A stretch of 64,000 nucleotides of DNA, taken from the NCBI GenBank assembly GCA_964016885.1, contig OZ024742.1, forward strand, positions 307,768,001 to 307,832,000, given 5' to 3'. Every line of letters begins with the position of its first letter. Position 1 is the first letter of the stretch. The notes under the pieces were generated by a model. That model saw only the letters and a program-made list of their open reading frames with translations, had not been told where the DNA came from and searched no databases. This DNA is from Eledone cirrhosa (taxonomy: Eukaryota). Below, one piece after another: positions 1 to 64,000 of this stretch. Both the position numbers and the translations under genes were made by a program.

Positions 1-150
1 CATGTTTGTTTTGTTGTTAATTGTTAACTCTCTTTCGTCACACATTCTGTGACCTCTTCAGTGACTACTTTTGTTATTTTATAGATACAAGATGTTGTAT
101 AACAGAACAAAGAGGAGACACAAATTAACAAAAAGGGACAAAATGTAATA
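1..150. mobile_element. PLE pLTR-like repeat family F1, hammerhead-bearing arm plus short inverted arm
   Basis: Minus strand 23-65 reads GTCA-CTGAAGA-G-GTCACA..TGTGAC-GAAA. Positions 85-140 are an inverted copy of the F1 upstream segment also seen at 400-430, 28012 and 46832. Confidence 0.6.
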
Positions 151-159
151 TAATGTATA

Positions 160-432
160 CTTCGTTTTTGTATTTATTTTGCAAAATTGCTTATCTGAAA
201 ACGTGTATTGAAATAGATATTGTTATACTTTGGGAGGGTCATGCTGCCAATAAAAACACATGCACCTGTTGTTTTTCACTTCAATTTATTATAATTTCCA
301 GTCGGTTAGTTTAATAACCGGTTGGTTGTTTATTTGCTTATTGTCAAAGCACTTTCGTCACATATTCTGTGACCTCCTCAGTGACTAATCTCTTATTGTG
401 TGTCTCTCCTTTTTCTCTGTCCTACACCATAT
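160..432 (-). mobile_element. PLE pLTR-like repeat family F1
   Basis: Shares tactttgggagggtcatg.tgccaataa and the hammerhead block with copies at 27.8, 46.6 and 53.5 kb. Confidence 0.7.
343..385 (-). ncRNA. Minimal type I hammerhead ribozyme motif (F1)
   Basis: GTCA CTGAGGA G GTCACA-GAATA-TGTGAC GAAA GTGC TT TGAC: stems I and II, both core motifs and a very short stem III. Confidence 0.65.
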
Positions 433-1067
433 TGCCTATGATGTATGTTTCCATGTTTTTGTGTGTGTACGCAATAGATTCTGCATAACACAATATTTGA
501 GAAGAGCCTCAGTTAAATATTTTATTTTTAAAATAATTAATTTTTTCTTGAAGAATCTGATGCTGAGACCTATTATGTAGGAGTTTGACAGCCAAATTTA
601 CTTGACAATATCTACATTAAGAATCTAAATATTTGCTAGTTATTCTGATACTTGTTTTTTCTTTTACCTGCTAATACGATGCATGTGATGTAAGATTTGT
701 GTGCTTGATGTTTAACTACAACCAATTCCTCGGTTTTCAGAAATCTTTAGAATTATATGTTTTGCTGAGTAATACAAAGAAGAGATAATGCTAGAATCTT
801 ATGAGATAAGAACAACTAATTGACAATGACAACACACTTGTAATGTTACGTAAAAATCGATTATTAAACCACCAATGATACTTGTGACATATATCCGCTT
901 CTAGAAATATGCTCTTCGATTGTTGGGCAATCTTGAATTCATGACTATACAAATACTATCGCAAATATAATCTGTATCTGCTTTCTGTTTGAAATATTAA
1001 TGCTACAACTATTTCTGTTCCATTAAACGTGTAAGCTTTGTATCACTTGATAAACAACCCTATGAAC

Positions 1068-1170
1068 CTCAGTCGGTTTCGTCGACGAATCTTCTAGCTT
1101 CTTGATCAACAGAATGTCTTGCTCATGAAATTATCGTGCAAGCGCTGAAATTTCCAAAGGCACGTGTGCC
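1068..1170. repeat. Degenerate interspersed repeat, also at about 6660-6740, 24470-24555 (inverted) and 44890-45070
   Basis: Shared motif close to ggaacagcctgctcgtgaaattaacgtg and gtacccttaa between copies. Confidence 0.45.
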
Positions 1171-1744
1171 GGAAGAGTGCTAAGGTTCGTTTTGCCCTTA
1201 GTCACGTGGGAAGGGCCATGATCTATTTTGTAAGATCTGTGATTGATGGGAAGGAGAGACTGAGGTACGTTGCAACCGAAAGGACACTAAACATAACCCA
1301 GAAATCAATAATATTATATATATTAATATAAATATTACTTATATAAATAACTTGAAACCTATTATATTTCGTTGAAGGTTCGTACCAGAAGCTATACCTA
1401 AAATGTCTGCAGCTGATATTGACCCCATTTCAAGCTAAACAAAATGATGTTATCTATTAAGATATTTACTTTAAAATCCCTTTAAATGTAAAATATTTTC
1501 GATAGCCAGATTAATTCTAAAGATTTTCTTTCTTATTCGTGATCCTTTTCGTGACATAATAGACTGATGCAAAGGAGAGAAATGGGAGATTTGACCCGGA
1601 AATCTAGAAAACAGACCATTGTGTGAAACTGGGCCCCAGATCAAGTCGACAACTGCTGTGGTCCATAGTGGGATTTGATCTGAGAACAAAAAGATCCACA
1701 CCGAACATAACATTTGCGGCTCTAACGAATCCGCCAGTCCAGAG

Positions 1745-1870
1745 TTCTGGCCGACACTTTATTTATTAACGTCGGATGGATTAAAGGCAAACTTGCTTTC
1801 CGTGGAAGTTGAACTCAGAACGCAAAAAGCAGGAGTAAATCCCGCAAAGGACACTGCCAATTCACCGAAA
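1745..1870 (-). mobile_element. Degenerate tRNA-derived SINE (family A)
   Basis: aaaggcaaa...ttgaactcagaa similar to the intact copies at 6345 and 62170. Confidence 0.45.
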
Positions 1871-2098
1871 CACTAAAGTAACTTAATTCTGGCATAATAT
1901 ATTCTAAAACAAAAGCTTTGCAAAGGAAAAGTTTTTCTATCCCACCGTGGATAATAAAATTAGTTTTAAGATACCACAGCCTATCCAATAATATATACCA
2001 CGCGGCTATATTCATATTTATCGAAGGACATTATCACACTGAGCTAAATGAATTTCATTAGGAATTGAAACATGGTTCAATGAATTTCTCTTGTGTAA

Positions 2099-3129
<1,031 letters not shown>

Positions 3130-3586
3130 TTGCACAAAAGAGAATTACTGAACCATGTATCAATTCAATATATATATATATCACTTTGGCTTCAACATAT
3201 ACTCTATTAATAAGCAATGGTATGACGGTGTGTGACATAGGGAGGAAGCAAATTCCATACAATCCAAAATCACTATACAGTCTTCTTTTCATATGAAGCC
3301 ATCTTCACTCCAGGTATGTTACTAATACATTTTGGAAAGTAAATATCAAGAGTAAGGTTTTGTATTTAATATTCAACAAAAGTCTATTGTCCCTCTATAA
3401 GAAATCAATATGACTGTTGTGAGCACTAGCTGAATAAATATTTTATAATCTCTATATTAGCAGTAATATGTAGTTAGTAATCGCCTATATTCTTCCTTTC
3501 AGTGAAACTGTGAAATAACCACCGCTAACCATAGTTCTAGTGATAACAATGATGACGTCGGTTGTAGCAACAAGAAATACAAACAC

Positions 3587-3587
3587 T

Positions 3588-3619
<32 letters not shown>

Positions 3620-3697
3620 GGTAGTAGTAGTGGTGGTGGTGGTGGTGGTGATAGTGGTGTTGTTGATGGTGCTGGTTGCGTTGGTGGTGGTGGTGGC

Positions 3698-3762
<65 letters not shown>

Positions 3763-3860
3763 TAGTGGTAGTAGTAGTAGTGGTGGTGGTGGTCGTGGTG
3801 GTGGTCGTGGTTGTGGTGGTGATAGTGGTGTTGTTGATGGTGCTGGTTGCGTTGGTGGTG

Positions 3861-3945
<85 letters not shown>

Positions 3946-4029
3946 TAGTAGTAGTGGTAGTGGTGGTGGTGGTCGTGGTAGTCGTGGTTGTGGTGGTGAT
4001 AGTGGTGTTGTTGATGGTGCTGGTTGCGT

Positions 4030-4083
<54 letters not shown>

Positions 4084-4160
4084 AAGTAGTTGTGGTGGTG
4101 GTGGTCTTGGTGGTGGTAGTGGTGCTGTTGATGGTGCCGGTTGCGTTGGTGGTGGTGATG

Positions 4161-4236
<76 letters not shown>
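3587..4236. repeat. (TAG/TGG)n trinucleotide array with four higher-order units
   Basis: Cassette gtggtgttgttgatggtgctggttgcgttgg recurs near 3653, 3824, 4002 and 4119. Confidence 0.9.
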
Positions 4237-4699
4237 ATACTATTTAAATGAAACATTGAATATTTGAACATTCACTTAGTTGTAACTGTCGCCGTGCATT
4301 TTAAATTGGTTTTATGGTGTATTGTTGGAATCCTGATTCTGCAAGACACTATTTCTTCCCGTCAGTTAATTGACACATCACTTCCAAACTTTGACAGGTC
4401 TATTTAATTATAGTCAAAAAAGAAATACTTAGACAGTCAAGAGTAAATATAATTAAATTGTTTATTGGAAAAGAAAAAAATAGGAAAATCAAGTTGGTTC
4501 GATACACGTCTCTAATTACGATACGCGATATTGCAACAATTATAAATTAATTTATTAATAGCAGTAGCATCTAACAAAACAAACTAAAAAGTATCAGAGT
4601 AGAAATTAAATTTATTTAACCCTATGAAAGCTGAAGTAAATTATTTATCAATGCTTACTGTTTAATCACATCTTTTAATGATTTAGCAAAGAAGACATA

Positions 4700-4812
4700 A
4701 AAATGGACAGGATCAGGGCATTTCAAAGGAAGGAGTTTGGCGGAATGTACGACAATGGCAAGAGAGAGGAAATGATGGAGAGTGCTGGACCATGAGTCCA
4801 GGATACCTGGAT
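4700..4812 (+). pseudogene. RTE-like LINE ORF C-terminal remnant
   Basis: Translates to KWTG...SLAECTTMARERK*WRVL, resembling the RTE terminal A.DR..WR motif; followed by a TAA-rich tail. Confidence 0.4.
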
Positions 4813-4886
4813 AATGATAATTATTATTATTTCAGTTGTTGTTAGGGCGGTAGAGCCTTGTACCTAAATCAGAAACCATTATTATT

Positions 4887-4936
<50 letters not shown>

Positions 4937-5261
4937 TATCATCATCATCATCATCATCATCATCAATAGGAGAAACTTAAGACACGTGGATTTTACTCGT
5001 TTCTAAAATATGTCAGATACGACACAAGCTAATGCAATTATAATCACATTCGACAAGCAAGTCTTGAAAAAAATGATGAAGAAAAATATTCTAGCAGAAA
5101 ATGAATATAATTACTACAGTGTCCTTCAATACGGTTTTATTTGATATAATTGGGATACTCAGCAGAAATAAAAGACGGATGCGACAGCAGTAGTAGCAAT
5201 AGCTGTGGAATAAGAAACGGAAGAAAGAGAAACAGCAGTACAAGCAGCAGTAGTAGATGTA

Positions 5262-5330
5262 ATAATTGTTTCTACTTTTGGCACAAGGCCAGCAATTACC
5301 CAGTGCATTACTGGTACTTTATTTTATCGA
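5262..5330 (-). mobile_element. SINE family A, 3' fragment
   Basis: Near-identical to 6345-6410 and 57667-57733. Confidence 0.7.
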
Positions 5331-5504
5331 TGTAATAATGTCAGTAATATAATAAGGTTCTTTCTATTTTATATCTTCCTGTAGAGTCATATGAACAGAA
5401 TAAACCCAGAGGCAAATTGAAGATGGAATGTCAAACGTGGTAACATTAGAAATATAAATCAATGTAGAAGAATAACATGATTTTGAATAACTACAATTAA
5501 TAGT

Positions 5505-5720
5505 GGTCTCTGATTTAGGCACAAGGCCAACAATTTGGGGAAAGGGGAAGGTCGACTAAATCGACCCCAGTACTAAACTGCTGGTTTATTTTATCGACCT
5601 CGTAAGGATGAAAGTCAAAGCTAACCTCGGCGGAATTTGAACTCAGAAAGTAAAGGGCCGCAAATCTATGCTGGAAACATGCTGTCCGACGTTCTACCGA
5701 TGCTGAAAATCCACCGCCCT
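5505..5720 (-). mobile_element. tRNA-derived SINE family A
   Basis: Minus-strand B box GAGTTCAAATTCC and conserved body ttcatcct..gaggtcgataaaataa. Confidence 0.8.
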
Positions 5721-5774
5721 TACAGACCAATTAATAAAGACTCATAATTGAATAAGAGCTGCTTCTTCATCGCC

Positions 5775-5870
5775 GACTACGTAGCCTAGTCGGTAGGGCA
5801 TCAAACTTTTAAGTGTGAGTTTTTGTTTGAAGATTTTTAAGGGTTGTGGATTCAAATCCCCCTGCAGGAT
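5775..5870 (+). pseudogene. Decayed tRNA-Lys(TTT)-like sequence with about 22-nt insert after the anticodon (pseudogene or SINE head)
   Basis: TAGCCTAGTCGGTAGGGCA-TCAAA-CTTTTAA matches the Lys-UUU D arm and anticodon loop; T loop TTCAAAT; acceptor stem imperfect. Confidence 0.6.
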
Positions 5871-6121
5871 GTTTAGATAGGTATTTCCAGTTACTTACAT
5901 AAATTACATATTTATTGAAATCGTGATAAGCACCGCGTTACACTGTACGTTGCTTGTACAATACACATTTTAATAAATTTGCTACGTGAGCCCTCTACCT
6001 ACCGGAGAAAGCATCTGAATCATCAGTGCTGCCTAACTAAGAAAATGTGACATCATAGGACGTAGTGCTAAATATACAAAAAACCTGGGAGTTTTATCGT
6101 CAGAGGGCATTAACAAAACAT

Positions 6122-6325
6122 CTTCTAATAGTGGCAAAAGGCCAGACATTGCGGGAGAAATATGAATTCGATCCCAGTACTTAACTGGTACTTTAATTTA
6201 TCGACTCCAGAAGGATGAAATGCAAAATTGACCTCTGAGAATTTGAACTCAGAATGTTAAGCGCCATAAGAAATACTGCAATTCTATTTCATCCGATTAT
6301 CTTCCAAATCTGCTTATACCCCATC
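6122..6325 (-). mobile_element. Degenerate SINE family A
   Basis: cccagtacttaactggtac..aaggatgaaa..atttgaactcagaa. Confidence 0.65.
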
Positions 6326-6344
6326 CATGGAATGATTTAATAAT

Positions 6345-6534
6345 AATTGTTTCTACTTTAGGCACAAGGCCACCAATTACCCAGTGTATTACCGGTAATT
6401 TATTTTATCGACCCCGTAAGGATGAAAGGCAAAGTTAACCTCGGCAGGATTTGAACTCAGAATGGCAAGGGCTGTAACGCTATGCGTCAAAGCATGGCGT
6501 CCGATCCTCTACCGATACTGCCAATCCACCGCCC
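6345..6534 (-). mobile_element. tRNA-derived SINE family A, full length
   Basis: A box TGGCAGTATCGG and B box GAGTTCAAATCC on the minus strand; closely matches 62170-62357. Confidence 0.85.
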
Positions 6535-7129
6535 TTTTAATAATAATTTAATAATAATTCTGTTCAATCTGTTTCAATAAAAAAAAATTCCACTGAGGAC
6601 AATTCAATTACTCCTGCATGCGTTCACTAAAATAAAACTCTGCCAGTGTGTTGGACCCCGCCTGTTTCCACGACGAGTATTCCTCTTTTTTGCTCAATGG
6701 AACAGACCTTTTGTGATATTAACGTGCCAATGTCAGAGGATGGACATGGAAACCCCTACCGTATTTCGCATTGAGAAATTTGGCAAAGCTCGTAATTGGA
6801 ATTTAGATAGAACTGATTTTTTCCAGATGTATGGACGGGAGTATTATGAAATAAAGTCTCTTTCAAAAGACAGCGCCAGTAATTGAACTCGCGACATTAC
6901 GATCAGGAACCGAACACCCTATCAGCAAACCAAAAGCCTTCCCAAATCCAACTAGTACCTAAAAAACAAGCTCAGATTGATATCTTCCGTGAAATTGAGT
7001 ACCAGCCATGACATCAACGACGGCGATAACGACAACATTAACATTATCACTGCGTCCAGAAAAAACAATTATAATGACAACCATAACAAGAAACTAACAA
7101 GAAACTAACTAGCAAGAGCGATCGCAACA

Positions 7130-7710
7130 CCTAAAGCAACAACAACAAAACAACTACTTCAATAGTACGAGTACAACAACAAAAACAACAGCAACGCGAA
7201 GGACGAGTAAAACAACAAAAACAACAGTAACATTCACAACAACAACAAAAACAATAACTACATTAACAACGGATAGATGACAGCAATAATACCAACAGCA
7301 GCAACAGTTGCACAACAACAACAATAACAACAACAAAAGTAACAGGAGTTGTCAGAGCAACAACAACAAAAACAACTACTTCAATAATGACGGCATGGAC
7401 AACAGCAATAATACCAACAACAGCAGCAGCAACAGATGCTCAACAACATAAAACAACTACAACAACAACAACAACAATAACAGCTCATCAACAACAGCAA
7501 CAACAACAATAGCAATAACAACAGCAACAACAACAGCAACAACAACAGAAACAACAACAGCAACAACAGCAGCAATAACAACAACAACAGCAACAACAAC
7601 AACAGCAACAACAACAACAGCAACAACAACAACAACAACAACAACAGCAACAATAACAACAACAACAGCAATAACAACAAGAACAACAACAACGACAACA
7701 ACAACAGGAC
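7130..7710. repeat. (CAA/CAG)n degenerate trinucleotide array
   Basis: Direct reading; internal duplication of aaacaactacttcaata at about 7148 and 7370. Confidence 0.9.
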
Positions 7711-8044
7711 CAAGAGGAGTTGTCACATCACCAACCATGACAACAAGGACGATGACAACACCAGGTGCAATAATTGATGTAATACACGATGAATTATGTA
7801 GCATAAAATTTAATTTTATTTTCACTTGTTTCTACAGAGAATCAAATTAAATTTATCAATATTTCAACAGTCAACATATGATTTTCTTTACAACCTTCCC
7901 CTTTACTCCCCTGCATCTAACTTTCTTGTCTTTGTTTCTTTTTCATCTTTTTCGCCTTGTTTTCTCAGCAATGTTTGGTTTGTATTGCAGAATATCATCA
8001 ATAAAAAAGCTGTAGAAAATTTGATTCAACAAAAGCGTTCCCAG

Positions 8045-8430
8045 CTTCTTCTTCTTCTCCCCTCCACCCCTTCTTCTTCTTCCCCTCCTCCTTCTCCTTC
8101 TCCTCCTCCTCCTCCTTCTGCCCACCCGTCCCTCCCTTCCTCTCCCCCTTCTTCTTTCCCATCCCCTTGCCCCTCCCCATTCTTCTTCTTCTTCTTCTTC
8201 TTCTTCTTCTTCTTCTTCTTCTTCTTCTTCTTCTTCTTCTTCTTCTTCTTCTTCTTCTTCTTCTTCGTCTCCTTCTCCCCCCCTCTCTCTCTGTCAATCT
8301 ATATCTGCCTCTCTATCCCTGTATCTTGAACTCACTGTTTCTCTCATTTTCCATCTTTCCATCTTTCTTTCTGACTGTCTGTCAGGTATGTCTGTCGGCC
8401 CGATATCTCTCCCCCTCCTTCTTCTCCTCT

Positions 8431-8503
<73 letters not shown>

Positions 8504-8590
8504 TCTCTCTAACTCTCTCTCTCTCTCTCACACAGACTCATAAATCTCTATCTATCTATCTATCTATCTATCTACTTATCTATCTATCTA
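8045..8590. repeat. Pyrimidine-rich compound microsatellite (CTT)n, (CT)n, (TATC)n
   Basis: Direct reading; (TATC)n at 8549-8590 is the left edge of the LINE array. Confidence 0.95.
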
Positions 8591-8698
8591 TTTTAAATTT
8601 TATATTTCTTATTTGTTTTATATTTGTTATTTGTTATCTTTACTCGCCTTTTTGTATTTGTCCCCTTCTTTTGCGCCCTCTTGACAATAAATAGAAAT
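8591..8698 (+). mobile_element. Tx1-like LINE, 3' UTR-only fragment (insertion 0)
   Basis: tgtatttgtcccc..gcgccc..aataaatagaaat-(TATC)n, same terminus as the long copies. Confidence 0.7.
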
Positions 8699-8937
8699 AT
8701 ATCTATCTATCTATCTATTATTTCCTGATCGATAGACGTGTGTCACTTCGCTGCGAAGTTTTTACGGATTTACTATACAAAAAACTGTAAGTTCATTGTT
8801 GAATTTGATAGTGTTGTTTAGCTTGACCCCTCGTCTGGGCTTTCAGACAGTCGGTTAACCCATTTTCGCCACTTTAGGGGCGAAATTTGCATTTGAAAAA
8901 TTTGCTGTGAAAAATTATTTACATTTTAAATTCAGTA

Positions 8938-10755
8938 ATGGATGCCATTACTACTACACATTCAACTATGAATGCCGCGCCCACTAAGAAAGGTGGTGGA
9001 GAGGAAGTAAGAGTAGAAAGCTCGCAGCCTTCCCCCCTCACCTTTTAGAAAGACGTTGTGAACGTCGACATGTTTGAGAAGCACGTAAACACGGGATCAA
9101 ACCTGAACAGTAATAACAACAGCAACCAGAACAACAATGACAACAACACCACAACCAACAACAGCAACAGTAACAACACCAACACCATGAAAAATGCAAA
9201 CGACACCAACCAGAACAATATCAATAACAAGGACAACAACAATAACAATGGTGAAAACAACACCATCACCAACAACAACAAGGAAGACACCAACACCAAA
9301 ATGAACAACCCCACGACCAAAATTTCTTTTGCACAAACTGTCTAAAAGACAGAAATGTATACACCAATTGAAAACTATAGTTTTCAGGACAATCTCAAAC
9401 TCCACCAGAAAACCAGCTCAATTAACGAAAAATGAAATTGAGCTGGTTCTAAGAAACTACATTACCTTCATACAGAAGGGAAAACTCTTCGGGAGTTTAT
9501 CAGTGATAATGAAAGATCAATTAAAGGCACAGAAATATGCTGTGTCGCCAATTGTGCCCCCCCCTCTACAGCTTCCCCCCAGATATATGGGAAAAAGGAC
9601 TAAAAAAATAAGAGTGTCAAGTATTAAACCAAATGTAAATATTTGGTGCATATTATGTGGCTTCATCAACTTTGATGAAGACACATTAATTTCAATAGGA
9701 AGGTCTTCCAGGGGCGTATTTGGTGGTACTAGCCTAGAAGTTCTGGTCCAAATGTGGCCAGAACGAATAGCTAGAATACCACAACGTGTGCCTCTAGACG
9801 GAATTTCCTATATAAACATTTCTGTTGAGAGTAGGAGGCCTTCATGTTACCACTGTTTAAGCAGTGGTCACCTGAGGGCTTCCTGTCCTCAGTTAACTGT
9901 GCTGAAAGAAAAGGCACTACTGCCGACGCCCAACACAACAACATAACCACCACCACCACCACCACCACCACCACCACCACCACCATCACCACCACAACAA
10001 CAACAACAACAACACACACAAATAACCAAAACAAACCAAACCGCAAACACAGTCCCACCCAACCCCTCCCCACCTAAAACAACTTCAAAAATGCCCACAA
10101 GCAAAACAGCTCCCCAAAACCTACACCACCCAATCATACAGACAGCACAACGGACGGGGCCCCTTCATCATCACTCAGTGATGATGAGGGAGAGCGCCTC
10201 CGCTCCAAAAGAAAGAAAAAAAGACATAACACGAAAAAGGCAACAAACACACAACCACCAACACAAACAACACAAACATTACAACCCCCCCCCTCCTGAA
10301 AACAAAAAAACAACACTCCAAACACAAACACCTACAATAAAACGAAAACATACACAAGAACAACAGACAAAAACCAACACAACAAGAACATTACACATAC
10401 ACATACATAAATACTGAAAACAAAGGTCATCTCCAAAAACCCTGCGGTAAAAACTAAAGGGAAAACTTTTACAAACTGTTTGGAAAAACCAAACTTAAAA
10501 ATGATTAGGGTCCTGATGGACACATATAGGTCACTAAAAGAAAACTATGATAAGGACGTGGGGAATTCATGCGTCAAACCCATGAACCGCGTCCTTTTGA
10601 AATGTTTTCCCACCCCCAACCCCCACCAACCCAGACACCCCACCCCACCAGGCATTTCCTTCCCCACCCCACCAGAAACCACCACCCTACCAAACGACCC
10701 CTCCAACACCCCCATGGACATTGTGCAGCCTGGTCTCCAGGAAGCGAGGAGGTAA
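8938..10755 (+). pseudogene. ORF1 (gag-like, CCHC knuckle) of copy A, disrupted
   Basis: MDAITT start, SFAQTV motif, CYHCLSSGHLRASC (CX2CX4HX4C); stops and frameshifts. Confidence 0.85.
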
Positions 10756-10796
10756 TTGAATTATTTCCCCTTCTTTTCTAACTCTTCCTCACCAAC

Positions 10797-13700
10797 ATGG
10801 GCAATATAAGAGTCGGATGTGTGAATGTGCGCGGCTTGGGGATCACCTGGAAACAGGGCAAACTCTTAAATGAGCTCAGGTCGCATAGTATGGATGTGGC
10901 AGTCATTTGCGAGTCCAGGATCCACAGCGAGCGACAGCTGGCCCCCATCTTCGACCACTTTGAGATCTACGCATCTCTCTGTCAGCCGGGAGGTGGGCGC
11001 GGAGTTGCCGTTTTGCTGCGGAATCACCTGGACCTCGTACACAGATGGTACATCTGGACCCGGAGTGTCGACTGGTGGTCCTAGACGTCAGCAGTACTGA
11101 AGGTGGAGCCTTCAGACTTGTGGCCGTATATGCCCCATCCGGGACATCGCGGCCAGACTTCTTCAAACGTCTGGAGACTTTTCTGGGAACGTCTCGCTCC
11201 TTGCTTTTAGTGGGGGACTGGAATGGAATCCTAGATACACGTTTGGATTATGTGGGAGCATGTCCCGATAGAGGGGGGGGGGTGTAACAGCCTCAAACAG
11301 TTAATCGGTCGATTTCAACTGGCCGATAGATACCGACTAGATTTCCCGACCGCGCCATTGCGGATGTGGATGAACCGCAGCGAGACATCTAGATGGTACT
11401 TAGGTTTCTAATTAGAGATAGGGATAGGGACATATTAAGCTGTCCACACATGTTCATGGTTGCCTATTCAGATCACAAACTAGTGACCTGCATAGTCAAC
11501 CTTGATAGAACCCATAGGCAGGGACCCGGCTACTGGAAGCTGAACCTGTCGTTACCGACACGTAAACCATACAGTAGTCGGATTAACACTTTAGTTAAGC
11601 AGCAGTTGACGGGGCAATTGTCAACAACAGGTGGTGGTGCTCTATTAAAAGAACAATTAGATTATAATCGATAGGCTTTCGTAAAGAACTAGCGTTAGAT
11701 ATGAATAAGACAGAAAAGGAACTGGTAGATAAAGTAGAAGAGGCGATTAGGAGTGGCAGCGTAGCTAACGTGCTAGCGACAAGAACGGCCCTGAACCAGT
11801 TCATCGACGCAAAGCACGAAAGCTGAGTTGTCAGGAGTAAAATACGTGCTCTGGGAAACGAGGGGGGCCAAGGCTGTTATCTGGGCCCAAGTGACAGAGG
11901 CGAAAAGTGGATTCAAGTCCACGATTCTGTCTTTGAAGGATCAATACGGACGCGTCATACTTGAACCAGAGAAGATGTGCGCGGCACTTTGCACAACTAT
12001 TCGAGCAGAGTGGATTTCGGTCCATACCTCGACGGCCTGCCGCGACTCACGGACGAGGATGCGAAATCCTGCGAACGGCCGATTTCGGCCGCTGAGATAG
12101 GGGACGCGTTGAGCCAATGCGGCAAACTCAAATCGCCGGGTCTCCACGGTCTACCCTACGAATTTTACGTAGCAATGCCGGACTTGTTCTCCGATCTCCT
12201 CGAAGCGGTCTACTGCAACTAGCAGCAGAACGGGAGAATTCCCAGTTCTGTGACCAAGGGCGTAGTCACGCTAGTCAGAAAGGTCGAGAACAAGAGGGAC
12301 CACATAGGTACCTTCAGGCCCATAATTACAGATTTTGGTCAAGGTATCAGCAAAGAAGCTGGCGCTTGTCGTCCGGAACCTTGTGGGAGAAGCGCAGACG
12401 TGCGCAATCCCGACCAGGTCCATACACGACAACCTCCACCTCATGCGATACATCGTAGACAGGGTTGGGGACCTGATCAACTTGGATTAATCTAATGCGT
12501 TCGATAGGGTTGACCACCATTACCTGGATGCGGTGTTCGCGACGGCAGGCTTCGGACCCATGTTCAGGGGCTGGATTGCTGCAATGCACAGCAGCAACAT
12601 CTGATCAAGGGGCAAGGTGAATGGCTACCTTTCGGAGCCGTTCCAAATCACGCGATCCATCCGATAGGGATGCCCTCTCCCCTCCATACTGTATGTACTG
12701 ACTCTCGAGCCACTACTGCGGAAGTTGGAGTGGATGCAGGGCACCCCGTTGGAACCGGGACTGCGAAAATTGGCGACGTCACAGTAATGGTGTCGACGTC
12801 ACAGTAATGGTGTCGACGACGTCACAGTAATGGTGTCGAGCACCTCGCAAATAAGGGAGGTCGGCACCTTACTGAACGAGTACGAAAGGTTCACGGGAGC
12901 GAAGCTGAACCGGGACAAGTCCGTCGGTTTGCGTCGTCGGACGCTGGACGGAGGCACCGGTGAAGCTGCTCGAGGTCTGATTCGGACGGGGCCTCCAGGT
13001 GGAGAAAAACTAGAACGAGGTGATGGCCAAGGTGTTTGCGCTCGCCCAGAAGTGGGCCGAGTGCAAAGTATCCTTGAAAGGTCGAGCGGAGGTGGCGAAC
13101 GCTTTCATAGCGTCTGTCATCTACTAACGCTTGACCGTCATGCCTTTTCCAAGTAAAACGCTCACCAAAATGGAGCGTGCGCTCTTCCGATTCCTTTGGA
13201 AGAAGCGGGCTCCTTTGGTGAGAAGATCCATCTGCTGTCAACACCCTTCGAACGGAGGGCTGGGGTTGCCGTGGCTGACGATGCGCAAACACGTACTAAG
13301 GCTTCGGCACCTCCATGTATTCCTCAACGAACAACCGGTGTGGGCCCCGTTCATGAGGCGAGCCTTCCCGCGACTCGTCTCGCTGACCGAGCTGCAATCA
13401 TGGGTCAAGCAAAGATCGAGGAAAATGGGCGACTGGCACATCGAATGTGCTCAGGCGCTCACAGTCCTCTGGCAAACGGACCCGGCAATCAGTGGAGACT
13501 CCACCTCGTCATTCTATAGAGGGTTAGTCCGCAGCAAGTGCGACGACACTCTCAGAGAAACTCTAGGCGTAGAGGAAGACGAACTGGCCAGTCTGTTCGG
13601 TAGGACCTTCCGCTCGGGACCGATGGACAACTTCCAAAAGTCCCTGGTCTGGCAGTGCTACCGAGGAGCTCTACCTGTTCGAGACAAGCTCTACAAACAC

Positions 13701-14132
13701 GGGGCAGGGATCCCTCGAAAAAGATCTGTGCGGGACGAATAAACCGTCGCGCACGCATTCGTACACTGCCCAGGCGTTACCGACCTGTGGAGCTATGCAG
13801 AACGACTACTGTCGCGGGTGGGACAAATCCGGTTGACCACCGAGTACATTATTGTGATCAAACCGCCACCTTCCTTCAAAAACGAAGGAGAGGCGGTTTT
13901 CCTCTGTGTAATGGCCATGGTGAAAGAGCCTATATGGTGGACGAGACTGAAAGGGCTGAGGTCAAACACCTTTCTCTCCGGCGAACAACTGGTTCGCTTC
14001 TTCAAATATCATTTTAGAAGAAGAATCAGAGTGGAGAGAGAGGTGCTGCACCCCAGTAAATTTTACGAAAGGTGGGTGAATGTGGCAAGGATGGTCCGAG
14101 GGTTTGGGCGTTCTCTTTATATGAGCCTGTAG
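10797..14132 (+). pseudogene. ORF2 (APE endonuclease + reverse transcriptase) of copy A, disrupted
   Basis: VGCVNVRGL, VAVYAP, VGDWN, SDHKLV, GPGYWKLN, KSPGLHGLP; many frameshifts. Confidence 0.9.
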
Positions 14133-14365
14133 GTCAAGGAAGAAGAGAAAGAGAGGAGAGGAGTGCTCGCTCTTCGTGCTCCTTGAGATGAGGGTTGTAC
14201 ATTTATTTTCGGGGTGTGTGCAACCCATTTGTAACGCCTCCCCCTATTGGGGATTTCGTTTGTTTTATTCATCATTTTTGTTATATATTTTTACACGCCT
14301 TGTATTTGTCCACATCTTTTGCGCCCTTGTGGCAAATAAAGAAATCTATCTATCTATCTATCTAT

Positions 14366-14742
14366 TCTTTTTTTCAAATACCACTTTGGAAGAAGAATCA
14401 GAATGGAGGGAGAGGACCTGTACCCCAGCAAGTTTTATGAAAGGTGGGTGAAAGTGGCGAGAATGGCCCGAGTGAATGGGCCTTCTCTCTATATCAGCCT
14501 GTAGGTTGAGGAAAAGGAGGAGGAGCGGAAATGAGTACAAACTCTTCGTACTCCTGGAGATGAGGGTTGCACATTTTTTCGGGGGTATGTATTACCCATA
14601 TGAACTGTCTCCACCTATTGGGGAAAATCGACTAATTTTTTAAATTGCATTTGTGATAACATTTAACACGTTTTTATTGTATGTAAACTTCCCCCTTTGT
14701 ATTTGTCCTCTTCTTTTGTGCCCCTGTGGCTAATAAAGAAAT
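14366..14742 (+). mobile_element. Tx1-like LINE 5'-truncated copy B
   Basis: End of ORF2 plus 3' UTR, flanked by (TATC)n. Confidence 0.85.
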
Positions 14743-14743
14743 A

Positions 14744-14800
<57 letters not shown>

Positions 14801-15016
14801 CTCTTTCTGTCTGACGTGTGGAACATCGCCGGTAAGCTTTTTTGTTAATTTCTATAAAAAAACCGAACTAACTGTTTGAAAAAACATAACACTTTGTTGA
14901 TTAACCCCCAAGCTGAATTGTCAGCTGGGTGGTAATCCCATTTTTCGCCCCTGTAGGGGTGAAAATTTTATTTTAAAAATTTGTTTTAAAATATTAGATT
15001 TTACAAACTAAATAAC

Positions 15017-16937
15017 TTGAGCAACACAAGAATGCTGGAGAACGTTAATAGAGAAAAGAGAGAGAAAGAGGCAGATATTAACGTTATATCTGCTTCTGTT
15101 ACTATGGACGTCGCCATAGATACAAGTGTCAACAAAGATAAAAATATATTAATACTTGAAAATTTTAAAATTTCTACCGTCGAAGCGGAGAAAAATAACA
15201 ATAACACACAGGAAAACACAGGAATTAAACCCATTAACATACACATGAAAAAGACATCAACAACTCTACAGATACAGATACACATAAAGTTTCACCTCGA
15301 CAAGGAACTGAGATTTCCAACAACGATAATAACAACATCAACAGCAACACCACAAAAAAAGAAAATGTCTTTCGCTGAAACGGTGAACAAAAAACAAGAT
15401 TTTATAAATCTTGATATCTCCAACGCAAGAGATATGCTCGAGCAAGGGAGAAAATTTGTAACTTTCGAAGAAAGGGGTGGGTTTAGAATTAACTCACCCT
15501 TTGAAATAAAGGAAGACACAATCCGCAGATCAGTCACTTTTAGGACTGTGTCAAATTCGACAAGAAAGCCGACATTTGTTAATCAAGCAGATATAGAAGA
15601 TACTTTCAAGGAAATTCTAGCAAGTGTCGATTTTCTCCAGCGAGGAAAACAGTACGGAAGTGTTTCCGTACTGTTTAAAAGCGAGGCACTCGCCCCCAAA
15701 AAATCTGTGACACCAAGTGTGTCAAAAGCATACACCTTTTTTCCTACATACATGGGGAAAAGGACACAAAAAATAAAAATTAAAAACATACCTCCAAACA
15801 TTAACATCTGGTGGATCTTGGCAGGCTTTTGTAGAACCAGAAACAGATATGATACTTTCAATACGAAAATCTATTCGACAAAGGTGGGCGGGCACAGATT
15901 TGGAGATTCTGTTGCAAATGAAACCGGAGAGAATCTCCAAAATACCCGAAAGAGCCGTTATTGATAATAACAACAAAATAAACATTTCGGTAGAAGGACG
16001 AAAATTTCATTGCTTTCACCTAAAAGCAATGAATTTCACCTAAAAGCAATGAAATTTCATTGCTTTCACCTAAAAGCCTCTTGTCCACAAACACACAACA
16101 ATAACATCATAAAAAAACGCTATTACCAACACCAACACCAAAACAACCACCACCACCACAAGTACAACGACAGACGAAACGAGCAACCACACCAAAACAA
16201 ATAGACACTCAACCAACAACAACAGAAAAATCAGAGACAACACCCCTGAAGAACACAGCCCCACTCCATCCCACTCCATCAAACACTACCACAAACACAT
16301 ACTGAAACACCACCACCACACAACATACCCTTACCCCACACACCTGACGATGATTATTCATCGACGGATGAAGCTGCTTCTCCTTCTTTAAGTGAAGAAG
16401 AGGCAGAACCTCGTAAATCTAAAAAACAAAAAAAGAGACACCACAAAACCCCCAAAACTCAATCACCAACACCAACACACAACCAGAGACACAAACAACA
16501 ACACAAACAACACCACAGTCAAACATCCCCCTATCAGCAAAACCAGCACCAACACCACCCCAAACACAAGCACCCACCATAAAAAGAAAACTCGCGGACG
16601 AACAACAAACTAAAACAACACAACAAAAACACAAACAACAATACGCATATATCAACACAAACAACAAGAGTTTGATGGAGGTCATCTCCCCAAACCCCAA
16701 GGTGGAGATGGAGGGCAAAACTTTCGTCAAGGCAGAATCGTCTCCACACCTTAAACTTATAAGGGTTTCTATGGAAACCTATAAAGACCTAAAAAATAAA
16801 TTTTCACTGGACGTGGGCAACCCCTGCACCAAACCCATCAACTGCGTCCTGTTAAAATGTTTCCCACCCCACCCAACACCCCATCCGGCACCCAAATGGA
16901 GATTGAACAACCCGATCTCCAGGAAACGAAAAGGTAA
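15017..16937 (+). pseudogene. ORF1 of copy C, disrupted
   Basis: MSFAETV and VTFRTVSNSTRKP homologous to A and D; ends QPDLQETKR* like QPGLQEARR* in A. Confidence 0.8.
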
Positions 16938-16976
16938 GTGCCTTTCGTCCTTTTTCTCCAACTTTTCTTCACCAAC

Positions 16977-19900
16977 ATGGCTAGTTTACGAGTTGGAACC
17001 GTGAATGTGCGTAGCCTAGGGATGCCCTGGAAACGGCCAATTTTTAAACGACCTTAGGTCACACAGTATGGATGTGATAGCCATCACCGAGTCCAGGATC
17101 CACAACAGACAGCAACTAACCCCCATCTTTGAGATCTACGCATCTCTCTGTCAGCCAGGGGGTGGAGGTGGAGTCGCTGTCATGTTTCGGAAAAACCGGG
17201 ACGTCGGAGTACAGCAAGTACACTTGGACCCGGAGGGTAGACTGGTAGTCCTAGACGTGAACAGTATCGGAGGTGGAGCCTTCAGACTGGTGGCCGTTTA
17301 TGCCCGACAGGGCAATCGCAATCACGGCCAGACTTCTTTAAGCGTCTAGAGTCTTTTCTGGGAACGTCTCACTCTACTTTTAGTGGGGGACTAGAATGGT
17401 ATCCTAGATGCACGATGGGACTATGTGGGAGTATGTCCCAGTTGAGCGAGGTGCAACAGCCTCAAAACCTTAATCCGCCAATTCCAACTGTAGAGAAAAA
17501 CAGAATAGAAAAAGAACTAGTAGCCAAGGTAGAGGAGGCACTTAGAAGTGGCAACGCGGCTAGAGTGTTAGCGTCGAGAACGGCACTGGAGCAGTTCTTC
17601 GATGCGAAACACGAAGGCTGCGTGGTCAGAAGCAAAACACGTGCTCTAGGAAACGAAGGAGCGAAAGCTCTCAGCTGGGCCCGAGTGGCGGAGGCAAAAA
17701 GTGGCAACAAGTCCACGATTCGGTCTTTGAAAGACCAAAACGGACGCGTGCTACTTGACCCCAAGCAAATGTGCGCGGCCTTTCAGCGGCACTTTGCGCG
17801 ACTGTTTGAGCAGAACGACGGTGAGCCGAACGGGGCAATGGACTTTAGTTCATACCTCAACGGCCTGCCGCGTCTATCGAACACGGACGCCGAGTTCTGC
17901 GAAAGACCGATCACGGACACTGAGATACGGGACGCTCTGGGCTGCTGCGGGAAACGCAAGTCACCCGGTCTAGATGGCCTACCCTACGAATTTTACATAG
18001 GCATGCCGGACTTGTTCTCTGGCGTCCTCGAAGCCGTCTACTGCAATTGGCAGCAGAACGGGAGAATTCCCAGTTCTGCAGGCAAGGGCGTAGTAACGCT
18101 GATCAGGAAAGACGAGAACAAGGGGGACGAAATTAACAACTTCAGGCCCATAACTCTGCTCAACACAGAGTTAAAGATTTTGGCCGAGGTGCTAGCGACG
18201 AGGTCGGCGCTTGTCGTCGAGAACCTGGTAGGGAAAGCGCAAACGTGTGCAATCCCGACCAGGTCCATACACGACAACCTCCACCTCATGCGATACATCA
18301 TAGAGAGGGTGGGTAGTAAACCCGGCTTCGGTGGGGCTCTGATCAACTTGGATCTGTCTAAGGCATTCGATAGGGTCGACCATCGATACTTGCAAGCGGT
18401 TCTCAAGGCGGCCGGTTTCGGTCCCGTGTTCAGAGGATGGATCGAGGCAATGCACACCAGCATCTGCTCGAGGGTCAAGGTGAACGGCTACCTATCGGAG
18501 CCGTTCGCAATCACGCGTTCCATTCGACAGGGGTGCCCTCTCTCCTCCATTCTGTATGTATTGACTCTAGAGCCACTACTGCGGAAATTGGAGCTGTTGC
18601 AGTGCATCCCTCTAGAACCGGGACTGCGCAAAGCGGCGTCGGCTTATGCCGACGACGTGACGGTAATGGTGTCGAGCACCTCGGAAATCGGGGTGATCGG
18701 CAAATTACTGAAATAATACGAAACGCTGACGGGAGCAAAACTAAACCCGGACAAGTCTGTCGATTTGCAACTCGGTACGGGGAGAGGCAAACCGATGACG
18801 TCCGACAGCGTCGTTGGACGCTGGACGGACGGACCGGTGAAATTGCTCGGGGTCTGGTTCGGTCCAGACCTCCAGGTGGAGAAAAACTGGAACGAGGTCA
18901 CGGCCAAGGTGTTTGCACTCACCCAGAAGTGGGCAGAGTGCAAACTGTCCTTGAAAGGTCAAGCGGAGGTGGCGAACACTTTCATAGCGTCCGTCATCTA
19001 CTACCGCTTGACTGTCGTGCCTTGTCCCCGTGAACACCTCGCCAAGATGGAACGCATGATCTTCCAGTTTCTGTGGAAGAAGCAGGCTCCGCTGGTGAGG
19101 ACATCCGTATGCTGTCAGCACCCTTCCAACGGAGGGCTGGGAATGCCGTGGCTGATGATGCGCAAACATGCGCTGAGGCTGCGGCATCTCCAGGTATTCC
19201 TCACCGACCCCCAACCGGTGTGGGCACCGTTTGTGAGACAGGCTTTCCCACAGCTCGTCTCGCTGACGGAGCTGCAGTCCTGGGCGAAGAAAAGACCGAA
19301 AACGATGGGCGCCTGGCACATTGAATGCGCTCAGGCGCTCACAGTCCTCTGGCAAGCGGGCGCAGCAATCAGTGGAGATTCCACTTCGACATTCTATAGA
19401 GGGATTGTACGTTACAAGGGCGACGATGTGCTCGGAGAGACTCTGGGCGTCGAAGACGATGAGCTCACCAGTCTGTTTGGTAGGACTTTCCGCCCGGGAC
19501 TTATGGACAACAGCAGTGCTACCGAGGAGCTCTACCGGTTCGTGACAAGATATACAGGCACGGACGCCCCGGCAGGGATCCTTCCAAGAGGACGTGTCCA
19601 AGATGCGCCAGGACATTGAAACAGTCTTGCACGCAATTGTACACTGCCCGGGCGTAACCGACCTGTGGAACTATGCAGAACAACTGCTGTCGCGTATGGG
19701 TCAAATCCAGTTGACTGCCGAGTCCATAGTAAGGATCAAACCGCCAGCCTCTTTCAAAAACGAAAGAGAGGCGGTTTTCCTCTGTACGGTGGCTATGGTG
19801 AAAGAAGTTATATGGTGGACGAGGTTGAGAGGACTGAGGACAGATGCCTTTCTCTCCGGACAACATTTGATTCCCTTCTTTAAGTATCACTTTAGAAGGA

Positions 19901-20010
19901 GAATCAGGCTGGAGAGAGAGGCACTGCACCCCAGTAAATTTACTGAAAGGTGGGTGAATGAAGCGAAAATGGCCCAAGTGATTGGGCTTTCTCTGTTTAT
20001 AAGCCTGTAG
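16977..20010 (+). pseudogene. ORF2 (APE-RT-zinc finger) of copy C, disrupted
   Basis: MASLRVGTVNVRSL; KSPGLDGLP, FRPITLLN, DLSKAFDRVDH, RQGCPLS, AYADDV; CPRC..ETVLHAIVHC. Confidence 0.92.
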
Positions 20011-20258
20011 GTTGAGGAAGAGAGCAAAAGGAAGAAAGGAGCACTTGCACAACACGCTCCTGGAGTTGAGGGTTGTTCTATCGACGGGGTATTATACAAC
20101 CCATTTGTGGCGCCTCCCCCCTATTGGGGATTTCGATTGTTGTAATTGTTTGTTTTTATATCTTTTACACGACTGTATGTAAAATCCCCGGCATGTCTTT
20201 GTATTGTCCCCTTTTCTTGTGCGCCCTTGTGGCTAATAAAGAAATATATCTATCTATC

Positions 20259-23200
20259 TCGGAGAAGATAGACGTGTTTCTGTTTCGCTCCTGCATTTTG
20301 TCGGAATTTATTACGAGAAACGTTAGGTTTCTTTAAGTAACTTGTTATTTGTTGTGTTTAACCCCTCGCCTGGGCCTGCAGACGTTGGGGAAAATAAATT
20401 TCGCCCCCTTTTGGGGCGAAATTTGAGAGTTATAAGTTGTCGATAAAAAGTCGTTTAGTGACAATGGACGCCATTAATACGACGCATACCACGCCCCCAA
20501 GGAAAGTGATAGAGAGAAGGTAGCAGCACAATCCTGTAAGCCTTCCCTCCTCACTCCCGCAAAAGACACCACGGAATCAAAAGAAAAAAATTGTGGAAAT
20601 GGGTGAAAACCCCAAAAGTAACAATTACATAAACAAGAACAACAATGACAATAACAACAATGACAATAACAACACAACCAACAACAGCAATAATTACAAC
20701 ACCAACGAAGGAAAAAAAGCAAGCCAACACGAATAACAACAACAACAATGATAACAACACGAAAGAAAACGGACCCACAGCTGCAGCCTCCTTGGCACAG
20801 GTGGTCTGAGAAACGCAGGCATACAAGGCACTGGACATCTCTAATGCCAAGAAATTGCTGAAAGAAGCAAGGAATTGTGTAACTTTCGGGGAAATTACCT
20901 CTCCCCCCCCCCCCCCCGAAGAAATTAGAAGGGACACAGTCCTCAGGACCGTAATCTTTAGGACAGTTTCGATCGCGACTAGGAAACCGGCCCAATTGTC
21001 CCAAAGCGAAAATGAGCTGGTCCTAAGTAGTGCCTGGAAGGATATCGCTTTCATACAAAAAGGGAAACGGTATGGAAGCATATCTGTTTTAATGCAAGAT
21101 GAAGTGGCGCCACCGAAATATTCTGTGTCGCCAATTGTATCCAAAGCATACACCTTTTTCCCCACATATTTGGGGAAAAGAACTCAAAAGATAAGAATCT
21201 CGAGCATCAGGCCAAATGCGAGAATTTGGTGGGTGCTAACGGGATTCTTAGAAGATGAGGACACAATCCTTCCGATAGGCGAATCCACCGGGGGCGTATT
21301 CGGTGGCAATAGCCTTGAAGTTCTGGTCCAAATGAGACCAGAACGGATAGCAAGAATACCGCAGCGTGTGTCCCTGGATAGAGTCGCCTTCATAAACATT
21401 TCTGTTGAGGGCAGGCAGCCTTCATGCTACCACTGTTCAAGAAGTGGTCATCTGAAGGCTTCCTGTACCCTTTTAAATGCCCCCCTCCAAAAAAAGACGC
21501 TTCTGCCCACCCCACACACAACAACACAACCACCACCAACACCACCACCACAACCACAACAACCACAACAACACAGAAAAATAACAACACAAGACACTGT
21601 CCCACCCAACCCCTCCCCACCTAAAACAAATACAAAAGCAACCACAATAAAACTCCAAAATATACCCATCCCAACAACATGGACGAGGACCCCTTATCAA
21701 CGTCACCCAGTGACGACGAGGGAGAACCCTTTCAACCGGTAAAAAGAAAGAAAAGAAGGCCCCACATTAACAAAAATGCAACAAACACACAACCACCAGC
21801 ACAAACAGAACAAACATCACAAACAAAAAAACCCACCCCTCCCGAAAACATAACACATACTAAAAAACGCAAAGACACACAAGAACAACAAATAAAAACA
21901 AACACAACACAACAAAAACAGTATACATACATCAACATAAACAACAAAACACTTGTGCAAACAATAGACAAGGACCCTTCAGTGGAAACCGAAGATATAA
22001 TGTTCACCAACGGGGCGACTAAACCGCATTTAAAAATGGTTAGGGTCCCAAGGGACACCTACGCAATGCTCAAACAGAAATTTTCCGAGGACGTGGGGAA
22101 CCCCTGTACTAGACCTAGCAACCGCGTCCTCTTGGTGAGAAGATCCATCTGCTGTCAACACCCTTCGAACGGAGGGCTGGGGAAGCCGTGGCTGACGATG
22201 CGTAGACACGCATTAAGGCTACGGCACCTCCAGGTATTCCTCACCGGTTAGCCGGTGTGGGCCCCTTTTGTGAGGCGAGCCTTTCCGAGACTCGTCTCAC
22301 TCACCGAGCTGCAATCCTGGGTCAAGCAAAGACCGAGAAAAGTGGGCGACTGGCACATCGAATGTGCCCAGGCGCTCACAGCCCTCGGGCAAGCGGATCC
22401 GGCAATCAGTGGAGACTCAACCTCAACATTCTATAGAGGGTTGGTGCGCAGCAAGTGCGACGACGCTCTCGGAGAGGCTCTGGGCATGGAAGAAGACGAG
22501 CTAGCCAGTCTGTTCGGTAGGACGTTTGGCCCGGGGCCGATGGACAACTTCCAAAAGTCCGTGGCTTGGCAGTGCTACCGAGGAGCTCTACCTGTTCGAG
22601 ACAAGCTCTACAGACACAGAAGATCTGTCCGAGATGCCTGCGTGACGAGGAAACCGTCACGCACGCATTCGTACACTTCCCGGGCGTTGCTGACCTGTGG
22701 GGTTATGTGGAACGACTACTGTCGCGGGTGTGACCAATCCGGTTGACTACCGAGTACATTGTCACGATCATACCGCCTTCCCCCTTCAAAAACGAAGGAG
22801 AGGCGGTTTTCCTCGGTGTGATAGATATGGCGAAAGACGTTGTATGGTGGACAATGTTGAAAGGACTGAGGTCAGACACTTTTGTCTCCGGCCAACAACT
22901 GGTCCTTTTTTTCAAGTACAATTTTAGAAGAAGGATCAGAATGGAGAGAGAGGTGCTCTACCCCAGCAAGTTTTATGAAAGGTGGGTGAAAGTGGCGAGA
23001 ATGGCCCGAGTGAATGGGCCTTCTCTCTATATCAGCCTGTAGGTGAGAGAGGCGAAGGATGAGGTGAGGAAGGGAACACCCCCTCTTTGTGCTCCTGAGG
23101 AGGAGGGTTGCACATTTTTTTCGGGGGTGTGTGCGACCCACGTCAACGCCCCCTCCCTATTGAGGACTTCGATTGTTGAATTTATTTGTTATATGTTTTT

Positions 23201-23283
23201 ACACGTCCCTTGAAATGTATGTAAACTCCCCCTCTTGTATTTGTCCCAATCTTTGATGCCCTGGTGGCAAATAAATAGAAAGT
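20259..23283 (+). mobile_element. Tx1-like LINE copy D with about 2.6-kb internal deletion of APE-RT
   Basis: 5' UTR and ORF1 (ATG 20464, CYHCSRSGHLKASC) join the ORF2 C-terminus at about 22130. Confidence 0.88.
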
Positions 23284-23294
23284 TATCTATCTAT

Positions 23295-23630
23295 TTTCAA
23301 ATACCACTTTGGAAGAAGAATCAGGATGGAGAGAGAGGAGCTGTACCCCAGCAAGTTTTATGAAAGGTGGGTGAAAGTGGCGAGAATGGCCTGAGTGAAT
23401 GGGCCTTCTCTCTATATCAACCTGTAGGTTGAGGAAAAGGAGGAGGAGAAGAAAGGAGTACAAACTCTTCGGACTCCTGGAGATGGGTTGCACATTTTTT
23501 CGGGGGTATGTGTTACCCATATGAACTGACTCCCCCTATTGGGGAAAATCGACTAATTTTTTAAATTGCATTTCTGATAACATTTGTATTTGTCCCCTTC
23601 TTTTGTGCCCATGTGGCTAATAAAGAAACA
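23295..23630 (+). mobile_element. Tx1-like LINE 5'-truncated copy E
   Basis: Nearly the same sequence and start as copy B; flanked by (TATC)n. Confidence 0.85.
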
Positions 23631-23649
23631 TATCTATCCATCTATCTAT

Positions 23650-23776
23650 TGTTATTTTATTTTATATATAGTTTATTGTTATTTATTAATGTTAAAGTTA
23701 TATGATTTTTATGTAAAACCCCCGCCCTAACGTCTTGTAATGTCCCATTTGTGTCCGCCCTTGTGGCAAATAAAAC
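23650..23776 (+). mobile_element. Tx1-like LINE 3' UTR-only fragment F
   Basis: atgtaaaaccccc..tgtccc..cgcccttgtggcaaataaa-(CTAT)n. Confidence 0.75.
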
Positions 23777-24562
23777 TATCTATCTATCTATCTATCTTTC
23801 TCTCTATATTTTAAATTATTCCTCTCCCTAATTTCTCTGTCTTCCTGCTAGTGCTCTCATTACATCCCAGTCTTCTCTTTTCTATTTCCTTTCACACATT
23901 CGTTCATTAAACGAATTATTATATTTTTTACACAAGATTGTAAAAGTAATTGTATTCTTATCATAATTATTGAAGTCACGAGGTTATCATGTGGCTATTT
24001 ATTATTTCGTCATTGATAACAGCCAAGTGTGGATAAAGATCTAATCAACGAGATATATCCTAATACTAGTGGCCAAATATTAATAGTTGTGATATTATGG
24101 TATTGAGTCGGTGAAGTGGAGGATGGGGGTTGGTGAATATTTGGGGAGGGAATTGATGTAGATGGTGAGCTAATTCCAGTATTTCTTTTTTTTTTTGGGG
24201 GGGGGGGTGAATAGGGGAGGAATCAGTATAATAATGAACGGAATAAGTGCGTTATCATGGTGTGATCGGTGTTAATTTACGTCTCCTCTTCTTCTTCTTC
24301 TTCTTCTTCTTCTTCTTTCGAGTTGATTAAAATATCGCATCAATCAGGTACTGGTAACGAAAGCAATCGGACAGCCCCCTTTCTTCAAAATCTCTCATAT
24401 TGTCTCTATATTAGAATCTTGGCCAAGTATAATTTATAAGAGTGTCAAGTCTACTCAGTCCTTTAGATGGACTGTGCCTTGTGACACAATAATTTACACC
24501 TAATCCTCATGAGAATTCCTTTAAGGGTACACATGTATATGTAAAGCTCAGCCACATATATC

Positions 24563-24594
<32 letters not shown>

Positions 24595-24659
24595 TATATA
24601 TACATACATATATATATACATACATATATATATACTTACATATATATTTATAAATATAT

Positions 24660-24865
24660 AACAAAGTGTGGTAAGGAACCAGATTGACAATAATAACGCA
24701 CCAGAGTACACGATACTTGGGGTAGTAGAGTGAGTAACAGGAAAAGTGTCAGGACCCCGACGGCTGAGCTCCGGCCGTTTCGACAGCTAGATCCGAACTG
24801 AATTCGGATCTAGCTGTCGAAACGGCCGGAGCTCAGCCGTCGGGGACCTGACTCTTTTCCTATTG
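24660..24865. mobile_element. Palindromic insertion of PLE-like family F2 (3' half of a hammerhead in each arm)
   Basis: About 60-bp arms around 24800; GAAA CGGCC-GGAGCTC-AGCCG TC GGGG; sits in (TA)n. Confidence 0.7.
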
Positions 24866-24875
24866 TATAAATATA

Positions 24876-24923
<48 letters not shown>

Positions 24924-24925
24924 AA

Positions 24926-25130
24926 GGCGCGTGGTTGAGTGGCAAGAGAATTGGATTCGCAATCGCGAGGTTGTGATTTCGATTCCCGGGCCGGATGATG
25001 CGTTATGTCCTTGAGCAAGACACTTTATTTCACGTTGCTCCTTCTACATGGAGTTGCGACCGATAGATAGACCCATAGAAACATTGTTTCTTTGGTCCGA
25101 TTTGACGACAGTCGATCGACTGACTATATG
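24926..25130 (+). mobile_element. tRNA-derived CORE-type SINE (family B)
   Basis: A box TGGTTGAGTGG, B-box-like TTTCGATTCCC, core tgtccttgagcaagacactt; second copy at 25639. Confidence 0.75.
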
Positions 25131-25638
25131 TGACAATATGTAAGTATGTGTATGAGTGTGTTTGTATCAAATAGTAAACTCATTATTAAGAACTATGTGT
25201 TAATTAGCCTCAATGCTACATTGACGAGACAAATATATGTATTGAACAGTATCTCATACATATTGTCATTAATTGTCTTTAATTACATTAAGCTAGCTTT
25301 ACACTGTTCTGGTCACCATAGATCATTCTTCTACTGATCAATAACTTATACTGCCTGATCTTCTTTCTTATCACTCTATCACTCTATTTCAAATTTCTGT
25401 TAATCACATCAGACAGATTTTGTCGCTTATGTTCATCTACCAAATGAACGTATACATGTATGACAGACATCCTAATACGGATTTCAATGAAATGAAGAAC
25501 GTAACACATGTTCTCAACGATATGAAGTCGTTTAAATTGCCGCCAATGGTTTTAGTTGTATAGAAGTAATGTCAGAATTCATTTTTTACCCGTGAGTGAC
25601 ATTTTAAAAAGCCTTACTTTCTTTTATATATATATGAA

Positions 25639-25850
25639 GGCGCGTGGCTGAGTGGTTAGAGAATTGGATTCACAATCTTGAGGTTGTGAGTTCGATTCCT
25701 GGACCAGGCGATGCGTTATGTCCTTGAGCAAGACACTTTATTTCACGTTGCTCCTTCTACCTGGGGTTGCGACCGATAGATAGTACTAGCAACTGGAAAG
25801 ACCAACGGAAACATTGTTTCCTCGGTCCGATTTGACAAAAGTCGATCGAT
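25639..25850 (+). mobile_element. tRNA-derived CORE-type SINE (family B)
   Basis: TGGCTGAGTGG, GAGTTCGATTCC, tgtccttgagcaagacactt. Confidence 0.8.
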
Positions 25851-25882
25851 TAAAAAAAAAAAATATATATATATATATATAT

Positions 25883-26015
25883 ATTGTTTTATTGCATTAT
25901 AGTATCTTAATGACAAGGTTATCTGCAACTTCAGACTACCTAAAGTCAAAGAGGCCCACAAAACTGGAAGGTCCAGGTCGACCTACAGGATAAAGGGGGA
26001 GGAGTTGGTGGATAA
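25883..26015 (+). mobile_element. LINE linker-region fragment, repeated at 34275-34395
   Basis: agactacctaaagtcaaagaggcccacaaaactgg shared; the longer copy translates like an APE-RT linker. Confidence 0.5.
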
Positions 26016-26814
26016 ATCTAATTTATCCAAAACCTGATTTGAACTCCCTATTGGACTTTGTCTTGAAATTTTCCTGATTTATGAAAATTATCTGAGACAG
26101 TGATTTTGCAGAATCCTAGGTCCATCAACCATAGTGTCTTATACTAGTTAGTTCAGTTTCTTTAACTCCAAGATTAACTCTCCCCGTGATTGAGTTTAGA
26201 CTTCCGGCTTCAATAAACTAAACTATCAAACAAATAGTTAGATCGATTAAGTCGGTTGTATCCATTCCACAACTTGTTACTTCGTTAGAAATCGATATTA
26301 AACAACTTCTTAATCAAGTTTAAGAAGGCATTAGGTCAGATTGAATAATTGAATTCGTATTGTAAAAGCACATTTCACTAAGACAAAGAAGTGTGTATAA
26401 GTATTGAATATCAATTGAATGGTATTGAATAGTATAAGAATCTTTAGAATAGTTACCTATAGAAACAAACATCTAACAAGGAAGCTGTACCTGAACGTAC
26501 GCACGTTCATACATACATACATACATACATACACTTTACATACATACATTCATATATACATACATACATGTATACATACATGTATACATACATACATGAT
26601 GGCGGCCCTCTCGTTATCGAGTATGGCCATTGCACGATATACCATTATTAATAATTATTAATTAATTCTATCGTGCAATGCCTGTGCATGAAGTGAAGAT
26701 ATATTTTAAAGTAAGGAAAAAATGTGCATTGAGCCAATCCCACTCTCTGAACGACAGTAGCTATAACTCGAAAAGAAGAAAAGATCAACATCATCGGTAA
26801 CTACTGAGCCGCAG

Positions 26815-27020
26815 ATTTATCACTAACACTCGAGAACCACCCAACCGATTGTTTTCAAACTTTACACGTGTAATACTTATGGTCCTATTGAGTGCTCTGA
26901 GCAAAAGAAATTTCAAATTTTCTATGACCTAGGGACCGCATTAAGCGATTTAGAGATCTTTTCTCTCTCTCTTAGTCTTTCTCTTTTTAGATGACTGTCT
27001 GCATTACGTCATTATGACGC

Positions 27021-27057
<37 letters not shown>

Positions 27058-27566
27058 TGTATATATGGTGTGTATATATATATATATATATATTATAGTG
27101 TATAACGTTTTTCGAAATATTTACTTCTGCGTTCACAGATTTATTATTTTAGTTTCAGAAGATCCCGTTAAGGGTGAAAGCAGCGATTCTTTCCTTAAAC
27201 TTTAATCTGTTATTTTAATATATATATATATAATTATATATTCGTGTACAGATATATTTGCATACACATATAAACAAAAGTTTTATTTCGCGATAAAGTA
27301 ATGATTTTCTTCGAACGGAAAAGAACCCTGGCAATGTACAACGAACCTTTTTTATAAGCACAAAATGTAGACACCAACCCGAGGCCGAGGTATTCCGTAC
27401 TTCTCTGTACTGTTATTTATATATTCGTGTACAGATATTTTTGCATACACAATAACAAAATATAAACAAACGTATTTACTCACGAGGCTCGAGAAGGATA
27501 AATATATATCAAAATATATAAGAACCTTAGAGCAAATCCCGAGCAACGCCGAGCCATTCTGGTAGT
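26815..27566 (+). mobile_element. Possible non-autonomous Helitron-like element
   Basis: Ends cccgagcaacgccgag..gtag|t, resembling the hairpin + CTAG terminus; 27486-27537 recurs at 33821-33871. Confidence 0.3.
27151..27201 (+). ncRNA. Degenerate type I hammerhead motif (family F4)
   Basis: AGTTT C(A)GAAGA T CCC-GTTAA-GGG T GAAA G..C TT AAACT; one core substitution. Confidence 0.5.
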
Positions 27567-27660
27567 TATTCATAAACGTATATATGCTCTCATATTAAAC
27601 CCTATGACGAAAACGTCTGTTAGTACAACCTAATTATACACACACACACACATATATATA

Positions 27661-28354
<694 letters not shown>

Positions 28355-28488
28355 TATATATATGTATATGTATGTATATATATATGTATATATATATATA
28401 TATAAAGAATGAATAATAACAGGTAGACATCATAAAAAGGTAATTTAATACGTGTGCTTACACGGATACACCTAGGATAATCCTATAC

Positions 28489-28552
<64 letters not shown>

Positions 28553-28562
28553 GTATAGGATT

Positions 28563-29003
28563 GTTTCTCCTACTTTCTTTCGCCTCCTCTGTCGTGTCAG
28601 TTAACTCTTCCTCACACTTCCACTCACTCACTCACTGTTTCTCCTCTCCTCACTTCACCCCGTTCGTAACGAAAGCAATTTCTCTCTTTCTTACATTGCA
28701 TTCCTTTGCGAAAGGTCTGTTTTCTAAGCGCTCATATATTCACCTAGCTTACGCTAACAGAATAACTATGAAGCTTGTTTCCTTCCTCTACGGTTAGCTC
28801 TACTCTTTGTTGTTTTCCTGTCTCACTCGCTTTACGCGTTTTAATTGTCCTAATAACTTAATTTAGTTATTATTGCACCGACGTGAGGTATATGATTTTT
28901 AATGCAATGAAATATCTATGATCGTCGGCAAATCACTGATGAGGGACTTATTTTATTACATGTTATCCATGTGCTACCAGCAGTACTTTTCTCCCCATTT
29001 TAT

Positions 29004-29006
<3 letters not shown>
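28563..29006 (+). mobile_element. PLE 3'-region-like fragment related to 30490-31150 (opposite strand)
   Basis: ctcttcctcacactt.cactca.tcactc shared; tcaCTGATGA near the 3' end; bounded by (TA)n. Confidence 0.4.
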
Positions 29007-29065
<59 letters not shown>

Positions 29066-29073
29066 TATATATA

Positions 29074-29137
<64 letters not shown>

Positions 29138-29173
29138 TATATATATATATATATATATATATGCATATGTATA

Positions 29174-30358
<1,185 letters not shown>

Positions 30359-30362
<4 letters not shown>

Positions 30363-30475
30363 TAAGAAGAGACACTGGTCTGTTGGAGACGCAGGACATG
30401 GCAGCGATAATGAGGGACAGAGACCGCTGGAGAGAACTCATCCATGGATCTGGGGAATTTTTCCCGCTCTAGAAA
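30359..30475 (+). pseudogene. RTE LINE ORF C-terminus in sense orientation
   Basis: ILRRDTGLLETQDMAAIMRDRDRWRELI, typical RTE end, then (TA)n. Confidence 0.75.
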
Positions 30476-30490
30476 TATATATATATATAT

Positions 30491-31149
30491 AAATTTAAAT
30501 GAAGAATTAGAAATAGGACTATCCATCATCAGTGATCTACTAGCCATCATAGGTATTTCTTCGCATTAAAGACCAGATACCTCAGGCTAGCGCGAACAAT
30601 AACTACAATAAGTTATTGGGATAAAAAGAATTGGGTGGGGAAAGAGAGACAGTGAAAAAAAATGAATGGTGAGGCAACGTAAAGAGAGGAAAAAATGAGA
30701 AAATCAAATCAATGATTCATTTGAACATAAGAACTTGCGAATATTGACGAGAAGACGGGAGACACATCCCAACCATGCGAAAGTAAGCAAGGAAAGAATT
30801 ACGCACGGTGTGGGACGATGGAGGAAGTGAGATAGAGGGTGAGTAGCAGAGAGTGACTGAGTGAAAGTGTGAGGAAGAGGCTAGCCGAGAGAGGGTGACT
30901 AGCAGAGGGGGTGAATGAAAGTAAGAGGTTGAAGGAGAGAGAAGGGGGAGAGAGAAAGACGATAACAGTAAGGGAAGAGAAAAAAACAGGTCACAGCGAA
31001 GGGGAAATCATATAGGAATGAATAATGGCGTGCTGTGTTGTTGCAAATGTGATATACAAATTAAAATGAAAAATTAGAAATAGGACTATCCATCATCAGT
31101 GATATACTAGCCATCATAGGTATTTCTTCACATTAAAGACCAGATACCT
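30491..31149 (-). mobile_element. PLE-like fragment with about 92-bp terminal direct repeat (offset 567)
   Basis: 30491-30582 repeated at 31058-31149; each contains CTGATGA on the minus strand; no closing GAAA found. Confidence 0.5.
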
Positions 31150-31300
31150 GAGAAAAACAAGTCATAGCCAATGGGCGTACGTCGACTGGCCATTTCATCA
31201 GAGGCATGTCTTGTCTATATAAGTGTAAATGTTCATTATAGGATGTTCAAGAAAAGTTTTAGAATGAATTGATTACATCTATCTATCTATCTATCTATCT

Positions 31301-31406
<106 letters not shown>

Positions 31407-31936
31407 GAAATTGGAAATAGCACGGGAAATATATTTAAGGGTCTGTTTTTCTTTTTTTCCTTTCTTCGATTCGTCAAAGTGGCATTATTGAAAAAATGAG
31501 AGGGACAATTCTTTAAAAATAAGAGTTTTGTAATGTATATAAAGTATATAAAGTATTACTAGTTTCGATGTATTAGTAAAATTCATCTAATCAAAAGTTG
31601 AGTATTGCAATTAAAAGGAAAATAAGGATTAAAAACTAAAAATTAAAGATTTAAAATTAAATGTTGAGGTAAGTTTTTTTCATTTTCCTTGTTGAGAAGG
31701 AGACTGGAAAATGAACTATTGTGTATTACAAGAGAGGTGGTAGTAGCAGCAGCAGTGTTGGTAGTTGTGTTTCTTCACATAGAACAAAATTGTTTTTAAG
31801 GACAAAGGAAATATTCTGTAAATATGTGTATATCAATTGTGTTAGTGGAGTGGTCAAGAGTTCAGATGGGAGTGGCGAAGGGGGTAATTGTAAGCTAGAG
31901 ACAAATTGTATGGTATTGGGTACAGTAGGGTTGTAA

Positions 31937-32010
<74 letters not shown>

Positions 32011-33656
32011 GTGTGTGTGTGTGTGTGTTTATTCTGCGCTATAAACAGCTGAAGTACCCTATTATTTGATATCTCTCTACACACAATAGATATTTTAGCC
32101 GAAGTAGCGAGAAATGTATATGTGGACACACACACACACACACACACACAAACCCACACACAGACCCCTCCTCCCCCACACATTTATATGTATTTATGTA
32201 TGAAGACATGTCTTATTTAAGCATTTCTCCTTAGATTAATGATGAATATCTTGACTCGAGCTTAAATTTGTATTGGGATCAACACCAGATGGCACGTACA
32301 TAGTTTACAATCTACGAAGAAATATGTAACTAAAGAAATTTTATAACCATTAGATGTGATACAAATAGAAAATTAGACGTGCTAATTTGCGTAAATTTAG
32401 TGCTTATGTCTTATATATCAAATTGTGAACTAAGCAACTGCCGTATGCTATACTTGGTTTATCCTTTTACTTTTGTTTAGTCCAACGGCTACTTGTCCTG
32501 GGGGAAAATGTATTCATGGTTTTTCATATTGATTGCTAATTTTGTCGATCACAATTTAACCTTCCAGTGTTCTAAGTAGCTCAAATACCTTTAACTCTAT
32601 TGAAGATAACTTCCTTCAATTAAGCCGATGAGCACCTTGAGAGAAACATTAATATCACAGTATATAAATCCATTTTCCTATAAATTGTTGTCACTTTGCC
32701 TAAGTAATAAATCATTATCTAGTTCCGAGAGCTACTGTAAAAATATAGATAGCAATTTAGTCAAATATGCATTCATGTTGTTTACTGCAACGTCGACGAC
32801 ATCAGTTCCATAACTTTAAAAATCGATTTCATATTTAGACATACTATTCGATGACATATTGATTTCTAAGCACAAGAGAACAGAACAGCAACGCATTTTA
32901 GAAGGTTTATACAGTGCTAAAACTTATATAGGAAAAGTAAAGCTTCATTAACTCTTAATTCTTGAGAAACGTGAATATATATAATTCTTATTTTGTACGT
33001 CTGATTTGCAGTTGGGAATTGTTTCCTCCTTATCAGTTTGCGGTATTCATATTTATGATTGAATGAGAATTATCTATTATCAATTTGTAGAATTGAAAGA
33101 AAATTCTAGAAACTGATAAGTTGTATTACTACACTGAAAACTACAAATTTATAGTTAATGTGTATGATGAAACTATTATTTTTAAATGTAGTTTATATGA
33201 TGTGAATTGGCTGCAGCCGAAAATAATAAATGGCTTTATATACACAGCAAATTGTAAAACGTTTGCCTAAAGAGGTTGCTTCATACTCTGAGTGTGTGGT
33301 AGTCTGAAAAGTAATTGATTTCTGATAGAGTTGCAAATCCTCTTATTTATTGGTAATGTAGAAGTAGACTGCATGATTTTCTCAAGATAATTTAAAATAT
33401 AAGTGAAGGGAAATGGCTCCATCGTTGACGCAAACCTAAAATGAACACTGGTATAATGAGAAGATTATCTCTGTATTGTGAAATTTATATTTCTGATACA
33501 TTTCTTACTGGTTTCAGCCATTCAACTGCGACCCTACTGGAGCATCACCTTAAGATATTTACATCGATTATATCGACCTAAATAAAGTACTGCAATCTGG
33601 TAATTATTTTAAAGACTTCTCTCTTTCCTTCTCTCTCTTTTGTCCACTTTCTCTAT

Positions 33657-33766
<110 letters not shown>

Positions 33767-33874
33767 GTATATATTTATATATAGTAATAACAATAAATGT
33801 GAAGACTAAAATCCAAAGAGGGCTCGATAAAGATAAATATATATCAAATATATAAGAACCCTAGAGCAAATATT

Positions 33875-34027
33875 TATTAAAACAACAGATTAAAGTTTAA
33901 GCAAAGAATCGCTGCTTTCACCCTTAACGTTAAGGGTGAAAGCAGCGATTCTTTTCTTTCACCTTTGCTTTCACCTTTAACGTTAAGGGTGAAAGCAGCG
34001 ATTCTTTGCTTAAACCTTTATCTGTTA

Positions 34028-34033
<6 letters not shown>
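33875..34033. mobile_element. Double fold-back of hammerhead family F4
   Basis: gctttcaccc/tttaac|gttaagggtgaaagc occurs twice; arms match 27167-27220. Confidence 0.7.
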
Positions 34034-34083
<50 letters not shown>

Positions 34084-34182
34084 TACGCAAGCAGCGGTAC
34101 ATAGGTATTCCGTCTGTTACAGAAACATATGTCAATACCTAATAAATTCCTTTTTTAAAAAAAGCACTTTCATTTTATATTC

Positions 34183-34274
<92 letters not shown>

Positions 34275-34275
<1 letters not shown>

Positions 34276-34552
34276 TTGTTTTATTGCAACATACGTATAT
34301 CAGTGACATGGTGGTTATCTACAAACGTAAGACTACCTAAAGTCAAAGAGGCCCACAAAACTGGCAGGTCCAGGGCGACCCACAGGATAAAGGGGGAAGC
34401 GTTGGTGGATAAAGAAAACAGGACCAGGTATACAGATACTATTGCATCCAAATTTAGAGAACTCCCTAGGCGAACTGAGGACGCTGAAATGGTGTCAAGA
34501 TTGTTAATTTCAGCATCTTCTGCTTCGGCTATTACATGCTGCGGGTGAAAAA
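34275..34552 (+). pseudogene. LINE APE-RT linker fragment
   Basis: HRIKGEALVDKENRTRY...SAITCCG*K resembles RTE/L2 linkers; partial duplicate at 25.9 kb. Confidence 0.45.
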
Positions 34553-35164
34553 TTTGAAAATATGATGCAGCATTGATTTGTGCTGTTGTCAGGGATCGAA
34601 ACTCGCTAGATGGCCTGGCCTTCTATTCCATTATAGAAAGAGCGCATGATGATAGTTTTCTTCTCGATTAGATGATCGTTACCAGATAGTGGATCTATCC
34701 AGATTGTCTTATATTTGATTTCCTGTTGGAACCACACAATTAGTGATGAGAGTTTGGCTGGAGGCGGACGACTCCATGTTGAGTGCTATATTTTTAGTGA
34801 TTTTTTTTCAACTGTAAATGTTTCTGCCTGCAACCAATATGAACAATAATAGAAATGTTGAGTTTCATTTGGTGCATCTCCATCTTCCTGAGATATGTGA
34901 AGTATTGTTTGTTAAATTTGTTGGGGAGGAGGTTTGTAGACTCCTGTTTGCGTACTGCCTCAGTCTTGTTTTGTTATTGAGCTTAGCTTGGTTCTTGTGT
35001 AATTTTAATATTTGATCTCTCCTATATAAAATATGTAATATGTGTTGTGTCATTTCCTTCATCTTCTAGAGTATATTATATAAGAGTTGTGTTGCATGTT
35101 TTATTAGATGCTTATTTTATAGGGGTCTGTTGTGAGCGGAGATTACTCTATTGAATCATTAATG

Positions 35165-36295
35165 AGCAGAATGTGGACTGTTCCTAACAGAGATATTGGT
35201 TTAGACAGTGCTGTTAGCCTTGCTATGGTTTCTATGATTTATATTATTTCGTATATGCTCCACACCATGTATATTATTATTATTATTATTTGAGACTTTC
35301 ATTGAAATCTGCTTCTTTCCTAAATCATGCTGAATATCAGTCTGGGACACGGGCAATATTGGGTATACACTCATTTTACATTCATTTGTCATACAAATGA
35401 TGCCATAAGAGCATAAACGACAGTAAACGTCTTTGCAATGTATTTAAATTGATATTGCCCTTCTCAGGAAATGGACAGTGCCAGTCAACACCATTTTCTG
35501 TATCTCTTCCAGAGATGTCTTTCCATGAATCCGGTCCAAATATTTTCAGTCCCTTTTTATTTATCATTCCAAGCGGCCCAACTATCACTGTACATGCTTT
35601 TAGGTGCCACATTTTCTCAATTTCACTTGTCAGATTTACTGAGTTTTGTGAAATCTCTCAGATGTTACAATATGATGGAATGCTCATGTCAATTAAGCAG
35701 CATGTTTTCTCTCTGTGGTTCTTCACAATTATATCAGGTCTGTTGGCCTTGATTTTTGTGTCAGTGTTCACAGGGAAATCTCATAGGATTTTCACATTCT
35801 CGCCTCCTATTTTAACATATTTTATTATTATTATTATTTCTTCCTTTGAATTCTGCTACTTTCCAAAAACATGCCGAGTGTCAACCTGACATTTGAGGCA
35901 AAATTTATAATACACACATTTAACAATGAATTACCATACAAATGATGTCACAAGGGCACAAACACCAGTAAATTTCTCTGCAAGGTAACGCTCTTTGCAG
36001 GACAGGGACAGTGACAGTCAACACTAGTTTCTGTATCTTTTGCAGAGATGGCTTTCCAGGAATCCAGTCCATATATTTTTCAGTTCCCTGTTTTATCATT
36101 CCAAATGCGCCGACAGTCACTGGTTTTGAAGAGGATTTAAGATGTGACTTTTACTCAATTTCAATTGATAGATCATTATACTTACTGAGCTTTTCGAACT
36201 CGTTCGAGATCTTACGATCGTGTCGATTAAGAAACATGTTTTCTCTCTATGGTTCTTCACAATTATATAAGATTTGTCGACTTTGGTTAATGGTC
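35165..36295 (-). pseudogene. Two to three tandem remnants of RLE (restriction-like endonuclease) LINE 3' ends, R4/Dong/NeSL-like
   Basis: KIL*DFPVNTDTKIKANRPDIIV..CCLIDMSIP..EIEKMW..VGPLG at 35440-35800; similar at 35975-36295; SLLGTVHIL at 35170-35200. Confidence 0.7.
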
Positions 36296-36354
36296 TCAAC
36301 ATGATCATCACAGAATTGACATTTTGAGGTTAATTCACTCTTTAAATAAACACG

Positions 36355-36431
<77 letters not shown>

Positions 36432-36734
36432 CAACACACATACAAACACACAGCACACACATACATACATATGAATGAGTGGATTTCTGTGCATATGTGA
36501 GTGCGTGTGTGTATTTTGGTGATATATATTGGTGATGCATATTAACATAGTGGGAGGGGGGGGGGGGGGGCAAAAAAGAAAGAAAGCGTTACCGTACGAG
36601 CTAAGTCCCTTCCCAGTTTATAAATGTTCTTCACTGAGTTCAAGCTGGATTCATTTGAAATATAGGGAACTCGACATAAGCAGGTTCAAAATCTGTATCA
36701 GACAAGCATGTTCAAAATCTGTATCAGACATGCA

Positions 36735-37070
36735 TGGCGTGCGTGGTACCGTAACTTCTGATGGATTCGTAGCGGCGCCATATTGACATGCGGCTTTTCT
36801 AGGGTATTTTAAAACTTGGCGGAACCGAGCCTTCACCAGGTCTGAATAGAGCACATTTCTTCCAGAGAAAATAGAGAGTGAGAGAATGGAATAAGTATGT
36901 GATACAAAGGAAGTATCGACACCAGTACTAAAGTGGTACTTTTTTATCGCTCTCGAATGGATGAAAGGCAATGTTGAACTCGGCAGGATTTGAACAGATA
37001 GAAGAGATCCGATACATCTACCGCAAAGCATTCTATACGACGTTCTGACGAATCTGCTAATTCGCCGCCT
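36735..37070 (-). mobile_element. SINE family A variant with longer 3' tail
   Basis: Family A body plus a tail shared with 54250-54420. Confidence 0.6.
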
Positions 37071-37622
37071 GCGTCAGACATACAGACAAATAAATGTATA
37101 AAATAAAATAAATACGTCCATGAATTTGAACAGCTGAATATCAGAAGTTATTTTGATAATTCACCAATTTAATAGATTGATTTGCAATCTTATTGCTTTC
37201 TATATAAACCGATTCTAGATTTCACAGATGTCAGATTGAGTTAGAAAGTTTTAATGAGGTATTAACTTTCACACTATAATTCCTCATAGAAAGTCCACGA
37301 TCAAACGAAATAAAGAAATAGATAAAAAGGAAGAAGAGATAAGAGAAGTTAAATCAGCAAGTAACCAAAGCGCATCACATTAAACTGGACTGAAGGTGAA
37401 GTATAGCAATATATTTGATCTATTAAAACCAACGAAAAGATCAAAGTTGGATTGGGAGCAAAGACAAACCAATAATCGGATCTGCAGGAAATACAATACA
37501 GAGTAACTCATGAAAGGATTGGGTATATATATATATACACACACACATATATATATATGTATATGTGTGTGTCTGTGTCTACGTGTGTGTGTGTGTGTGT
37601 ATGTACATATGTATATGTGTGT

Positions 37623-37653
<31 letters not shown>

Positions 37654-37695
37654 AGTATGTATATATATATATGTGTGTATATATATATATGTATA

Positions 37696-37767
<72 letters not shown>

Positions 37768-38072
37768 CATACATACATACATATATACATATATACATAC
37801 ATACATGGATAGCTACGGCGATGTCTTAGAATTTTACACAGATCAATTAGTTACATATTACACTGCGATTACTTCAAATATTTTTCTAATCTCTATATGT
37901 CCGGTGAAGCTAACGGCAGGGTGACATCGTCCTGTACCTCCTTTCCTTCATTCCCTTGCGTTCTCTATCGCCACTACCACGGCCGCCAACATCTCTCCCA
38001 CCATCACCAACGACACCATTACCACAACCACTACCATCCACCAGCAGACTACAATACAACTACTACTACTAT

Positions 38073-38107
<35 letters not shown>

Positions 38108-38169
38108 TGGCAGACGGAACATGTATATATATATATAATGGGTGTACAGGCAGAGACACACACACACGT

Positions 38170-38207
<38 letters not shown>

Positions 38208-38409
38208 GGGGAAAATTATATTTCGAGATACAATTACTGATTTTTATATATACAGAGGCGGTGGAATTGGAGAGTAAGGGGGAGGGGGTCAAGTGGGCCA
38301 TGCATCCCCCCACCCCACCCCAACCATTTTATTTTTCTACCCAAACTACTAAAACACACATCTATTTGGATATGTGCTATAATTTATGTACATGTTATGT
38401 AGAGACATA

Positions 38410-39225
38410 TGGTAGAGATAGTTATAGATATAGAGAGGGGGAGAGTTTGCTGTTAATTGATATAGAGAGGAGGGTTGGGAGAGTGTGTTGTATATTAGAT
38501 ATAGAGAGAGGGAGAGATTGATACTAATTGATATAGAGAGTAGGAATTGAAGAGAGTACCATGTATTAGATATAAAGAGGGGGAGAGTTTGGTGGTAATT
38601 GATATAGAGGGGGGTATTGGAAGAGTATGTTCTATGTTGGTAGAGATTGGTGTTCATAGATATAGAGAAGGAATGAGAGAAAGTGTTTTATGGTAGATAT
38701 AGAGAAAGGGATAGTTTGGTGGTAATTGGTATAGAGAGGGCCGTTTGAAGAGAGTTCCGTGTAGTTGATATAAAGAGGGGAGAGTTTGGTGTTAATCGAT
38801 ATAGAGCGGGTTTTGGAAGAGAGTTCTGTGTAGTAGATATAGATAGGGGAGGAGTGTGGTGCTAATTGATATAGAGAGGGGGATTGGAAGAGAGTACCGT
38901 GTAGTAGATATAGAGAGGGAGAGTTTGGGGGTTGTAATTATACAGAGAGGGATAATGGGAGAGTGTTGTGTAGTAGATATAGAGAGGGGGAGAGTTTAGG
39001 GGTGATTGATATACTGAGGGGCATTGGCAGAGATAAGTGTGGATATTTATAGAGTGAGAGAGTGTATTAGTCTTAGATATAGAGAGTGGGGTAAGAGAAG
39101 CGGTGTCGTGGTAGATATAGAGGGGGGGTAGAGTTTGGTTTTATTAGATATAGGGAGGGGATATAGGGAGGGGAATTAAAAGAGAGTTTTAGGTGATGGA
39201 CATAGAGAGGAGGAGAATTTGGTGG
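38410..39225. repeat. Purine-rich degenerate minisatellite (about 30/60-bp period)
   Basis: Recurring gatatagagagggg.agagtttggtggtaatt and gatatagagagg..ttggaagagagt..gtgtagta. Confidence 0.85.
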
Positions 39226-41284
39226 CACTCTCGGGTCACACATAATAGGAGGGTTGGCAATAATGGGGGGGGGGGGTACTTGGGAAATCAGCAATTGTAT
39301 AGTGTACGGGATTTCTTGTAATGTTCTTTTGTCATATACAATGCTTTTGTAATCCCCTATCTGTATCTACCAAAAAACCAAACTCTACCCCGCTCTAGAG
39401 GGGCAGAGTTTGGTTTTAGTTGTATGTGTTTGTAGATTTCTGTGTTCTTTGCATTAATGGTAGAAATAAAATATATGACCTTTTCACTTTTTTTGTTTTT
39501 ATTTCTTGGAGAACTGGGATATCAATTTACCTTGCTTTTTGAATACTATTTTTGATTAAAGTAATTAATTTCACGATCATCGGTAACACCAATACAAATC
39601 TGTGTACTAAGGAAACGAGTAAAATTTAGTGCATGTGTGTCTGTGAAAGGGGGTTGTGTACACACATTTATATATATAGATGAGTCATGTGAAGAAAGCG
39701 CGCTCTTTCTGCCACAAGTGGGAAGGCATGACCTGTCATGATGTCATGATGTCATGATGTCATGTGAACGCATATTTCCTTGATGTCATAATTTCAATTA
39801 TTCCTATGTCGGCTTCTGGCGTTGTTCCCAAGCATTCCTCTACTGAATGCATGATGGGTTGGCTTGAAGGTTGGCATGCACGTGAGGCCTCCGAACTAAT
39901 GTACTCTGCTATTTTATGTAGAGTTGGATTATTTCTGTTCGCACCATTTTCCTGGGGAAATTATTGCTGATCCTATCTCATCTGATCTTGTTGAGACTTT
40001 CAGCTTTTAGGTTTAGTCAGGTACCAAACTTGGCATTGCTATAGGAATACTGAAACGGAGATTGAGGTAATCAGCTCAGCTTTACGTTTAATTGTTAGTA
40101 GACTTTACATTTCTCAAATATTTACAAGATCACAGGAGAAATGAATAGTGGACAGAGGGATTAAAACCGAAAACAAACTGGAAACGGAAAATGCCTTCCT
40201 AATGTACTACCGTTCTGTATACTTCTTTGAAAAATATAAATTTCACATTTAATGTACATGGTGGGACCATACACCTAGCTGTGTATATAGAGAAGCCAGA
40301 GCTGACGAACTTGAGGAATGAGTCATGACGATCATTCATCGGCTGTCTTGGGCTGCTACCATTGGCCACTACAGATATACTTTCATGATGGTTTTTCGTC
40401 TTTATCTATACTTCCCTACTATCAATATGAATAACAAGATCAGAACTTCTCCTTTCATATTTATTTGCTAAATTGAACCTAACCATACCAAATGTTTTAC
40501 ATAAAATAATACATGAAGTTATAACATATAAGCTACCTTGCTGTTCACAATTCACACTTAGATGTATTGATAATGTTTCAATATTTTATGAAGACAATAT
40601 GCATTTTATTTTATACTGTCACCATTTATATCTTATTATATGTACAGGCCTCGAATTGTTTAGTATATAATTAAGTCTACATTATATTAAGTTACAGAAT
40701 ATTGAAAAATGTTCATTGTGTATTCTTGCTAATGTTTTTGCTTCAAAAAGCTTTCCTAATGTTTTTCCATAAATAATTATATTAACTAGCAAAAAGCACC
40801 AGCCTCTGGGGCGGTTTTCTATGAGTATATATATAATATGAAGGTGTGCATATGTATGGGTGTTTCATAATATATATATTATTGCATACAAATATATAAA
40901 AGAAGTTAAAACATCTATTGTTTTGATATAAGAATGATATGAACTTACACATATTTGATTTGCGATCAAATTAGTTTAATACAACATTCAACCTTTATAA
41001 AAATGGTGACATCTACGTGTTAGAGTAAGATTAAGATATGAATAACGTGTTATGCAGAGATACTTTCTTGCACACACATAGACATATGTATTTTTGTAAC
41101 TATATATTCTATCACCCCAGTGATAGAATTTGCTCCAGACAAAACGCCCGTGTCTGAAAGAACCTGCAGAAGTAGAATCAGCCAGATCCATACAAGAGCC
41201 ATGTCTCGAGCTAGCTGCCGGCAAAACGATTGTAACACGCAATAAATTAAGTCCATATGCATCACTGATTTTTCGTTTTCTTTA

Positions 41285-41369
<85 letters not shown>

Positions 41370-41394
41370 CATATATGTATATATAATATGAACA

Positions 41395-41640
41395 GGATAC
41401 GAGGAAGAGCTCGTCAACATGTGTTGCAATTCGAAGACGCTGTCTCTGCTACATATACACACATCCGAAAGTCCACCTCCAAACGGCCTCGCTGTTGATA
41501 GATATAATGGTTAGTCCAGCTTCTGGCCATCAGAGGTGCTGTCTTTTGTCTACCTTTTTGACTACTACTACATTGACGTTTGCTTTTCGGAGTTGGCTCG
41601 TATCGTGCAACACTCTCTCAGGCATCCCTGACGCACTTGT
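41395..41640 (-). pseudogene. Highly decayed RT fragment (RTE-like)
   Basis: QVRQGC and ELQHMLTS motifs in roughly the expected order. Confidence 0.35.
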
Positions 41641-44600
41641 TTCTTAACCTCTTCTCACTCATATTATTACCACTATTTCATGTGCACACTGACTTCTAGG
41701 ACAAGTCTTCCTTCGAAGAAATTATTCTTCTGGATTTCCTTTCTATCCATATTTTTGCTGCTGCAATATAGTTACGACTATTGAAGAAGATTATTAACTG
41801 ACAAAGGAATGGTAACGAATGCCCCGGTCACAGCCGTCTTTCTTCAGGCCAAGCCAATTAAAAACATAAACCTGCGAGAATTAACCACTATTCTATGTTA
41901 AAGGACAAAATCAATAGTAAATCAAAAGTATTGAACCAAGATAAAATGATTGTGTTTATTTCAGTTTTAGATATAAAAGCCGATAGTGTACAGATTTCTG
42001 ATATAGGCTCGTGATATTCGACCTTTTAAAATTTCACATCACACACATTACGAAGTGATACTGGGATTAAAATAGTGATTATTTATTTTTCTTATCTGTC
42101 TTGCAAGGTTTTTTTTTACAATATGGTGGATATCTTTCGTAATTAGACGCTGAATTAGAAAAAAGAACTAACGAGATGTGGCTTTAATTCCAGTGGCAGA
42201 ATCCTACTAGACTATCGATCTAAATAACAATTAATATAATCAATAAGATGATTCTCCGTGAACTTTCATAACTGACATTTATTAATAACTTCCAGACACT
42301 TTCAGGCTGAATTTATAGGATGCTTTTAATTTTCAATTACAATATTTTTTCTGCAAGCATCCACGACTAACGACAACTAAATGTATGACCAGGAGGCTTT
42401 AGCAGTTGCGCCTGTCACTCATATAGCTCAACCAACTGGATATGCTGAGACGTCATTTATTCATCGATTATAATAAAAATGAATAATAATCTAAATGCTT
42501 ATAACGTTTGAACGAATACCTGTATTTATCATATCTCTAAACATCGAATTCTGTCGATTCCAGCTTCTGTTTCGTAACCTAGAATCAAAAGTACAGTTGT
42601 AATTATTAAACATTTATGATAATTTGGTGCATTCCTTTATATGGATTGCAGGTTATTAAAGATTTGAATCTTGAAAATACGACTCTGTAGACAGTACTTT
42701 ATGAAGCTCAGTGATATTCAATTGCAAGGGTACAGTATATATTGTAAACATGCATTTATTATAAACGCTAAATATCCAAAATGGTTTAGAAGTTACGTCA
42801 CACTGTTGATGTTGCATGTTCGAACCCAATTACATGACAATTACCTCTTACAAATCTTGGGTTGCCTCGTTCCGATCCAAGAGTTCTACGTCAACCTTTA
42901 TGGACTGAAAAGGCTTAGAAGTCCCACTCCGCCAAGCGAAATGTTCATATAATTCAAATTGATAATTTTGTTATACATTGCTTCACAATTAAATCCATTG
43001 AGGATTACGTTAAGATTACACGTGTCTAAGGTATATTCAGCTACTTTCATATCAATTTAACGAGTTCTCTTTTTCAAGAACACTGGAACATGCACCTGCA
43101 AAACCGATTGAGAACAATATTTGTTATATACATTCGATGGTTCATGATAAGTAGTAGACATACTAAAGGAAATAAAGTACTTTCAATTTTATTTCGTAGA
43201 GAAATACATTCCTGTCCTTTTTATGTGTATCTTTTGATGTGAAAAAGGATGTTACTGAAATATAATGACATAGATAAAATTCAAACGCTGTCTCATCTGC
43301 CATAATAAATGGATTTCGTACAAGTATAAGAGTTTAAATTAACAAATACTATCACATTTTCCCAAGACATATTAGTGTTTAAAATAATCACAACTAAAAC
43401 TTCACAATTAAAAGATGGCAGAAACACCATTTATTTCCATTCCCTCGCTACAATTGCTTTTATCTTTCCCTGTAATTACTTTTATCGCCTTTTTACCCGT
43501 ATAGTTACCTGATTTGGCTACAGTTAAGAATTCGTTTTAAATTTCTAGATATATATTAGAGATAATACCAGATCTTCATTTTGTAGCATCTCCAAACGAT
43601 CAATGACTACCAACAACTTCCATTACATATTCAACTGTAAAGCAATTTTGTTTGAGTGTAGTATGTTACAGAACAATTTACGGATATCATAAAAATTCTT
43701 TGATTTGTCGTAATTATCGGGAAATGTTGAGAAAACCACGAAATTAAATTTGCAGGCAGAATCAGAACTGTCGAAACAAATAGTTGTTCAATCAAAACAC
43801 CGTATTTTCGTCAATTTGACGATGATCAAACGTGCATCGATTGTTTTTCTGCATCCTAGGGCGTTATATAATTTTAAATATTAATTCATCTGAATTAAGA
43901 ATGCATCTAAAAATATAGAAAGCTGATATTAATTTTCCCTGTCGCACTTCACACGCAACACTGCACTTGCTAAAATGATATCCATTGGTCATTGGCGACC
44001 AATTTGAATATTAACAATTTCTCAGCTTCATTTATTTTCTTATTAATTTATCCTTTTCATGGTTTCAGTCACTAGAGTAGAGTAAGGCCATGCTGTGGTT
44101 ATAACGCTTCGAGTAATTTTTATTTATTTGTAAAATCTCAGTATGTTTGTGGCAGGTGTGCCCCAAAATGTTTATATCTTAAACTATTTATCAATGGATT
44201 GGAACGTGTTATGAATATTTGGCTGTACAAATAGGAGCAACAACATTCAGCAAAACTGTTGCTCCTCGAGTCAATGGGATATATATAGTTGGGGGCGCGC
44301 GTATCTGTGTGTGTACTTATATCATGTAAATTGAATTCTTTGGTATTCTAGACAATCCAGTAGATATGTAATTCCATGACAATAAACGGTGCTCAGATAA
44401 TTATATGTAGACACCAACATGTTAGTATATGCTAAGATTTATATTTCAAATTAAGGTATGCAATGTGTCTTCTTCTTCTTCTTCTTCTTCTTCTTCTTCT
44501 TCTTCTTCATCATCGGCATCGTCATCATCATACCAAGAAACACTGATAGTATATCGTATTCGACGTCCATTCAGTTTGTATTCTTTCATTTCGATTTTCT

Positions 44601-46587
44601 ACGGTTTCAGTGCTAACTTTGACTTTCAAGATTTTGAGGTCGATAAATCAAGTACCAACCTAGTGCTGGGTTTGAGCCTTTTCTTTTGTGGTTTTTCTCT
44701 CTTTCATAATCTCCTCCCCACTTTCTATCCTGGAGGAACAGGCTGTGGTCAAACCTCTAGAGGCTTGGACTCCGTTATCTTTAAATTCCCAAATATATTA
44801 CGACGGCCTCCTGACAACTCCATCACAATTGAAGGGCTCAACAATAAAGATGATATATAAAACATAATATAATGTATGGAATATGTGATGGTCTTCCGTC
44901 GGTTTTGATGTTGAGTATTCTAATTGTTCGATCGACGGAACAGCCTGCTCGTGAAATTAACATGTGACGAAAGATTGTACTGACATAGTACCCTTAACTT
45001 AATTCTCAGGCACATTCACAGTGACACAGTGAATTGAGTGAATGGCATGCCGACCCTTTGAATTACAGATGCATTCTATCCGATGAGCTTCCAAACAGTT
45101 TCCCTCTATCCAACATTACTCACAATGTGAGGATCAACCCAAGGCTATGATAAATGATACATGTCCAGCTGCTATTCAATGAGGTCAACTGAAAAACTAA
45201 TGATTACAAAACAAATATATTCACCATCCAGCCACGTCTCGTCACTGAAACAATGAAGTAAATGATATATAAAACAGCAGTTTTTATATCCATTAATAGT
45301 CGTGTAAACTGTCGAGAGAATACATTTACGAATATTTAATTATATTTCCAGACAAGAAGGGCAATCTAAAGCAAAGAAAATAGTACGAAAAACTATTGAA
45401 ACTGATATTTATGGCAAGAAGAGAAATCTAAAATACAAATGAAATAGACTAAGAGTATTTAAACAGTATATGACATTCAACTAGTTAGGAAATATAATGT
45501 GTTCTCAGATCGGTACAACACTACAGATGTTCAGAGAAAAGAGATTGATTCAGGCCAGCGTATGTATGCCTGGTTCCACTTTACTAACGATCAGATTTAT
45601 GTAAGACAAAGTCTCTCTCTCTGTTATTGAAAGGTATAATGATGGAGGGATGGAAGTATATAGCGTTAGAGGTATTTAGACCAGAATAATACCGATCCAG
45701 ATCCTTGTGGGTCATACATATTAGCAACAAGAGTTTTAAATATATGAAGTGTATCGGTGAAGTAACAATGAAGTATATGGGTTGTTGTTTTTGTATAGCT
45801 CCAAGAAAAAACCCAGAAGGAGCACATATTTGGTTCAAGACGTTCCCAGACAGGGTCATCATATGAGTTGTTACATCAGAGACTACATTTTGACCAATAT
45901 TTTTCTTCACCTTTTAAGCTGGTTGCGTATGTTCAGAGAGAGATTTGGCTGTTATGTCGTATAGGATTAATAACCAACAAGAAGCTCTCTCGTTGTAACT
46001 TGAACCAACAAGATTGTTTTAACACATGACTGCTCTTTCAGATAGAAGGAGTAATTCGAAAGAACAGGATTTTTTTTTCTCTCTTTATATGAAAGAAGAT
46101 AAATAGAAATTTATACTAAGCTAACTCTATCACATACAATGATAGAAATAACGGAAGAAAGCCGACAGTTATAAATGAGCGTAATAAATTAAATTGAAAC
46201 TGAAGGATGAGCAGAGAAAACGTGAGAATAAAAGATAATGAGGAATAATGTAAGAGAATAACATCCAATAAATCAACAGAGACAATAAAATAACTAATGT
46301 CTCAACAGAGAGCCAAATTTCTTGATGATATATTTGTAATGCGCTCACGAGACCTTTGGAAGGAAAATAGAAACATCTGGGAAAGAAATTTAATTTGTTT
46401 CTAGATATACTGATAATGCCAAAGCAAAACACATCCATAGGTCTGCCGATTCTTTGATATACAGATATCCCTGGAAGATACTGAATAAATAACTTTGTTA
46501 GATTATTTAACACCGATAGAACAATTTGTGCATAACTTAAAGATGTGAAATAAATGGATAAATGAATAAATATATATATATATATAT

Positions 46588-47080
46588 ATTTCGTTTCTGA
46601 ATTTGTTTAGCAAGATTCTTTATCTGAAAACGTGTGTTTAAACCGATATTGTTACACTTTGGGAGGGTCATGTTGCCAATAAGAAACACACGCACCAGTT
46701 GCATTTACTCCAATTTATTATAAATTAAAAAAAATTTTTTTTAATTTTTTAGAAATTTTTTTTTAAATTTTTGTTTTGTGCCTATCCTTTGTTCTGTCCT
46801 ACGCCATCAAGAAAAAACAAAAAAAAAATAAGATGGCGTAGGACAGAACAAAGGAGAGGCAGAAAACAAAGAAAAGAATCCCAATCACTAAAGAGGTCAC
46901 AGAATGTGTGACGAAGGAAATTTGATAATATATGAACAACCGTCCGGTTGTGTAACCAACCAACCGGAAATCTATAAAAAAAAAAAAAAATTTTTTTTTA
47001 AATTTATAATAAATTAGAGTGAAAGCAACTGGTGCGTGTGTTTCTTATTGGCAACATGACCCTCCCAAAGTATAACAATA
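46588..47080. mobile_element. Palindromic F1 insertion in (TA)n
   Basis: Inverted arms around an A-rich spacer at 46809-46831; degenerate hammerhead at 46884-46928 (+). Confidence 0.8.
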
Positions 47081-47144
47081 TATATATATATATATATATA
47101 ATATTTTTTAACATCCAATGTTAAAAAATATTATCAATTTATTT

Positions 47145-47180
<36 letters not shown>

Positions 47181-47184
<4 letters not shown>

Positions 47185-47356
47185 CGGAGGAAATGTGGTA
47201 AGCAACCAGGTGGACCATAACGCACCAAAGTACTCAATACTTAGGGTAGTAGAGTGGGTAATAGGAACGAGTAGGACCGCGACGGCTGAGCTCAAGCCGT
47301 TTCGACGAATTAGCCGTCGAAACGGCTTGAGCTCAGCCGTCGGGGTCCTACTCGTT

Positions 47357-47362
<6 letters not shown>
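47181..47362. mobile_element. Palindromic F2 insertion in (TA)n
   Basis: Arms about 47260-47307 and 47315-47362; GAAA CGGCT-TGAGCTC-AGCCG TC GGGG. Confidence 0.75.
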
Positions 47363-47424
<62 letters not shown>

Positions 47425-47865
47425 TGTTTATGTACATTTTTCTTCTAACTTTGATTATGTACATTTTTCTTCTAACTTTGATTTTGTACCTAATTGTGTA
47501 TGGTTATCTATGTGTCTAGTCAATTTCTACGGGCTATTAGAAATACTAGGTAAATCCTCTGTGGCTGTTGATCGCCGATAAAATAGCTATCATTTATTTA
47601 TCTACTGTTTCTTCATAGGTACATTTTAAACTTATAACCTCGTTTAATTGATTTTTTTGTGTGGTTAATTATGCTGATTGGGAGGAGAAATACTGTATAT
47701 ATTTGATCAAATGATTCTGTGGAGTTACTTTCTTACACACACACATATATATATATATATATAAATCTACCAAAATAAACGGTAGTGTCCAATCCGTATG
47801 AAGAACTCAATGTAATCCAAATATAGAAGATATCATGAAAAGAGAAAATGCATTCAAAATTTGAA

Positions 47866-49325
47866 AACACCAGTAAAATAGTCAATTTCTTAGATATAAC
47901 TATGGACCTATCTACAGGTATCTACCAACCTTACCATAAACCTAACCAAAACTTGCATTACATACACTCACAATCTAATCACCCTAAATCTATCCTTAAA
48001 ACCTATCAGAATCTCTAACCTTTCATCAAATCATGATGTATTCGATAAAAACGCGTCCTTTTATAATGAAGCCTTAGCTAGAAGCGGCCATAAGAACAAA
48101 TTAGTCTATATACCTTGCACCAATAATATTTCAAACATACAACCTAATATTACCAACCCACACCTAAACGCCACTCATACTACACCTAAAAACACCAACC
48201 CAAAAATTAATTTCTCTACCTCTTCTCACATAAAAGATAATGACTTTCAGAAAACTATTCACCCTAAAACTCTTACATACGTCAACAACATAACTAACAA
48301 AATGTCTAGTAATCAGACTAAAACATCAATTAATCTAACTAAACCAGATACATCATATAAATATAACAAACAATGTCGAAACCGTAATAGACGCGTTACT
48401 TGGTATAATGCTCCATTTAATCTACAGATTAAAGACAATATCCCTAAAAAAATTCTTTGCTATCCTAGAGAAAAATTTCCCACCAAACCATAAATACAAT
48501 CAAATTTTAAATAGATCTACTGTCAAATTTTCCTACTCCACTACCAAGAATATACAACAGAATATAAGTGCGTACAACACATATAAGTGTAAAGAAAGCA
48601 TAAATATACCACCAACACATCAAACCAACCATAATAATACTAAAGTAAACCTAAACAAACCACCTTCTTCTTCACCTATAATAGGTCCCGTAAACTCCAC
48701 ACCAACTTTGACTAATAATCTCCAAAACAAACAGAGTTCTACTAGCTCCACATACCCTAAACTATCACCCACCAACAACCTGTCTAACCATACTAATCTA
48801 ATTACAACCCATTCTAAACCATACATTAATGAAAATAGTAACACTAATACCACTATAGATAACACAATTAACTCTCCTGACACAATATTTACGAATGGCT
48901 GTGACTGTAGAATCAAAAGAAATTGCTCATTAAAGGAAAATTGTCTTATTAATAATACAGTCTATAAATGTGTAGTTAGTACTAAGGACTCCACTCAATC
49001 CTATATAGGAGCTACTTCTAACCAATTTAAAGTAAGATTTAATACCCACAAACATAATTTTAAAAATGCCGCATTAGCTAATACAACCTCCTTGGCTGAA
49101 GCAATTAATAATTATAGAAAGAAGGATATTGATTATAACCTGACCTGGAGCGTGCTCAAAAGGGCCACTCCTTATCAAAATAGTAGATATGAGTGTAGGT
49201 TATGCCCCGAAGAACTATTTGAAATCATGAAATCTAATGATATCCTATTAAATAAGCGACAGGAACTAATTATATCATGCAATCATAGAATTAGAAAAAC
49301 CTTCAAATACTATAAATTTAATTAA
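47866..49325 (+). pseudogene. PLE RT thumb + GIY-YIG endonuclease, frameshifted
   Basis: CDCR..NC..NCL..TVYKC..SYIGAT..FKVRFNTH..CRLC..LLNKRQE..CNH. Confidence 0.85.
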
Positions 49326-50091
49326 TATATACCTCACTCTTATATTTTACAAATTATTATAATTTTTTTTTTTATTTAGTTTACCTATAATTAAATATTT
49401 ACTACAAAGAATTTCATAATTTTATTTCCCTCTTGCAGCTCACTTTACCTAAAGTTATCTTTAACCTCACTACTTCTTGTAACCGCATCCCTTATCTATC
49501 ACATTCAATACCTAGGATTATTAAATATAATTAATATCTTTAATATTACGGTTGTTTAGATAGATACACTACTTTTTATAACATTTTATCTATTTCAGTC
49601 TTTCTATATATATTTTTTATTTTTTTTAAATATTTCTTTTACTTCTTTATTTATCAGATCCATAAGAATTAATATAATTTTAACTCTGAAAGTATACCTA
49701 TCAATTAATTTAATTTCCTTTTATGTATCTAGGTTCCTTAAAATTTAAACAGGAATAGTATTTCTCACTAACACTCTCATCCCACAAAAAATTCTTTTCC
49801 CTATGCTTTTAACAACATTCTTTAATAACATGAATTTTTTTGGAGGGGGGGGGGGATCGGTTGGGGGGGGGGGATCCTTCACTATCTCATTAACTTGACC
49901 TCATTTTAACCCCTATTTTTTTCTTCCCCATTCTTTTCATTCAAAGCATAAATTTACATTCCTCCACTCCTAGCATAAAGTTTCTACTACGGTTATTCTA
50001 TCAACTTGACCTCTAACTTTTCTATTGGTCAATTCAAAACCTGTTCCCAAACAGACTTTTTGTATTAATACTTTCTTTCAATAAACATACT

Positions 50092-50234
50092 TCATCATTT
50101 CTGAAGATGGCATATATAAGTGAAGGTATGTATACCTCCTCTGATAATTTGTAATATTTTTTTACATAGATCTTTAATATGATATACATACCAACATACA
50201 CATATATATCCCAGAAATGATCGTAAAATGATGA
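50092..50234 (+). ncRNA. Type I hammerhead motif with 106-nt stem II region
   Basis: TCATCATTT CTGAAGA TGG-C-ATATATA..TATATAT-C-CCA GAAA TGATCG TA AAATGATGA; perfect 9-bp stem I. Confidence 0.8.
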
Positions 50235-50276
50235 TTTTTTTAATATAAGGAACCTGTTCTTTGTTTTTATTTCATT

Positions 50277-50332
<56 letters not shown>

Positions 50333-50335
<3 letters not shown>

Positions 50336-51740
50336 AATTAAAATAGTAGAGTGTGTTGGAGTTAAACACCCTCGTCGTATTATAGAAATGACAGTATAAG
50401 ATATAGCTCAATGTAATTAAACAGAGCCGAAGAATTATAAAAAATGAACAAAGAAGCCTTCAATACATCAAAAGTCTTTATTAGCCGACAATGTTTCGTC
50501 CTATTAATAAGGACTCATCAGGGCAAGTAAAGCTACAAGAAGCACCAACGGCCAATACAAACCAAAAACTCAGAAGAATAGGGAGTTTACATCTATTAAA
50601 GCTTAGGAAAGATATCAAGGAAAAGTTTGCTAAGATTAAGAGTGAGCAGTTACAAATATAGATATAGACCAAATAGCAAGGAAGTGAGTAACATGTTGAA
50701 CCCACATTGCAAATACTGTATAATGCAAAAACTTGAAACACAAATGGTAATATAATGCGAGAATTACAGTACGATATAGAATATAATACAATGGATGGTG
50801 ATAATAAGAAGCTTAATATATGTATATATATATATATATATATCCATACATATATACATTAGTACAAAAACAAACTAACACTTATTAGGTATTTAAATAT
50901 ATATATATATATTTTTTGGTTACAATATAATAAAAATAAAAATAAGAATAAAGATAAAAATAAAAATAAAATATAATATATAATCCCGTCAGTGTGCATA
51001 AACAATATAAAAACATTATAATAACATTATAATAACAATATTATAATATATTGGCATCAAAAGATATACAAAATTACATCATACATACAATTCAAGATTA
51101 ACAAATAGTATAAAGTTTTACACAGGGTAAGAGAAAAATATCATATAGAACTAAATTGTGTTGAAAAAATATCTATACCATTGCAACAAATACACGGAGG
51201 TCAAGGCATTTTACATTGGCATAAATATTACCAAAATATTACAAAATATTACAGAATATAACAAAACTGTACCTCAAATAACAGACATATATTAAAATCT
51301 ATAATACGATTACATAAAAATGATATGATATAACAACGTTAATATCAAATAGCAAACAGAGTCTAAGGAAATGCTTAAGATATATATTTACGTGGTTGAC
51401 ATACACAGACATATAGAATGAAATTACATGAATCAGACAGACAGCGTGTGGTAGTAAAAAAATAAATAAAATAAAACGAAGATTGAAAACAAGTATATTT
51501 ACTTAGGTGTCACATGCGGTTAAGTAAAAGAAAAAAAGATAGAAATGTAAACCGGAGAATTGAATAGAAAACCTTATTAAATTAATTAATATTAAAAGTA
51601 TTTAAAATACATATTTAGTCACTTCAAAATTGACTAGAGTTTAAGTCATCAAAATCGTATAAGTTTAAGATATCTCAATAAATCTATCAAGAATAGAATA
51701 AAATATGCTCCGTTCAGTCGAATAACGTTTTTTTATAATT
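50333..51740 (-). mobile_element. Non-coding PLE 3' region, tail-to-tail with the previous element
   Basis: Hammerhead about 150 nt from a (TA)n-bounded end; far boundary uncertain. Confidence 0.5.
50484..50524 (-). ncRNA. Canonical minimal type I hammerhead ribozyme motif
   Basis: GCC CTGATGA GTCCT-TATTAAT-AGGAC GAAA CATTG TC GGC. Confidence 0.88.
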
Positions 51741-51750
51741 TTTATAATTT

Positions 51751-51815
<65 letters not shown>

Positions 51816-51946
51816 GTGAGGTTTTTTTTACAAAATGAAAAATAACCGAGGTGTCCTACACGAGTGGAAGTATAAAGAAAAAGGGATGAAATCGAAAATG
51901 CAACTGAAGTCTTATTTTTAAAAAAAATATATATATTTATTTGGTT

Positions 51947-51984
51947 CCTTTACCGGTTTCGCAGTTCTTCTGCTTTTCAAAAGG
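51947..51984 (-). ncRNA. Degenerate type I hammerhead motif
   Basis: CCTT TTGAAAA GCAG-AAGAA-CTGC GAAA CCGG TA AAGG; stems intact, two core substitutions. Confidence 0.65.
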
Positions 51985-52505
51985 TGAGTTGAGATGGAGG
52001 GTCTGTGGTTTTTCTCACATCTGGTTGGTCTCTAAATGTTACTTGTTTTATATGGAAAAAGTGGCTCAAAAACCAGGTTTTCCGAGAAGTAATTTGATTG
52101 GTTTGTCAATAATTATAATAAATTTCGCGCCAGTTCGCGTTACAATAGTTCTTCAAATAAGAGATGGGGGGGGGGGGGGGGTTGTCACAGGTTGTTTTTT
52201 CATATATGAGTGTTTGAATTTCTTTTTACTTGAAAAAATGAGGCTCACGAAGGCTTTTTTTTTGGTTGGTTATAAATGAAATTTGGCTGTCACGTGAACA
52301 AGTTTTCATTACATTTTTGCGCCCTTATTTGGAAAACTATTCTGTAGTCTTTATAGTGAATGTTATGACAATGGAGAGATAGTGGTCAAGGGAAAAGGGA
52401 TTGGGAGAAATGTTCTGGTTCAGTGAATATGGCCAGCTGTCAGAGTTCAGGTGTCAGAGTTCAGATTTTCTATTGAGACTGAAGATATGTGTTTATTTGT
52501 GTGCT

Positions 52506-52538
<33 letters not shown>

Positions 52539-53018
52539 ATGTGTGTATTGGAAGATGATTCTATTAGTAGAGATGGGGGAGGGAGTTGTGTGTTATGTGT
52601 GTGTGTGCGAGTATGTTAGATAGAGAGAATATATATTTTGTGTGTGTGTATATATATATGTGTGTAGGAAAGTGGTTCTATTAGTAGAAATGGGGAGAGT
52701 GTTGTAGGTGTGGGGGTTGTTATGTGTGTGTATGGGTGTTATGTGTGTGAGAGTATGGTTAGCATGTTAAGATGAAGAGAATATATATATATATATATAT
52801 ATATATTGTGTGTGTGTGTATGTGTGTGTGTAGGAAAATGATTCCTTTAGTAGGAATATTTTTGAATGAACATATTTTCCTGACTTTTTCGTGTTTGCTA
52901 TTGTATTGCCAGTGCAAACGTATGTTTAAGGTTTATTTAGTTCGGGTTTTTATTTTCTAAAGTAGAAGGTGTTATGTGTGTGTGTGTATGTCATATTGTG
53001 GTGTTGACATAATGTATA

Positions 53019-53500
53019 TTAAACCTTATTTAATGTTGGTCTATATTTTTGAATAAACATATTTTCCTTATTTATTCGCATTTGTTCTGTTGTATTGTTA
53101 GCGCAAAGGTAAAATGGGAAGACTTGGAATTTGGGTGTCTTATTACTTGCGCAAATGTCTAGATGTGCACTTAGTGGTATCTGTCTCGTGGTTGGATCTC
53201 GTAATTGTTGGCGATGAACTGTCATTCTGTTTCTGAGTGTGAGTTTAGTTTGTCCTATATAATCTTCATTGCATCCTTTACATTTAATGGCATAAAGTAG
53301 ATTTTTTGATGAGCAAGTGAAGTGATTTTTTACAGTAAAATTTTTGTCCTGATTTAAATGTATACGTGTTGCCTTCAATGAGGTGAGTGCAGGTTCCACA
53401 ATTAGAGCGACCACATTTTTTGATACTTGGTTGTGGGTTTGTGGTAGGTAATTTGGCATTGGTGAGTAATGTTTTCAGTGATTTTGGTTGTCTTTTGCTT
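53019..53500 (-). pseudogene. PLE GIY-YIG endonuclease, frameshifted
   Basis: KRQPKSLKTLL, CGRSNCGTC, FTCSSKNLLYAIKCKGC..YIGQT..RMTVH..KENMFI..LN. Confidence 0.88.
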
Positions 53501-53570
53501 AATAAGAAACACACGCACCGGTGCGTGTGTTTCCTTTTGGCAACATGACCCTCCCAAAGTATAACAATAT
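53501..53570. mobile_element. Short fold-back of the F1 3' end
   Basis: aataagaaacacacgcacc|ggtgcgtgtgtttcc..ccctcccaaagtataacaat-(TA)n. Confidence 0.75.
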
Positions 53571-53626
53571 ATATATATATATATATATATAAACAAATAA
53601 ATTGATAATATTTTTTAACATTGTAT

Positions 53627-53780
53627 GAAGGACAGCAATTTGGGGTAAGAGGAAATGCGATTATATTGACCTAGTACTTAACTGGCACATTGTCGTATCG
53701 ACCCCGAAAGGAGGCAAGGCAAAGTTGACCTTCATGGGATTTCTAAAACAAACAGGACTTAAAGGTCCGAAACTAAGTAC
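53627..53780 (-). mobile_element. Degenerate SINE family A
   Basis: agtacttaactgg..atcgaccccgaaagg..aaggcaaagttgacc. Confidence 0.6.
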
Positions 53781-54249
53781 TTTTCTCAAGCACAACAACA
53801 ACTATATGTTATTCACACGTCTCAGCTATACATAGTACTGTATATCATAAATGCTAGTTATCTCGTCTATTCATATCGCATGCGTTCCTACAATGTAGTG
53901 ACCTGTTAGATTGTCTGTAGTTTGTAGGTATATGAAGACATGGTCCAATATGACCTTCGTTTTTAAAAGTCGGTAAAATCAAATTTGAAGGCAGTTTCAA
54001 TGTTACTCCAACTCGTCGAGATCCACGTGGAGACGCTGTTGTTGGTTCATAGGTGATTTTATTGTTTTTCAGATCCAAGTCAACTTTGAATTAGTATATG
54101 AACAAAGAAAAATCCGACACGACAAACGTTGTCCAGTTTGTACATTTTAAAGATATATAAATTATTATTTAGGGAGGAGTTGGCTGCAAGTTTCAGCGAG
54201 TTGGGTGTCAGCGTAATATAAAACGAATTTAGGAGTAATAAAAATATAT

Positions 54250-54580
54250 GGTATGATCCGGTAACTCCTAACGGAGTCATAGGGGTGCCATAGTGACATA
54301 CTGCGTTTCTTTGGCATTTTAGGCCTGGTAGAGCCCATTCCTCTTTAGGCCTGGCTATAGCAGATTTCTTTGAGAGAAGGATAGAAAGGGAGAGAGAAGA
54401 AGTGGGTAAGTGATATAGAGGAAAATCGACCCCATTACTAGAATAGTATTTTTTATAGATCTCAAATGGATGAAAGGCCAAGTTGGCCTCAGTGAGATTT
54501 GAACTCAGAAAGCTGAGGGACGAAACAGGTACCACAATACAATCTATCCGACGTTCTGCCGACTCTACCAATTTGCCTCC
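54250..54580 (-). mobile_element. SINE family A variant with longer tail
   Basis: ggatgaaaggccaagttggcctc..atttgaactcagaa; tail shared with 36735. Confidence 0.6.
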
Positions 54581-55685
54581 TTAATGACAATATATAATAG
54601 ATGGATAAACATGATAAAACACTGAAAAGTATAAAATTATTTGAAAACTCACAATAATGAACATGTGATATAATATAAAACAATAAAATATTTAGGCTTA
54701 CCCACGAACACATGGGTTGAAACCTAATAATTAAGGCAATTAAGGCGAGTCAAAGAATTCCACATTTCTGCTCGCAAACCATGAATTATATGCATTTCGG
54801 AGATCACTAAAATCATCCATAAGCTTTTATATTTGTGAGTTTGTCTATGAAAGGACCCACATACTCTGAACAATGAGCATTATTTTTTTAATATACTTCT
54901 ATTATAATTAGCAATATGTAATAGTATTTCATTCGGGTGCTCTTGGTAGCAATCCTTTTTTACTATTTTCATCCACTGCAGATATGCCCATATTCAAATA
55001 CTTAGGACGAGGAAGCGTGATGTAGCTTCCTCTATTAAAGAAGCGAATAAGGAGCGGATTTGGACGTAATTTCTCATGAAGGAAACAGGGAGTCTGGCTG
55101 ATTTTTCTACTGGAACAGTAATCCTAGGCATGCACTCATCGTTTTTGTATTATTTTCTGCTCCTCAAGACAGAAAAATTCGAATGTTTTTTGTTGCCCAA
55201 AGTGTAGCAACTGAGCTTTCTGCACTGCATTTGTCACTTTTTATTCTACGCGAAAAATAGGGCTAAGTTTTGGAAGGGCGTTGTAGTGCTGCGCGTTCAG
55301 AAGTATTTGCAAGTCGATAATGACCCCCACTGCGGACAGTAATAATGTGTTTTAATTTAGATACTAGGTCGATAATTTAAGGTTTGTATTGAGCTGATAG
55401 TTAACGAATTCGAAAGAATGAAAAGCAAAGTTGACATCGGCAGAATTTGAACTTAGTACGTAAAGAACTAGAACAAATACAACAAATCAATGTGTTGGAC
55501 GGTCTAATGATTCTGAGAATAATGATAGTTTCAGCATCATTATTAATAATGTAAAGAATATATAGAATGATGGCGATGATAAAAAGGTGTTGATGATTGT
55601 AGTAACATTCCTGATAATAAAGATCATGTTCGAGATCATGATGGCGGTAGTAAGAGTCATGATGATGATGAAGGAGGAGGGGGGC

Positions 55686-55750
55686 AGAAGAAGAAGAAGA
55701 AGAAGAAGAAGAAGAAGAAGAAGAAGAAGAAGAAGAAGAAGAAGAAGAAG

Positions 55751-55781
<31 letters not shown>

Positions 55782-55827
55782 GAAATAATATTCTATTGGA
55801 ATAAGGTTTGTCGATACGAATACGAAT

Positions 55828-55880
<53 letters not shown>

Positions 55881-56035
55881 AACAACCACGATTTCGACAA
55901 TATCAATGACGACGTTGAAGGAGATGATTATGACAACATTCATGACAATGAAATCGAGGTCGAATAGAAATATGATGACGACGATATTAACGATGATGAT
56001 GACGATGATGATGACAATTATGATGATAGTGATGA
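55686..56035. repeat. (GAA)n and (GAT)n microsatellites
   Basis: Direct reading. Confidence 0.95.
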
Positions 56036-56703
56036 AACTACATTTCTATTCGGTATATAATAAATCGTGCAGTATCGCTACATGTCAAATAGTAAAAAAA
56101 AACAAAAACAAAAAAAAACACTTTTAAAAATAAACAAATATACAAAATAATAAAAGATTTATACAAAGTCTTCTTCCTATTGAAAAGTCTTGTGACAAGT
56201 AACTTTCCACACAACCATGACGTCATCAGAATTATTAATTAAGTGACACACGAACATATATACACACATACACTGATACTATTTATGCAGATACATATGT
56301 AGACAGACATACACAGACTAACACACTAGCAAGCGTACACATACACACAACGATACACCTATATTCATATATATGTAGATAGAGACAAAAACCACGCACA
56401 CACATACAGATACACATACACGCATACACAAAACACACACTAATACATGCACATACACACCGCTACATGTATATAATTATATATGTAGACACAGACAAAA
56501 ACCATGATTACACGCATACACACAGAGACACACAAAGACACACTAATACACGAACATACACACCGATAGAGGTATACACCTATATAATAAGTCAGAGACA
56601 AAAGCCACGAACACAAACATACACACGAATACAAACATACACACGAACCCACACAAACACATATAAAATTATACACATATGTAGAGAGAGGGAGAGAGAG
56701 AGA

Positions 56704-56757
<54 letters not shown>

Positions 56758-57337
56758 GAGTGAGAGAGAGAGAGAAAAGCCACACACACAAACACACATA
56801 TACACACAAACACATACAAATACACGCACATACACTCCGATATACGTAGTCAGAGACAAGAGCCACGAACACACGTATTCACATATATAAACTAGTGTGT
56901 AGGTTATATATGATACACACAGCATATGACTGTTTATAAGGCAAAGAAACTGAATCATTCTTACTGCTGTATACCAATATATGTAGTGACATGTATTGTA
57001 TATTCACCGCATTGAAACTGATATATACTAAATTGATATAAACTACAAATAACATTCGTACAGGAAATAGATGTTGAATGTATATACATTCGTACACATA
57101 TAAACACAAATATAAACCTATATGCATATATATTTACAGAAAAGTAAGGCCTACTAAAGATATTAAATACCGCCCTCCTGGCGTTTATCACCTAGTGTTC
57201 CTATATATATATATTTAAGTTAACGAGGTATCGTTTATGGCAATCCAATAGAGGTTATGAATAAAAACCCTACTGTACAACCGATCCGTGTTATTCTCCA
57301 CTCATTTGTATGTATGTATGTATATATTATAGTAGTG

Positions 57338-57473
57338 CGGATCTAGCTGTCGAGACGTCCGGAGCTCAGCCGTCGGGGTCCTGACTCTTTTCCTTTTACC
57401 CACTCTACTACCATGAGTATCGAGTACTCTGGTGCGTTATGGTCCACTTGGTATCTTACCACAACTTCTTTGT

Positions 57474-57475
<2 letters not shown>
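57338..57475 (+). mobile_element. Single-arm F2 copy
   Basis: cggatctagctgtcga..gagctcagccgtcggggtcctgactc..ggtgcgttat matches 24.7 and 47.2 kb. Confidence 0.75.
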
Positions 57476-57509
<34 letters not shown>

Positions 57510-57666
57510 TACATTACATACATTCAGATTGTTCTAAAAATGTATACATAGTTTGATTACCTGTGCAGGCATTATCTATTAGAATGCAGAACCTTTACTA
57601 AAACTAAAATTATCTAGTCATTATTCAATTGTATGTAAACACCCAAAACGTGAACATAATTTAAAT

Positions 57667-57845
57667 AATTGTTTCTACTTTAGGCACAAGGCCAGCAATT
57701 ACCCAGTACATTACTGGTACTTTATTTTATCGACCCCGTAAGGATGAAAGGCAAAGTTAACCTTGGCGGGAATTGAACTCAAATCGTAAAGGGACGTAAC
57801 TATGCTAGAAAGGATGGCGTCCAACCCTCTACCGATACTGTCAAT
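57667..57845 (-). mobile_element. SINE family A
   Basis: Close match to 6345-6525. Confidence 0.8.
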
Positions 57846-58328
57846 AATGCATATAAAACAGAATTTATTTTATACATTTTTTGTCGTTGACGCGTGTATA
57901 ATTTTTTGGATAACCTTGTATATGTATGTATATACGTATGTATGTTTGTGTGTGTATTTATTTAAGTATGTATTTAGGTATATATCTGTATATATGTGCA
58001 TGTATACATAAGTACATATAAGTTTATATACAAAGTATTACGTCCATTTCAGAATGTTACTAGATGTGAATGAGTATATAACCCCATTAAATACGCGTTT
58101 GTGGTTGTTTTGATGAGGGTACATCTAGGTCCACATATTGTTTAAAAGTATTCATATTTTTCAATTTACAGTTAGATTCGTATTTTCTGACACGCCGACA
58201 TAGTAAATGTGTGTATATTTATATAAACCTTGGTGTAATATTGGCTACCCACTCTGTATACACGCTTCGGCTTTATAATACAGCTCGCTACTGGCACACC
58301 TCTTGATATATATATGTATATATATATA

Positions 58329-59603
58329 CAGGTGTTGGACAAAATAATGGAAACACCTTAACATTTCAAACAAATCTATTCTAATATGGGGTCGGACCGC
58401 CTTTGGCAGTAATTACAGCTTGAATTCTACGAGGTATGGACTCGTACAAAGTTTGAATTGTTTCCAAAAGAATGTTTGTCCATTATTCAGCTAAAACAGT
58501 CTCCCGTTCTTGTAGTGATGGTGGAGGATATCGACTCCTTACTTGTTTTTCTAAAAACCACCATAAATGTTCAATAATATTGAGATCTGGGGACTGTGGT
58601 GGCCAGATAAGATGTTCAACTTCACTAGAATGTTGCTCGTGCCATTCAGTAACAACTTTAGTTGTGTGAATTGGTGCATTATCACCCTGAAAGATTGCGT
58701 TTCCCTCCGGAAACAGTTCCGCAACCATAGTATGAATTTGATCCGATAAAATGCTTAAATAGTCTTGAATATTAATTCTGCCATGAAGGGAAACAATTGG
58801 GCCGGCGGATATGCAAGATATAGCCCCCCCCCCCCAGATCATCACAGATCCTCCTCCATGTTTAACAGTTGGAAGAAGGCAGTCTGTGTCAAAAGCTTCT
58901 TTTGGCTGTCCCCACACGTATACTCGGCCTGTGGTCGGAAATAAGGTAAAGGATGACTCGTCCGAGAAAATAACATTCTTCCACTGCTCTTGGGACCAAT
59001 TCTGTAGGTTTTTACTCCACTCTAAACGCTTTGCAACGTTTGTTCTTGAAAGTAGTGGTTTTCTGATTGCAGCCCTCCCGTGAAATTCAGCTTTGTGCAG
59101 CTCCCGGCGAACAGTTTTTGTGGAAACTGGTTTCTCGAGGTGGTCATTAAGCTCTGTAGTAATTTTGGGAACTGTACTTTTGTGATCCTTTCTAACAATT
59201 CGTGTAACAGTCCGACGGTCCCTATCTGAAAGTTTTGGTTTTCTTCTGGAGTTTTCTTTCGACGACGAGATGTTTCCCTCTTTTTCAAAGGTTGTTATTA
59301 CTTTCGAGACAGTACTTCTTGATACACCAAACATTTCGGCTGTTTTTGTTGCGCTAGCGCCTGCCATACGAGCACCAACAATTTGTCCTCTTTGAAAGTC
59401 CGATAGATCTGTCATTTTAATACATTTTAATTACCTTTTTCTGATGATATCTGAAAAGAAACAGCAATTTTAACAAAACATATTAAGCAACACTAATAAT
59501 AAATAAAAAACATAAAAATAAACAAGCTTTTGACGGTTTTATAGATATTTCAAAATGATGATGCTATGATGCTAGGTGTTTCCATTACTTTGTCCAACCC
59601 CTG
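58329..59603 (-). mobile_element. Tc1-like DNA transposon, DD36E (Incomer-type), full length 1275 bp
   Basis: 30-bp TIRs CAGG(T/G)GTTGGACAAA(A/G)TAATGGAAACACCT (28/30 match), TA flanks, transposase inside. Confidence 0.95.
58381..59415 (-). pseudogene. Tc1-like transposase, 344 codons with one internal stop at 58483-58485
   Basis: HTH N-terminus, FSDES, QGDNAPIH, SPDLNIIE; the frame continues to KGGPTPY*. Confidence 0.92.
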
Positions 59604-59619
59604 TATATATATATATATA

Positions 59620-60135
59620 ATAAATCATGTCTTTAGAATCATCAGATGAAATATATACTATTTCTTCTTCTAATTAGCATAATTAACAATCAGACATCTA
59701 GTTTTTCAATCCGATCCCGCCAAAAATAGATTCAAAAATGGCTAAGAATCGCTATGTGGCTGTGGTCAAGCCAGAAAGAATGTGATTGGTTGCTTACGGC
59801 GGGTAGGCTTGCTGCTAGAAAGCGCAGCCAAATATCGCCAAATTGAATCTCAGCCTATCGGGAGATTATTAAATATAAAGGTTAACATATACATAAAGTT
59901 ATAGATATATATATGTTGCAACTGGTCACTTTTAAGCTCTATGAAGAATTAATAAATTAAAAAATCAGAGCAATATATCATAAATCATGTCTTTAGAATC
60001 ATCAGATAAAATATATACTATTTCTTCTTATTTCTGATTTATGATATATTGCTCTGATTTTTTAATTTATTAATTCTTCATAGAGCTTAAAAGTGACCAG
60101 TTGCAACATATATATATCTATAACTTTATGTTAAC

Positions 60136-60142
<7 letters not shown>
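59620..60142. mobile_element. Composite direct + inverted repeat of a PLE-like terminus
   Basis: 59621-59669 repeated at 59981-60029; about 59874-59987 inverted at 60036-60142; CTGATGA on the minus strand. Confidence 0.6.
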
Positions 60143-60223
<81 letters not shown>

Positions 60224-60229
<6 letters not shown>

Positions 60230-61085
60230 AGGGTTGACGGACCCAGCATATTTATCAATGCCAATACCGGTTGTATCTCAGCGCACTCAATGGGCAATGT
60301 AAGATACATTACCAGAGTATACACAGAGTTATTTGCCTCAACACACGTAAAACGGGTGCCTATAAAGTTCCCGGACTCGAGTTTCTGCCGCACTAATGCA
60401 GCAGTAAGGTGCATTGCACCATCTGTCTGCATATATTATGCAACAATGCACAATCGGCTTATGCGGCTTCATCAGCGGGTATCGCCTAATCAATAACCAA
60501 TCGATCAACAGATTCCAAACACCATCCCATGCCGGTCATGACTGTTTGTGACAACCAACACGGTAAAGCGATTAGCAACTGGCAACTGATAGGACTATCT
60601 CTTAACTAGCCACTGATTTACAAATTTTACGTGGGGATGGGAAGCTAAAAAGAACCAATCTTTTAGTTCCTGTCAGAAGCTCTCAACCAACGTGTCTGAC
60701 ACACAAATTATCAAGGGGTGAAAAGATGGCTATTAGAAATAGCAGTTCACATTGATATAAAATAGAATGGAAGCATTCGGTTCATGTCTCCAAGCCCCAT
60801 GGCTAGAGGAAAGCGATGGTAACAATGGTAGTGCCAAGAACCTTTATCGGACTTTAAATGCGATCATCCATTATATAGCAATATAGTAGCGAGCTGAAAT
60901 GTGTCAGCCACGTGTGTAGATAACCAGTCTAATTCACAACTTAAAAGAGTGAGCGACAAAATTAGTAGCAGGAAAAAGAGTGCATATCAAAACAAAAACA
61001 CAATAAAAAGTGAAAAATTGTTTAACTTACTCTCAATATTCCGCTAGTTGGGAGATAATAATAATAAGGGTTGACGGACCCAGTA
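60224..61085 (-). mobile_element. ORF-less hammerhead element with about 23-bp terminal redundancy (unit 837 bp)
   Basis: ataataagggttgacggacccag at both ends; (TA)n on both flanks; hammerhead at 60370-60479. Confidence 0.65.
60370..60479 (-). ncRNA. Type I hammerhead motif with 83-nt structured stem II
   Basis: CCCG CTGATGA A-GCCGCA..GTGCATTG..CAATGCAC..TGCGGC-A GAAA CTCGAG TC CGGG. Confidence 0.85.
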
Positions 61086-61112
61086 TTCTAATATATATAT
61101 ATATATATTTAT

Positions 61113-61500
61113 ATTAGAATTGGTGCTCTGAAATAGCGATATATATATATGAATGTATATATAGTGTATTTTGCAATACACTGTATGCTTAATTAAAAGC
61201 ATTTTGAAGACCTTACGCTATTGTTTTAGAGTAGTGACTACGTCACTTACTTCTTTTTTCAACAAACAAACAAAGGGGGATAAGCTGACAGATCTCTGTT
61301 TCATACTGTTGGTATTCCTCATAGCTTGTTGAAAATTATGAATGTTGGATTCTTACAGAATTCCAGTAATAATCAGGAACTGATTATACAGAGCGGTTGC
61401 TGGTCCAGCAAACATTGAAAATTAGAATTGGCGCTCTGAAATAGCGATATATATATGAATGTATATATCGCTATTTCAGAGCACCAATTCTAATTTTCAA
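61113..61500. repeat. Direct repeat plus palindrome
   Basis: attagaattgg.gctctgaaatagcgatata at 61113 and 61421, inverted at 61463-61500. Confidence 0.75.
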
Positions 61501-61689
61501 AATACTATGTTTGACATAACGTTTGGCTCTCTTGATAATTTGGTGGCAATAAATAACATTTAAGCACAAAGCACCAGCAGTTCTCGATAGATTCCTCGTA
61601 GTGCCCTGAATGTCTGTCGATATCAACTTGTATCGCCTCTAGCTAATCTCTGGAGGAACTCGCTGGACACAGACTATATTCCTGAAAAT

Positions 61690-62720
61690 CGTCTGTCTCA
61701 GTCTGTCGTTCTAGTTTTCAAAAAAGAAAACATATCCTTTGCAGTGAATTAATGTTCAATTTCACTCACCACTCATATCCTTAAGGTATTTGAGAGGGTG
61801 GTAAGATTTCAATTATCCCACTTCCTCGAAAGCAACAATCTGCTGGGTTCCTTGATGGTAGAGACTACCCAAGTAGCTTCTGCTTCAATTTGATGATATT
61901 CTAAAAGAAGGGCTCCAACATGGTTGTTGTAAACCTTGATTTTAGCAAAGCATTTGATAGAGTTGAGCACAGCGTCTTACTGATAAAACTATCCAACATT
62001 GGAGTCGGTGGAAAGCTACTATATTGGACTAAGACTTTCCTGATTAATAGAGCCCAGTTTGTTATAACCGAAGGAATATGATCAAGCTCAGCCAAAGTCA
62101 GTTGTGGCGTTCCACAATGCACTGTGTTGGGCACACTTCTCTTTATTATTTACATCAATATAAATAAAAGGGTGGTGGATTGGCAGTATCGGTAGAGGGT
62201 CGGACGCCATGATTTGCAGCAAAGAGTTACGGCCTTTTATGGTCTGAGTTCAAATTCCGTCGAGGTTAACTTTGCCTTTCATCCTTACGGGGTCGATAAA
62301 ATAAAGTACCAGTAATACACTGGGATAATTGCTGGCCTTGTGCCAAAAGTAGAAATAATTATTTACATCAATGACACAATAGAAGGTCGTCAACGGAGTG
62401 CGAGACATGTCTTCAATCAGAACATCTGGCTGTTATCCAAAAATATAAAACCAAAACAATATTCTAATAAACGAAGAAAAAATTGAATTAATCCACTTTG
62501 AAAAAAGGATGCAATGAAATTACCACACTTATTTTCATGTGAAACTCACCAGGCACCCAACAACAACAGAGTAATTTTTCAGGACAACCTAAGCTGGCGT
62601 ACTGACATAAATAACGATGTTGATATGGCCCACACGATACGTTCCTGGCTTCTTAGAAGTTTCTGCTCGAAAGATATTTACACCATCATCTTTTTCTTCT
62701 CTGTCTTTTCCCAGCCCCTT
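61690..62720 (+). pseudogene. CR1/L2-group LINE RT remnant interrupted by a SINE
   Basis: LDFSKAFDRVEH..LLIKL..GVGGKLL..GVPQCTVLG.LLFIIYIN|D. Confidence 0.8.
62170..62357 (+). mobile_element. SINE family A with 15-bp target-site duplication
   Basis: A and B boxes; attatttacatcaat at 62145-62159 and 62358-62372. Confidence 0.9.
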
Positions 62721-63048
62721 GTCTTATATGCAAATTAGTATGTCCATTTCAGAATAATACAAAAGAGCAAATGGGTAATATACCCATTAATGTTTCTTTG
62801 TGTTTCTTTGGACTATACACGTTTGCTGATGAGGGCCTAATTAGATCGGAAAATCTGTATATCATTTTTTTAATTTACAGGGACATTTCTATTTTCTGGC
62901 CTCTTGTTACGCCTACATACTAGATATCTGTATATTCAGTATTTATACACCTATTGCAGTCCCAGTTATACACTGTGTATTTATACAGATATACCTTTAT
63001 CATACACTTCAGCTGCTAGCGAACGTCTTACTACACACACACACACAC

Positions 63049-63191
<143 letters not shown>

Positions 63192-63380
63192 CATACATAC
63201 AGACATACATACATACAGACATACCTACATACAGACATACAGACATATCTGGCACCTTAAAAATTCGCAAAACATTCTTGCGATTCAAGGTATGACAATT
63301 TCTTTTCTTTTACAACCTTCGTACCAGAAATGTGGCCAGTCAAAAATGTACTCAACATTAAGAAAAAGAGATACATACAT

Positions 63381-63569
63381 GGTGGCTGCCAACTCGTTTT
63401 CGAGTACGGCCACTACTTTATATCCATGTAGGAGAAACCCTACCGATGCGCTGAACGAGTGTGATGTTTAGTCCAGCCAGCGACTTGAAAACTCTGGTAC
63501 AAACACTACACTTGTGACAGTTATTGACACATAGTGCTGGGCCCAGGTACCATGTCACGACAAGTGCAG
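63381..63569 (-). mobile_element. 5'-truncated RTE-like LINE end with C-terminal zinc-finger remnant
   Basis: HKCSVCTRVFKSLAGL; agagatacatacat duplicated at both ends; related terminus at 26597-26635. Confidence 0.55.
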
Positions 63570-63602
63570 AGAGATACATACATACATACATACATACATA
63601 CA

Positions 63603-63634
<32 letters not shown>

Positions 63635-63659
63635 AACCATCAGAGTCTACCTTTGTATA

Positions 63660-64000
63660 CCATCCGAGTCTACCTCGACTGTTGTGGAAAATACTATCGA
63701 TAATGATAATCAAAAGTATAAACAATTGAAAATTTCCCTCAACGAAATCTTCCAGAGAGAAATTAACTCATGTATAAATATCTCTCTGGTTGAACGTGTT
63801 AAAATGACAATGGTGAATAAAAAAACAAATAATGAAATACTACGTGTTATTGACGAAATAGGGGATGAATATTTACGACGGATAAAACCCCCAACATTTT
63901 AGCAAATCAACGCCTGTTTATATGCCTTAGCAATGACAGTGAAGCATTATCTTGGTGATAGCAGAGATATTAACTAGAACAAAACACCACCAAAAATACT
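63660..64000 (+). pseudogene. Possible N-terminal region of an R4/Dong-like LINE ORF
   Basis: The frame continues past a stop into QINACLYALAMTV, resembling the N.L.YA.A motif; runs off the window. Confidence 0.35.

Follow-up and report, generated by a model that had tools for sequence, protein, structure and literature searches.

Seven decayed L1-group retrotransposon copies stacked head-to-tail in one (TATC)n tract of Eledone cirrhosa, with a likely preference for this microsatellite as target

Seven copies of one LINE family, designated here 0, A, B, C, D, E and F, lie head-to-tail on the + strand between positions 8593 and 23775 of a 64,000-nucleotide stretch of Eledone cirrhosa DNA (hereafter, the window), as seen in the sequence, in a tract scan and in self-comparison. 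All seven copies have (TATC)n on both sides at this one locus, which raises the question of how they came to share a single microsatellite. The tract may be a target to which the elements return, a tail that they carry with them, or part of an array that grew by local duplication.

The original prediction described seven un-nested + strand copies with (TATC)n at all junctions and at both outer edges, and this layout was confirmed by the tract scan, self-comparison and a 3'-end profile built from the seven copies. In the 64-kb window, the profile matches only those seven (E <= 4e-10), with its next-best match at E 0.32, and no eighth copy was found. The array consists of the following features:

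8546..8592, + strand: left outer (TATC)n tract, 47 bp, interrupted once; upstream lies (CT)n, without an element 3' end
8593..8699, + strand: copy 0, 107 bp, 3' terminus only; blastn against the 3' end of A, E 1e-18; profile match
8700..8719, + strand: (TATC)n junction 0/A, 20 bp; last letters CTATT
8720..14343, + strand: copy A, 5,624 bp, full-length and decayed, with 5' UTR, ORF1, ORF2 and 3' UTR
14344..14366, + strand: (TATC)n junction A/B, 23 bp; last letters CTATT
14367..14743, + strand: copy B, 377 bp, 5'-truncated, with the final 44 ORF2 codons and 3' UTR
14744..14800, + strand: (TATC)n junction B/C, 57 bp
14801..20246, + strand: copy C, 5,446 bp, full-length ends, with the best-preserved RT
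20247..20259, + strand: (TATC)n junction C/D, 13 bp
20260..23283, + strand: copy D, 3,024 bp; 5' UTR and ORF1 fused near 22130 to the last third of ORF2
23284..23295, + strand: (TATC)n junction D/E, 12 bp; last letters CTATT
23296..23629, + strand: copy E, 334 bp, 5'-truncated
23630..23650, + strand: (TATC)n junction E/F, 21 bp with one substitution; last letters CTATT
23651..23775, + strand: copy F, 125 bp, 3' terminus only; blastn E 1e-11; profile match
23776..23797, + strand: right outer (TATC)n tract, 22 bp; the flank beyond it belongs to no element

The eight tracts that separate and bound the copies (47, 20, 23, 57, 13, 12, 21 and 22 bp) amount to 215 of the 15,252 bp of the array (1.4%), and none of the seven copies is nested in another. 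The probability of zero nesting is at most 2e-5 when 215 tract bases are granted at each step, insertions are forced into the array and the most favourable order is taken; that of a common orientation for all seven copies is 1/64. The right flank, 23813-24178, is matched by one contig of sequencing run X4 with 1 difference, so that X4 may come from the species of the window.

The anatomy of the copies is that of a LINE with two reading frames. ORF1 of A spans approximately 8938-10760, and its ORF2, comprising APE-RT and a C-terminal region, approximately 10798-14132. The 5' ends of A, C and D are homologous and directly abut the tract; a shared GACGTG motif lies 15, 12 and 11 nt downstream of it, respectively. 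Four of the seven copies are 5'-truncated. All seven 3' ends consist of AATAAA, an A-rich spacer of 4-10 nt and then TCTATC; GAAA occurs inside the spacer in six of them, and poly(A) is absent. The expectation that AATAAA and a short spacer would run into the tract without poly(A) is thus borne out, with the refinement that the spacer is A-rich, of defined length and mostly GAAA-containing. Pfam detects a weak zf-CCHC knuckle in ORF1 of A and D. A protein search returned 96 ORF1 relatives at E <= 0.001 and none among longer proteins; the sources that could be named, for six of eight relatives checked, are Argonauta hians, Octopus sinensis, O. vulgaris and O. bimaculoides. For ORF2, RVT_1 is recognised in copy C (17241-18713, E 1e-22), and Exo_endo_phos, the APE domain, gives two matches in the window that both fall under the curated cut-off (E 4e-4 and 0.016). 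In tblastn, ORF2 aligns collinearly with full-length relatives about 1,150 aa long; the closest of its relatives, P0001 (71% identity), carries RVT_1 and zf-RVT.

None of the seven copies is intact. In-frame stops in aligned codons number nine in A, which is also frameshifted, one in C and two in D; C is missing about 0.4 kb near 17490, where the APE domain ends, and D has lost about 2.6 kb (APE and RT) at a short imperfect microhomology; neither APE remnant of the window is intact. Two hairpins are predicted in the 5' UTR of A (8820..8890, + strand); their aligned counterparts lie at 14900-14970 (C) and 20355-20425 (D). Their covariation is weak, with two-sided change at 3 of 22 pairs among three sequences only, and at 1 of 29 pairs in the other UTR set. 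Neither a ribozyme nor any other Rfam family reaches its gathering score in 8000-26000, which leaves a 5' self-cleaving ribozyme unsupported.

Judged from these sequence features, namely an ORF2 with APE, RT and (via P0001) a C-terminal zinc-binding region, a separate ORF1 and 5' truncation, the family is an L1-group non-LTR retrotransposon. Among solved proteins, the family profile scores 408 bits against LINE-1 ORF2p and 138 bits against R2, in a comparison that held no CR1 or RTE reference. The best named ORF2 matches are two proteins of Argonauta hians at 66% and 64% aa identity (GAB1601854.1 and GAB1597330.1) and one of Acanthosepion pharaonis (P0181) at 46%. Membership in the Tx1 clade is likely; Tx1 is placed within the L1 clade in the available text of PMC3747384 and goes unmentioned in that of PMC9115989. 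For the RT trees, 197 rows were cut to 93 at 75% identity, and 61 were chosen for a careful tree, L022 being dropped for low coverage. The trees were built without named Tx1, Keno, Kibi, Koshi, Mutsu or Dewa references, and the careful tree is rooted at its midpoint only. A candidate non-L1 outgroup, taken from the window (~29800-30400), failed to align with the RT query and is part of neither tree. The careful tree (61 rows, 368 columns) unites the window copies and both Argonauta proteins in a 7-row octopod set (100/100). Its sister is a 10-row set with Acanthosepion among its members (17 rows together, 100/98), and deeper forks are unsupported. The quick tree (93 rows) places the window copies in a 68-row set with U2-splitting and 5S-flanked loci (SH-aLRT 98); turtle elements adjoin the window copies there (SH-aLRT 96), a link not recovered in the careful tree.

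Rfam searches of 40 of the 80 metagenome loci identified U2 in four, U1 in one, 5S in one and tRNA in one. At the U2 loci L002, L004 and L005 the U2 gene is cut short after about nt 48, as Keno-like elements would be expected to leave it, and at L005 a duplication of 15 bp, as read here, accompanies an A-rich tail joined to GTATCTG. None of these gene targets was found at the array: Rfam detects no U2, 5S rRNA or tRNA family in 8000-26000, and the window contains no tRNA gene that would offer a tRNA-spacer target. All eight tracts are (TATC)n, and no (TC)n, (TTC)n or (TTCC)n/(TTTC)n target occurs among them. Pattern and protein scans of viral_contigs and genome_contigs yielded no close relatives, and the metagenome matches listed were distant only. 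Among the 80 distant metagenome relatives listed, of 410 confirmed (25-42% best-segment identity), none has a 10-bp TATC/GATA run.

If (TATC)n were only an element-encoded tail, which was the refuting case named in the original prediction, an element end should stand upstream of every tract. At the left outer edge of this one locus it does not; the tract there is consequently not the tail of any visible copy, and TATC appears not to be only a tail. The 47-bp tract at 8546..8592 is probably a pre-existing target. A tail alone is also insufficient, because it would not explain why six later insertions fell at these same positions. No copy lies inside the adjacent (CT)n (8433-8529) and (TTC)n (8180-8276) or inside the many (TA)n, (CA)n and other tracts of the window; a second (TATC)n tract, 25 bp at 31276, is empty. 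Five of the six inner tracts measure 12-23 bp, a length similar to that of the duplication at the Keno-like locus L005 (15 bp), and the best direct repeats flanking the copies are 7-22 bp long, target duplications being ambiguous within a microsatellite. That the family prefers (TATC)n as its target is judged probable.

ORF1 of A and D shares 69% nt identity over 1,257 columns, and A/C and C/D align only patchily; in the 3' part of ORF2, identity among A, C and D is 81-86%. The ORF2 differences among them fall mostly at third codon positions, with dN/dS of 0.25 for A/C (707 codons), 0.29 for A/D (269) and 0.24 for C/D (267). The codons were aligned through P0001, and the removal of stop codons and of columns below 45% local identity biases dN downward. 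The range of 0.24-0.29, of the kind left by purifying selection, argues that A, C and D descend from separate once-active lineages and not from local duplication. The claim that their divergence speaks against simple tandem duplication accordingly stands for A, C and D, and it does not extend to B and E, which are 125/130 (96%) identical in the coding tail and 191/202 (95%) in the 3' UTR. E starts 6 nt downstream of the start point of B and is without 37 bp of the 3' UTR of B. These two are not necessarily independent: one of them, or both, may have arisen by duplication or conversion or may be a separate short element. As a pair they could reflect local copying, a T run at which truncation recurs, or a short form that is non-autonomous. 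In run X7, 1,360 reads (~59 starts) match B to 14695 and then continue as E from 23583, which suggests more B/E-like copies elsewhere in the genome.

The preferred reading, held with moderate confidence, is that seven decayed L1-group copies occupy one (TATC)n tract as the likely outcome of an APE preference for nicking the (GATA)n strand, followed by target-primed reverse transcription (TPRT) in a fixed orientation. The APE would nick the (GATA)n strand, at a site placed by analogy with established TPRT, and the freed 3' end would prime reverse transcription at the A-rich 3' end of the RNA, which would fix the orientation. Second-strand cleavage would then duplicate some 12-20 bp of the tract, a length suggested by the tract lengths, leaving TATC on both sides and thus renewing the target, so that later copies would stack between earlier ones and not inside them. 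The shorter copies would be 5'-truncated products; C and D have lost internal segments.

Two other explanations deserve weighing against this one. The array could be a local accident, in which a TATC-tailed family that inserts widely left copies here that were multiplied by unequal crossing-over or gene conversion. The near-identity of B and E, which are truncated 6 nt apart and each follow a long copy, would be explained in this way, as would the alignment of A+B with the 3' part of D+E (82% over 1,589 columns) and the CTATT ending common to five of the seven 5' junctions. CTATT carried along by target duplications would fit copies 0, A and perhaps E, and does not fit B and F. However, A and D are only 85-87% identical where a block duplication would have copied them along with B and E at 95%, and block copying of A+B into D+E was rejected on this comparison. 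The dN/dS values are likewise unlike the neutral decay of duplicates, the left outer tract precedes any element, and copies 0 and F each share about 80% identity with every other copy. A purely local origin is therefore judged very unlikely.

The other explanation retains repeated insertion and assigns the choice of site to the RNA. The transcript would run into (UAUC)n, the nick would come from a relaxed nuclease or arise spontaneously, and priming would succeed only where the (GATA)n strand pairs with the RNA tail. Such pairing would account equally well for the fixed orientation, and it is consistent with the absence of poly(A) and with the position of AATAAA 4-10 nt before the tract, from which a transcript processed downstream would presumably end within the tract. 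On the other hand, the spacer is A-rich like the tail of L005, whose A-rich run joins the U2 target directly, and the available text of two reviews credits site choice by APE elements mainly to the endonuclease (PMC4494074, PMC3812793). Homing guided by the tail is thus considered unlikely, although the two modes are not mutually exclusive. Of the proposed strand- and sequence-specific reuse of the tract by an APE, what the local evidence supports is that several lineages inserted repeatedly, and in one strand orientation only, into a single (TATC)n tract; the cause may be the nuclease or RNA-target pairing, and nuclease specificity is regarded, with some reservation, as the main one.

The preferred reading, insertion directed by the APE, finds its nearest counterparts in the Tx1 families Kibi, in (TC)n, and Koshi, in (TTC)n, of teleosts and in crocodilian Tx1 families in (TTCC)n/(TTTC)n (PMC4494074, whose supplements may list further Tx1 targets). 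These too are APE-RT LINEs in the pyrimidine-rich strand of a microsatellite and likely belong to the same clade, whereas the unit here is TATC and the host a cephalopod, the likeness being judged from published descriptions. In the available text of the same paper, a target preference is accepted when the target occurs in over 20% of flanks genome-wide. Keno, represented by the U2 loci L002, L004, L005 and L006, shares an L1-group ORF2 and an AATAAA/ATTAAA with a short A-rich tail joined to the target, but its target is a gene and not a microsatellite, ORF2 identity is only 29-34%, and a sister relationship is without support. The 3' junction of the Keno-like L005 contains TATCT, as does (TATC)n, and its duplication is about 15 bp; a 5-mer from one locus may match by chance. 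Tandem stacking through a renewed target has a parallel in SINEU-3 and Tx1-Mar of crocodilians, where sequential insertion yields tandem copies that sandwich the target site duplication (PMC4494074), although there SINEs form the stack and a Mariner transposon serves as target. More distantly, the microsatellite targets ACAY, AC, TC, TTC and TAA are on record (PMC3812793), as are a (TG)n target and tandem Utopia insertions (PMC4640811). Waldo (ACAY), Mino (AC), Dong (TAA) and Togen (TG) resemble the present family in homing to an abundant repeat (PMC3812793, PMC4640811, available text), and differ in repeat unit and in clade, Waldo and Mino belonging to R1, Togen being NeSL-related and Dong belonging to R4. 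The elements of Argonauta hians and Acanthosepion pharaonis and the Octopus ORF1-like proteins fall in the same clade as the window copies and are annotated as hypothetical proteins.

The family is abundant in sequencing runs of three organism labels. At 80% likeness, it matches 60,471 of 16,517,967 contigs in X4, 130,370 of 17,641,350 contigs in X2, 6,735 of 8,254,286 contigs in X1 and 371,249 of 12,467,656 reads in X7. The runs used were X1 (word share 0.19), X2 (0.09), X4 and X7, and those left out X3 (0.07), X5, X6, X8 and X9. Depth over ORF2 and the 3' ends exceeds that over the 5' ends, summed contig depth not being equivalent to copy number. Reads and contigs were placed on 8530-24280 with 605 letters at repeats skipped, which makes the placement uninformative on flanks; none of the 24 loose ends listed, with a further 16,647 outside that listing, falls at an element boundary.

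Microsatellite-targeting Tx1 families and tandem insertions sharing a target duplication have already been published (PMC4494074, available text), and with strategy and stacking known the surprise is moderate; the (TATC)n unit and the cephalopod lineage appear unreported in the literature searched. Repbase or Dfam might already list the family and its target among the Tx1 families of cephalopods, which would bear on novelty and not on mechanism. In favour of such a record, 80 L1-Tx1 consensus families have been annotated in Octopus vulgaris, 13 of them recently active with 421 insertions (PMC13282606); against it, the main text of that paper, as available, does not contain the word "target", nor one supplement the words "TATC", "GATA" or "target", and a literature search returned no TATC/GATA-targeting LINE. 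That search covered published literature outside most subscription journals, Repbase and Dfam. An existing record is, on balance, possible though doubtful.

It is intriguing to hypothesize a broader picture, which we regard as distinctly improbable at present: a cephalopod-wide Tx1 lineage, active through several octopod subfamilies, would target GATA microsatellites throughout the genome, its nuclease recognising the TATCT core that U2-targeting Keno would also read, and would renew its target, build arrays and mobilise a non-autonomous 3' derivative of about 350 bp, of the B/E type. Were this true, the lineage would be an unrecognised shaper of octopod GATA repeats and would offer a natural switch from a gene to a microsatellite target. 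More immediately, if genome-wide flanks confirm the preference seen at this locus, the tetranucleotide target (TATC)n/(GATA)n and a cephalopod lineage would join the short list of microsatellite-homing LINEs. Confirmation would also provide another APE domain for studying changes of target specificity, a process described as "not well understood" in the available text of PMC3812793, and would carry a caution that GATA microsatellite markers of octopods can sit at the ends of LINEs.

At five of the seven 5' junctions between the (TATC)n tracts and the LINE copies, the tract ends out of phase, as CTATT (8592, 8719, 14366, 23295 and 23650). At 20253-20272 and 8712-8737, where copies D and A follow their tracts, the opening bases of the copy contain GATAGA, complementary to the tract upstream, with a 7-bp stem in D; C lacks it.

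Two of the 5'-truncated copies, B (14367-14743) and E (23296-23629), share 95-96% identity, and their starts lie 6 nt from each other; the pair may represent a short non-autonomous form derived from the 3' end of the LINE. Copy D (20260-23283) retains the 5' UTR, ORF1 and the 3' third of ORF2, with a short microhomology at the joint, and could be the product of a post-insertion deletion or else an ORF1-only non-autonomous form. Tandem duplications inside the copies, and other features in the window, are as follows.

12774-12839, in ORF2 of A, short local tandem duplication with units of 20-23 bp
16014-16077, in ORF1 of C, short local tandem duplication with units of 20-23 bp
24744-24856, nearly perfect palindrome, with self-complementarity at 106 of its 113 bases
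about 24924-25120, tRNA-like SINE copy, similar to the next
about 25637-25850, tRNA-like SINE copy, similar to the preceding one
29770-30381, - strand, fragment of another, distant RT-encoding element, in the 24-33% range to ORF2 queries
61857-62171, + strand, fragment of another, distant RT-encoding element, in the same 24-33% range

The palindrome, for which all miRNA matches in an Rfam scan were sub-threshold, is possibly a MITE-like element. Immediately before each SINE copy stands a run of (TA)n or (TG)n.

Among the metagenome matches listed, L1-group elements split U2 genes on four contigs (L002, L004, L005, L006) and are Keno-like, resembling the U2 snRNA-targeting Tx1 element, and on others (L011, L016 and L018; L020) they lie beside 5S rRNA or U1 sequence. 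Within the P0050 cluster of related ORF2 proteins, five members have the same listed length of longest contig, 26,301 bp, and this equal length hints at a similar array in the sister lineage.
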